Shown piece by piece: positions 1 through 64,000 of a DNA stretch of 64,000 nt. Location: positions 1,757,334 to 1,821,333 of the forward strand of contig MU004185.1 in NCBI GenBank assembly GCA_010093605.1. The letters run 5' to 3'. The stretch comes from Lophium mytilinum. Taxonomy: Eukaryota. Below the pieces are notes generated by a model. The model ran no database searches. It had not been told where the DNA came from and saw nothing but the letters and a program-made list of their open reading frames with translations. Position 1 is the first letter of the stretch. Each line of letters starts with the position of its first letter. A program made the translations under genes and the position numbers.

Positions 1-723
1 CTCACCACTTGGAGGACCAGGCGCACCTGTGGAACTCGTGATACTTTCCCACAACTCTGTGTATGTATGTCTCGAAGGTGGTATGGTTTGAACAAGTCGA
101 TCAGTCTCCGCATTGATTCGTCTGGTCTCCTCATTGAGCTGTAGGGTCTCCTCATTGAGCTGTAGGGTCATCTCATAGAGTGCTCTGATATCCGCCTCGA
201 TGCTTCCGGTTATAGACTCAATTCTTGTCCTTTCCACTAGGGCGAGTCTGCTCTCAGCATGGCCATGCTCTCTCTCAGGAAAGAGTTGCGTGGTCTCCGG
301 CTGAAATGTCTCCGCGATGTCGTATAGTGCTTGAAGTGGCTCTAAAGGCGGTAGTGACACTGGGCGACGCTCCTGTGCTGTCTTTCTTCCCAAATCTCCT
401 CTTGAGGAAGCCAGGCGCGCACGATTCAACGATCGCTGCCCGATAGTATCGATAATCCTCCTACCTGCACCGGCTCCAGATTCTTGCGTGGCTCCATACT
501 GTGATTCCCTAGCAGAAATGGAGAAGTCTGGCGGGATAGGTGTGTGATCAAATGATTCGAGAAGTCCTGTCGGATACGCAATTGGTGTAACAAAATCCGT
601 CGTGAGTTCCAATTTCGGTAACCTGTATGTCGGGGTCGGACTTGCGCACTGTATTGTATACGGTGATGGTGTTTGCTGCTCTAATTCGGGCGTATGCTGC
701 TTTTTGGATAGTGCCTCCGCCAT
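1..723 (-). CDS. Hypothetical protein, 5' part; runs off the window start
   Basis: Manual translation from ATG at 723 (MAEALSKKQHTPELEQQ...) is stop-free for 241 codons to base 1, ending at a possible GTGAG donor. Includes an in-frame 21-bp duplication (TLQLNEE x2, ~124-168). Not in the ORF track. Confidence 0.55.
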   Translation of the reverse strand, partial: MAEALSKKQHTPELEQQTPSPYTIQCASPTPTYRLPKLELTTDFVTPIAYPTGLLESFDHTPIPPDFSISARESQYGATQESGAGAGRRIIDTIGQRSLNRARLASSRGDLGRKTAQERRPVSLPPLEPLQALYDIAETFQPETTQLFPEREHGHAESRLALVERTRIESITGSIEADIRALYEMTLQLNEETLQLNEETRRINAETDRLVQTIPPSRHTYTELWESITSSTGAPGPPSGE

Positions 724-1998
724 CCTACCCTTCGTATGAGGACACTGCCGACCCCTCTTACACTCACAATAACGATCAGACCTCCGCGAGTTTGAACACA
801 AAAAAGGATTGCAAGCCGCCACCACAACGCTGACGAGGATGCTGCGGTGTTAATGGCCAGCGCACGAGCCCGAGGCAGACACAACTAAAAACGCCCTGGC
901 TGTTGGATGAGGGGAATCCAGCCCTACTAGCCCTGCTCCCGTTTCATGATTCGAGGAGATGACCTACCGTGGTTCGTCTATTCTGTCAGCGGAGCAGGAG
1001 GGCTTAGAATAATACGACGCGCGCGCATGAGCGATATCCGGTTCTACTACTGGACACGAGGCATGGCTCCCCACGCCGCTTGCCGCAGTCAGCTCGCCAG
1101 CGGAGGCAGAGAGGTAGCGTGATTGCCTAATGGGCGATAGGTGCCATGGTAGTGAGGAATGTCGTTGGATCTAGGTTGGTTGAGACGAGAATAGACTTCG
1201 CCGTACCAGCTATTTTTGGCGATTCGTCTCAATTGTCATTACGGCATTGCATCATTGATTATATGGAGGTACATACAGTCCCAAAATTGATAATGGGCAC
1301 GAAAATGATGAGGTTCAGATTCTCAGGTAGCTGAGGGATGAGAATGAAATGAGCCTCAGGGAGCCTCCTAAAGTTGAAGTTGCACGGGCCTCAAATTCGC
1401 CTGTCGCTAGAGTTATTCTAAGCCCCATCCAACACCCAAGCCTCTAGAAAAGCCTCTGTGAGGCTGATACTCCTTGTAAGGCTGAAACTGTGCTCGATTT
1501 GAGAGACATATTTACGGTTTCAACAGCCGTAAACTTGCATTAAACAGGAAGGCTAGGAAATCTAGTTCGCTAAACTCCCACGCGCCCCCCGCCCCCCCGC
1601 CGCTCACCACAAGAACACCGGCGGACCACGACAATTGGTGGGCAGTCAACAGTGCAATCCGTGGAATGAGACTACCACCATACTTCCAGATCTGTAAACT
1701 CTTTACCCAGCTACCCCAAGAGGATCATTAGGGTGAACAAAGCTGAGTCGGGTAGCACGTGACACTTAGTCATCTACAAGTCAGCCAAACGACTGATCTA
1801 TACACCCTGAACGGCGAAGCTAGTGCACCTAGTCGGCATGAAAATAGCAAGAATGTGATCCAATTTGGTCACGCTCTTTTGACTCTTTCTAACTCGACGG
1901 TCAGAGTAGATTTCACTATCGCCATGTCCTAAGAACTACATCACTGCCCTTGCTTGACTCCTTCACAGGATGGAAAAGACTTTAAGTATTGAAGAGAT

Positions 1999-3804
1999 CT
2001 AAGGCGGTAGCGCTTGTGCTGCTGATGGGGAAGTTTCGCTACTTGTCAGGAGTTCTACCCAATCCTGCTTATCAAGAGTCTCAGCAAATTCCTTGGCTGT
2101 TCTCCCTTGTGAATCGCGTATACTCTGGTCAATCCCTTCGCTGAAGAGACACATGGCTGTCTTCCGATACCCAAACCCGTCAATACGCACTAGGTCGGCG
2201 CCCTCCAGAAGGCAGTGCAAAGCTGTCTTGCCATCTAGGTTTGTCGCATTGATGTCTCCTCCAGCCTCAATGAGTGTATGGATGGTGAACACGGACGGCC
2301 ATTCCACAGGCCTTTGCCGAGTACTCATCACAGCTTCGAGTAGAGGTGGAGACCCATCATTCCTCCTCGCGACGACGTTGGCTCCAGCGTTCACTAAGAC
2401 GTCGATTACCTCGATGTTATTTTGAAATACGCTAACATGCAGAGCAGTTCTCCCGGTCTGGTCACAGGAGTAAACGCTTGCACCGGCTTCCAGTAGAATC
2501 GTCACGCCTTCGGTGATTGAGCTCGGACATGCCTTCCGTAGAGAAGCTTTTGACTCTGAACCACGGCACAGAGTAAGATTCGCCTCGCACGCTGCAATCA
2601 TGACATGAAGTGGGGACTCGCCTGCATGGTTTGTTGCGTTGACGTTCGCTCCCCGACTGATCAAATAGCGAAGCAAATTGACATATGAGAGATAGGTATC
2701 ATGGATGAGAGAACCGATTTGGTGGAGCACTGTGTCGCCGTTATCATCAGAGGCGTCGATATCTGCTCCTTCATCAAGCAAACATGCGATAACCTTTGTT
2801 CTGCAGCCATTTATTGCGCATAGAAGAGGAGTCATGCCTTTATACACCGTAGACCGTGCTTCCAAGTTGAACCCTCGTTCTACCAGCAACTTTATGGCAC
2901 CTGGTTTCGCCCCAAACATGGCTGTAGTGCCGATGGATTTGCTTGCTTCGGCATCGCATCCTCGCTCGAGCAGCATGCGCAAAGTATCCAGCCTGCCAGC
3001 TCGCGACGCATGGTGCAGCAGAGTGTACTCCCCGGCATCATTCTGCATCCTCCCTCCCTGCTCCAGAAGCGACTCCAGAAACTCCATTGAATAGTATCCA
3101 GCAGCATAATTCATCGGGCTGCTAGAGAGGTGCCTCATGAAATTAAGGTCAGCCCCGTAGTCGAGCAGCGCTCTGAAAAGCTCCATATTTCCTCCGGGCT
3201 GCCGGAGCGCCCACTCCAAAGCCGTTGTGCCGTTCTGGTCCGTCACATTTGGGTCGTAGCCATGCTCCAATAACACTCTCACGACCTCCATATGAGCTGC
3301 TGTGAACGCATCCGCTTCGATCGGCCCTGTCGACACCTTCACGCATTCAGCAAGGGGATGCGTGGTGCCACCGTAGGAGCCCTGGCACGCCGATTTCGCG
3401 CCACGCGCAGCAAACTCCTTGACGATATCGACGTTACCATTGCTAGCTGCGGACAGCAGAGCGGAGTCATCACTGAGAGGAAATTCATTCTTTTTGTCGA
3501 TGTCGGCGCCGTGGGCTAGGAGGAAACGGACGGCTTCCGTTTGGCCGTACTGTGTCGCGAGCACAAGCGCCGGTGCAGTGGACCGAAACTCTTCTCGTCT
3601 GTCTTCGAAACCATGGGAATACGGCGCTTTGTAGTCGATATCAAAGCCGGAGTTGAGGAGGCGGTCGAGGGTAGGGACGTCTCCTGCCGCGGCGGCCTCA
3701 AGCCATATCTTGACGTTTTCGAGGTCGGTGTTGCCAGATGAAGGCATTGCAAAGTGGGAAGAATCGTCGTTCGAGATGCATATTGGGCGCGTTACTTGCA
3801 GCAT
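1999..3804 (-). CDS. Ankyrin repeat protein
   Basis: 601-aa intronless ORF with many G-x-T-[PA]-L-[HL]...L-L-x-x-G-A-D-[IV]-N ankyrin units (GMTPLLCA, GDTVLHQ, GESPLHV, GRTALHV, GKTALHC). Confidence 0.92.
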   Translation of the reverse strand: MLQVTRPICISNDDSSHFAMPSSGNTDLENVKIWLEAAAAGDVPTLDRLLNSGFDIDYKAPYSHGFEDRREEFRSTAPALVLATQYGQTEAVRFLLAHGADIDKKNEFPLSDDSALLSAASNGNVDIVKEFAARGAKSACQGSYGGTTHPLAECVKVSTGPIEADAFTAAHMEVVRVLLEHGYDPNVTDQNGTTALEWALRQPGGNMELFRALLDYGADLNFMRHLSSSPMNYAAGYYSMEFLESLLEQGGRMQNDAGEYTLLHHASRAGRLDTLRMLLERGCDAEASKSIGTTAMFGAKPGAIKLLVERGFNLEARSTVYKGMTPLLCAINGCRTKVIACLLDEGADIDASDDNGDTVLHQIGSLIHDTYLSYVNLLRYLISRGANVNATNHAGESPLHVMIAACEANLTLCRGSESKASLRKACPSSITEGVTILLEAGASVYSCDQTGRTALHVSVFQNNIEVIDVLVNAGANVVARRNDGSPPLLEAVMSTRQRPVEWPSVFTIHTLIEAGGDINATNLDGKTALHCLLEGADLVRIDGFGYRKTAMCLFSEGIDQSIRDSQGRTAKEFAETLDKQDWVELLTSSETSPSAAQALPP

Positions 3805-4249
3805 TGCAGATGGGAGAGGTGATGTACTGTGCCGCCGGGTCTCGGATAAACCTTATTGCGCTCTGCATTTCATTGGTTCTTTGGTGGCGGGGAATTTGGT
3901 AGGTAGGTATACCATGATGATACTTAGCGGTCAACATAAACCGTCAGTCTATCGAGTGGCAATCGCTCTTCTGAAACCTGGTGTTGATGGTGAATTATGA
4001 TAGATCGCGAAACGCGTAACACTTACATAGTAGTCATCCGTTAGGCAACCAAATGGGCACTCTTTGCAGACTATTCTAAATGGAGCTACCACACCTAGTG
4101 TAGATGAAAATAGTAACGGTGTGACCAGATTTGGCAATGTCTTGTCCACCTCTGATATCAGAACAAATCTCTTTCTCGGCATGGTTGTCTTAGATCCATT
4201 CCGTTCAGCAGATACCAATGTTTCGATCATATATAACTTTAACACTCCC

Positions 4250-4405
4250 TCGTCGCCGTTTGAGGTGCCTTGACAAATTAGAAAAGTTCCAAGTATATTC
4301 TTCTGGACACTCAGTCACCACTGTTCGAGGTGCCTCAATGGGCCACAGAGCTTCGAACCTTTTTAGTAGAGCCGCTTGATTGCGACCATTTGAGGTGTTT
4401 CAAAA
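4250..4405. repeat. Three degenerate copies (65-bp period) of the array core in reverse orientation
   Basis: gccgtttgaggtgccttga, ccactgttcgaggtgcctcaa and accatttgaggtgtttcaa, with GAGGTG at 4262, 4327 and 4392. These match the reverse complement of TTGAAGCACCTCAAACGGTGGC from the 10.5-11.2 kb array. Confidence 0.75.
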
Positions 4406-4520
4406 GCGGATAAAACTTCCAACCTTATAGAAAGCCCTTCAAAGCCTGTATCAGACCCAGACCCCCCAACTGCTCGAACGCTGAACGCTTCACAATCCCT
4501 TCCGTCATCCTAAACCAACC

Positions 4521-7350
4521 CTACCTCCCCTCCTCTGCTCCTCTCCCAAACCGCCCAAAACTACTCATATCCCTCCTAAAGAACTTCCCAATATTCTTCA
4601 AATTCCCCTCCAAATTCCCCCCCTTCTCCACCTCCTGCTGCGACGTCTGGCCACCACCCCCCACCCCTCCCATCGTCGCGCTACTCCCCAACGCGGGACT
4701 CCCAAACCGATCCACCCCATCCCTCGCCGCATTCATCAACGCGCTCCCAAACGTCGCCGGATCGAACCTGCCACCCGCAAGCCCCGGCGTCCCCATCGCC
4801 GCCGCATTCCCCAAGCTGCCAATCCCCGTGCCGATATGGCCGGAGGGGATTTGCAAGGGGGTGAGCAGGGGGGATTGCGGGACAAGGTTCGCGTTGGCGG
4901 GCGCGGCGCGGAAGGCAGCGAAGAGGTCGACGAGGGCGGCCTGCTCGGACTTGCGGATGCCCTTGAGTTCGAGGATCTTGCGAAAGTTTGTGTCGGAGCG
5001 GTCGGCGATGTGGATGAGGTAGGCTTGCACGAGGGCTTCGGGGGGCGAGGGGCGCACTTGGAGGGTTTTGAGGAGCGGGTCGGTTTTGGACATGGATTGG
5101 GTGACGCGTTTGACGAAGCTTGAGGAGGTAGAACTTAGTATGAGTGTGTTTTGAGGGGACGGAGGGAGGTACGTACCTAGCTGGGGGCTGTGTGCCGGGC
5201 TCTTCGTTGATGATTGGGATTTCGGTAAAGCCTTTCTTCAGGACGTAGGAGTCTAGGAGCATTTGCTCTGCCCCGACCTCTGATATCGGCTTGCTCTGCA
5301 CGATGTTCGCGATGTAGGTGTTCGCCATCAAGTCGACAAGATTATCGCAGAACGCACGCGCATATTGCTGCTTATGCAGTAGAGCGAGGATTTCGCCTGA
5401 CTTCCCCTTCACGTGCCGCAACAGCTCCGCGACATAGGTGCTCTGATCCCCTACACTTTCAAGCTTGCTCCATGGCGTGTTGCGCATTTCTCTCCAGCTT
5501 GACTCGCAGTCGATCTCGACTTTACGGACAAGAGTTCGAACGGCTGCACTTGCTATACCCATGAAGGCATCGGCCTGGCTTTGGAGGTCGACTTTAGATC
5601 CTAGATCTTCGTCGATACGGGCTTTGATCTTCTCCTCAAGCTGGTTGGACGTAAGATAGCAGTAGTCGGCAGTATTCAAGATAAGCACGATGTCTTCTAG
5701 AGAGGGCCCCTGCGGACCTGGCCGCTCGCTGAGGAAGTGATACAGCACCTGCTGACCATACTGATCGAGGTATTTCGCAAAAGTCGTAGATAGCTCGAGT
5801 AGTCTGGTCCCGGTGGAAAGCTTCGCGCATTGAGCAAGCGTGAGGCGGTAGAAATGGAAGAGTTCCGTTGATGAAGCAATGACAGCCTGAGACGAAAATT
5901 CTTCTTCAGCGTTGCGGAGAGGTTGTTGTCGATACTTGGGTATCAGCGTTCCGAGTTGTCTATTAATATCAGTTATAGGTACCCAAGATACAGATATAAA
6001 GGTCGTACTTGTCTTGAGACTCAACCCAGAGGCTCATATAAGGCTCAAAGGCCTCAGATATAGCCTGGCCAAACGCATGTGGCCGATCGTCTTTCGAAGC
6101 CATGGTGTCTATCGACGACCGCGACTGTCTCATTCAGCATTTGAACTGTAGTTGGAATGACGCTTTTCCTACCTCGTTCAAGAACTTCCTCTCCAGACTG
6201 TGCTCAAAATCTAGAGTCTCTTGCAAACACGAGAGCAATAGATTCACATCCAAAGTCTGGCCATCAGTCCGTCTCGTTGATCGCTGGAGTATGCCCTTGA
6301 AATCGTCTCTCGTGCCTTCGCAGAAAGCATTCGCGAGCATCTCGTTGACCCTCCAGTACGGCGGGAATATTGAAGCATGTTCGACATCGTACGTCTTCAG
6401 CATCCGGTTGAACCACGAATACCTCCTAGAGATATTATCCAGCGAGCCAGCCTGCAAAACAATCAGCCATCAATAACCAATCATTGAGAGCGGTAAGTGA
6501 CTGAATGGAGGAGAGATTCAGGATTAAAAGAATTGGAATTAAAAGTGAAAGTGCGTACTTCATCATTCCCCCGAAACACCTGCCTATACTCCCGCAACTG
6601 TGTATTGCAATACCAATTGACCAGCCTCGCCCTCGCATGCTCCCCCAGCGCATCCATCACCAAACACGACTCTCCTAGCATCGCCTTCCGGGACCCAACC
6701 TCCCCCTTCGCAAATATAACCTCAAAGTCCTCGCAGATCTGCTCGAGTAGCTCCCGCTGTAGATCTGCGACATTCCGACTTAGCGCCGCAATCTGATCAA
6801 TACTCCTATAGCTCTTGAAATGCGCGACGAGTTGTATAACCGCTTGCAGTAGCTGCGCGCACTCGCGGTACTGCCTGCTCTTACTCAAGCTCCGCAGCTG
6901 CTCGTACGCCGTCGTGAGCATCTGCAGGCGCTTCAGCGCGGTCATAGACAGCGTGAGATTCCGCTTCGTGTTGTCAAGCCGTTTGATATCCGCCGTCATC
7001 TCGGTGATAGTCTGTTCCGTTTGAATAGCCCTGGCGCGCACATTCTCGATTTTCCTGAAGAGGTCTGCGAGCTCGGCCTTTGCGGCCTGGATGCGCTGCA
7101 CGCTCGAGGCATCTGAGGCGGTTTGCGAGGCGACGAAGGCGGCGATGTCCTCGTCCAGGTCATCTTGGTAGTTGCGGAGGGTTGCGGAGGTGGCGCGGAC
7201 GGCGGGGAGGGTGGAGGGGTGCGAGAAGATGGCGTTGAGGTGGTCGATGGGGTCGTAGTCCACTATGTTTGGTTTGTCAGTTACGGAAGGGGGTGATTTG
7301 TTTGGAAGAGGGCACCTGAGTATACCGGAGTCCAGAGCAGCTGAAGACAT
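4521..7350 (-). CDS. VPS53: GARP complex subunit Vps53 (multi-exon)
   Basis: Exons encode DYDPIDHLNAIF, ITEMTADIKRLDNTKRNLTLSMTALKRLQMLTTAYEQL, EAGSLDNISRRYSWF, GAEQMLLD and YLIHIADRSDTNFRKILELKG, recognised as Vps53 motifs. Confidence 0.93.
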
Positions 7351-8531
7351 GAAGTCAGTTTACGCCCGCATTGAGACGCACGCGGTTCGAGGGAACCTGG
7401 GTTGGGGGGAAGTGTAATGCGGAAAGAAAGGGAGAGGTAACGTGCAGGGAAATTTAGTTATAACGTATTGTTGGTTACACGTTCTGTTTCATGCGTCGTC
7501 GTCGTCTTCAATGCCAGATATCAGATCGCCAGTCGTTGGCGAGCATGGTCCGAGCGCAAAACGCCATGTCACGACTTCCCCTGACCTCCAACCTCGACAT
7601 TTGACAAACTTTGTGGATAATTGATATTCACCTAGCTCAGCCAATTCAAGTTTTGGTGATTGGTGTTAAAAATTCGACCGTTAGTACTGCTATGTCCATG
7701 CGCGCAAATTTAAAACAATAACACCCGCGTCAAGGTCGACGCCGCACGAATTAGGCTACCTCTTGACTCTCAAACTACATGAGAGCTGAGCCACCCTCGA
7801 ACAGTAGTGAAGGGTGGGCAGAATGAAAAATGTATGTCCCCGTCCTGAGGACGCTCGGGATTCATTCAAATCCGAACTCCTGCTCTGGTAGCAATCCCTG
7901 CACAATCTTTCAGCAGCACATGGCGCCGAGGTCTTTCTATACCCTGATATATACATGTCATTCGCTGGAGGCCCGCTTCTACCGTGTCTAGCTGTTACAG
8001 TCAATAGGTGGCCTAAATTATAGGATCGAGCAGTGACAGTGTCGCCCCTTCTCCCGTGCCTGCAATGTAAATATACCCTGCTTTTACGGAAAGATAACTA
8101 CCCCAATATCTCTTAGAATACTATCAATACTCAGTTCTGTCTACTTCTCTGCCGTTTGTAGTCTTATAGAAGTCCTGTTCTGTAACGTTCTCAATATCTA
8201 GGCGGCACTTTCACCGGTATCAGGGTAGGCTGGGGGCCTTACTACCACGTCGTGGGACTTTATAGTAGATGGTAAGCGATTGCGGACAATACTAATATGT
8301 CGGCCCAGATTTCCACATACCCACCAGTAGGGCCACCCGTAGGGCCTCCCGTAGAAGCGCTCATGGAATCATGCGTTCAACGCTGCGGCCACCTCGAGTA
8401 TAAGTGCAATAGGTAGGTATCATATCGTGCACCTTTCCTCGTGAGCTTAAACCGAACTATCTCGAAGTTCCCAGCCTCAGAACTCCCATTACTTGCCGCC
8501 TCAATAGCATACACTCTAGCACTGTAAAATC

Positions 8532-10415
8532 ATGGCCAGCACACCTTTATCGATGTCAAACAGCGCCTGGGAGCTGGAGTCATGGACTGCAAGAAGTCGC
8601 GAAAGCATCAAAGAGACCGAAAGCCCCACCTCCACGGTCGAAATCTGGAAAGAGAGAAGAACAACCGATTTGTCGGCTCAAGAACCCCTTTATACGACTA
8701 TCAATACCTCGCCACGCTCAGTCCACGGAATTCCTTGGGTAGTCGTCACCGTGACCATCCTCTCGACCGTGTTCGTCTATTCTATGGACAACACAATCGT
8801 CGCCCTCATCCAGCCAAGAATCCTGAACACGCTGGGCCATATCGAGCTGCTGCCTTGGATCCAGGTGGGCTTTTCTATAGTTGCAGTCTCCATGAATCTC
8901 ACATGGTAAGGCTTCACGGTTGCTCATAGAGCTGGTAAGTATCTTGAACGCTGAATTCGCGCACAGGGGCAAACTGTTTAGTCAATTCAACGGAAAGACA
9001 CTCTTCTGCTTCTTCGTTTTCATCTTTATGGTCGGGTCGGCAGTCTGCGGCGCAGCGCCCTCGATGAACGCCTTTATCGTCGGACGAGCTTTAACCGGCG
9101 TCGGAGGTTCTGGGATCTACATGGGCGGCATCATGGTTCTGTCCGCTCTCACCGATGCCGTCGAGAGGCCTATGTATATCAGCTATGTAGGCATGATGTG
9201 GTGTCTTGGTACTTCGTAAGTTGCGTCTTATAAACTGGAGTTTCTTGATATCTAAGCAGTTGCAGTCTAGGTCCGATCATTGGAGGAGTCTTTGCTGATA
9301 GCTCGGCGACTTGGAGATGGGGGTTCTACCTCAATCTCTGCGTTGGCGCTGTCATCGCGCCTCCGCTCCTTCTGAAGATGCCATCTTACGATCCTCGTCC
9401 CGGCGTTCCCATCAAGCAACGGCTTCGCGAGCTTGACTGGGTAAGCATGGTCTTGCTAGTCGGCGCGATCGCGTCCCTTCTTATCGCCATCAGCTTCGGG
9501 GGCTCCAGATACCCTTGGTCGGGCGGGCAGATCATAGGTTCCTTCGTCTGCTCCGGCGTCCTCTGGCTCCTCTTCATCCTGCAGCAGATCTTCTGCCTTT
9601 TCACCACTCGCGAACACCGTCTGTTTCCAGTCGCATTTCTGAAAGACTGGGAGATGTGCGTCCAATTCGTAAACATTGCATGTTCGATGAGCGTTCTCTT
9701 CATCCCCATCTTCATGACGCCCGTGAGTCCAGTACCGCCTCCCACCTCGTCCGTCCCCAAGTTAACACTACCCCAGCTATACTTCCAATTCGTCCGAAGC
9801 GCAGACACCCTCGAAGCAGCCGTGCACCTCCTCCCCTTCGTCATCCTCACCGCCGCCGCCATGATGGTCAACGGCGCCCTCGGCGTCAAACTGGGCTGGT
9901 ACATGCCATGGTATCTCGTCGGCTCGATCCTAGTAGTCATTGGCGCCGCCCTCCTCCAGACAATCTCCCAGACGACCTCCACCTCCAAGATGTACGGGTA
10001 CATCATCCTCATCGCGGTCGGCGTGGGAAGCTATGGCATGATGCCTTTCAGCGTTGCGCAAGCCAAGGTAGACCCGGCGCAAGCGCCCGCAGCGCGCGCG
10101 TTCATTGGATTCGGGCAGATGCTGGGAGCCTCGTTCTCTGTGGCCGTTGCGAACTCGGTTTTCATTAACCGTGCGACGGTGGGGATAAGGCATATTTTGC
10201 CGGAGGAGAGCTTGGGGGCTATCCAGGCGGCCATAGCGGGTGTGAGCGGGAGCATATTTGAGAAATTGAGCAGGGAGGAGAAGAAGGAGGTGTTGGATGC
10301 CATTGTGGCGGCGATAAAAGATGTGTTTGTGATGCCGCTGACGATGGGCGCCGCGACGTTAGTGCTGTCACTGGCTATGAAGAGGGAGCGGTTGGTTGCG
10401 AAAGTTGAGAAATAG
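8532..10415 (+). CDS. MFS drug:H+ antiporter (DHA2/14-TMS-like efflux pump)
   Basis: MDNTIVA motif, GSAVCGAAPSMNAFIVGRALTGVGGSG, WRWGFYLNL and many hydrophobic helices. GT-AG introns at about 8906-8967, 9216-9265 and 9724-9776. Confidence 0.92.
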
Positions 10416-10453
10416 GGCATTTGTGAATGCTTTTTCCAGATGAAAGAGTGGCC

Positions 10454-11240
10454 GGTTGGAAGACCCCAAACGGTGGCAACCTAGTGTCAAAATTAAATGT
10501 ACTGAAACTATTAGAGACAATTGAAGCAACTCAAACAGTGGCAAGCAACTGTCAAACCTGGCTGTGATTGAAAATTTAATAGCTAGTTGAAGCACCCTAA
10601 ACGATGGCGATCAAGTGTTAAAATTGAATATGATCGCAACCTTTGTAACCTGTTGAAGCACCCCAAGCGGTGGTAAGTAGCCGTCTAAATTGAATACGAT
10701 CGGAAGTATAATAGCCATTTGAAGCACCCTAAACGGTGGCAAGCAAGTGTCAAGAATGAACAAAATCGAAAATTTAATAGTCGGTTGAAGCTCCCCAAAC
10801 GCTGGCAAGCAATCGTCCTAAATGAATATGCTCGAAACTTTGATAGCCGATTAAAGCCACTCAAACAGTGGCAAGCGAGTGTCGAGACTAGCTTTGATTG
10901 GAAATTTGGTGGCTGGTTGTAGCGCCTCAAACAGTGGCAAGCAACTGTCCAAAATGAATATAACCGAAGACTTGTTAGCCGATTGGAGCCACTCAAACAG
11001 TGGCAAGCCAGTGTCAAAACAGGTAGTGATCGAAAATTTGTTAGCTGGTTGAAGTACCTCAAATGGTGGCAAGCGAACGTCCAAAATTCCATGAATATGA
11101 TTGAAAATTGAGTAGTCGGTCAAATCACCTCAAACGACGGCGAGCGAGAGGCAAAACTGGCTATCATCGAGTTTTTGATAGTCATTTGATTGAGTTTTTG
11201 ATAGTAAGTTGAAGCACCTCAAACGGTGGCAAGCAAGGTT
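10454..11240. repeat. Degenerate 66-bp tandem array, ~12 units, core TTGAAGCACCTCAAACGGTGGCAAGC
   Basis: Core starts at 10456, 10521, 10587, 10653, 10719, 10785, 10851, 10917, 10983, 11049, 11120 and 11209. Confidence 0.93.
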
Positions 11241-11365
11241 CAAGATGTTCGGCAAGGTACTGAGATTTGAATTACAGGTGATGATAATTATACAATCATA
11301 ATACAATACAATATAATACAATATAACTAGCCTCTCTGTCCCAACTTCTCCTTCTTCCTCCCACG

Positions 11366-12832
11366 TCAAGGGTGGGGCCCAATCACCATGTGTGCCCTAC
11401 GAGATGCCTCTTTTACTTCATTTGCAACCATATCTGCCAATTCGTTGCCAAGAAGGCCCTTGTGGCCGGGGATCCAGCGTAGTTCGACCTTGTACCCGGC
11501 TTGTTCAATCGCGTACGTGTAGGTGGCAATGTTCTTGACTATCGGCCATATTGGCACGACGGGCCCAAATGGCCATTCTTTGATGAGGTTGAGGGCCGTT
11601 GCGCAATCTGAGTATATCACAACCACTTTGGGTCCCACGTTTCCGGTCGTTTTGTACCTTTTGGTGGCGTAAATGAGAGTTTTGGCGACGTTCAAGGCCT
11701 CCATGATAGCCCAGGCTTCGGCATCGGTAGACCTCATGCCCCGCTCCAAAGTGATAGCTTTTGTGACCCAAGGTGTCGGGATCAGGGCCATGTTGTTCTT
11801 GTACGCGACAGCAGCGCCAGCCGCGCCCCACTTATTCACCGAAGCGTCGGTCCAAAGCACGTACCGATCTGCAGCTTGGGTGTCATAGTGGCCGGTGTAT
11901 TCCAGGTCGGCGTGACTGCTGGCTCTCTCATAGTTGTCCTTGAAGACGCTGCCTGTGAACCCATGGTCGAGGTAGTGTGCCACGGCGTTGGTCTCGATGT
12001 CCACTATTTCGTTATCCCCAAAGCCCTGAAGCAACTTGTGCCAATCGATCCATTGCTGTGAATGTATCATATTCTTCTTGAAGTCTTTTGCGCTCACGAA
12101 GTTTTTACGCTGCTCTGTTCGGTACTTCTGAAATGCTTCCAACCAAGTGACTCTGTCCGCTTGCGTCTGTGGCACGTAAGCCCGCAGCACCTGGAGGTCA
12201 TCCAGCATTCGTTGTTCCTCGTGGACCCCGATTTTTCGGTTTCTGCCACGTTCTGCTTCCGTCCTGAGTATCTCAAGCACTCGGTCTTGCGCGACTTCTT
12301 CAGCGCGCGTACGAGGAACGACTGCGCGGACTGCCTCGAGCTTGGGTAGTGTGATGTCAGCCTCCCAGTAGCGGTGTTGTTTCTTCAAAAGTTCAGCGTT
12401 CATCGCCAGATACGCATGCGCCCGCTGCTCTTTCTCTTCAAGTGTTCCTTTGATTTGCACCGCCTCTTGTTCCTCCCGTTCTTCCAGGCCCTCTTCCCAC
12501 GCTCCGGGTCCTTCTTCCGTCCACAGACTCGCCGCATGTTCCTGCTCTTCCTGCTCTTTCAACCGCCGCTCCCTCCGCGTTGTGACTTCTTCGACAATAA
12601 GGGCCAACCACTCCTCTCTTGATAGTACTTCTTGCGCTTGTATGAACATATCCAACAGGGTAGGGTCCGCTGCGTCGGTGCTCGACTGCCCCTCGGCGTC
12701 CTTCCGCTTCTTCTCCTGCGACGCGGCGTCTCCAATCCGTACCAACAGCTCGTCCCACGCGGCGTCAGTCTCCGGCACGTTGCGTGCCGCCTCATCGAGC
12801 ACATCGGCGAAAGAAGGAGCGACAGCGTCCAT
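11366..12832 (-). CDS. Stand-alone RNase H1-type domain protein (non-LTR-retroelement-like RNase H) with an acidic/coiled-coil N-terminus
   Basis: C-terminal WTDAS...STDAEAWAI...IYSDC...WIPGHKG..GNELAD carries all D-E-D-D residues plus the conserved His. First ATG is at 12832 (MDAVAPSF); the ORF track extends to a TTG at 13024. No RT motifs seen. Confidence 0.85.
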   Translation of the reverse strand: MDAVAPSFADVLDEAARNVPETDAAWDELLVRIGDAASQEKKRKDAEGQSSTDAADPTLLDMFIQAQEVLSREEWLALIVEEVTTRRERRLKEQEEQEHAASLWTEEGPGAWEEGLEEREEQEAVQIKGTLEEKEQRAHAYLAMNAELLKKQHRYWEADITLPKLEAVRAVVPRTRAEEVAQDRVLEILRTEAERGRNRKIGVHEEQRMLDDLQVLRAYVPQTQADRVTWLEAFQKYRTEQRKNFVSAKDFKKNMIHSQQWIDWHKLLQGFGDNEIVDIETNAVAHYLDHGFTGSVFKDNYERASSHADLEYTGHYDTQAADRYVLWTDASVNKWGAAGAAVAYKNNMALIPTPWVTKAITLERGMRSTDAEAWAIMEALNVAKTLIYATKRYKTTGNVGPKVVVIYSDCATALNLIKEWPFGPVVPIWPIVKNIATYTYAIEQAGYKVELRWIPGHKGLLGNELADMVANEVKEASRRAHMVIGPHP

Positions 12833-13134
12833 GGCGGGGTGACGGAAAGCCTGCCAAGCATGGTTAGTACGTGCATTCCGGCGACGAGGTGTCGATGGAC
12901 GCGTTCCAGTAGTGTCAGTCTTGTTGGTTAGTGAGGAGCAAGCGTAGTAGCTGATGCGAGAACTTGGTCTTGTTCTGCTGTTGGTGGTGATGAGGTTGGA
13001 GGCTGAAGGTTTGTTTTGGTGCAAGCGAGACGTGATGTGGGGCAGGCGCGACGCGAACGCGTGGTCATAGCTTTACCGCCAAAAGCGGCTTAGCGCGAAA
13101 TCAGGCTCTGTTGAGCCTGAAGTTGGAAGTGTGC

Positions 13135-14265
13135 TGATGCCGTTTGAGGTGGCTTGGTGAACTCTTCGGTTTGTGAAAAGTATGGCTTTACGGGGTTTTA
13201 TGGTATGTTGGAGGACTTCAGACGGTGCTAGGCTGGTGTCTATCACATGTGAGTGTATGCCTGAGATTGAGACACGATTCTTAGAATAGAACTTCGCACC
13301 CATTTGAGCTCCGTTGGACATGAAATGGTACTCTGTTCTGATACCGTCTGAGGTGGCTTGAAAAGCTTTCAGGCTTGCCAAAAGTGTAGCTTTAGGAATT
13401 TTCATGACGCGGTAGAGGACCCCAAACGGTGCTAGGCGGGTCTCCACCACATGCGAGTGTATGCCTGAGATTGATACACAATTCTTAATATCGGATTTCA
13501 CTCCCAATTTTGGCTTCATTGAAGGCGAAATGATATTGCGTTCTGGTACCGTCTGAGCTGGCTTGGAGAGCTTTTAGGCTTGCCAAAAGTGCAGCTTTAT
13601 GAATTTTTATGGCACGCTAGAGGACCCAAACGGTGCTAGCGCTGTGTGCACAGGCAACGGGATATCTGAGAATGGCGGGGAATTCTTGAAATAGACATTC
13701 GTGACCAGGATCTTTACCGCCGTTAAGCATCAAGGGCAGTCCATTTTGATATCGTCTGAGGTGCCCTAAAGAGCTATCAGGCCCGCCAAAACTACCACTT
13801 CACAACTGTTCAGGATATACCGGAGGACCTCAAACAGCGCTAAGCGAGTGCGCACACGTAAGTGAATGCTTTGAAATAGGACATACGTAAGTATGTGTCA
13901 CTTGCGTTCATGTGCTTGACTCCGTGGCGCAAGGGGACATCAAATGGTAGTCATATATGACACCGTCTGAGGTGGCCCCGAGAAACATCAGACTTGCTCA
14001 AATTATCATTTTCCAGGTTTCGATGGCCTATCAGATGACCTCAAACAGTGCGAGGCAAGCGTACATAAGCAGTACAATATGCGAGAGCGGGACTCCTCAA
14101 AATAGAATGTTGCACACATGCGTGGACTGTCAGCCTCCGCAGCTCCGCTGAACATGGCACTCTATTACGATACCGTCTGAGGTGGCTTAGAGAGCTATCA
14201 AATCCGTCAGAACTGTCGTCTTCCAATTTTGATATGGCAGCGGGGGACCTCTAGCGGTGCTAGAC
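13135..14265. repeat. Degenerate ~204-211-bp tandem array, 6 units, each with inverted copies of the ACCTCAAACGGTG core
   Basis: CCGTYTGAGGTGG at ~13140, 13344, 13549, 13752, 13963 and 14173. Each is followed ~70-80 bp later by GAGGACCYCAAACRGTGCTAG. Confidence 0.9.
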
Positions 14266-15581
14266 CAGTGTACACAGGGACAGGCCCTTAAGGAGCGCGG
14301 ATCTGGAATATGGGAACATGCTTTCGCTCCACCCTCTGCTCCTCACCCGCATTGATTGGCATTTGACACACGGTCTAATGCAGGTTGGTCCGTCTGGGTT
14401 GCCACGGCTCCGGATACTAGCTGCCTCACTCTGAAGCGGTCGGACAATTTGTCACTTCTCTCTGCGTCTTTAACGTCAGTACTGTACAGTAGTCTATGCG
14501 AGGGCGCACATCGCCAGCTCAGCGCTCATGCGTCGGCGGGCCCCGGCACCGCCTCGCCTCGCGGTTCATTCGCCATGGCCCTGAGCAGGTTCGCCCCCAT
14601 GTTTGATGCGTTGATGCACGCCATGGCCTGCACCCCCGCTGCGGCAGCAGAGGCACACTTCCTATTCGTCCCCGCTGTGCCGCAGAGCGGAAGGATGCAT
14701 AAGCCGTGGGGTCCGCTGTCGCTGTGGTGGCCCAAATCTGCGTCGCCACGATGCCGGCCGGGCTGCATGTCTTCAACCTCATCACTCGCGGCCTCTTACT
14801 CGCTGCACACGCCTTGCCCCGCTGGAAACATCCAGCCAGATAGCCGCAAGCGCAGATCCCCCAGACGAGCGCCAACAGCTGCCAGACCCGCCCCGTTGAT
14901 CCCCCCCAGACGCTCTCTTGCTGCCGCTGCTCCCAGCTGTCCATCAATTGGCCCAAGCCGGGCCGGGGCCCCATTCGCAGCTGTCATCGTCGCCTCGGGA
15001 TGGTGTGCATCTCGGGGGCGCCTCTGCCTCCAGGGACGCCAATCGCTGACCCTTCGGTCGCTGTGGACGCAATGCTTTGCGGTGATCGTCAGCGCTGGGC
15101 TTGGACGACACCACTGGCATGCGAGCTAAGTTCTGGGCCCTACCCGAGCAGAGTGCCCTCGTGGAGCTATATTCACACTCCAGCCCGGCCTCGCACTTGC
15201 TCCTCTCTCTCCAATATTTCCTGCTCTCGCCTGTGCCAATAGCATTTGATTGCGCGCCTCCCACAGCCACCATGTGCGACACTGACCTGGACTTGTCTCT
15301 TTCGTCCCTCGGAGCTGACCTTCTATAGTGCGTGGTCCCAGCAGCTCCCCGCCCACCACTATATCAACTTTTCTCTCTCATGATGTGCTGAGACTCAGCC
15401 CATCCCAGTCTCTGCTTGTCTGCCCAGGCCTGAGCTGCACCTAAGCACTGCAGCTAACCCTATGGCTGCTGGCGTGTTTGGCCCACAGCGACCCAATTGG
15501 CTGTTCCAATCCACTCAGCAATTCCTCGGCCGTCAGCGCCCGCCAACCTCACTCTCACCCTCATGCCCCCCGCCCGTGGAT

Positions 15582-16769
15582 ATGTATTTCAACGGCGTCT
15601 ACTATCCAAACTGGCGGATCTACAAGAACCAGCCTCCGTCCTCTCTCAATCTCGATGTCATCTCCCACGTTTTCTATGCCTTTGCATGGTTAGTTGCAGC
15701 TCCTAGCTCGCTCAAAACTCTCCGGTAGGCTAACAGCATCACTAGGGTGAAGACGGACGGCACTGTATATGTACGAGAAAACAGTCTTCGGAGATTACCC
15801 CGCTAATGTTCCGCAGCTCAGTGACGAATGGGCAGACACCCAGATCGATGTGGACGGTGCCAAGGGATGTCTCAACGCGTTTGCTGAGCTGAAGAAGAAG
15901 TACACTGTCCTAAGAGTCATCCTGTCCGTCGGCGGGGGCGGTAAAGGTAGCGAGCCATTCGCAGAGGCATCTCGCACTCCTGCATCGCGAGAACGGTTCG
16001 CCCAGACGGCGCGAGACCTATGCATGCAGTACAACCTCGATGGCATTGACAGTGAGTAATGCTACCACCAGCAACCTTTCTTTCACTCACTCGTCCAGTC
16101 GACTGGGAACATCCAGCAGACCCGCAGCAAGGCAACGACTACGTCCAGCTCCTCGCTACACTGCGCGTCTTCCTGCCCACCCCACGCTTCACGCTCTCCT
16201 CAGCCCTCCCCGCTGGCGAATGGGTTTTGCGGAACATCAATCTCGCACAGGCAGCGCAATATCTCGACTTAATCAACTTAATGTCCTACGACTTCTCAGG
16301 CCCGTGGGTAAAAGCATGCGGGCACCACGCCCAGCTCTTCACGCCTCAGGTGCCGCACAACGATGACGCATCCATCTCCTGCCACTCGGCCGTTGCCTAC
16401 ATCCTCAAGCAGGGCGTCTCGCCAAACAAAATCCTCCTGGGGATCCCCGCCTACGGGCGCTCGTTCCTCAACACCCACGGCGTAGGTCATCCCTTCTCTG
16501 GGCAGGCTGGTGAAGAGGGCACGTTCGAGTACAAGGAACTCCCGCGCCCCGGCACACAAGAGCTAGTCGACGAGCAGGTAGGCGCTGCGTATTGCGTCGG
16601 GGGGGACGGGGGGTTCATTACGTATGATAACCCGCAGACGGTGAAGATGAAGGCGAATTATGCGAAGCAAAACGGGCTGGCCGGGCTTTTTTACTGGACG
16701 GGGACGGGGGACTCCAGCGACACGGCGAGGAGTTTGGCGTATAGTGGGTATGTTGGCTTGCATCAGTGA
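15582..16769 (+). CDS. GH18 chitinase without an evident signal peptide (multi-exon)
   Basis: YYPNWRIYK, SHVFYAFAW and ILSVGGG. Catalytic LDGID/IDWE (DxxDxDxE) is rebuilt across the 16052-16098 intron. Also NLMSYDF and GLFYW. An in-frame upstream ATG at 15462 is possible. Confidence 0.92.
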
Positions 16770-17582
16770 GCGTTTTTGGTCATGAAGGCATTGCGCTCAA
16801 TGAGCGTTTTCAACGTAATGGATTCGGCACGGTCAAAAATGGGGTGGAGGGGTAAAATGATAGCATGAGTTGTAATTGTGGAATGTTGCACATGAGGACT
16901 GAACAATGCGTAAATTTGGAGATCTCGATTCTTGAATCAGAAATGATTTATTCTAGACAGCACATAACCATCCGAGGCCACTCTTGAGCGCACAGCTTTG
17001 AGAAGGCCATGAGTTTGGGGGCATGAATAGCAGTCCACTCGCTTGAGTTTTGCACGTCCTTCACCACTGTTACGAGTAGCCCAGATAACTAGCACGTCGT
17101 AAATCAAGAGGCGTCCCAATTCGCACGAGTTTAAATAATTCATCACGTCTGGCAATCCAAAAGCCCATGGTCATCTCAAGCAGGTGATGCAGTGGGCAAA
17201 TTCAGGGCAAGACGTTGTACTCCGGTACGCTAGCAGTGAAGAGCCCGTGCACAAGCTCCGATGTGGAAGCTGCGTTTTGGATCGCCTCCGATGCGCCTTC
17301 CAACTGAACATTCACCACTTTCAGCCCACCCGCACTACGAGATACCCCCCTCCAACCACTGCCCGTCCCAATACACCTGTCTCGGACTTCACTAAGCCGA
17401 CCGCATAGACCTCAGCCAGCCCGTGCCCGGTGCACGCCACCAACCCGTTGCTTCCCCACACTCTTCTGCAGAACACACCCGCCACTGCACCTCATCGCGA
17501 GGCCTATCGTCGCCCCCAGCCAGCCGCTGAACTTCCAGCAAGCACCCAGTTCCAGCCATAAACAGCCGCGCCGCGCTTCATC

Positions 17583-18452
17583 ATGACCGCCGAGGTGCAG
17601 AGAGCGCCGGGGGACCTCGTCCCGCCCGCAGCTTCGCCCGCCTTCAACTTCAGCTTCTCCGACTTCCTGCGGCGCGAGTACCGCTTCGGCCTGGACCCGA
17701 ACCGGCCGTTCTGCAAGGCCTACATGCAAGGCCACTGCCCTTTAGGCAACAACTGTCCCGACAAGCACCACGTCTCGTCATCCTACAACAAGTGCGTAAC
17801 CGGCATAAGCCCCCCTTCCCGCGCTGCTTCTCTTCCCTATCCCTGCCGCCGCCAACCCATCGCTAACCTTATCTGATTCTACAGTCTCGTATGCAAACAT
17901 TGGCTGCGCGGGCTGTGCAAGAAGGGCGACGCATGCGAGTTCCTGCACGAGTACAACCTCCGCCGCATGCCCGAGTGCTCCTACTACGCGCGCACGCTGA
18001 CCTGCTCCAACGGCGACGACTGCCTCTACCTGCACATCGACCCGGACTCGAAACGCCCGCCGTGCCCGCACTTCGATCGCGGCTTCTGCCCGCTCGGCCC
18101 GCACTGCGCGAATAAGCATGTGAAGAAGGACAAGCTGTGCCCGTTCTACCTGGCGGGCTTCTGTCCCGAGGGCAAGGTGTGCAAGAACGGGGGGCATCCG
18201 AGGTATCCTACGGACCTCAAGAAGCCAGAAGTGCGCGTGGAGAAGTCGCGGGAGGAGCTGGAGAGGGAGAGGCTGGCGCGCGAGATGGAGCGCGAGAAGG
18301 AGGAGGAGAGGGAGCGGGAGCGGGAGGACCGGAACCCGGGACAGGGCGGTGGGCAGCAGGGACGCTTCAGGGGCGGCTGGCAGGGCGATCGAAAGAAGCG
18401 GCGGGGTGGTGGAGGAGGAGGTGGTGGTGGGGGGAGGAACCGCCGGCACTGA
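17583..18452 (+). CDS. YTH1: mRNA 3'-end processing factor Yth1/CPSF30
   Basis: Tandem CCCH fingers: [57 protein letters not shown]. Intron 17792-17884. Confidence 0.95.
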
Positions 18453-18984
18453 AACCGACCACGGTTTCCACCCAATGATACCAGCATTGGCAGAAGCGTC
18501 TTGCCGATGTCGTGCTGCGGGCACTGTTATCTTTCGATTGAATTGCGTTAAGCGAGGCGGAGGGGCAGGCATGATGGCTGTGCCTCACGGCTGCCCGAAA
18601 CCATGCAAGAGGACGGGACGCATAGGGCTGATGATCGCCCTTGTCCATCGGCGCTAGCGGCTGGCGGGCCGGTTTCCCCTTTTCATACGCAATGTAAGAG
18701 TTGATATCGTGCAAGTTGGGCTGCCTCTTATCTGGCCTGCTGCGAGCTCGCTGGGGTTACTCCTGACTGTGGTATTACAGGAGCAAAAGTGTAGCCTGTG
18801 TTAAAATATATCCATTTCTATCACTTTCAACGAATCTCTATATTCTAGCATTTTCCAACAAAAAGTCGCAGAAGCACCTCGATATTTTCCTATTATCCTC
18901 CTACCAAGAGTCTAATTCTGCCCTTACCTTGATGGTATATGAAGTGACCACGCCGCGTACCCTCCGCGTCTACTAAAACTGCAT

Positions 18985-20480
18985 CTACGCGGTTGAATCT
19001 GTAAGAATTTGTTACAAGAGATAGCGAGATTAGAGTAGGGGCGCCCCCTTAACCTTTTAATTCTCTTTCTACCCGTGCCCCGATGTCAAGGCTCGTTCCA
19101 AAGGTAAAGAAAACGACTACAAAAGCGGACGAAGAGGCCACGCGGCGTGGCACGCTGCTCACACGGTTCATTCTGTGAAAACTTGCAACTGTCTATATCC
19201 AAATATTACGGGAGGTACTTAAGAAGCTGTCGGTTATATCAAGATCGGCTGCCTGATTTACAAGCTCCTGCTTATGGCAAGAAAAACGACTAAGCAAAAG
19301 AGACGCAGTGGATTCCCTACGTACCCTCTATGTCTGTAAAAAAAACATGTCGCGCGGTTCATTCTGGAAGAACTTGCAATATGAGCGAGGTCGTACCTCC
19401 ACGGGAGTGCTTTATCGAATTTTCTCTCTTTTACCCTCGCCCCCTTAACCCAACGCCCGATCTGGAGTCTCGCGCTCACGGTGAGAAAATAGGGCACGCA
19501 GCGTGCCCTCCGCGTTCTTCAAATATGTTATTGCGCGGTTAAATCTATAACAGCTTGTAACTCGAAGGGTTAATCTTGGGACGGAGGTGCTTCGGTAGGT
19601 CCACTTCATACTAATGAAGTTGAGCTGATTCAAGGGCCTGTGGTTTCAGGGTCGAAATTGCGTCGGTATGCGGTTCGATATGTAAGAACTTGCAACTAGA
19701 AGGGGTAGTCTGGCTCCGGGGCGCTTTTATTAGGTTTGGATTATGCTGATGGGGTGAGCCTGATTTAGGACCTGTGGTTTGGGGTAAAATTGGGTCTTTT
19801 TTATGCGGTTGAATATGTGATAACTTGGAACTGGAAGAGGTAATTTTAGTATGGAAGCGCTTTGGTGAGTTTGTATTATGCTTAAAGCATCGACCTCACT
19901 TAGGACCTGTGGTTTGGGGGAAATTTAGGTCTTAATTATGCGGTTAAATATGTTATAACTTGCAACTGGAAAGGGTAACACTGCCCTAGAAGCGCCTCGC
20001 TAGATCTACTTCATGCTAATGGCGTTAAGCTGATTTAGGGCCTGTAGTTCTCGGGTAAGAACTAACTACACGGAGTAAACGCCGGGTCTATTAATTCTTC
20101 GTTATACAGTTGAATATGTAACAACTTATAACTCGAAGGGCGAGCTATGCTATAGAGGCGCTTCGCTTGGTTTGCAAATTGCTAAAACTATCCACCTAAT
20201 TTAGAACCTATGGTTTTAGGGTGGAAAGCAACTACGCGGAGTGGACGCCGGGTGTATAAGATATTTTGTTATGCGGTTCAATGTTTAATAACTTATAACT
20301 AGCTAGCACGAGCGTTTAGCTGAAGCACCTCCGTAGGCGTCTATTGAGCGTAGGCAGTGGACTTGATTTAGGGGGTGTTGTTGGTTGAATAGGTTGAGAA
20401 GTATGTTTTCACGCCGCGTACCGTTCACGTCTATGAAGCTTTGGCTTTTGCGGTTGATTCTAGAAGAACTTGTGACTAGC
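18985..20480. repeat. Degenerate array, ~10 units, anchored on GCGGTTGAATATGTAAGAACTTGCAACT
   Basis: Anchor at 18989, 19163, 19354, 19535, 19670, 19805, 19940, 20106, 20273 and 20450 (spacings 174, 191, 181, 135, 135, 135, 166, 167, 177). Confidence 0.85.
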
Positions 20481-20624
20481 AGGTGCGAGACTTCGGCTGG
20501 AGCATCTCTGTAGGGTTTCAAAAAGCCTTATCTTTGGACCTGATTTAGAGGGTGCCGTCGGTTGAATAGGTTAGGAAGTATACCGCGCGTGCCATGTTTA
20601 CTATCTCATATCTACGAATGCCTT

Positions 20625-20762
20625 CCTCCCACCGGTCTTCCCTTCAATGCTCATTCGCACATCCTCCTCCTCCCACCGGTCTTCCCCTCAATGCTCATTC
20701 GCACATCCTCCTCCTCCTACCGGTCTTCCCCTCAATGCTCATTCGCACATCCTCCTCCTCCT
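20625..20762. repeat. 44-bp near-perfect tandem repeat x3
   Basis: accggtcttccc[c/t]tcaatgctcattcgcacatcctcctcct at 20631, 20675 and 20719. Confidence 0.9.
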
Positions 20763-20923
20763 GCCCTTTCCCCTTCAAACAACGACCGAGGACCGAACAT
20801 GCTAACCAACCTACTCTACCTACCCAGAGACCCCGGCACAACCCTAGGCCCTTCCCCTCCCCCCTTTTGCCCATCATCCTCCTTCACCAGATCCATACCC
20901 TCACCACGCTCCCTCTCCCTCAG

Positions 20924-21298
20924 TCATGGGGTCCTCCTCCAGTTCTGCAAACCCTCGCGCGCTTCGGGAGGCATACTCGCCGCTAAATCCCCCGCCCGCT
21001 CCCTCTGCGCCTCATCTTGAAACCTATCAACCCATGCCTTACCAATTCTCCTAAACCGCTGAATAACTTCAAACCCTAGCTCCGTCGTCAGACTCCCACC
21101 CCCGCCCCTCATGTGCCCAGTTTTCGGCTTCGCGGTCCCTGCGCGCTGCGCTACTTCTTCCTCGTTGGCTACAGCGGGCGCGAGCGCTTCTTCCTGCTTG
21201 CGGCGGTTGTCGTCTTTCTTACTCTTAGTGCGAGAGGGGTGGAGGAGGCGGGTTAGTCGGGAGGGGGGTTTGGAGGGGGAGGTTGAGGAGGGAGGCAT
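20924..21298 (-). CDS. Small basic hypothetical protein (~124 aa)
   Basis: ATG at 21298 (MPPSSTSPSKPPSRLTRLL...) lies within the 285-aa ORF. No recognisable domain. Confidence 0.4.
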   Translation of the reverse strand: MPPSSTSPSKPPSRLTRLLHPSRTKSKKDDNRRKQEEALAPAVANEEEVAQRAGTAKPKTGHMRGGGGSLTTELGFEVIQRFRRIGKAWVDRFQDEAQRERAGDLAASMPPEAREGLQNWRRTP

Positions 21299-22580
21299 GA
21301 GGGGATGGAGGATGGGGGATCCTGTTGGGTGAGTTGAGATGTAAGGGTTGGTTAGGAACTGTGGGGTATGCTGATAAAGTGAAGCGTAGTTGAGATCTGT
21401 AGCGAAGGCTAGAAGAAGTCTGGGTAGAAAGAGGGTTGAGACGGGGGTGAAGGGGATGGGGTTTTGAGCATGATGGGCACGGAAGCGTGACGGGATCGAT
21501 TGTTGGCGGTGTCGCGTGGCCTGGGTGGATGATGGGGGAAGCTGGAGGAGTTTGCTAGGAAGAGATAGGGGAGTTGTGATTTTGAAGGTGAGTGGATATG
21601 TGTGTAGGAAAGGGAAGTGCGTTGGGAGGGTATGGCGTGGATAGGCTGATGTGAGTACACAAGAGTATAAGAGGTGTCTTTTTAGGAGATGGCAAAAAAC
21701 GGACAACGAGGGGTGGGAAATACGTGGTGTATTGACGTGTTTAGTGAACTGATGCGGAGCTGTGATGAACGAGATAGACATAGTACGTTGGAGGAAGCAA
21801 TCGAAAGTGCTGGGTACCTAGCGTATCTTGATGTAGTTCTTACCACCTGCTGTCTCCAGGCTAATGAACACCAACAAAAGTTGGAATGTCGTGAGATAGC
21901 CGTTTCCACGTTCCACATCAACTACACACACAACACGTAGCTTCACTCCCCTTCCAACATCGTAGCACATCTCCACAATTCCGAACCCAAGGCCCCTACG
22001 TTATCGGCAACACTTCATTCTCTTTCCCGGACCTATGGATCATCTCCAGCAGTGACGCTGACATGGATCAAACAGGACTGACCGACCTCGTTATGTCAGT
22101 TATTGCCTAAGTGTGACAATGTCACTGAGCATAATTGCGGCAATGGCACGAAGGCCCTCACAAATATCAAAATGGAAACTTTGATTTGAATCTGAACAGA
22201 CTATCTCCGTTAACGTACTCTGAAAGAAAGCTAGGTATAATGTGGACCGAATGCATGTACCACGCAAAGAATCCGTTCCTTGAACAACCCTCACTTGCCC
22301 TTAAAGAAGAATCGCCAAGGTTGCTCTCCTATACCCTGCACTGAAACGGCTGGAAAACACCAATCTGTGCTTCAAGATACCCTAACAGCGAACACCGCTT
22401 GGTTATAGCTCTTCCAAAGTGAAGGAATCCCGACGGCAAACTCCAGACTCAGTAAAACTTCAAACTCATATTTGCCCAGTATTAGGAGTGGCCCTAACAA
22501 AGGCTCAAAGTGAGGGTACGATTCCGAACAGATTGCACGTATGCGAACATGTGTAGAGACATTGATTTGTCGCCCCTCTC

Positions 22581-24068
22581 TCACGTGTTGAGTCTGCGTT
22601 TCTTCGGGCTCTGGAACGGCGCGTCGGTCGGCTCGTCCACGTCCTCGGTCTTAGTCTTCGTCTTCGGCTTCACGTCTCCATCCTCTTCGATCTTAGAAGC
22701 TAGAGAGCCATTCTGTCTCTCGGCTAAGACACCGTTTTCATGGTCATTCTCCTCGCCGTTGGCCTCCTGAATGTCCTTGCCGTTGGCCTCGTCAATTCCT
22801 TCGCGGTTGGCGTTGGCATCGATGATGTTTTTGCACAACAGACACTTGATCTCTTCCTCCCAGATCTTCTCCTCCTTTGTATCCTCGGTCCTAGTGCGCA
22901 AGTCCGTGATCCGTACGACCGTTCTGTGGCTTCCAGCAACTACTTCGGCTTTGAAAGACGCTTCCGGGTTCGGGTCGTTTTCGAAGATTCCTGCTGCCAT
23001 TGAGCTCTTTCGCTTACCACGTTGCTTCTTTACATAAGGAATGCCTCTTTCTTTGTGAACAGCTTGAAGAACCTTCTCCTCGATGCAGGGCGCATGAAGC
23101 CATCTGTCGCAGGAGTCGCACTGGATGAGGTCGTGTGAAGGGTTGAAGGGTGTTTTGCAGATGCAGTGTTTGTTGAGCTCCTACAACGATGATATTAGAA
23201 AATCCGAGTAAATTCGATTAGGAGAAAAGGAGTCCATACCGATAGGCCTGGTGTTTTCGACTCATGAAGCAAGTCAAATGTCTGCCGCCAGAACAGTTGG
23301 TCGCCTTCCAGAAGCTCTGACCTATTGTCCTCCTCCATGTAGTGTATCACGTTGGCGCTGTCCTGGACGGTTGTGGCGTCGATAATTTGCATGTCGTTGG
23401 TGGCGATGACCTCGTTTAGACCATGATATGGTCGGCGCCCAGGATATGGCAGATCTTCTGGGCGGTACATCCAGTACACTCGCAGGTAGACATGTTGTTC
23501 GTCGCCAGCACGCACTTCGAGAACCTTTGCAACCCAGCATGAGATGTGTGCATTCTCTCGCCCCGGTTCCGCAGACGGGCGCACGAAGACGAAGTCGTTG
23601 ACTTCAAAGGTTTTGTCGAAGACTGTATAGATGAGGTGTTAGCAGTGCCAGATTGGGACATACACAGATTCGCATACCTGTAAATTTGCGGTACCGACTG
23701 GTATCTTCCCAGTAGTGAGCCGGAGTGACAGAATACACCGTATCGAGCTCTTCCACGTCGAAGGGGCTGATTTGATGGTTGGGCGTCGAGTACAGTGGCT
23801 CGTCACGTTTGCGCTTCTTGGATAGAGGTGGTTCCGGCTGGTCGATCTTGCGCATCTTGATCTTGAAGCCGTCGAAGTTGGGGTCATTTTCTTCGAATTT
23901 CGACCAGTCGGTACGCTCTCGCTCGGGTTCGGGCTCATCCTTCAAAACAGCGGGGGGCGACCGATTTGGGGTCTTGCTGTTGCTATTGCTATTCGTTGGC
24001 TGTGGCGGCGTTGGGGCATGGCTGTTTGACGAGGACGCACGCGGAGTCCTGCTCTTGCGGGGAGGCAT
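22581..24068 (-). CDS. BAH-PHD protein (EPR-1/BP1-like putative H3K27me reader), multi-exon
   Basis: BAH: WVAKVLEVRAGDEQHVYLRVYWMYRPEDLP...GRRPYHG.NEVIATNDMQIIDA. Next exon has PHD-like CICKTPFNPSHDLIQCDSCDRWLHAPC (~23170-23085). Confidence 0.85.
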
Positions 24069-25765
24069 TGAAGCTCAATATATGTGAGGAATGTAGTAGG
24101 GAGATGGCGTATATTGAGCGATATGTCGAGGCGCGTCGCAGCGATGATGGTAGAGCTTGATGGTGATGGCTCGGTGGTTCTGAGGGGGCGGCAAGGGAGG
24201 CGGCTGAGGGGCGGGAAACGCGACAATTCTGGCGCTTTGAAGGAGCTGTATTGTGGGCGCGGCCCGGTGCGCCCTGGATGAGTGTAGTATATGGGTGATG
24301 CGATGGTGGAAGATTCACAATTCACGCGTTTGAGGTGAAGTCGCGGACCCGTATAGGTAGCTCCCCGGTGGGTTGAAGTGGACCGCGCTGCAGAAATGCC
24401 AAGTATTCTTGACGTTACCGGCCCATACGCAAATCGTCCCTAGTCTGCGTAACTTTGCATAAAGGGTGTATGATGACAAACAGGTCACGTGCGATGTAAG
24501 ACATCGCAAACGGATCATGGCACCACCTGGGCAGACGATTCGAGGTCCACTGAACAAGGCGGATGCGGCGGATGCGGTGCAGCAGGACTTGGTCTTCTGC
24601 ATGCAGCGGCACGGCTGGGCTTGCACTTTTGCATTTCTGAAACGCGCTGGGAGCGATGTCTCTCTTCGACGATGCCATGTGCGAAGAGCTTCATAGGATA
24701 GCGTCCCAATTCTGGGCATGCAGGTCCGGGGAGCCATGTTTGAGGTGTGCAGCATCCGGGGAAGCCTGCCTGGCGGACGTCTGTTCCACGGCTCACCACA
24801 GACTAGACTACCTATGCTCGCAACCTATCTTGCTGCGGGCCCTACCGCGTTCCGCCCACGACATAGTGCCGCCCAAGTATTTGATAATGCCCAGTCCGCT
24901 GCCACCCGTAATACGCAGTCCGCTCTCCTTGCGGAGGGGTCCCGCGAGGCTAAGGGGGAAGATCCAGGCCTGGCTGCTGCTAGGGCATCTGTTAGGGCCC
25001 CGAAAGCAGCAAACGATGCTGGAGGTGAGATTGGGATTGCTGTCACGGCACCACACGGGTCCGAAGACACCACTACTGGCTGCTGGGCCTTCAGAAGCCT
25101 CGTCAGCCTCTGACGAGATGTGCTTGGACGTGCTTGGCCGCGAGGGCCGCCAGATCGATTCGCGCCGAGTATCAAAACCTTGGAACACGCCCAAAACTGC
25201 GACCAGATCCGCCTTGTTCCTGCACTCGCTTCCCAGCCCTTTTCCACATAATAACCACATACATACCTGGGTACTGGCCTCGCTGTCGGAGACCTGCATA
25301 CTCGCCCATTGACCCCATTCACCGCGCGCGCCGCTTCCTTTGTCTGGCCGCTCTCTGTCACACCGTGCCCCTGTTGGCGTCTATTTTTACGTGGCGCTCT
25401 CGGTCCCTTTTGTGATCCTGCCGCCGACCCTGCGCGCTTCGTCATCGGCGAGCCCTGCGAAGCCAAAGAATTCGCTCCAGTCTAATAATCAACACCCTCC
25501 TGCTCTCCTCAACAATACCCTCTATCCTCATCTTCGACCTCTCCCGCCCGCGCCATCGCACCGTCGTCCGTCGCCCAGTCACTCGTTTGCACGTCTGTCT
25601 GTTGTTTTGGCCTCCGTGTCGCATCCGTGTCATCCGCCGCTGCTGTGGCTTGCGCGGCTGAATTGACTGCCACTCCAACGGCGAATCCGACCATTCCGCC
25701 CTGTCACTTGCTTCGCCAGGCTGACCACCCAAAACAATTCTCCTTGGCACTGAAACGCCGTCGCC

Positions 25766-28700
25766 ATGCCTCGCGCGAGAGGTACAGCTCTCTCCAACTT
25801 TCTTCTCCACCTCCTCTTTGTTGCCCGTCTCAAGGTCCTCTGCTCTCTGCTAATGCCACATGCCCTCAGTTCTTTCCTTCATGTCCGAATGGGGCGGCAG
25901 CTCTCCCAATAGCCACAAGAAGGCGCCTTCCACGTCTGAGCAGCCCTCGCCGACCCAGACGACGCCGACGCGATCCGATACCACCCCCATTCCGACCTCG
26001 GCCTCTACGACACAACTCGATAATTACACGAGAAACTCGCCGGTTTCCAATCAGCAAACCCGGGAATATCGCTCTGACTCGAGGCCATCCTCGCGGCCCG
26101 TCTCCATGATACAGACATACCAGCCTCCAGTGATGGAGGTCAGTCAAGACACGTTGCCAGAACTGCAGCGCATCTTCACCTTCCTAAACAGCCATTCCAA
26201 CAAGCTATACCAGGAGGGCTATTTTCTCAAATTTCACGACACCGATTATCGTATGTCTACTGGCCCTCGCCATTTTTCGTAGTGCTAATTCTAGCTAGGC
26301 GGTCGGCCCGCGCCGGATCGGAGCTGGCAGGAATGTTTCGCCCAGCTGGTGGGCACTGTGCTGTCCCTATGGGATGCCAGTGAGTTGGACCAAGTTGGCA
26401 CGCAGGGGGATGTGCTGCCTACATTTATCAATCTCACCGATGCCGCAATCACAATGGTACGGGTTTATCTCTAAAGAAAGTATACCCCTGATTCTAATCA
26501 GCCCAGGAACCTGCAATGAAACTCGGGGACGGCAAGATGCTCGACAACATTTTGGCTGTGTCGACAGCTGCGAGCAACAAATACCTGTTCCACTTCAATT
26601 CCTTCAACTCTCTCACCCAATGGACAGCAGGAATCCGCCTTGCCATGTACGAACACACGACTCTCCAAGAAGCTTATACGGGAGCTTTGATCGCTGGCAA
26701 GGGCAAAACTCTCAACAACATTCGAGTAATTCTGCAGCCGACGAAGATCAAGTACGAAGACTGGGCGAGAGTGAGATTTGGTGCAGGAACACCTTGGAGG
26801 CGATGCTGGTGTGTTATAACGCCTCCCGATGAAAAGGATGTCGCAAAGCTCCAGAAAACGCACAAGAAGTCGTATCAGAAACCGCCCGTTCTCAAGGGAG
26901 ACATGAAATTCTACGATTCCAAGAAAATCACCAAGAAGACGAAGCCGATCGCGACCGTGACAGACGCATACGCAGCCTACGCGCTCTACCCCCAATCCAA
27001 GCCTTTGATCGATCAGTCGACTCTCGTCAAGATCGAGGGAAGAATAACGATCCATTCTTCGCAGCCGAGGGTCACTGACGGATTCGTCTTTGTCATGCCT
27101 GAAGCACATGCAGCTGTGTCGGGCTTCGAAATCATGCTGCGATTCTTATTCCCCGTCTTCGACGTTTTTGCTCTTTACGGGCGCCCTCAGAAGTTGGTCT
27201 CTGATGTCCTCGATTCTCGAGGACTGATGTTCGCCATGCCGCCAGACAGACGGTATGGCTACTTAGAGATGTGGGACGTCGTGTCTCTCATACACGCTCA
27301 AGGAAGCAACTCTTGGGGTGAGAGGGAATGGCGAAAACAACTCAAGGAGCTGACTTCAACGCGAATGACGAGTGCGCCCTCGCGTCATCAGAGCCAAACT
27401 AGCAGTCGCCGAAACACAGTTGGCAGAGCGAGCCTCCCACCGTCTCGAAATGGAGGAGTCAAGTTCGATGATGAGGGGTCTGTTCGATCGCAACCGTCCA
27501 CGCGAAGAACCTCGCCGGTTCGGGGTGAGTTTGACAGTCCTCGCCGTGTCGAAACAGCGCCCCCTGTCACCGGCGCCCTCCCACGGCACCGGCGATCCGT
27601 TTCGGAGACACAGGGCTATCGACAGTATCAGGCAGACATGCCCTCTCGGCTCGCTCATGGCGAGAATGCTAACGATGAATTCGATACTCCGCCACCTCCT
27701 CCGGAGCACAAAGTCCTAAATGGACAGAGTGCTTCACAGCAGTACCATGAGCCGTACGATACTGGCTCAGATGGAGAAGAGCGCGGAACTCCGGATGAGC
27801 GCGATCTGCCAGATCTTGGCGCTGCAGCTCCACCGGCTCCTCCGACAGGCCCAGTCGAAACCCCTCCCGCTTTCGCACATGGACCTGGACAGTTACCTCC
27901 TACCAGACCGTATCAGCCTCCAAATATGGTTAAGCCAAATGCTCATATGGATCCCGCTACCCTGCATCAGCTTGCGGATGCCACTCAAACAGCTCTACCG
28001 GCATCGGTCGCGGCTGCTGGTGCGGCGGCCGCCTGGAAAAGCCAGGAGAGCACGAGAAATGACTGGAGGCAAAGCGGAGAGTATGGTAGGCGAAGCGGAG
28101 AGTATGATAGACGTATGGATGGAGGAAACCAGTGGGGCGACGCTAATAGCAGAGGTGCACCAGTCAACCAATCCTACCAGCCAGGATTCAATGGGTCTCC
28201 CAGCAAGAGACTTCCTACGATTCCCGCCTCGCCCTATATTGAGCAATCTGAGCCGTCGCCTCATGCTTCATACTTTGTTCCGTCAGCCCCTCCTGTTCCC
28301 GAACACGGTCAAATGCAAGAATTTGCCGCGTATCCTGGTGAAGCGGAACGACCGTCAAGCGACAGCAGTCATATACATCGTAAACCAGTCCCAAGTCAGT
28401 CTTCAACATCCACGCGAGAGGCTCGTGACAATTTCTCATCGCCAGCAAGCTCAAGTATCGGCAGTTTACGACGCGATGTAATCGACCCAGAGGCGCTCGA
28501 CACCCTCGAATTCACGGAGACTTCTCTAACCAGGAACCAAAGCATGTCTAGCAGCAACTACGACGACGACGCGGCTTCCACCTCGACCACTGACTATGCT
28601 AGCACGATAAGTGAGCAATCTAGGACTCGAAGATTGCCACCGAGACAAGAAAGGCCGCGCAGTGGAGTGCTGCGCACTGTTGGCGACCCTAGCCTCACCA

Positions 28701-29905
28701 AGAAGCCAGATCTGATCGTTGGTGACGCTCATTACGATGCGCAGCCGAAGCAGCAAGAAATATCCACAGATCTTCCAACGGTTGATTTCGGTCCCACGTA
28801 CGCTCTCAACCCAGGTGATGTAAGACGCCCTGGAACAAGCGGCACAATGACCCAAGTCCTCCACGAAGCCTCCAGGTCGCAAGAAAAGCTAGGAGACATC
28901 TCGAGCGACCGAAAACGCGAATCTCTGTTGACTGGAAGGACAAGCCCCGGATTTGTTGGCCACTTCCGTGCGTCTTCCAACTCCCCGGATTTTGCGCTGG
29001 CATCTGAAGCTCGGACAGTAGCGTGGCAGCCAGGTATGGGTGGCAACCACGCGACACATGGCAGTCGAGAGAAACTCGATCCAGAGGACTGGGTTCAACA
29101 GCGTGCGAATGCTGCTTCTCACCCTCGAGCGTCTCCGGTATTTGGCCACAACAGGAACCAGTCTGGTCTTACTCCGCCTACTAGCCGTCAAGTATCGGGC
29201 GACTGGACTAATTTCCAGCCTACGCACCAGAGGACACCTACCGGAGAGTCACTTCCATTCCGTCCGCCCAGCCGTCCGACTAGTCGGCCTCTCAGTCGGC
29301 CACAATCTCGCGGTGCTGGTAGCATGCTGATCTCGGAGAAGCCAGCCCAGCTTTCTGCGCGTGAACAGCAACAAGTGTCCAGGATGACAGGCACGCCTTT
29401 GATCGATTTGTCTCAAAACAACAAGAAAGATCAACGCCCAGCATCGGCTGGCCTGGTTGGCTATGTCAGTCAGCGAGAGGAACAAAAACTGCTCGCCAAG
29501 CAGAATATGACGACTCCAGCCATGCAAGCCGAGATTGACCGGCGTATGAGGCACCAACAGCAGCAACAACAGATGCCCATGCATGCCGCACATGGAAGTT
29601 ACAGTGGCACACCGAGTATCATGGGCATGCCACAACAGAACTTTTCACAGCCCTTCTTCACGCCATCGCCGGCACTCCAGCAGCAGCAGCAGGCCGGATA
29701 CTTCCCACCGCAGGCGCCGATGCAACAAGGCTGGGTGCCACAGCAGCCATCGCCCGGTCAGTATGGCGCAGGCGGCTTCGTTCAGGGGCAACCGCAAGCG
29801 CACACCCCGACGCAGGCCTATGGGGCCAGTTGGGATCAGCAGCAGGCTGCGAGGTCGCAGGGCCGGGCGGGGCCAATCTGGCAAGTGAGAGGAGCCAAGA
29901 AATGA
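25766..29905 (+). CDS. PH-domain protein, Skg3/Caf120-like, with a long disordered C-terminus
   Basis: SNKLYQEGYFLK, ECFAQLVGTVLSLWDA, EDWARVRFGAGTPWRRCWCVI and YALYPQSKPLIDQSTLVKIEG. Start inferred as micro-exon MPRAR (25766) spliced to VLSFMS. Confidence 0.82.
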
Positions 29906-30935
29906 GTGGATGTCGAGTGAACAAAGGTCGATCACACAGATTAGAAAATGGATTAGAGTCTATTGTATAGCGAAAATGAGAGTGTACGAGAGCACGTGAC
30001 GGTTTCCAATCTGGGTTGGTTCGAGTGGGGTGTTTAGGACTGTATATATAGGAATTACAGACTGGGGTGGGCTTTGCATGACTTCAGGCCGGGATTTCCT
30101 TTTGTTGTTGGTCACGGGGGTCTTTTTCTTATCACTCTGCATGTCCATCTCCATGAAACTATCTCTCCTTATCCTGTCAGACTTGTCTATTTCTCCTTTT
30201 CTCTCATACACGCATGTATGATCCGGGGGCATTGGGGGCTTGGGGCTTAGGACTTGGGCATTTTTGTTGGGGAATGCATCTTCCTCGGTGTTTGCATGAG
30301 TGTGGCAGCTTGCTATCTTCATTAGCCTTCTAGAGGGCGAGGGGTCTTTTGGATGGAAGAAGGGATTATGGAGTTTTAATATATGTGGCTTGGGAGCTCT
30401 TTTGCGTCTTTACCTCGAGTCATCGGTGTGTGGCTGCTTACATGAGCCCTGCTGATCTTATCTGGGATTGAGATGCAGGTGTCCGGGCCGTGAAGATGTG
30501 CAGCGTTACACGACATATGGGTCGGGCATCGACGTGCGGGGCCGAGATGATCATACCCGGTCCTGCTGCTTACCACGTCTCCTTTCCGAGAAATGTTTTG
30601 ATAGAGAGGTTGTAGGAGGCGATGTTGCTGACTTGCTACAGAGAGCTGACGAAGGTCATACTATCTACCAGCAGCATTAGAGCAGCTACGGGGCGAGAAC
30701 AGGGGAGCGATATCGTCCAAGATTCCAAGACCGTTCCTTGCAAGCTTCCAAGCCGGAAGAAGTCCACCATGGTTATCTTCTCGTTTCCGTCTCAGCCTTG
30801 TACGACAGAAGCAGGATGGGGCGGGTAGTGAATAAAAAGAGGGGTCTCCCATCCCTCTTCTACCAAACCCTCTTCCCATTCTCTGACTTCTTCCACATTT
30901 CGAAAACACACTTCAAGAACTACTATCTCGCCGAA

Positions 30936-31768
30936 ATGCCCACCCCCGCCATCCTCGTCGTCCGCATCCAAATCCTCGACCCAGCTTTCGACACCTCGAA
31001 AGGCTGGGCGAAATGGACGAAGTTGCACTTCGACGATCTCCTGTCCCTAGGCCCCGCCTCTATCAACTCGACAACGCAGTTCCAGAATCTTAAAGCTGCT
31101 ACTGGAAAAGACGAAGAAGAAGGAGATAAGAAAGTAGTGGAATCTCGCTTCCCCTACTTCAACATCATCGAGTTGGGTAACTTAGACGTGTTGACTAGCA
31201 AACCCTACCTTGCGCTCAGCAGAGCGAAGGATCTGGCGGCGGAGCGGAAGGAGGGGGAGGCGATGATTTGGGATGTGGCGGATGCGCGGTTTGCGGCGTA
31301 TGAGTTGGTTGAGCACAGGAAGGCGGGTGGGGAGGTGGCGGGGGATGCTGTTGCGGGGGCGGAAGTGGGTGAGTGCCCTTCTTCTCTTATACGTGATCCA
31401 GGGTTCGGATTCTGATGTAGACAGAGTCTACTTCTCGCCTCGTCGCCGCGGAGATCTTTAGCTCGCTCGCGCTGGAGGGCGCGGAGGAGAGTTTTGATGC
31501 TTGTGCCAAGGCGTTGAGGGAGCTGGGGACGGAGACGCGGGTGATGTTGAGGGTTGGGAGGTTGTATAAGTTGAGGAATGAGACGCTGAATCCGGTGCCG
31601 GTGCTGGAGTCGGCGCCGTGGTTGGGGCTGTGGGTGGTGGAGGGGGGAGAAGGGTTGAAGGAGGTAGTGGGGAAGATGCCAACGATCAGGTTGGGGGAGG
31701 AGGTGGTGGAGGTGAGGTGGGGGGTTTATGGGGTGGGTCATAAGGCTGGGGAGGGTGCGTTTGTTTAA
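30936..31768 (+). CDS. Hypothetical protein (possibly EthD/dimeric alpha-beta barrel-like), two exons
   Basis: MPTPAILVVRIQILDP...WAKWTKLHFDDLL; GTGAGT donor at ~31369; second exon ends at 31768. Confidence 0.6.
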
Positions 31769-31978
31769 GAGGGTGGTTGAAGGTGTAGGCGCTAGGACAT
31801 GCCCATTTTGGGTCTGCATTTGTCAAAGCATTGGAATGCATTTAGGAGGATTCTATCTGGTAGAGACTAACGACTCTTGCAACTATCGTTTGGGTGATAT
31901 GTAAGCCCTGATCTGACGCAAGCTTGATGGTCACGTGCTGACATCTGGCGCATGGACCAACTCTATTATGGACGTCCC

Positions 31979-33421
31979 CACGCGGGGGACAAAAAAAGCT
32001 GGACACCAAGCGATGCGCTAAGCACAGCCCCCCACTAAATTTTGGCCTGCCCCTGATGCCTCACAGCACCACCATAATACATTCACTTATTTAACATGGC
32101 CTAAAAGCGAGCTAACGCTTCTAATAATAATTAGGAGACACCTATAAAAGCTAAGGTTTAAGAAGCTATTAAATTCCTTAAAGTAAAAGGTATAAAAGGC
32201 TAGAAAGAGAAGGTTTTTAGGTATTTTAAAGTCTCCTATTCTAAGGGCTATAAGATACTCTTAGGTTACCTAAGAAGGCACTATAATAACCTAGAAGTAG
32301 AAGAGAATTAAGGCTAGTACTAGCTAATAGGCTCTAAGGAGTTAAAGACTATAGAAGGCCTTCTAAAAGAGTATAGTTTCTTAGTAAGAGTATTTACCTA
32401 GAAGTAGCTAGCCTATAAGGCCGGCATTATAGATACCTATAGAGATTCTATTTCTAGCTAAACTATCTAGTATATAATAGGGAGAATAGACTATTATAAG
32501 TATATTACTTATAAGAAAGAATAGATTAATTAGCGCACGGCTAATTACTAGAAGAAGTATATAAAGGTAATACTTAAAAGGTATTCTAAGCTAGAGAATT
32601 AGTAGAAGGTTTAATTCTCTAATAAGGTATATTAGAGTATTAGGCTATAAGGTATATTTACCTTTTCTTCTTCTTCTTCTAATTCTAATGCCCTTAGGCA
32701 AGCTTTAAATTATTAGAAAACTAGATAAATACTACTATTTAGATTGCATTTAAGAGATAGATAATTAGTAGGTAGAGAATACTTAAAAATAGCTATATTC
32801 TTAGGCTACTGCCGGCTATAACTTTATATCTCTATTATATTTCTATAATATTCTAAGTAATTTAAATAGAAAGATAATACTTATTAGGTATATTAATATT
32901 CTTAATACTATAGTTAAGCTATAGCTAGATGCTAAGGAGAACTTTATACTTAAAGAGGATAATAATAGAGGGTATAGTATAGATAAGAAGAATATTATTT
33001 AGACCTAGAAAGAATAGTATAGCTTAAAGTACTATTTTAACTACTATAATTTACTAGATCTAGCCTCTATTAAGAACTACTAGTAGCCTCTAAAGTAGTA
33101 TATTAAGAAGTTCCCTTACTAGGATAAGAATACTATAAGAGAATTAGCCTAAAAAGAATAGAATAAAGTAAGAAGAGACTATAAGTTTATTAATAAGCGG
33201 GTGGATAGTATACTAGAAAGGCTATAGATAGTACTTAATAGGGATAGTTAGCTAATAGAATACTAGCTAGTAAATGTATTTTAATCCCCTATTAATTCCT
33301 AAGTAATACTAGCGTGCTCTAGGTATTTAAAAGTGGTGGTGGCCTTATATAAATTAATGGTGGTGGCCATTTAGTGGTCGCGGCGTAATTTCGGTGTCCA
33401 GCTTTTTTTGTCCCCCGCGTG
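31979..33421 (+). mobile_element. RIP-inactivated IS630/Tc1-mariner-type DNA transposon (D,D37E), 1443 bp
   Basis: Perfect 29-bp TIRs CACGCGGGGGACAAAAAAAGCTGGACACC (31979-32007 and 33393-33421), flanked on both sides by GTCCC. The interior is AT-rich, TpA-rich and CpA/TpG-depleted. Confidence 0.93.
32096..33266 (+). pseudogene. Transposase relic with many RIP-type stop codons
   Basis: Reverting C>T/G>A by eye gives ...RFSDEVHW...FVLEEDGD.GHG...SPDLAPIENCWQ..., with 37 codons between the second D and the E. Probable intron at ~32652-32697. Confidence 0.85.
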
Positions 33422-34040
33422 GTCCCTTACTCTAGCCCTTCCGAAGTCAAGGCATCCATTGCCTTCAACCCCAATACAAGGCCCCTATACATGCCAATAT
33501 TTTCAGTCTCCTGTAGGCTGTGTTAACTACGCATTTCAGCACAGCCCGCTCTTCGATGAGAAATGATCGCCTTCGGAGGCTCTACTTCCAGGCAACTTCC
33601 TTATGGTGAAGAAGACGTTCTCGCGACTGATATAACGTTCCCAGCCCTCGCAGATCTTGTAAGGAAGTTTTATCAATGCTAGACATTCAAGATAAAAGAG
33701 CAACCTATCTACACCTATTGAAGTCTTTCTTACTGCCGCAATAAGGTAGGCTTGATCCCTCTGCTCTGCGGGGTTGCGGGGAAAAGGCTAGACGGCGTCT
33801 TCGCAGCCATTCTGGCTGCGCCTGCAGGTCAGGTTCATGCAGCGTGGTATTGCTGAGAGAGCTCATCGGCGATTCCGATTACTGCAGCCTAAGTCTCTTG
33901 GCGAAAAGGGCAGCGGGGCAGCGCAATAGAGCCGTCACTTCTAGTGCTTTTGGTATGTGCTGGTTAAAACCGTGATATAGTAGAAAGCCTTCTTGGTCAT
34001 ATCTTGCTCTTCCTCTGAACTTGTCGGTAAAATAGCTTCC

Positions 34041-37000
34041 ATGGAATCCGCTTCCAAGGCACGCGAGCAGGATGACGATGAACAGCCACAGAAGTTATCT
34101 GCAATCAGAACTGAAACAGCGTCAGACCATTCCGATCGTGGACCTCCTCAGTCGCTTTTTCATCATCGGGAAAGTAACGACTTGCCAGCTTCACGGTACC
34201 AACACGGGTACTTGACTTCGCAGCAGTCGCTTTTTGTTTCGGGCGAATGCAATGAGGAGCAGCTTAATGATCTATTAGGATCTAGAAATGAGAAGGACCA
34301 ACTTAGAAATGAGAGGGACCAACTTGAAGATGAGAGGGACCAACTGGAGGAGCGACAACGAGCGGAGCGACAGGAACGAAAAGCTGAACGTACACACTAT
34401 ATTCGCAGTATGATGGCAACTGTGTGGGTCCCACGGGCACTATCACCATCGCCTAATTCTCCCCTTTCTGCGTGCGACGAAGAGGAGCTTGCTGTTGCAT
34501 CTACAAAAGGTGAACGTCGGCGCTCCTTGGACGCAGAATGGGACAATTTTTCCAGTAGCTCAGAGCAATACGAAGAAGATCGTCTAATGAAGAGGTCTGA
34601 GATAGTAGCGTCCTATGATCAACAACAGGCCGTCGATCCATTGTTGACCCAGGAAAGGCGAGCACGTAAGGATATTCAATACACTGTCAGAAAACGTCTG
34701 GCACCTTTCCTTCCATATGTGGACAAGTCTCAATCCCCTCAACCATCCTCAGGCTACCTTGTTGACCGTCATTGGATAGACTTGGACCTCACGATCAAAA
34801 GCTGGCTGAATCAATGCGACACGACCCACCATGGCCATTGTACAAAGGCTGAAGGTGAACACGACGGATTCGATAACAAAAGTCCGATTTGGTTGATCGA
34901 TGTTGTTTCTTGGTGTCTTGTACGGGCCACGCCGGACAAAAGATACTTCGCGCTGAGCTATGTCTGGGGCCAAGCGAAAGGTTCGTGTGCAACTTCAGCA
35001 AACCTGGAAAGCCTTCAGCAGCGAAATGCGTTTAAACAAGACGAACTGGATATTCCGAAGCTGATTATCGACGTTATGAAACTCATAGATCTACTCGGTG
35101 AACGTTATCTGTGGTGTGACAGATACTGTAGGTATCACTGCGTGCATTCGATTAGAACTTGCTGACCCGCTCTATAAAAGGTATCGTCCAAGACCGAACA
35201 ACCGAAAAGATGCTGCAGTTAGATGCTATGGCACACATCTACAAAAACTCGTACGCTACGATCGTTGCATCTTCCAGGAAAAGTACTGCGGAAGGTCTCT
35301 ACGGGATTCGAGACGTTACACGCCCTCGCAGAAAGGGGAAAATTAGTCTAGGGGGTCCTTACACACCCAACAGGTCTAGTGCTCGAAGGTACTGGGACGC
35401 CACTGATTCATGGGCTGTTCCTGTGCATACAGACACCTCCGAAGGAGATTCATCAAACGACGAACACGAAGAAGCATCATCTGTGCGACGCTCTCCGGGC
35501 CGCGCCATGTCCCCGAAGAATATAAGCGACGAACCCGTTGAGCGTACTGCTAAGGAATCAAAGCTGAGCGAGTCTCATTGTTTTCTGAAGGTACATTCAA
35601 GAGGGACACGAACAAACACGCCCGAATCTGAAGAAGGCGTGAAAGAAGCGGCGGAGAGATTGAACACCGAAGACGGAACTCCACTAGTGGCCAAACTGAC
35701 AGAACCAACTACGGCTCAACCGCAGGCAGAAGAAGCTGAAGTTGATTACTTCGTCAGATTGGCAAGCCTATTGATGAATAGTGACTGGGGCTCTCGGGCA
35801 TGGACGTTTCAGGAGTCCCTTTTCGCGCGCCGAAAGATTGTGTTTCAAGATGAGATGGTGAATTGGGAGTGCCACTGTATCTCATGCTATGAAGGCCAAG
35901 CGACTTTTGGAAGCGATGATACTTCGACGTGCCTGAGCCCATGGTCTCCCATGTCCAGCGGCAACACATGGCCAGATGCTTACCGTTTCGCAAGACTGAT
36001 ATCGCTTTACAATCAGCGAGACCTGACTTTCCCAGAGGATGCCCACAATGCCTTTCTGGGGACGTTATCGGATCTATGTCAAACATTTTCCGGGGGCTTC
36101 GTTAGTGGACTGCCAGTAATGTTCTTCGACGCGGCTTTGATTTGGCAACCATACGAGCCCGCCATTCGTCGACGGAATACAGGAAACCGACCAGACAGTG
36201 AGCATATACATATACCCAGTTGGTCTTGGATAGGGTGGAAAGGCGACATTGATTCTAAAAGCCTACGGAGTAGCTATGACTACATGAGGAGAAACCCTGA
36301 TGAGTTCTTGACAGAAGAAGGGGATGAGTGGGAGCCTACGTCATGGCACACCGAAAGTACGGTCAAGTGGTCGTATAAGCTGAGGCGTGATTGCGAGAGC
36401 AACGAAATTTCTCCTTCCGGACACAGATTTCGAGACGTAACGTCACTCAATGAGGAAGACGCTACCAAACCTCCCGAAGGATGGAAGGCTCACAAAGACC
36501 AGGATCGAAAGCGAGACTACTACACTCATGTTTCCCGATACGAAGCAAGAGTTCTGGTATCCTATACCTCTTCGTGGTGAGCAAAAGGACGAATCTTGCC
36601 CTATATTTGCGCCATTCTTATGCGGCATGACGCGTAGCGCGCTCTTAAAGGTCGGGCGTACTTCCCGCAATTTTGAGGTGTCTCACTGTCTCTATGTTAA
36701 GCTTCTTGACAAATATGATCATTCCGTTGGATTTCTTCGCGTTAATAGGCCGGCGTCACTAGAATATGAATATGGGCCATCAGTTCGGGAAATCGAGGAG
36801 TACCCAGATGAAGGGAGCGAGATTGAGGTGATCGAACTGTCCGCAGGGTCCGTTAAAAGACAGAAGACAGAGGAGGTGAGCTTTGATGAGTGGCCAGTGT
36901 CTAACCGGGACTCCAGGGAGCATGGAACACTTTATGAGTTCTACAACGTGATGATGGTCAAGAGGCATGAGTGGTACGCAACTAGGGTTGCCGTCGGTCG

Positions 37001-37061
37001 TGTGGAGAAAGCTGTTTGGGAGCGTGTATCTCGAGAGCGCACCAGTATAGTTCTCGGATAA
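34041..37061 (+). CDS. HET-domain protein (HET-1 here); apparent frameshift near 36535, possibly a pseudogene
   Basis: WLIDV...YFALSYVWG...LGERYLWCDRYC|IVQD...MAHIYKNSYATIVA...SDWGSRAWTFQE...PSWSWIGW. Intron 35128-35180. The C-terminus (EFWYPIP...FYNVM..RVAVGRV) is in another frame. Confidence 0.85.
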
Positions 37062-37452
37062 GATATCTAGAAGGTCTCCTTTAGCACCCAATAAAGCGTC
37101 ACCACTCAAGGCACGTGATTTGCCCGGGTACATGAGAGTACGTTTCTCATTACGATTTAAACTTCTAAGGAAACGACGATAAGGGCTCGGCCATCCTCCC
37201 TACTGGAATAGTGATGTTTTTTATTACTTAGAAGCGCGCTTCCGCCGCCACGTGACGTTGAATCTCTGAGGCTCTGCCACTGCATTGTAAAGTTCCCCGC
37301 TATCTCATCCTCAACTCGCTCTTTTGGATGTTCTTCCAAGAACTTACGGGCCAGCACAGTGATTGTTCTTTGGCTACTTGACGTGTGCATGTCTTAGTAC
37401 GTTTATGATTATATGATTTAATGATTTAGAAGCTCTCTAACCTTTCTCCCTC

Positions 37453-39946
37453 ATGCGGCTTTTACGGCTTGAAGACTTCAGCCTCGTTGAAGTCGTTGGC
37501 AAGAACATTCCGCGCTATGCTGTTCTTTCACATACCTGGGGCCCAGATCAGGAGGAGGTCACCTATAAAGACATAGTGAAAGGCACAGGCAAGAATAAAG
37601 CTGGCTATGCAAAGATCCAATTTTGCGAAAGGCAAGCATCCTTGGACAGCCTTCAATACATCTGGGTGGACACTTGCTGTAGGCATCACTGCTTGCATTT
37701 CATTAGAGCTTACTGACCCACTCTATAATAGGTATAAACAAATCAAGCAGCGCAGAGCTTTCGGAAGCCATTAACTCCATGTTCAGTTGGTATCAAAGGG
37801 CGGAAAGATGCTACGTATATCTCTCAGATGTTAGACGTGATAACTCTGGGGAAAGCGATCCGTTCCCTCGGCATATATGGACGTCGGCCTTTCGAAACAG
37901 CAGATGGTTTACTCGGGGTTGGACGCTCCAAGAGCTTCTTGCTCCCACAATGATCGGCTTCTTTTCGACGGACGGCCACCTTCTTGGAAATAGGGCTTCA
38001 CTTCTACAAGAGATCCACGAGGCCACAGAGATTTCTATTGAAGCTCTTTTGGGAAGAAAATTATTATCTCATTTCAGCGTCGATGAGCGAATGTTATGGG
38101 CAAAGGGCCGCGAGACGAAACGCGAAGAGGACGCAGCATATTCTCTACTAGGCATCTTCGATATTCATATGCCTCTCATCTATGGAGAAGGACGTAACAA
38201 GGCGTTGAGAAGGCTTCGTAGAGAGATCAGAGAGTCCTTAAAGGATACTTCGCCCACTCGATCAATAGCGAACGTCTCTGAGCATGAAAACGCACCAAAA
38301 CGTGAAGAAGGCACGGCTTCCTTACGATTATCATATTCACACTCTGACTTGGTCGTAGTAGGTCTTTCAACCCCTGACCAGGAAACGGCACGAGACCGAA
38401 AAACACAATTCCAAAAAACACGCTCCACTATGAGGGCCAGCCTCCGCGCAAATTCGGGCGCCAACACTCTGGTGCTAGAGGCAAGTCCCACCACAGAAGC
38501 AAATAACAATGAACGTTATGCTACTCCGCAGGCAGACACTGCCCTTGTGGACCGCGACGCCGAGAATGAACGTCTGCAGCGTGAATTAAGCGCTGCAAAA
38601 GAACAGATCACGGCGCTTCAGAGCCAAATCCTTGTGGCCAACCAAGGTGAAAGCTTCCTTACGGTACGCGACGACGACTATTTCGAGAGTGCCTGCCAGC
38701 GGCTATATTCGCAGGCGCAGGAGTGGGTAGCACGTTTCTCAAAAGCCTCTGACAATACCCGCTGCCGGTTGTCCGCCAATATTCACGACGAAAAGGTTCA
38801 GGATCGATTGGACAATGCTATCCTTGATGGCTCTGATGTAGATATCCTGCTCGCTGATCGTGTGGAACGACGAAATGTCTTCTTGTCCGTCGTGATGGCC
38901 ATGATCTGGGAATACGTCTTTACTAGATACCTTTTTGGTCTAGATAGGGAACAAAGGCAAAAGTTGAAATCCTTGGAAAAGACCTTGCAAGAAACGGGTA
39001 TGTAGTGTGCGATGTTTCCAAGGTCACACTTGAGCTAAGCATGAATTCTGTAGCACCCGCCGGAGCCGTTGCGCAGTGGCGTGCGATCACCCTTACGTTT
39101 CTATCTAAGCGCGCGGCTTTCCAACAGCAGTGCGCTCAAGACACCGAGGCCGTGCTGCATGCGATCGATTCCACGGTAACTCGCGTCCTACCAGTATCGT
39201 CGGTGAACGTGTACCAATTTCAGCGTGCTCTTCGCGATATGCTCCGGTCGGCTGTCTCTCTATCCATCGAGATGCGCACGCAAAGAGCAGAGTACACCAT
39301 GCTCCCGCCGCTTCAACCTGAGTATGATGCCAACGGAGATCTGGTTGGGAAAGTCCTCTTCAACGCAAGTCTCATGAGTGGAGGGTCAGGCGAAACCACC
39401 TCCGACAACTACGAGCTGGAACGGAAAGGAACGGTGGTTAAAATGGTCCTCTTCCCACTTGTTGTAAAACGAGGGGATGACAACAGCGAAGAGATAGTGA
39501 TCTATCCAGCCCAAGTGCAGCTGGTTGCCAGCAACACTGTTGCTCAAGTTGACGCAAAGAAACGTACTCAAGATCGACAGAATTTGATGGATGCCGGCAA
39601 CACTGTTGCTCAAGTTGACGCAAAACGTGCTCAAGATCGACAGAATTTGATGATGGTTGCAGAAAGAAAGGTCAAGGCTCGGATGCTTAGTATGGACGAT
39701 CAGGTCTTTAAAGAGACGGGGAAGATGTCACCAGCCATGATGGAGGATTGGGAAAATAAAGCGCGTGCGAAAGTAGCAGCTGATAGGGAGGCCCGCATAG
39801 TGAGCTATGGCAGGGTGCATGTGCGTGGTGGAAAGATTATGGACCAGTCAGAGATTGATGCTGTCGCTGCCGCGAGGATACAACCCACTTTGGACGAGAT
39901 TAACGATGCCACCGAGAAGCAGAGGGCGAGGGGACGAGGAAATTAG
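37453..39946 (+). CDS. Chimeric HET-domain protein (HET-2 here) fused to apparent host-gene fragments
   Basis: HET-E-type N-terminus: YAVLSHTWG...WVDTCC|INKSSSAELSEAINSMFSWY...SRWFTRGWTLQELLAP...AYSLLGIFDIHMPLIYGEG. Introns 37679-37731 and 38998-39053. A non-NACHT C-terminus follows. Confidence 0.85.
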
Positions 39947-40960
39947 GCTCGATAATGAAGAGAAGAAGCGCTAGACCCGCACTGAGAAGGAAGGATCTGC
40001 AGGTCTGAAGGCTGAAGAAAAGCGTGTCAAGGGTAAGTTAGGGTTAGGGTTATTGCGTGTTATTGGTAAATATCCTGACTAACAACAGCAGAACGCCAAA
40101 TATTTCATATGAAATCAGTCCAGATTTCGACGTGACGATAAGCAAGTCGGGTTTCGAGGGGAAGGGGGGTAGGTTTATTCATTTGGCAATGTTCAGGCGA
40201 ATTCTTATTTTCAGTGTAAATGTAAGTAAGTTGGTCTGCAGGCGGGTAGGGCTGACTAAATAGCGCATATAGCTCTAGAGTAGTATATTCTTGAAGTACT
40301 CTGCAACTTGGGAACAGCTTCAAACTCGGAAGTAAAGTTCGTGGAGCCGGGGTCGGTGAGATACAGGAGGGGAACGATGGTGTGATATCTCGGAAAAGAA
40401 ACACTTCACCGTATTGGTATCTCACTGCCAAATCATCACCAAATCATGCCTACATCACATCTTAACGAAACCACTCATAAGTAATCAGTATCAGTCTCAT
40501 TCTTTCCACTGCCTCAACCCCTCCCAATCCACCCTAAGGATCTCACCATCGGATATCGTGTAGCACAAGAAACGCCGCATCCCAATCCGAAGTCCGCCAT
40601 CCGAAAAGGACCATGATGCCACCCGACCCATAAGGGTGCTAAAAACAGCCAACGCCATCGCTCAATGCAGCAAGAGTGAATGCCCTTTCAGAATAATGCC
40701 TAATGGAGGCATGGAAAGAGGTAAAACCAGAAATGATGATCGGTCTTTCGATCTTTTGAAGCCCGAAATAGAGTAGCTTAAGTCTTCCGTTCGCAAAGTA
40801 AAGCAAGAACACAACAGGTGAGAAGAAGAAGAGAAACAGTAAAGAAATTTTTTGTGATGTACATGAAAGTGAAGCAAACATCGAGACTCGGTTCTGGCTC
40901 ATGGGCCAGAAATCCTCGGGCCGTGAGTTGAGATGTATCGATATCCCGCGTCGAAAACCA

Positions 40961-43900
40961 CTACGGAGCCGGCGGTACTGAAGGCGCTGAAGCTCGGGGC
41001 CAATTTAACTTAAGCTTGAGTATCTTCGAAGGCCGTGGGGCTGCTGGGGCTGCCCTCGCAACGGCTGCTACTGAGTCGGTGCTCGCTTGGCGCTTGAGTG
41101 GCCGATGGTCGTCGTCGACGTCCTCGCTGCTTCGCTTTCTACTAGAGCCATTTCCGCTCGCAGCCGGCGAGAGCAGCGACGCAGCTGCTGCTAGAGATGG
41201 AGACTGGCGCTTGATATGTGCGTGGTCATGATGCCCTGCTACGGCTAGCACAGGTATGGAGTGTGCGGCGGCAGAGGGTGCTGCGGCAGTGGTGCGAGCA
41301 ATTTTCAAAGAGGCCGGTTTCGGCGCCTTCGAGACTATAGTCGCCACCTGCTGTTGCGGTACCTTGAGCCTAACGATACGGGACTTGGGGGCCCGAATCT
41401 TCTTTAAAGGAGCAGCCGGTGCTGGCAGTGCCGGTGGAGGCGAGAAGGCAGTGGAAGCCTGAGATGGTAAGGTTTGGGAGGAAGACGCCGACCGATGGAT
41501 GGGAGGCCGGACGTCGAGGGATTTAGGCGTTCCTGAAGGCTTGACTGCTGGTGCGGGATTGCCGTTGGTGACGAGATGTATCTTTGGAAGAGGTGGCTGT
41601 TTCTCAACAGCTTGCGCTTGAACATGGGCCACGATGGCCGCTTTGTTGCCCATCGTCAGCGTGAGGGTGCGCTTCGGCATAGCAGGCCTAGGACCGGTAG
41701 CTTTAGGAGCAGACTTATCCCAAGCTGGCTTTGGCATCGGCTTGGTACGAATCTTCTCTGTCTGAGAGAACTTCATCACGCCTCGTCCCCTATGCTGAGT
41801 TCTCCAATAACGTGGGTAACGCAGTACGATGGGAAGCGAGTCCTCAGCCTCGTACAGAAGGCCGCAGATCTCCAAAAGCTCCTCCATATCTCTGGCGCTT
41901 GTAGTTTGAGATCGGAGTGCCTCTTCTAACGCTTTCTTCAAAGTCTTATCCTCGGATATCTCCTTGCTCAGCGCGGCAAGAGCCCCGTTTACACTATTCT
42001 TTCGAGCAAGGTCGGCCTGGCGTTCAGTCGGACCGTCGTCCTGTTCGATATGGAGGATATCATCGCTCTGATCCGCCTGGGTGTCATCCTTCAATTCTCC
42101 CAAAGCTATCTGCCCAAGTGCATAGCCGAAGATACGGAGAAGTCGTCCCCTGAAGTAAGGGGAAGGGTCTGATTGCAAACTGTAGATCATGAAACTCAAC
42201 ACTGCCGGTTTTTTTATCATGCCCAGCTCCACAAGACAGTTCCACGCCTTCACTCGCACGTTGTCGGCGTTACCTAATTTGGTGTACTTCATGAACTCCA
42301 AGGGTTGGCGCGGAATGACTCTATTCTGCATGAGCGTCAAAAGGCACTCGAGAGCGGTAGTTGTGATGACGTTGTGGAACGATGATATCCACTCGTCGCT
42401 GCGTTGTAGACGACGTATTTCGGAAATAGCCGTCTGCTGGAATACGAGTTCGTCCGTGTTGTCGACGTCATCATCGTCGTCAACCCAGCTGCGTTGATTC
42501 GTAGTTGTCAACGTCTGGGCAAGACACGACAACAAAATGGCAACGTAGTGACTGTCGGAGAAGGCATTGTCCCCGTTGTCATTGTATGTCAAAAGGTTGG
42601 AAATGAAGTTTTTCACCCGCATTGTCGCCTTGCCATTAGTGTCGCGTATCCTCGCAACTGCCTTCGGGATCGCGCATCGGATGAGATATAGGCTACGATC
42701 GGAGAAGTCGTTTGGACGTGTGATGTTGGTCCCGGGTCTACAGAACAATGCCTTGAACGCTTTCTCGAGATGATCCAAGCCGATCCAATGGATATCTGCT
42801 CTCGCACAATTCGCTAGCGCGTCCGCTGCAATTGTGCGAATACCGTGGAAATATCGTCCATCCATCAAGGTTCGCACCAGGATGCTCGACAGTAACTCAT
42901 GACCGGGCTTCGAGGAAAGCCATTGGATGGACTCAAGCTGAGCGATTATATCCTTGTCCTGCTGCAACTGTGAGACGTACATGTACGAAGGCATGTTGAC
43001 GGCGCTCTTGCATATCCACTCGAAATCGGCATCAATCCGGTACCATTCGTAAGACTCTTGACTCATCTTATCTTCCTCATCTTTTGACCAATCGTAGAGC
43101 TCCCACTCACGAACCTCCTCTCCAGACTGGAGAACATCGCCGAGGCAGTACAGGAGGACATCATCCTGCGCATCTCCGACATCGATTCCTTGTGCGGCTG
43201 CAGCTCGCTCTTTTTGCCGGCGACTTCGCTTTAGGCGCTTGTACTTAGTGTTATATGGAATATCCACTTTGGTCTTCCGCGACTGGATGTCGACAATATG
43301 CTCATATGGCGTGCCATCTGCCTCGTGTATGCGAATGGTCATAGGCCCTGTGAAATGATGTTGCGTTGTTGCTGCATAAACGTGATGCTTGTCTTCCTTG
43401 ACCTCCCTCAGAAAATTTGAGGAATCTAAAACAAGCTGGTCGTCGCCAAAGTTTCCCATCGAAGTGCCTTGAATTTGGTCAATATGCAGTTCAATCATCA
43501 TCTTCTTTTTGTTGAATTTGGCAGTGCAGTGAAACGAGGGACACCCGCCACCCTCCACCCATTGTGCGAAGAACTTGTCTAACCGCTGGTGGCCGACTTT
43601 CTCGCATATGCGGTAGAATTCTTCAGTCGATATTGCAGAGTTCGGTAAAGTAGAGGCCTTGGCATTCAGAAGCATCCGCCAAAAGCAACGATCTACACCG
43701 TTCTTGCCACTCTGCTTGACGAGCCGTTGATGAAGAATCGACAATACCAACGGTGCTTTGAGTTCCATGAACTCCATTTCGCCAGGGTCCAGAGCAAGGT
43801 ATGGTCCGAGGTCTTTGATAGACGGTCGCTTGACGTCCGTTGCAACAATTTTGTCCGCCATAAGCTTCAGACGGTATTTGTGGTCGTTCTTTCCAAATAG

Positions 43901-45369
43901 TTCTCGCAAGTATAAATCGGTTATGAACCAGGCTCCTCCAACGATGATCCACCAGTCGGTAGGAGTCTGTGGAATGACGTATACGCCTATCCATTGACTA
44001 GCAAGGCCGTATACCAGCATGCGAGTGACATAGTTGATTGGGTCTAGTTCATTTTTCGGGTAGAGCAGTCGAGTGCTGCAAATTGACATCGAAGCCGATA
44101 TCGTGACATCGGTAGCCAAGTCATCGACAAAGCAGACCTTGTAGCTCGAAAAGGGATATGCCAAAAACTTCTCGGTGAAGAAGTCCGCAGCCTGTGCGAG
44201 CATCTCAGCGCTGTTCAGCACTTCCTCGGCTCGGCCTGGGAGACAAAAGGCGTGTATTCTGGAGGCGTTGGATCCTAGCCTCTCATCCACGTCACTGTCT
44301 CGAAATTCGGACAGATCGACATGCTCAAAGGGACCAACTGCGAAAGCAATGTGCTGAGGTAGAACCGGGGTTTCGCAGATGAACGAGACAGTCTTCCAGC
44401 TTGCGTTCTGTGTGTCGACGATCTTTGCAGGTTAGATCAACATCTGAGTTGTCAACAATGAAAACTTACATCATCTGTCATATCGCCCGAGCAGATCACA
44501 GACATCTCAAGCAACTTTTCCTCTTCGTCAAGACCCATAAAGTCATCGTCATCGGAGCCCATGACACTGTCGACCTTACGAGCTCCGTTAGAGAGCTCAT
44601 CGCCGCTGGTCTTGCTAAGGTCATCATGGCTGGCAACACCATTCGTAAGGGCACGAGGTTTGCGCAAAGCGTCTCCTAAAGTTCGAGGGCACCGGATGGA
44701 GAAGTCCCAAGTACATCTCGTCAAGGAGTCGTCCAGGCATGGGAACAAACAAGAAGCGATGCCCGAATAAGGAGAGTTCCGAGTGAATAGATGCGGGTAT
44801 TTCCCGTCTCCAATCTGAGCACCAGCAAATGCTAGTCCGTCTCTGAACTCATCGATATTGTATTCAACTACCACCTCCAGGGTATCAAATCCAGAAGGCT
44901 CAGCTGAGGAATGCTCCAAGGCCACATCTGCGAAAGCACTATGGCGTGTCACCATTCCAATATCCGCAAGGTCATCGCGGGCATCCGGTTGCGCAGGCTT
45001 AACATTCACGCCCTTCGGTAGAGTGATCACAAGCTCATTTTCTGTCCCATTCTTATGCGCATCAATCCGGGACTTGGGGAAATGATGCTGGTATATACCC
45101 GTTGTCAGATAGAGGTGGAGGCGTCTGTACAGGTCGCTGTAGGTCGAGGAAGCACTTCTGCCTTCAACGGTGACGGAAGTGGTCTTCAGTTGTCGGCAGT
45201 CCAGCCGTATGGTCCTGAGGTCTTTAACCGTGGGCTGGATAGTGAGTGCCGTTTTCCCTTTGATCAACCGCGACGCAAAGTCTATCTCGAGTCTGACGAC
45301 CTGGTGTAGGACCGTGAATCCCAGGTCTGGTCGGGCGGCGAGCACCTCAGGCTCCGTGTCCTCAGCCAT
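40961..45369 (-). CDS. TAF2: Transcription initiation factor TFIID subunit 2
   Basis: M1-aminopeptidase-like fold plus GPMTIRIHEADGTPYEHIV, DIPYNTKYKRLKR, EWYRIDADFEWI and MYVSQLQQDKDIIAQ. Intron at ~44427-44469. Confidence 0.95.
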
Positions 45370-46303
45370 GGCGCCGTAGGGGCCTGCTAGCCTCGAATCC
45401 ACAGGGCAGACCGAGAGCTAATATTCATCTCCAATCTTCCCTAAAGGCGACTCGTGTCTCCGCTGAAGAGCGGGCCAAAAGCGTGCGGCGCGACGGGGTG
45501 GGTGATTGCGAGGTGACTGCGCAGTTTGTCGGGCGGCGCAGCGAGGCGAGTGAGGCGGGTGAGGTGGTCGGGTGTAGGCGCGTCTGGGCTATGCAAGCGT
45601 GGGATCGCGAAGGTGAGCACAGCAATAGGTGTCGGTAGACGAGAGTGGTGTTGAGGTTGTTGTGGGGGTATGTTGGATGTCCTGGATGCCTCTCACTTCG
45701 CGGCAACTTGTCTGGTGCACGGGCCAAGGTCGTCGGGCAGCCGGTTCTTCCGTTCCGCGGAAAGCTTGGCTCGGCGACAAAAGCGACGTCGACATGGTAA
45801 CCTTAACGTTAACTTCCAATTCACGCGAGGATTTGCTGAGCTAGCTTTATGCATGCCCTTCAGGGTAGTCATAGAAGGCGAAAGTCATTGCATTAGAGCG
45901 TGGCCAGTCTCATGAACAAAGGCGGTGTCCTAGCACATGGACTGTTAGAAGTCATTTCGATACTCTATATGCGGTTTTCGAGGGCAGTATTTGCGACTCA
46001 AGCCTGTCGTAGAGACAGAATGCTATCTCAGCTACAGCTGTCTGTCCAAATCCTAGGCACATTACCTCTAACACTGCTTGTGGTAGCTCCATGGGCATTC
46101 GAGGCTCTCAAAACTACGTGAAAGCTGACGCTGCGGGAACTAGTAGAATATAACTCTTCACGGACTGTCTGACTTCTAGCTGGGTTACTCCTCGCAATGA
46201 TGTTGAATGAATTAGGATAGGAATCGAGCAATAACACATCCGTGGGCTCCATATCATGCTCAGTATCTGGATAGAAAAGAGTATTCGCTTCTATTCTAAG
46301 CTC

Positions 46304-48488
46304 TCACTCCTTTTCATCGTGGTCATCGAGAGGCCAATGTCTCGCCGTCATCTCTTTATCAAATTCATCATCCAAAGAATCCAGAACCTCCTGCTTCGCC
46401 TCCCTTGCTCGTATGATCGCACCATCATACTCCTCGTTTGACGTCCATCCATCCACGGTAATCCCAATGCGACGTCGTGAATACTCAAGACCAGTGTCGG
46501 TAAGCTCCCAGTCACGAATGATCCTCGTGATTTTCTCCACGTCGCTGTTGGTGTACGTTATTGGACATGGATTGTCAGCTTCGTTGCTCTCTTCGACAAG
46601 CTGCTTCCAGAACTTCTGCACAATTACAAAGTCTGCTTTGAGAAATACATTATTCCCCTCCCATGGGTTGCCAGCGTGGCTGAAGAGTTTCCGCTTCAAA
46701 ACGCCGGTGCCTTGCTGAAGCGCATCCCAGTGAGGCTTATTGTATTTGGATGTGAAGCCTAGGTAGAAAAAATGGAGATGCCGACGTCTGTACTGCTCCA
46801 TTTCCGCTGCTCGATCTTCTTCATCCATGTCTTCAAGATTACCTGGAAGTTTGGGAGCGACGAAGATCAGGGACTGTTCATCGCCGTGGTTCTGGAAATA
46901 CTTCGGGATGCCGTAGGCGAGAAACAGTGGTAGAACGGAGCAGTGCTGCCAGTCAATGACGCCAACAATATCAAGCGTGTCGGATACGAAGATGTTCTGC
47001 GGCTGAAGGTCAGGATGACGAAGTGTAGGGCGAAGAAAGGCTTTCTCTTTTGGGACTAAATGCTGAACTAGACCCAGGTACTTCTGGATGTTTGTAGCGT
47101 GTTCTACCGGGCTCGACTTCTGGAAGTTCAACTCCTCTCTGTAAGCTCGTTCGAAAGGCAGGCGAGGCTTGCCATATTCCTGTAGCCAAGCTAGCTCCTT
47201 GAGAGCTAGTCCTCGAAGGACGTCTATGGGCTGGAGATCTAGTTCAAGTGTCAGTAAAGTGCGTCGTCATCGGTTCGTATACGCAGTCCTGCTACTACTC
47301 GAGTTGGCCCGGCAAGTTCACTGATCGTTTGAAGCAATAGATTTCAGATATATGAAACTGGATCGAAGCACCACTAGCAGCGGCACGCAGGTGGACATAA
47401 CTCAGTAGGCACTTACAAGGACCACGGTCAATATCGAGCAAACTCCGCTCCTCATGCCACCACCGCTGCTCAACATTCGGGCCAACGCAAACGTCGCAGT
47501 CCCTGAGGGAAGGAATAGAAACTCGGGCCGTTTCCGGGGGAAGATCATAGCCATGGTAGATGCTTCCATAGGCAGGAATGTCGATGGAGAAGAGCTTCGC
47601 CTCCATCTCGACCACACCCATGGTGACTTTGAGACGCTCTTTCTCCGTCAAGTCGAACCAGCGATCTCCCAGCGATCTTCCAGGAACTTTCTCCATCAGT
47701 ATGTACTCGGACCCAACAGGGTTGCTAGAATCCGTGGAGTAGCCCAGAACTCTAGGCACAGGTAATCCATAGTGCCGCAGAAGCTTCAAGGTAGCCACTT
47801 CGCTAGCGACGGCGAATCCCTTCGGTTGAGTTGACGGGTACGGGAGGCGCGCTAGGATCTGTGTATTGTCGGCCATGGTAATTTCGAAGACGCGATTGAA
47901 TCCGCCTTCTGCGAGCTTGCAAAAACTCTTGACGTTCATTCCAACCCTGTCTGCTACAACCCTTTTCAACTCTTTTACATCGAAGACAAGGCGCCGCTCC
48001 GCCAGCCGAAGCTGTTCATTGAAACTGAGGCAGTCAGTAAGAGCTGTCTTAAATGCGTGTACGGTGTCTCGTTATAAAAATCTATGCACTGTCCTGCCAC
48101 TGTCTGTGGTGCCTCGCAATATTTTCGAGATTCCAAAGCAGACGGAAGCTCAGCATTACGAACGATCTATAAGCTCGCGAAGGCACCTCAGATTAAAATC
48201 AGAGGGACGCACATAAGCAAAACCGCGACCCGTTGCCCCAGATTCTATCATGACGTTGAAGCACTTCTCGCACGGGCATGATTCCGTATACTGGCACGTG
48301 ACGAGTGTTGAAGTAGAATAAACTCACATCCATCTGCCTGACGTATACTCGAAAAGTTCCGAGTCATCACCCAGCTTCGTAATTCTAGACGATGAAGAGA
48401 ACTTCAGCAAAACTGCTGTGAGGAAACATCTCGCCGGAGGCGCGTATCGCGTCGACGACGGGAACAGACAGGCTCTCAAGAGTGACAT
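46304..48488 (-). CDS. APH/choline-kinase-like phosphotransferase, AIM9-like (multi-exon, possible mitochondrial presequence)
   Basis: Exon 1 MSLLRACLF...LFEYTSGRW, then KLAEGGFNRVF, ARLPYP, SEVATL, NPVGSEYILMEKVPG and LRHPDLQPQNIFV...GVIDWQ. Confidence 0.87.
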
Positions 48489-48915
48489 AGAAGTAGGCGA
48501 GCGGTTTCGTTTTTGAACTTGCCAGTTGTTGTCGTTGTTTGGAGGTCTCTAAATCTGAGTAGGGTGGGCGCGACAACTTACCCGTCGCTAGCAGTGTCTG
48601 AAGTGGTCTGGCAAGTTGACCAGTTGTTCAAAAGATAGGCTTGGATCTAGTTGTTCCCCGACGTACTGAAAGCGTACGGATATGCTGCTCATTCACCGGA
48701 ATCAATCTCATAACCACATTCAAGTCTCGCTACGTAGGTGAGCACCTCGATCCTCTCACGCTTTCCACAGCCGCCCTCAATAAAACGTCACTGCACCTCC
48801 ATCAATCCAGTCACTCTCCCTATTTGATCCTCTCAGCTTCCAGCACTACAACCAATCAGGCATACATCGACTCACCACTGCCCGACGCGGTCGCACCCAA
48901 CCTCAGACACCCAAG

Positions 48916-49998
48916 ATGTCCCTCCTCCTCGCCCTCCCTGCAGAAATCCGCCAGCAAATCGTCTCAGAAACCATCTCCGTCACAGTAGGCCACGGTTTCC
49001 ACATCTCAATCGCGAGCACCGGCATCTGCAAGACTCTCCAAGCCGACGCAAACGAAGTATTCCGAAGCTGGCTCCCCTCCGCCACGACCCGGTCCCCAAT
49101 AGTCATTGAACGCGGCTCCGATGCCTGCTGGGCCGACTTCAATAACCTCCTAAGCTTTCTCCACAAGCGCGCAGCGCGGCTAAACCGCCTTCTTACATGG
49201 CCCGGCATTGAAGTCGTCCAGATAAACGTGTTCAGCCAGTCCGGATATCGTACGTGGGATTATTGGTGGAGTGTTCGCTGGGTAGACAAGCTACAGCGTC
49301 TACCCCGGAGCGTCAAGTGCGTCAAGCTAGACCTCACACTGAAAGAAGAAACGATGAGGGCGCTGCAGAAGGAGGATGTCCATGTGCGAAAGGTACACTG
49401 GTACGGCATTGTTACTATAGCCCAGGTAATCGTCAAAGGAGTGTTGGACGATCGTCCTGACATCTCGCTTGAAGTGGTGGGAGAGATTCCCGAGAGCGAG
49501 GTCGGTTCGGTTGCGCATGTGGCGCATCCGGACCCGGTCCCGGATTTGGTTTCGGAACGCTGTTACGAGCTTGATGGGCTTGCTGAGAGGAACTATCGGA
49601 AGAGATTCGGGCCCCTGGAAGACGGTCTCCTCGCTAAGTTTGTCAAGAAAGTCACCGAAAGTCCTGAGAGGAGGGAAATAGCGAGATGGGCTAAGATTAA
49701 GGGGAAGAAGAAAAAGGATTTAAAGGAGACAAGACAGAAAATGATAGAGACGAAGGCTAGCACGGGATTGGGCACCCGTGTGGCCGAGCTGAGAAGGCTT
49801 GCAAAGGAGGGACCATGGAGTTCCGAGGGCAACGCGACGACAGCGGACGGGGCGAAACGGCGGAAAGTGTTGGAGAAAGAGAGGGAAGGATTGGGCACTC
49901 GAGTGGCCGAGCTGAAGAAGCGTGCTAGGGAGGCTACATGGGAGTTCGAAGGTAGCGCGACAATTGAACACGCAGTGAAGCGGCAAAGGAGGAACTAG
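48916..49998 (+). CDS. F-box-like protein, paralogue A
   Basis: N-terminal LLALPAEIRQQI; shares motifs with the two downstream ORFs; basic C-terminal tail. Confidence 0.75.
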   Translation: MSLLLALPAEIRQQIVSETISVTVGHGFHISIASTGICKTLQADANEVFRSWLPSATTRSPIVIERGSDACWADFNNLLSFLHKRAARLNRLLTWPGIEVVQINVFSQSGYRTWDYWWSVRWVDKLQRLPRSVKCVKLDLTLKEETMRALQKEDVHVRKVHWYGIVTIAQVIVKGVLDDRPDISLEVVGEIPESEVGSVAHVAHPDPVPDLVSERCYELDGLAERNYRKRFGPLEDGLLAKFVKKVTESPERREIARWAKIKGKKKKDLKETRQKMIETKASTGLGTRVAELRRLAKEGPWSSEGNATTADGAKRRKVLEKEREGLGTRVAELKKRAREATWEFEGSATIEHAVKRQRRN

Positions 49999-51007
49999 GC
50001 GGGAGACAGTGATGATACAGGTGCCAGTATTAGTGCGAAAAGTGGAGTAGTCATGGGTTAGGAGTGTTTTAACACTTCGAATACTGTCAAAGGCTGTTCC
50101 AAGGTACAGTCTTAGGCCACAAGTCTAGGCACACGGATTCATTACAACTCTACTCCAACTTACCCACTCAATACCACTGTGAGGAGTAGCCTGGCCGCTG
50201 AGCAGGTAATTAGTTAAAAGGCAGTCTAATCTGTACTGCTCGAACCTCGACATCAACAGTATTGTGCCATAAGTCCGGGCACCTGAAACTATTTCTGCCT
50301 TGCTCCAACTTTGCTTACTTAACATCAATGTTCGGGGTACCCTGGTTGCTGCATATCCAGTTGATCAAGAAGACTCTAATATAAACTGCTTGAAGCTTGA
50401 CATCGCCCTTAGGTCCTTGAAACCCTGTGGGGATATACCCCAAGCAGTGGCGTACCAGTGTGCCCAGACTTATGGCCTGTCACTGTAGTTGACTCTGTCT
50501 GATATCAAGTTACTCCTTCACGAAAAGTTTTCTACGTCCTTGAGTAGGCCCTATAGGATCTTGTGGTTGCAGATTCAGATATCACAGTAATAGACCCTTC
50601 GATGAATCGATGAGAATGATAGCTCTGGATGTAACACACCTTTGTGCCGTTGGTACACATGGCATAGATATGCGACGTGGTATCGAGGTGAGGAACGTTT
50701 CCAAGAAGGCATGACGTTCCGTGGGTTGAGTCTCCCATTTTTGACCTCACCATTGACTTCGACATCGTGATGATGGCAGATTGTAGCTACACTAGTGAAC
50801 ACACTGAAAGCCTCCAGAGACTGTGAAAGCGTGCGGATCTTCACCAGATTGGATCTCGCATGTACTACTCGAGTGCACATAAACCGCGACGTCTCCCTCA
50901 CACTTTAGACACGCACCTTCACTCGCACCAGCCTTTCAAACCTCTATCTCCATCTCGGACCCACTCACAACACCACCCCAACACACAAGCAGGGTCTCAC
51001 CACAACA

Positions 51008-52000
51008 ATGCCCGGCCCAACTCTCCTCACCCTCCCCGCCGAACTGCGGCAGCAAATCATCACCGAAACCATCTTCGCCGAGGTCACCGACGATGGCTAC
51101 GAGATCTCCACCCCTCTGAGTGGCGTTTGCAAAACCCTCCAAGCCGACATCGACGATGTCCTTCCCATCTGGCTGCCCTCTACCAGCGCCTCTTCCGTCA
51201 TCCTCACGACCAACAAAGCACCAGTGAACGGGCGAGGATTCCGAAGCCTCAAGAAAGAGCTCAAGAAGCGCGCCACGCGACGAATTGGGGGCGGTGCCTG
51301 GTCTGGCATCTCCGCCATCACGATCCGCGCCTACGAGGCGGCGCCTTACTACACCATCTTCAACACCTTCGAGCCTGTTAGACTCACCCAGACCGTACGG
51401 GAATTTCGTTGGCACAGTGGCCGGCGTTCGCTGCCTGCGAGTATCAAGCGCGTTGAGTTTGATCTCCGGATTGATTCGGCATCCTTACAAGCGCTGCAAC
51501 AGATGCCGATGGGCAACCAGAAGGACTGGTGGTGCGAGGACCTATGGACGGTTACGAAGTGCATCGAGCGATATACGGACGTCACTTTTGAGGTGGCTGG
51601 ACGGCTTCCCGAGAGCCAGGTTGATGCGCTGTTGCATCGGCAGCGGAAAGGGGGAGTCCATTACTGGTACTGGAAGCAGGTGTATGCGAACCTTGAAAAA
51701 GACCACTTTGCTGGGTTCTTGGGGAATGTGAGAGAGGCGCGGGAGCGTCTCAAGATTGAGGAGGAGGCGGAGAGACAGAGGAAAATGGAGATGAAGAAAT
51801 ATAAGAAGGAGTTCGGCAAGAGGATGGCAGAGTTGAAGAAGAGGAAGCAGGAGAAGAATGGCGATCTGAGCACAGCGGGAGGCAAGCGTCTGAAGGAGGA
51901 TCAGGGTGATGTTGATGGCGTTTCAGATGGGTCGTTCTTGGATCAACCGTCGATGCCGTTCCGGTCTCGAGATAGTCTTCTGGATGGACCGGGCCAGTGA
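51008..52000 (+). CDS. F-box-like protein, paralogue B
   Basis: LLTLPAELRQQI...GVCKTLQAD...WLP...WSGI...LPASIKRVEFDL...EVAGRLPESQV. Confidence 0.75.
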   Translation: MPGPTLLTLPAELRQQIITETIFAEVTDDGYEISTPLSGVCKTLQADIDDVLPIWLPSTSASSVILTTNKAPVNGRGFRSLKKELKKRATRRIGGGAWSGISAITIRAYEAAPYYTIFNTFEPVRLTQTVREFRWHSGRRSLPASIKRVEFDLRIDSASLQALQQMPMGNQKDWWCEDLWTVTKCIERYTDVTFEVAGRLPESQVDALLHRQRKGGVHYWYWKQVYANLEKDHFAGFLGNVREARERLKIEEEAERQRKMEMKKYKKEFGKRMAELKKRKQEKNGDLSTAGGKRLKEDQGDVDGVSDGSFLDQPSMPFRSRDSLLDGPGQ

Positions 52001-52646
52001 TGGACCAACGGAGATCTGGCTATTAAGCCTGCTAGATACAGTCATGCGTCATAGGTTTGGGCAAGGCCTCAAATCACGCTACCTTACCAAATTCACTTCT
52101 CCACGTGATGTTGTAAGGCTTTTGAGTACTCGAATGGCACATAGAATTTGGAACAAACCCATAAGGTCAAAGAAAGAAATATAGAATTCGCCCAAGTGGC
52201 AAGCTCAGGGTCTTGTTCAGAGCCACGATTTGTGAGAGGGGTTCGTCCCCAACCTCCTCAATTTCACCGAATGGAGGGCTGAGAACGTGATTGGCTCTAC
52301 CAAACTTTATCAGCTCTCTAATCGGAATCTTATAGTTCTTCGCAGAATCTCCTTGCGCTCTAGTTTCTCACTACACCTTCGACACTCAACTTCTAGCTCT
52401 GGCACATTTTACACTTACTCACTAACACCACTCGAGACTCTTCAAGAACTTACAACTTACTGCTGTCGACGCCTTCTGCACATACCTGTTCCACTCATAC
52501 CACCACTCCGATCGTCGAACTGTGTTGGCTGGCCCAACTCTCACGACCCTCCCTGCATACAGCCTCTCCGGTAGATTCGCCGCGACATCTAGCTCAGCTC
52601 TCAGCACCCTCTCTCTATCTCCCATCACTCCGCTACACCATACGCA

Positions 52647-53678
52647 ATGGCCGGCCCAACTCTGACCACCCTCCCCGCCGAGCTCCGCCAGAAGATCATC
52701 GCCGAGACCATCACCATCACCATCAGCACCACCACGCCCGTCTTCACCCCTCTCGTCCACCTCTGCCCTCCCATCATCGCCCTGGGTATCACCGCAACCG
52801 CCGCGATCCTCCTGACCCTCTCCACCACCAACTTCACCCCCTTCGGCGACGTCTGCGCCCTCCTCCAAGCCGACATCCTCGCGCTCTGCGCCAGCTGGCT
52901 GCCCACCCCCACCACCCCCATCACCCTCTCGCAGAACACCCGCGCCAGCTGGGCCGCCCTCGCCGCCTTCTCCACCGTCGTCAACGCGCGCGCCGCCCGC
53001 CTGAACCGCCGCGCCTGGCCCGGCATCACGACGCTCACGCTGCGCTTCCTCGTCCCGACCTCCGCGCCCCTAGACGCCAATCTCTTCGAATCCATCGACC
53101 CGCCGTTCAAGTGGGCGAAGGAGCTACGCCGGCTGCCCGCCAGCGTGAAGCTTATCAAGCTCGATCTCTCGCTCCCCGACGCGCACATGACGCAGCTGTG
53201 TGCGCAGGAGCTCTCCACGCAGCGCGTCTTCTGGTACGAGTGTTTCCGCGCCGTGCGACTCCTGGATGATGAGGCCAAGCGGCGTGGTATCGTTATTGAG
53301 GTGCTGGGCGAGCTGCCGCGGAGCCAGGTCGCTGCGCTCGCGCCCGTGGCGGGGACGCCGGCGTATTTCACGATCTTTGGAAAGGTGGCCCGCATGATGC
53401 TGATGGCGGAAGGGTATTATCGGCATCGCTGGGGGGTGCTAGAGCACTGCCGTCAGGGGGCTGTTCTGAATGGGTTCGTAAGGAGGGTTAGGGCTACCAA
53501 GGAGTGGAAGGAGGAGTGTAGGCAAGATGTTCTTCGCGGAGAGATATGGAAAAGGGAATACAAGAAGGTGATAGCGGAGCTTTCGAGGCGGATGTCGGCG
53601 CTGAAGAAGCGGAAGAGGGAGGAGGATGGGGAGGAGCTGGAGAATGAGGAGGGCGCGAAACGGATGAGGACAGAGTAG
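52647..53678 (+). CDS. F-box-like protein, paralogue C
   Basis: LTTLPAELRQKI...VCALLQAD...WLP...WPGI...LPASVKLIKLDL...EVLGELPRSQV; KKRKRE tail. Confidence 0.75.
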   Translation: MAGPTLTTLPAELRQKIIAETITITISTTTPVFTPLVHLCPPIIALGITATAAILLTLSTTNFTPFGDVCALLQADILALCASWLPTPTTPITLSQNTRASWAALAAFSTVVNARAARLNRRAWPGITTLTLRFLVPTSAPLDANLFESIDPPFKWAKELRRLPASVKLIKLDLSLPDAHMTQLCAQELSTQRVFWYECFRAVRLLDDEAKRRGIVIEVLGELPRSQVAALAPVAGTPAYFTIFGKVARMMLMAEGYYRHRWGVLEHCRQGAVLNGFVRRVRATKEWKEECRQDVLRGEIWKREYKKVIAELSRRMSALKKRKREEDGEELENEEGAKRMRTE

Positions 53679-54877
53679 GCGAGGGGAGCGAAAGAGAAAG
53701 ACCCAAGGCCAGGAGGATGTTTTCAATGTTGTCGCAATAGTCGCCGCAGAGGCGGGATATGGTTTGGAGGGTGCGCCATTGCTCTTGCTCGTTTGTCCAG
53801 CTACTGGAGAGCTGGAGTTCGAGGGAGGAAAGCGTAGTAGATGGTCTGGAATTGTCTGGATACCGCACTGCACGATTTTCGCTCTTGGTGGTATCCAATT
53901 TAGAGAGCATTGACGGCTGAGAGATACTCTTGGTTGAACCCAGTATCGTGATTTTATACTCTTTGGTAGTTATGGCGTAGTCGAGTTTTTGTACTCAGAT
54001 AATCGTTTGTTCGTGATTGAAATGACCCAGAAAGCTCGCCCTAGTTCCAGGATCATAAGCCTTCCATTCAGTCCCGGCCTTTGGAAAGGCATAGAAGTTA
54101 GACTCGTAGTGGTACAGAGCACGTGCTGCCGAATCGCAGCAGAGTTCGTGATACAGACTCGTAGCCTGTCGATCGGGTAGCAAAGGGGTTCCCAATGCCG
54201 CGGAAGCATCAAGTCTTACAAGCCTAAGACACGTTTAGCAGGTGGAATCCCGTATGACATAAAATACCCCTCTTCTCTAGACGTCAAGCTTCCCTACCTT
54301 CCAAGAATCGCAGCTCCAACACCCCAGCCAAGCATCGCGAGATCCCGTTGCGTGGCGCGCAACACAAACATTCGAGGCGGAGATGACTCCGACGAAAGCC
54401 CAGCGACGAGCATTCTCCCAGACACACAGACAGACAAGATAAGGATGAGTGAGAAATTCTCTTTCCAGCAGCAGAAGCAAGCACCTTAGATTCAAGGATG
54501 GGTATCAATCATCTCAGAGTACCAATAGAACAACAATTCCCATCCCAGAATCCCTTTTTCCATAGGCAAGCAGCAAAGAAGCTCAGATGGCTCGGTTATC
54601 TCTCTCGCACTCTCTGAACTCGGTCTCGATCTCGATCTCGATCTCTCTCGCCCGCAGCAAGCAAATACAACAACAAGAAGCCCATGATTACCATCGCAAA
54701 TGACCAGAAGATAAAAGGTGTCCGGACGGATTCAGAGACGAATCCCAAAGAAGTCGCACCAAGACATGCTCTCCACCCTCGAGTATTGGAGTTCGCCCGT
54801 GAGCAAATAGCCTTCTGTGTTCTCTCCGGAACGACAGAAGGGGATGGGTGAACTCGCGTCAGTAATCAATGGACCAT

Positions 54878-55767
54878 CTACCACTGGCCTCCGCCCTGTT
54901 GAGACTGGCCATAGCCACCCTCGCCGCCACCTTGGCCACCGCCGCCGTAGCCACGGTCGCCTCCGCCGCCTTGGTAGCCTCCTCCGCCTCCGCCGGAGTA
55001 ACCTGATTGCTGGTTGCCGCCCCAGTTGCCGGCACCGCCGCCATAGCCGCCTTGTTCTTGCAAGTTAGATTCAGGAGCTCTTGAGTGCGTTCTAGGTTGT
55101 AAACTCACCGCCTCCGCCGGATCGTCCACCGTAGCCTCCTCCTGGATTAGAAATTTAGCATGGAACGTCCTGGAGAAAAAACGGGTTATCGAATCGCACC
55201 ATAGCTACCTCCGCCACCGTATCCTCCACCTCCACGGCCTCCGCCATAGCCGCCGCCTCCGCCGCCACGGGAGTAGCCTCCTCCACCTCCGCCGCCGCCG
55301 GATCGCTCAGAGGCCTTGTCGACGCGGATAGTTCGTCCATCGAACCTAGGACTTGTTAGCATGCATGTGGGAGAATACCGAATTCAAGTGCCGTGCAAGC
55401 CATATTGCGGCACGGTCCAATCAAGTGGCGGGCCAGCACGTGGCAGAACAAAGGATCAAACATACTCGACGTTGTTCATGTTCTCAATCGCCTGGTCGGC
55501 CTCGCCCTCTTGAGAGAAGCGCACGAAGCCGAATCCACGGCTACGGCCAGTATCGCGGTCCTTTACGACAATCTGCAATCAGGTGAGCAGGATGTCGCGA
55601 TGCGCGCGGCAGGGTGATGACGTACTGCCTCCTCGACGGTGCCGAACTCCTCGAACTTGGTGCGGAGGGTGGCATCGTCGGTGTGCCAGGCAAGGCCGCT
55701 GGGGACTGTCAGTGATGTGCATGCGAAGTGAGGAGCGGTGGACTTACCCAATGAACAGTTTGGACAT
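54878..55767 (-). CDS. Glycine-rich RNA-binding protein (single RRM plus G/Y-rich tail), multi-exon
   Basis: [31 protein letters not shown] (RNP1), [14 protein letters not shown], followed by GGY repeats in several small exons. Confidence 0.92.
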
Positions 55768-57798
55768 GGTTTCGGGGGTTTCGGACAGCGCTCTACCAAA
55801 GTCTCAATTCACACACTCTCAACAAATCGCGAACGGAGAAAGACAGGCATCGCAGGGTCGTCTGGCGACAGACGGAAAGTACAAAGAGGCAGGACAGGTA
55901 GGACAGGCAGGACGGCTGGAGGAGCCGCCGGGAGGTGAGAGCAAGCAGAGATGGCAACTCCGGAGAGCGAGGCAGCGAACAGCATGACGACGAAGGAACG
56001 AACTTTTGATTCTGGCTTCACGAGAGTGAAAGGTGGCAGCGCACGGTGAGCTGGTGCGCAGGTGGGTGGAAGAGGAATTGATGGAAGCTGGTGTAGGCGC
56101 AAGAGTTTGCGACAAGAAGTGGGTGTGAGAAGGGTTGGTGTGGGTGAGAAAGGTTGGTGTGGTGGAGATGGAGAGTGGAGGGGCGGCGGGGCAGATGAAA
56201 AGCAGGCAGAAAAGAGACCCCTCCAGTGGGAGAAGGGCGCTAGCGATCAAAGCACTCACGCTACGGCTCAGTCGTCCAGGTGTGCTCAGCGACGGCTGTG
56301 ACAGGTCGGCTTAGCGGTCGAAGCGCGGCGGATGCGTGGCAGGGTGGCCCGGTCGGTAGGGGAGCAGCTGTGAGCTTGTGAATTGCAGTGCAGTGAGGCC
56401 GTCTGATACGCTGGAGGTGCAGGAGGCGGGCGTTTTTGTATGCCGCTGGCTGGCTATGGACCGAGGGGCGCTGATATTGGCGCCATCCCGTGTCTAAAAC
56501 ATCATGCGGCCCATGGCTAGCTAGGCCCTATACGGCCCAATTGCGAGCAAGCAGGCAGCTGATGGGTCTGATGCATTGCGCACGCCATGCTTCACGGACC
56601 CGCTCCGATGCGCGCAGCAGGCTCTGCAGCGAGCCAGATGGATATTGCGCATGCTTCGGTGTGTATCAATTCGCTTAACACGCAGAGCATCAGGGCACAA
56701 GCACACAAGGGCATCAGAAGGCAGCAGGGCGAGCGGCATTGTGGCATCATTGGGCGTCGCGTTGGACAGAAGCGCGTGGGTTGCAGTGGAGGCGATCCCA
56801 CAAAAGAAGCTTATCAAGATAATCGCGGTGCGGAGGCGAGCTGCTGGGCCTCCTTCCCCACCAAACACTGTATGCCTGCACCCACCCTGCCCCCGAGCCG
56901 GAATCGGCCTCTCGCAGACGGGCTGGTGTGCGTGGTCGGCCAAACAAATCAGCGGCTCGTGCTGCCGTGGGATGCCCGGTCGGCAGCATTCGGGGTCGCC
57001 ACGGCCACGGGACTCGGGATAGGGCTCCGTGAAGACGACGACGACGACCATCTCGCGATCCCCGGCAGCATTCGTCGGCCTCAATCGTGGCTCTGAAAGG
57101 CACTGTGGCCGCAGCTGAGGGACAAGCGGTCTCGCCGGACTGCCACAGATCTCGCCCGCGCCATGCATCATGCCTCTAACCTCTAGCCAGCAGCGCTGCA
57201 TGGGGACAGGCACGCCAGCTGCAATCAACCGCTGCTCCCCGTCCAATGCCATGATATTGCATGCTTCAGTCACGCGGCGAGCAAACTTACCGCAATCAGA
57301 CTACCACAATCAGACTATGAAATCAAACTACGACAATCAGACTATGGCTCTCAATTGACACTTCACGCTCTTCTCTGCCAGGCTGCCGTAGTATCTTCGG
57401 GTTGCGTGGTGTTGATTGCTCGTCATGTGGCAGGTGCTTTCCGCATTGGGAAGCCGCAGCTGGATGCCTCCACCACATTGTCATCGTCACAGCGTCGTAG
57501 CTTTGATCTATGCACTTAGTGAACCTGCGAGCGCTGCAGCAAGCAAGAGCACCGTGATATCTCTGTTTGACCCTCCAAGCCGCATCGTCGCGCCCATCGT
57601 TACACAGTACCAGTCTGCGAGCGACCAAGAGTTCAGCCCCTCCGCGCTTCTCAACCATCCCCAAGGCCTCTGCAGTACGACGGCAGCTACACGTCTCGAA
57701 AGTCGGTGTGCCGTTGTGTCCCCCGAGTGTGAAAGCCACGTCGAAGCGCCTCGAGGAGTGTGTCGCCGGGCCTGGCTCCATGTGAAGCCTGTGGAGTC

Positions 57799-59928
57799 AT
57801 GGACGTCCGCAAATGGCTCGACGAGGTAGTGCATCCAGAGAAGGCAGCGAGCCTCCCCGACCAGCTAGGGCTGCCCCAGTTCCTCCATCCCAAAAGAGAC
57901 AGACAGGATCCTTCAGACCAGGCCGGCGCCCCTGCACCTGCTCGCAAACATGGGCGCAAGGACAGGTCGGCCGCCTCAGACAGCTCCATTCTGCAGGCTC
58001 GACAGCACCGCACACGAAAGGATGCATCCGAACACGACGCACCTGTCATCGCCGGCGCTAATCGAGCCTCGTCGCCTGCAGAGCATCGCTCCGATCACTC
58101 CTCATCGGTGAGCGTTGCATCAGACCACCGATATGAACGGAAGCCAAGGCACAAGACGCGGCCCGACCTGTACGAGCCCAAGCAGGATGCCTCAAATGAG
58201 CGGGGAAGCCGGAAACACAGGAGGGGCAAGGACGAATCAAGGAAAGAGAAGAGAAAGTCGCGACGGAAGAAGACGGACAACCCGGGCGCTGGCCTGGTCC
58301 AGAGTTTTCATGCAAACAATGTGCCCAGAGACCGCTTGACCGTGAGAGCACACTTGCATGCCATTTAGCCAGGACGGCGCTGATGATTGGTGCAGTTGAA
58401 ACCACGAGAAAAACTCGGCATTTTCAACAAGGGGCGCGCATCAACGCCTGTCAAAGGCCGTGGCCGTAAGCGACCCTCCCGCCATATATGCTTGCTGGCC
58501 CCTTACTGACGCGATATAGTCCCTGACCTGGTTTTCTCCGAGATGAAATTCCTGCAGAAACGAAAAGATGCCCCAGAAGAGACACATAAGGAGGAGGAAA
58601 CAAGAAAGAGGCGAAAGAAAGACCATGCGCAGGCAAACGAACACGAAATGTCTGCATACTTCACCTCTCTCCGGCCACCGCTAGCCGAAAAGGACACCAA
58701 CGTCCAATCCCATCGGCCCCCCTCCCACCATTATCGTACACTCGTGCCGGCAAACGAACACAAGAAGCTAAGATCAGCTAGTATCGAGTCTCCTATACCC
58801 ACCGTAGAGTTACCAGAGAAGCCGTACTTAGGATTCGGGGGCAGAGGCGCCCGGCACGAGAGCGGCTACCTGTCATGGTCGGAGACTGACCGGCTAGCTA
58901 CTCAATCACCCGTCTTTCGGCGAGCCCTGACAACTATAGATGTTGGTCAATTAGAAGCAGCGCATCGTAAGCAGAACGATATCAATGCGACGACCAAAGG
59001 CCCTTTTCAGAGACCTACAAGCTTCAAGTCACCCAGCCATCACACTCCTGATGACAGGAACAGTCGGCCGAGGGTGACTTCGTCGCTCCCCGCCAGCTTT
59101 TCGACGCGTCGTCCACCGTCTCGTGGTAAGTCCCAGCGACCACGATCAGATCCTCAAAAACTGGCAAGAGTGTCAAAACAGAACATGGAAGAGCCGGAGA
59201 CCTCCCCAGAAGTGGCTGCAGCTCCACCTCGCAAAGAGCGGAAAAGGGTGACACATCGACAACCGGTAGCGGAGAGTTGTTCAGACTCGAAGCCAAGTGA
59301 TGATGAAGCTCGCGAAGGAAGTCGAGGTCAATGCGAACGGAGAGAGCAGGGCACTGATGGGCCAGATCCTGTCATAAAGACTGACCCAGATCCAGACACC
59401 TCTTCTACGTTGGGCAAACTGCTTCAAGAATGTGAATCGGCCGCTGCGCAGAAGGATGCTTGGCCGGATCGACAACGACAACAACATACTGACAGACGGC
59501 CAACAGTCCAGTTCGCTTTTGCTGACAATGGTAGCGAGAGAGGTGAGGATACACTCCATGAGGCACAGCAACTGCATCAGGTCACACTACCGCCGCTTTT
59601 TACCTCGCAGATACGCCCAAACTTTGACCAGGACTTTCCTAACCTTTTCGACGAGCAATTGCAACTCGGCCAGCAGGGCCAACTATTAGACATGTACTCA
59701 GAGGACGCGGACATGGGAGAAATTCAATCGATACTGAGGGCGGACCGTCAGATGGAAAACTATGACGACGGACTGTCGTACTTACCGGACGGAATTTCGT
59801 CAACCGGACTCGGGCATTCGCCAATTGGTGACCCAGATCTGGAGGCTGGCGGTGCACACCGTCAACCTCCACCACCGGCAGAGGAGGGCATCTTTGCGAG
59901 CTTTTGGCGTCCGCATAAACTCTATTGA
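57799..59928 (+). CDS. Hypothetical basic disordered protein, three exons
   Basis: MDVRKWLDEV...NVPRDRLT|LKPREKLGIFNKGRASTPVKGRG|.PDLVFSEMKFL...FWRPHKLY, joined by GT-AG introns. Confidence 0.7.
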
Positions 59929-60354
59929 CGTGAGGTTCGTGTCATGGGCCAGGCCATATTGTATACAAATAGCCCCTTTTAGCACCTTTATATAAGCGAA
60001 AAATTCGGGATCCATTCGTCCTTACAACCTTGGAACAGCGCTCAGCATAACCCTCGGCATGAAAGTCGAGCTCCGCATTCCGCACCTTTTCTTATCCGTC
60101 GATCACGTAATTCGTGTTGTATGAATCTAGGACGCCCATTGAGGCTCAGCGCGGCCGTGAGACCTGAAGTAATAAAGCCCCAGCACTTGGCCGTCTCATG
60201 CAGACTGCCAACCGTGACGTTTGCTACGCTGGCCACGCATAACAGGCCCTCCGCCCGGTACCCCACCACGGCCACTCCCGCCTCACTCGACAAAATTCAG
60301 TCCCGGACGAGACAGCTAGCAGGGCACATCCAACCTTCGCGAACCACAGCAACC

Positions 60355-61476
60355 ATGGCCTCTTCAACTCGCTCTCCCTACACCGCGCGCAAGGTCGGTG
60401 CTGCCAACACCCTCGAGCACCGCGTCTTCATCGAGAAGGATGGCGTCCCGGTGTCGCCCTTCCACGATATTCCTCTGTATGCCAACGAGCAGCAGACCAT
60501 CCTGAACATGGTGGTGGAGGTGCCTCGCTGGACCAATGCGAAGATGGAGGTACGACATCCAGACGCCATTGACTAACTCCCGCACGTCTGCTATACGGAA
60601 ACTGACTCTACCCCGCTTCACAGATTTGCAAAGAGGAGCCCCTCAACCCCATCAAGCAGGACATCAAGAAGGGCAAACTCCGCTTCGTGAGGAACTGCTT
60701 CCCGCACAAGGGCTACCTCTGGAACTACGGGGCATTCCCCCAGGTACGCACCCCCTCCATACCCCTCACCGCTCCACCGCCGAATTCGAATTGACAAGGC
60801 ACACAGACGTGGGAGGACCCCAATGTCATCCACCCGGAGACCAAGGCCAAGGGCGACAACGACCCGCTCGACGTGTGTGAGATCGGCGAGCTGGTGTCCA
60901 AGCCCGGCGACGTCAAGCAGGTCAAGGTGCTCGGCGTCATGGCGCTGCTCGACGAGGAGGAGACGGACTGGAAGATTATCGTTATCGACGTGAACGACCC
61001 GCTGGCCCCGAAGCTCAACGACATCGAGGATGTGGAAAGGCACCTCCCTGGCCTGCTGCGGGCGACCAATGAGTGGTTCCGCATCTACAAGATCCCGGAT
61101 GGCAAGCCGGAGAACCAGTTTGCATTCTCGGGCGAGTGCAAGAACAAGAAGTGAGTTCGCCGATATAACTACAGAGGAATTGAGTCTAATGTGTACAGGT
61201 ACGCTACGGATATCGTCCGCGAGTGCGCTGAGGCTTGGGAGCGGTTGATCACTGGCAAGACTGCTAAGGGCGGCCTTTCTCTGTAAGTGATCCAATGGCA
61301 CACACAATTTAGAACGTATACTGATATCCAGTAGCACCAACGTTTCGGTCCAGCACTCCGCTGACCGCACCGACCCCTCCACCCTCAGCATCCCGCGGGG
61401 CGAGAACCTGGCACCCGCCCCCATCGACCCCAGCATCGACAAATGGTTCTTCATCTCCGGCGCTCCCTCCTCTTAG
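60355..61476 (+). CDS. IPP1: Inorganic pyrophosphatase (family I)
   Basis: [55 protein letters not shown] and [10 protein letters not shown]; several introns. Confidence 0.96.
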
Positions 61477-61761
61477 ACACTAAATCACAGGATTAAATTG
61501 GGAAGGAACACACGGGGGCCGGGACGCGTTACATCATTAACTGAACGCAGGTCACTAGAGATGGGAAGGGGGACCGTATGCAGATCTAGGAGTACAACAC
61601 ACACACGCCTCTTGATGGTGATATAGATAAAAAGCACGCGTCCAAACTATGCTGTGGTTCCGAACTCCTGTGATGCCTTATGCCCCTGTGACTATTTACA
61701 GGACTACAGTTCTTATTCAACATGTTTTTATACAGTGATTGGTAATTGTGTGGGCGTTGAT

Positions 61762-62203
61762 TCATCCACTCAACTCCTCCTTCCGCGCTAATATCCTCGA
61801 ATGCCGATCCACCTCCGCCATTACCTCTGTTGAGCGCATCGTCTCCAGGTCGAGCTTGAGTTCCTTCCCGTCCTCTGTGATCAACAATTAGCCTCAGTTC
61901 AATCCTCGCCCCAATCATTATCCAGAATCCCCACTACTCCCACTATCTCAACCCAATCAATCACCCCGGGACATTATATCTCCCTCCCAACCCGTCCGCA
62001 AGAGTGTAAGGGGTATACATACTAAACTTCACAAACAGCAGCGGCTTCTGCGTGCTCGTGCGCGGCAGAATGGTGTGTTTGATGAGCATGCCGGTGGCGC
62101 GCGCGTCCGGCGGCAGTTGGGCGAGGAAGGTGCGCGCGGTTTTAGAGAGCGGGGAGAAGGGGTTGAAGGAGGTGCGAACTTCGGAGAGGAAGCGGGTGAT
62201 CAT
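61762..62203 (-). CDS. MRPL44: Mitochondrial 54S ribosomal protein L44 (mL53)
   Basis: MITRFLSEVRTSFNPFS...LFVKF|KDGKELKLD...EVDRHSRILARKEELSG*. Confidence 0.88.
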
Positions 62204-62699
62204 GGCGGTGGTTGGGGTGGAAGAGGAGAGTAGCTGAGAGTATTAGATTGGAAGAATGAAGGGGATCATTGGGAGAGGGAGGGCTTACTGTGAGGAGGGG
62301 CGGAGAGCGCAATTGGAGATGCGGGTGTGGGTGCGGGTGGTTTATTGATTTATGGAGGTTTTGCGGAGGGGATCGCGGGTTGTTCTGGTTGGATGGCTTG
62401 GCGTTGGTGGAGGAAACATAGGACGGAGTAGAGTAGACTGTTTATAACTATTCAGTGGTGTATCTTTGTTAAGCATCATCTGAAGTCCCTCAACGTCTAC
62501 TCAACAGTATTGTTTAGAGAGTTTCCACGCCTTCAAAGCTCCTCAGACGTCGTCCAACCCATCTATCACCCTTGTCCCCCAAAGACTCGCAAGAATAACC
62601 GACTACCACCGCATCGTCATGGCCCTGACGATTTAAATGGATGCGGCCCTAACCTAACACCTGGCCTCCCCTCCCCGCGACGACGACCTTCTTTCAACA

Positions 62700-64000
62700 A
62701 TGACCACCCTCGACGACCTCCATGAACTATCCCACCGCCTCTCCAACCTCTTCGACCAAAACAAAGCAGCCCTCCAGCTCATACACCGACTATCAAAACT
62801 CAACTTCGGCACCACCTCCGACGAGAACGGCGTCCGACTCGAGCTCACAGCCGAGATCTCGGAAACCCTAAAGCAAACAGAACTCGACCTCGACGTCGTC
62901 AGAGAAGACGTCGAACTACTAAGCATAACCCGGCCCAACGCTCGAGACCCCCGCCAACAACACCGGGACACCGAAAAAGAGCGCGAGAAGACACGGATAG
63001 CAGTCCAAGTCGCGAAGCTCGCCGAAGACCTGCGGAGGTACGTCTCCCTCACCCTCTCCTCTAGCTGAAACCGCCGTGCTAACGCCCCTCCCAGTACCCG
63101 TACGCAATTCGACAACGCCCAGCGCATCGCGAAGCGCAACGCGGAAGCCGCGAAGCGGAAAGAGCGCGAGCTGCTCTTCGCCGGCGCGCAGAGCGGAACG
63201 ACCACACCCTCATCAGCGTCACGAAGGAAGGGGAAGGATATCTCAGCAGACGAGGTGCTAGTGAACGCGTCGAGCGACGTGACAGCAGCATTACGGCGGA
63301 CACACCAGTTGATGCAATCGGAGCTATCGCGGTCGAGATTCGCACAGGAGACACTCGAGCAGAGCACCGCAGCTTTAGCAGATTTGGGTACGTCATTGGC
63401 ATTCCCGCTGCTGAAACGTGGCATGACGTACGGGGGCTAATATATATATTGCAGGCGACCACTACACTTCCCTCGACGACCTCCTCACCTCCTCCCGCAG
63501 CCTCCTCACAAACCTCGTCAAGTCGCAGAAATCGGATACGTGGTATCTCGAGACTGCGTTCTATATCCTCGTTACTACTATCATCTGGCTCGTCTTTCGA
63601 CGATTCCTTTATGGACCGCTTTGGTGGTTCCTCTACCTCCCGTTGAAGTTAACGTATAAGTTTGCTTTCTGGGTCCTTTCTGTTGTTGGTGTGACCGGCG
63701 GCGCGGCTTCGACGACGTCTGTAGCGATATCGGCGTCGCGGAGTACGAGTTTGATTGTTAAGCCTAGCGCGACGGGTAGACCGCCGGCGAGGATGCCTGG
63801 ACAGCAGCCGTATATGCGTGCTGGGGGTGGTGGGCATGGGGCGAAGAGCGATCCGAGTGATGAGGGGAGCATGTCGAGGCAGGTTGGGCAGATGGCGGAG
63901 TCTACGCAGCAGCAGGAGGGACAGCAAGCTCAGCAAGGACAGCAGCCAGCAGAAGGAGCGAAGGAGCAGCCGAGGAGAGGGGACGGGCAGCCGCTGGTGG
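62700..64000 (+). CDS. SEC20: ER SNARE Sec20; runs off the window end
   Basis: SDVTAALRRTHQLMQSELSRSRFAQETLEQSTAAL...LVKSQKSDTWYLETAFYILVTTIIWLVFRR (SNARE-like helix plus TM). Confidence 0.9.

Follow-up and report, generated by a model that had tools for sequence, protein, structure and literature searches.

At 37453-39946 on the + strand of the 64-kb window (the whole stretch of Lophium mytilinum DNA analysed, 64,000 nucleotides) lies a single open reading frame whose spliced product has 794 aa, or 778 aa if a third intron seen in RNA is also removed. The gene is a chimera that joins, in one reading frame, a HET domain, about 400 aa from the C-terminus of Lah and an internal fragment of Eis1. 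An earlier note on this DNA had proposed that a HET domain is fused here to pieces of two other genes; the Pfam matches, the alignments and the open frame establish that the chimera is real. No second copy of any part of the gene was found within the 64-kb window. Its features, all on the + strand, are listed below.

37317-37452, +, 5′ untranslated part; the RNA-like contig starts at 37317
37453, +, start codon ATG of the gene model
37453-37678, +, exon 1, aa 1-75 plus one base, with the first HET blocks YAVLSHTWG and YIWVDTCC
37679-37731, +, intron 1, 53 nt, GT..AG with a CTGAC branch site; skipped in the RNA-like contig (37678>37732)
37732-38225, +, remainder of the HET domain, reaching about aa 240 and containing WFTRGWTLQELLAP; the public protein P0124 carries PF06985
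38250-38540, +, start of the Lah-derived part: SPTR junction motif, then a linker and coiled coil that are degenerate and shortened internally
38311-38358, +, third intron, 48 nt, in frame, GC..AG with a CTGAC branch; joint in the RNA-like contig 38308>38357, 2 letters ambiguous
38541-38997, +, first half of the LahC core (aa 346-498), comprising the last part of the coiled coil and the conserved helical domain
38877-38933, +, VFLSVVMAMIWEYVFTRYL, aa 458-476, the 19-residue stretch with the protein's highest hydrophobicity (Kyte-Doolittle mean 1.43)
38998-39053, +, intron 2, 56 nt, GTATGT..TAG; skipped in the RNA-like contig
39054-39528, +, LahC core, second half, aa 499-657, ending in ...IYPAQVQLVAS
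39529-40085, +, 557-nt insertion, part of an Eis1 exon plus intron, with CAGCA at both ends; absent in a related organism's contig
39533-39661, +, first ~22 Eis1 codons duplicated in tandem, in copies of 66 nt and 63 nt
39599-39931, +, in-frame Eis1 segment, P0025 aa 448-559 at 87% identity, Pfam Eisosome1 positions 1-100 of 126
39930, +, one base more than in the resident Eis1 copy, shifting the frame into the tail RGRGN; missing in paralogue contigs of three runs
39933-40034, +, out-of-frame Eis1 relic, P0025 aa 560-593 at 91% identity
39944-39946, +, stop codon, created by the frameshift at 39930
40035-40085, +, Eis1 intron relic, GTAAGT ... CCTGACTAACAACAG; the paralogue's RNA is spliced after 40033 and its DNA is intron-like after 40038

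The frame stays open across the HET-Lah boundary (37707-39005) and again across the Lah-Eis1 boundary (38948-39946), and the fusion is also seen in an RNA-like contig of 2269 nt that covers 37317-39742 with 0 differences and three intron skips. This one spliced contig crosses both the HET-Lah part and the Lah-Eis1 junction, although a spanning contig alone is not proof of one transcript since it may bridge two overlapping ones. We infer that the run behind it is RNA because its contigs skip GT..AG introns here and in two neighbouring genes (35127>35181 and 44422>44470); no listed run is recorded as RNA. A second HET gene lies directly upstream of the gene at 37453, on an RNA contig of its own that ends at 37102, so that its transcript and the contig starting at 37317 are not merged. 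Both introns of the earlier gene model are GT..AG and are skipped in this contig, and the third, at 38311-38358, whose removal costs the linker 16 aa, had been missed. The open reading frame of the homologue P0121 ends exactly at the position of the 38998-39053 intron. Toward the 3′ end, the spanning contig stops at 39742, and the RNA contigs listed for differing sites between 39748 and 39993 show paralogue letters only; DNA contigs span both ends of the 39529-40085 insertion.

The HET domain is intact. Its exon-1 and exon-2 pieces score 19.7 and 22.4 bits against PF06985, under the cut-off of 22.5, because intron 1 splits the domain; P0124, the public protein of the same sequence, carries PF06985 in its precomputed annotation, and the HET domains of the fused relatives match at 42-49 bits. 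The translation contains three blocks, YAVLSHTWG, YIWVDTCCINK and WFTRGWTLQELLAP, corresponding to the HET block definitions (LSHxWG, WxDxxCI and W..RGWT.QE). Identity over the domain is 80% to the Mytilinidion ortholog (P0125) and about 66% to fusions from Helotiales, and in a quick tree of 51 rows its branch measures 0.27 against 0.07 for the Mytilinidion ortholog, which could reflect relaxed constraint. As the earlier note had seen, neither NACHT nor WD40 follows: no exon gave a Pfam match at E≤0.1 to NACHT, NB-ARC, WD40, ANK or TPR. The gene shares an N-terminal HET domain with three conserved blocks with the HET-domain incompatibility proteins (the NLRs HET-E and HET-D of Podospora; TOL, PIN-C and HET-6 of Neurospora), and differs from them in having no NACHT, WD40, ANK, TPR or LRR and in having a piece of a septal-pore structural protein as its C-terminal partner.

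Lah homology begins immediately after the HET domain, at about aa 249 (the alignment with P0060 starts at aa 240), and the motif SPTRPP stands at the junction in P0121, in the Mytilinidion protein P0125 and in Lah C-terminal proteins alike. In the search with exon 3, 119 of the 120 proteins listed match aa ~346-656 with their C-terminal ~310 aa, at 49-66% identity, and several proteins among the matches listed bear the name ‘involucrin repeat protein’. The resemblance to the C-terminus of such a protein, named in the earlier note, holds, with the correction that it starts at aa ~249 and not with the coiled coil. Twelve giant proteins (3966-7112 aa) match aa 346-656 within about 110-380 aa of their C-termini, one of them over the first half only and the other 11 with 58-66% identity over ~290-325 aa. 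These full-length giants come from relatives, in searches that covered proteins of up to 2000-2105 aa or cluster representatives. Among the listed pieces of the DNA runs, no second copy of the Lah part was present at ≥90%. Of the intact donor genes presumed by the earlier note, Eis1 (P0025) was found in the same genome and Lah was found as giants in relatives.

According to an excerpt of PMC8227032, the A. fumigatus ‘involucrin repeat protein’ AFUA_2G08060 is the Woronin-body tether Lah, and PMC5345055 describes LahC288 as a fragment that targets the septal-pore rim and requires its hydrophobic segment. Judged by sequence, the copied core is the equivalent of these 288 aa that send A. fumigatus Lah to the pore rim. 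Its most hydrophobic stretch, aa 458-476, is the probable counterpart of the A. fumigatus ‘transmembrane’ segment, with which we matched it by the conserved SVVM and by how far it lies from the C-terminus. The AlphaFold model of P0123 sets the ‘transmembrane’ helix within a helical domain that is predicted with confidence (block pLDDT about 94), and a Foldseek search of this model against the PDB returned no match at E≤0.001. The likeness to Lah/Leashin (A. fumigatus AFUA_2G08060; N. crassa LAH-1/LAH-2) concerns the giants' C-terminal region, including the hydrophobic helix and the domain behind it, the part described as sufficient for pore targeting in A. fumigatus in PMC5345055. The Lophium fusion differs from Lah in having neither the giant repeat region nor the N-terminal Woronin-body-binding part, the HET domain standing at the N-terminus instead. 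Lah's final ~44 residues are also absent, and the coiled coil is shortened, most of it having been lost internally relative to P0121.

Although divergent, the Lah piece bears marks of constraint. Among the 134 columns that are at least 95% conserved in 125 Lah rows, 116 are still intact in the Lophium copy; it deviates at the other 18, compared to at most 11 in any true Lah row (n=125). In a careful LahC tree of 31 rows, in which the Periconia protein P0029 is not included, the end branches of fused LahC measure 0.72 (Lophium), 0.35 and 0.20 and the median for true Lah is 0.098, so that the rate of the Lophium copy is about seven times that of typical Lah tips. Compared to the contig of the related organism, 1229 coding nt carry one 3-nt indel, whereas 875 nt of non-coding flank carry 8 single-base indels. 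Since the junction motif is common to the Mytilinidion ortholog and P0121, the fusion outlived speciation. These comparisons, together with the other fusions described below, indicate that capture of the Lah piece is old and recurrent and that the piece is under constraint.

A survey for similar captures, of the kind anticipated by the earlier note, found HET and LahC together in 4 of 492 fetched proteins: P0241 from Stipitochalara longipes (866 aa) and P0384 from Rhexocercosporidium sp. (899 aa), both Helotiales, and P0121 and P0245 from metagenomes. The Helotiales fusions likewise consist of HET followed by the Lah C-terminus with a nearly identical end point. They differ from the Lophium gene in retaining about 650 aa of Lah, in having a LahC that groups with Leotiomycete Lah, in lacking the Eis1 piece and in having HET domains that do not group with the Lophium HET. 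The breakpoint in the lineage of P0121 and Lophium lies at about 535 aa of Lah, of which ~400 aa are left in Lophium. In the careful tree of 31 rows, every fusion's LahC nests among the Lah of its own class, and AU tests, on groupings chosen after inspection of the tree, reject one clade of the Lophium and Helotiales fusions (p-AU 0.004) and one clade of all five fusions (p 2e-5). The HET-domain tree, where the HET domains of Helotiales and Lophium likewise form no group, is by itself too weak as proof of separate origins (quick tree, 51 rows; 7 of 48 inner branches starred). From this LahC tree and these tests, HET-Lah fusions appear to have formed separately in another fungal class (Helotiales, Leotiomycetes); gene conversion from resident Lah could imitate independent origins.

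The Eis1 piece has a different history. The earlier note's recognition of an Eisosome1 domain proved correct: PF12757 matches with 104.6 bits (E 5.5e-30, cut-off 25), over profile positions 1-100 of 126 only, and aa 680-790 are 86.6% identical to the L. mytilinum ‘Eisosome protein 1’ (P0025, residues 448-559 of 839). This resident gene is located on a different scaffold, and the DNA runs contain a second DNA copy at similar depth. Unlike the resident protein, the chimera contains 146 of its 839 residues (448-593), with the first 22 duplicated, the end of the Pfam model missing and the last 34 out of frame with a stop; the homology runs 102 nt beyond the stop in a different frame, where a TAG at 39972-39974 replaces a Gln codon of the paralogue. 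The insertion is about 93.5% identical in nucleotides to the resident Eis1 gene, with 20 substitutions and 1 indel in 306 nt. The in-frame stretch 39718-39929 shows 9 non-synonymous versus 4 synonymous nucleotide differences. Of 10 C>T changes, 8 fall in CpA against a background of 22 of 64 C's (34%; binomial p 0.004; 306 nt compared, 4 changes opposite). The related organism's contig joins 39528>40086, with 5 letters fitting either side. This absence is read from one contig at depth 2 and 90% likeness, and a possible alternative is that the relative's lineage lost the piece by a deletion running exactly from one 5-nt repeat to the other. Joining 39528 to 40086 in Lophium, as in the relative, yields a 58-aa tail dissimilar to the Lah tail; because three 1-nt indels relative to the relative fall within it, this ancestral tail was probably not conserved coding sequence. 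Taken together, these features make the Eis1 piece appear to be a recent insertion in decay, with near-neutral substitutions and a possible RIP-like bias, and the neutral exon shuffling that the earlier note had entertained as its alternative fits this piece.

We favour an explanation, to which we give a probability of roughly 0.58, in which a Lah anchor places a HET effector at the septal pore and Eis1 is a neutral passenger. One transcribed gene of L. mytilinum would bear both the HET domain and a Lah copy made of a shortened coiled coil, a conserved hydrophobic helix and a conserved C-terminal domain. By extension from A. fumigatus Lah, the Lah-derived module would locate the HET domain at the septal pore, the coiled coil possibly setting the protein next to, or pairing with, resident Lah. 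The putative HET activity could then work locally at the pore in incompatibility, damage or defence responses. Eis1 would represent a separate, much younger event, in which 557 nt were copied into the 3′ end of the open reading frame between identical 5-nt sequences, presumably followed by the 66-nt tandem duplication, the 1-nt frameshift, the stop codon and the CpA>TpA changes. This passenger is most likely neutral and would have replaced the earlier C-terminal tail.

Three other explanations have to be weighed against septal anchoring of a HET effector. In the public annotation, the locus is divided into P0124 (248 aa) and P0123 (486 aa, corresponding to M309-N794), 54 nt apart. Taken literally, this describes two genes, a HET protein made by way of a 125-nt frame-shifting intron (38234-38358, by our reading of the P0124 C-terminus) and a Lah/Eis1-like protein starting at Met309, and the fusion would be only apparent. 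The two proteins are indeed deposited separately, and a contig of RNA that covers two genes need not stem from a single transcript. We nevertheless regard this account as highly improbable given that merely 54 nt separate stop and start, that the RNA contig has the in-frame 48-nt skip and not the 125-nt one, that Lah homology begins upstream of Met309, at aa ~249, and that P0121, P0241, P0384 and P0245 hold both parts within single proteins. The chimera might otherwise be a neutral by-product, young or decaying and functionless, transcribed behind the HET promoter with both foreign pieces as passengers. HET genes are many and turn over fast (16802 matches at E≤0.001 in the database search), with another one directly upstream, and the long branches of HET (0.27) and LahC (0.72), the 18 deviations at near-invariant Lah columns, a coiled coil that is mostly gone when set against P0121, the tolerance of a 557-nt insertion and the replaced tail are what such a by-product would show. 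That its 2.3-kb frame stays open is difficult to reconcile with this idea, as are the 116 of 134 near-invariant columns intact despite 0.72 changes per column, the single in-frame indel relative to the relative when the flank has 8 frame-breaking ones, the junction motif common to the Mytilinidion ortholog and P0121, and the independent fusions of Helotiales; a functionless gene is, in our opinion, distinctly unlikely.

The remaining explanation is an integrated decoy or guard, in which the Lah module, and perhaps Eis1, would be a bait that a parasite, a mycovirus or an incompatible partner binds, thereby triggering HET death. The bait would mimic a cortical or septal protein that such an attacker or partner targets. 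In favour of this, HET occupies the place after which a sensor usually comes, and NACHT and repeat domains are absent. Formation of the same type of fusion at least twice argues for selection on the architecture, fused LahC is faster than true Lah as arms-race baits might be, and part of the text of bioRxiv 10.1101/2025.01.22.633611 reports N. crassa lah mutants as less fit against a bacterium. In parts of PMC5658179, decoy domains in fungal NLRs are raised as a possibility only. The gene resembles plant NLRs with integrated decoys in that a death or signalling domain is joined to a copied part of a host protein; however, it has no nucleotide-binding switch domain, and for its copied part the role of a target is conjectural. 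The NLR-like decoy of the earlier note cannot apply in the strict sense because the NOD domain is absent, and the logic of plant NLRs with integrated domains has no obvious counterpart without this switch module. Furthermore, no ligand is known, and the Eis1 piece is frameshifted, with near-neutral and RIP-like changes, and missing in a close relative. The copied Lah module corresponds to a proven localisation signal, which makes its recurrence explicable without any bait role. We therefore judge a decoy unlikely, and targeting at least as likely, since the Lah piece matches a known septal-pore targeting module. The pair of sensors suggested in the earlier note must be revised accordingly: the pieces are not equivalent, Eis1 being apparently a decaying insertion and the Lah piece a probable targeting module.

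HET is the commonest death domain of fungal incompatibility and NLR-like genes, and its cellular site and mode of action are poorly known. Its junction to a module that goes to the septal-pore rim would provide a concrete, testable link between HET death and Woronin-body sealing, and this kind of joining has apparently occurred more than once. Pfam has no LahC model: P0367 has no Pfam match at all, and the HET-Lah fusions match HET only. Together with the splitting of the locus in the public annotation, this makes such fusions invisible to domain surveys. Full-text literature searches returned no publication combining the HET domain with leashin, or the HET domain with septal pore and Woronin, and the excerpts of the literature on heterokaryon incompatibility and leashin mention no HET-Lah fusion. 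More speculatively, and with more doubt than confidence, HET-LahC proteins might constitute an undescribed non-NLR class of death or immunity proteins at the septal pore, put together independently in Dothideomycetes and in Leotiomycetes through capture of Lah's pore-anchoring end and acting as pore executioners or guards of Lah. If this is true, HET-LahC would tie cell death or allorecognition physically to the compartment-sealing machinery. Independently of its host gene, the Eis1 insertion offers a tidy natural case of what looks like templated insertion of a gene fragment, early in its decay. Within its intron relic, the telomere-like candidate TTAGGGTTAGGG at 40038-40049 proved weak (one match, with at least one at ≤1 mismatch in 7 of 100 shuffles too). 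By eye, TTAGGGTTAGGG looks like letters added relative to the paralogue's intron.

The gene at 37453-39946 (+) is built from three forward open reading frames (37441-37716, 37707-39005 and 38948-39946), which two short introns with good signals join into one frame of 2385 nt encoding 794 aa. Removal of an additional 48-nt intron gives a protein of 778 aa.

Introns of the gene
37679-37731, + strand: intron 1, GTAGGC ... CTGAC ... TAG
38998-39053, + strand: intron 2, GTATGT ... TAG
38311-38358, + strand: additional intron of 48 nt, GC..AG with a CTGAC branch, in frame, skipped in X3 record 18 (2 ambiguous letters)

Since intron 1 cuts the HET domain, Pfam matches it in two parts, scoring 19.7 and 22.4 bits, and confirms the Eisosome1 segment that the earlier note had recognized by eye (104.6 bits, E 5.5e-30, profile positions 1-100 of 126). 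The same note had stated that HET is not followed by NACHT or WD40; indeed, the gene has no Pfam match to NACHT, NB-ARC, WD40, ANK or TPR at E<=0.1. None of the gene's parts recurs elsewhere in the 64-kb window. The window matches two NCBI proteins of Lophium mytilinum encoded on a single 2.44-Mb contig. One, P0123 (486 aa, “hypothetical protein”), is 100% identical to aa 309-794. The other, P0124 (248 aa, “HET-domain-containing protein”), consists of aa 1-242 and six other residues, an ending that we read as a 125-nt intron (38234-38358) shifting the frame. Public annotation therefore has two genes here, 54 nt apart.

Contigs of four public runs (X1-X4) were compared with window 33000-45000. 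X3 behaves like RNA and was taken as such: GT..AG introns are spliced out of its contigs in the gene upstream (35127>35181) and in a TAF2-like gene (44422>44470). X3 record 18 (2269 nt, 0 differences) spans 37317-39742 and skips 37679-37731, 38998-39053 (this second joint is reported 1 base to the left; a cut one place right fits equally) and a third stretch of 48 nt, so that one contig runs through both the annotated boundary between two genes and the Lah-Eis1 junction. The expected single mRNA is thus supported across the HET-Lah and Lah-Eis1 junctions, but an RNA contig may bridge overlapping transcripts, and record 18 stops at 39742; at the differing sites in 39748-39993, X3 RNA contigs show only the letters of a paralogue. 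On the question of misassembly, contigs of DNA runs X1 and X2 (one sample, possibly the assembly source) span both Eis1 junctions: X2 record 10 (33137-39742) crosses the 5′ junction and an X1/X2 contig (39997-45000) the 3′ junction.

The earlier note had assigned the middle segment to the C-terminus of an “involucrin repeat” protein, and database searches agree. Among the 120 listed exon 3 matches, 119 align to aa ~346-656 with 49-66% identity, the aligned part being in every case close to the matching protein's C-terminus, and an exhaustive search added giants (3966-7112 aa) matching 110-380 aa before their ends. A passage of PMC8227032 describes one such “involucrin repeat protein”, AFUA_2G08060, as the tether of Woronin bodies to septal pores (Lah, or leashin). 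Leonhardt et al. 2017 (PMC5345055) showed that the final 288 residues of A. fumigatus Lah are enough to take GFP to the septal-pore rim, that the hydrophobic segment is required (V5303E/V5304E abolishes targeting), and that the coiled coil upstream is dispensable for targeting. The most hydrophobic 19-mer of the window protein, aa 458-476, lies within the family-conserved ...FLSVVMAMIWEYVF..., at about the same distance from the family C-terminus as the A. fumigatus segment. Pfam has no model for this LahC region: the giant Lah protein P0367 is without any match, and the fusions match HET alone. For the Lah part, AlphaFold (P0123 modelled with 64 relatives, mean pLDDT 77.7, pTM 0.63) predicts a confident helical domain and a small sheet, with no PDB match at E<=0.001. 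Residues 452-472, the counterpart of the segment termed transmembrane in A. fumigatus Lah, are modelled as one helix of this domain (block pLDDT about 94). P0001 (695 aa, metagenome) carries LahC twice in tandem (aa 101-390 and 410-676, 47-49% identity to that of the window) with neither HET nor a long repeat region, another non-Lah use of the module.

HET-Lah fusions recur. At least four further proteins align to both HET and LahC among 492 fetched in all searches (the best 120-150 of thousands of matches): P0241 (Stipitochalara longipes, 866 aa), P0384 (Rhexocercosporidium sp., 899 aa), and P0121 and P0245, both from metagenomes. In P0121 (583 aa), Lah sequence 70% identical to Pleosporales Lah follows HET from aa ~261 (...GSPRSPTRPPSMRKRQSMQ...), and its open reading frame ends at the exact place of the window intron 38998-39053. 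P0125 from Mytilinidion resinicola, orthologous to the HET part (HET domain 80% identical), reads ...SLKDSSPTRPPAAF... where the window reads ...SLKDTSPTRSIANV... Comparison of the three places the start of the Lah-derived part at about aa 249; the HET-Lah junction is common to the window, Mytilinidion and P0121, and most of the coiled coil still present in P0121 is gone from the window copy. The protein P0023 begins at a ...SPTRPPS.RKRQSMQ... motif, which the consensus of 64 “involucrin repeat” proteins of 520-550 aa has near its start and which coincides with the start of the Dothideomycete HET fusion. The motif may thus mark an exon boundary or an internal Lah start, in line with the report in bioRxiv 10.1101/2025.01.22.633611 of several lah transcripts in N. 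crassa.

In a careful LahC tree (31 rows, 318 columns), true Lah proteins mostly grouped by class. The window LahC fell within the Dothideomycete clade (100/98) on an end branch of 0.72 (median 0.098), the two Helotiales fusions beside Leotiomycete Lah (91/90), and P0121 among Pleosporales Lah (97/92). AU tests on groups chosen after the tree was known rejected a single clade of the window and the Helotiales fusions (p 0.004) or of all five fusions (p 2e-5), and did not reject one of the window and P0121 (p 0.32). Breakpoints also differ, the Helotiales fusions carrying about 650 aa of Lah versus about 535 aa in the P0121/window lineage. In a quick HET tree (51 rows, weakly resolved), the Helotiales and Lophium HET domains were not joined. 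We read trees, AU tests and breakpoints together as pointing to at least two independent captures. The alternative is a single old fusion with gene conversion from the resident Lah.

Constraint was gauged on 134 columns at least 95% conserved among 125 true Lah rows, which themselves keep 123-134 (median 133). P0241 keeps 127, P0384 118 and the window 116, making the window copy the most deviant. Nevertheless, 87% of these columns are retained at about 68% overall identity, so that changes avoid Lah-conserved sites. Compared with a contig of a related organism (X4 record 25, depth 2), 38300-39528 (1229 nt) shows 93 differences and one 3-nt insertion as its only indel, the non-coding 40086-40960 (875 nt) eight 1-nt indels, and the TAF2-like coding part none. 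Neutral shuffling, the other option in the earlier note, suits the Eis1 piece, with its dN/dS near 0.7, frameshift and stop; the Lah part, with 116/134 columns kept, looks constrained. In the reading we favour, the Lah-derived module would place HET at the septal pore, where it would act, and the Eis1 piece would be neutral; alternatively, the Lah copy may be bait rather than address, or the Lophium gene may be in the process of being lost by drift. A full-text search of openly available papers found none that names the HET domain together with leashin, or together with septal pore and Woronin; heterokaryon incompatibility and leashin are mentioned apart in sections of PMC10023807 and of the N. 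crassa preprint. Passages of Uehling et al. 2017 (PMC5658179) note HET-TIR similarity and give decoy-like domains in fungal NLRs as personal observation only.

The anticipated Eis1 donor exists: P0025, the resident Eis1 (839 aa) on another scaffold, aligns with 39599-39931 (87% identity) and, one base shifted, with 39933-40034 (91%), with a stop where P0025 has Gln, and the homology ends at GTAAGT. In the DNA runs, 39718-40023 also occurs in another version of comparable depth, which has 20 substitutions and lacks base 39930. In X3 this paralogue version is deeper (498 vs 62) and continues spliced behind 40033; in DNA it goes on past 40038 into intron-like sequence that ends in CCTGACT, the same as in the window, and the Eis1 piece was therefore copied from genomic DNA, intron included. 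In the related organism's contig, 39528 is followed directly by 40086 and these 557 nt are missing; five letters, CAGCA, fit either side. Within the piece, which is decaying, the first 22 Eis1 codons are tandemly duplicated (66-nt and 63-nt copies, almost identical), and in-frame 39718-39929 differs from the resident copy by 4 synonymous and 9 non-synonymous nucleotide changes (7 codons), the dN/dS resting on a rough site count. At ten of the 20 differences the window has T for a C of the resident copy, and 8 of these 10 lie in CpA context compared to 22/64 C's overall (p 0.004). Repeat-induced point mutation would be expected to give such a bias; 4 changes in the 306 nt compared run the other way. 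A telomere-like TTAGGGTTAGGG at 40038-40049 (+), in the intron relic of the insertion, seems by eye to be extra relative to the resident intron; the chance test is weak, 7/100 shuffles likewise yielding a match with <=1 mismatch.

Features around the gene
33426-37102, + strand: larger HET gene, HET in ORFs 33984-35165 and 35156-36580
40009-44470, - strand: TAF2-like gene, Pfam TAF2 Ig-like domain and TAF2 TPR repeats
11366-13072, - strand: 568-aa ORF with RNase H domain (E 4.6e-9), possibly a retroelement remnant

The larger HET gene lies directly upstream, so that two HET genes stand head to tail; its one 53-nt intron (35128-35180) is skipped in RNA-like X3 record 17, and in X3 it has a separate contig ending at 37102. 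The TAF2-like gene is convergent with the HET-Lah gene, and its RNA-like contig extends to 40009, inside the Eis1 insertion.
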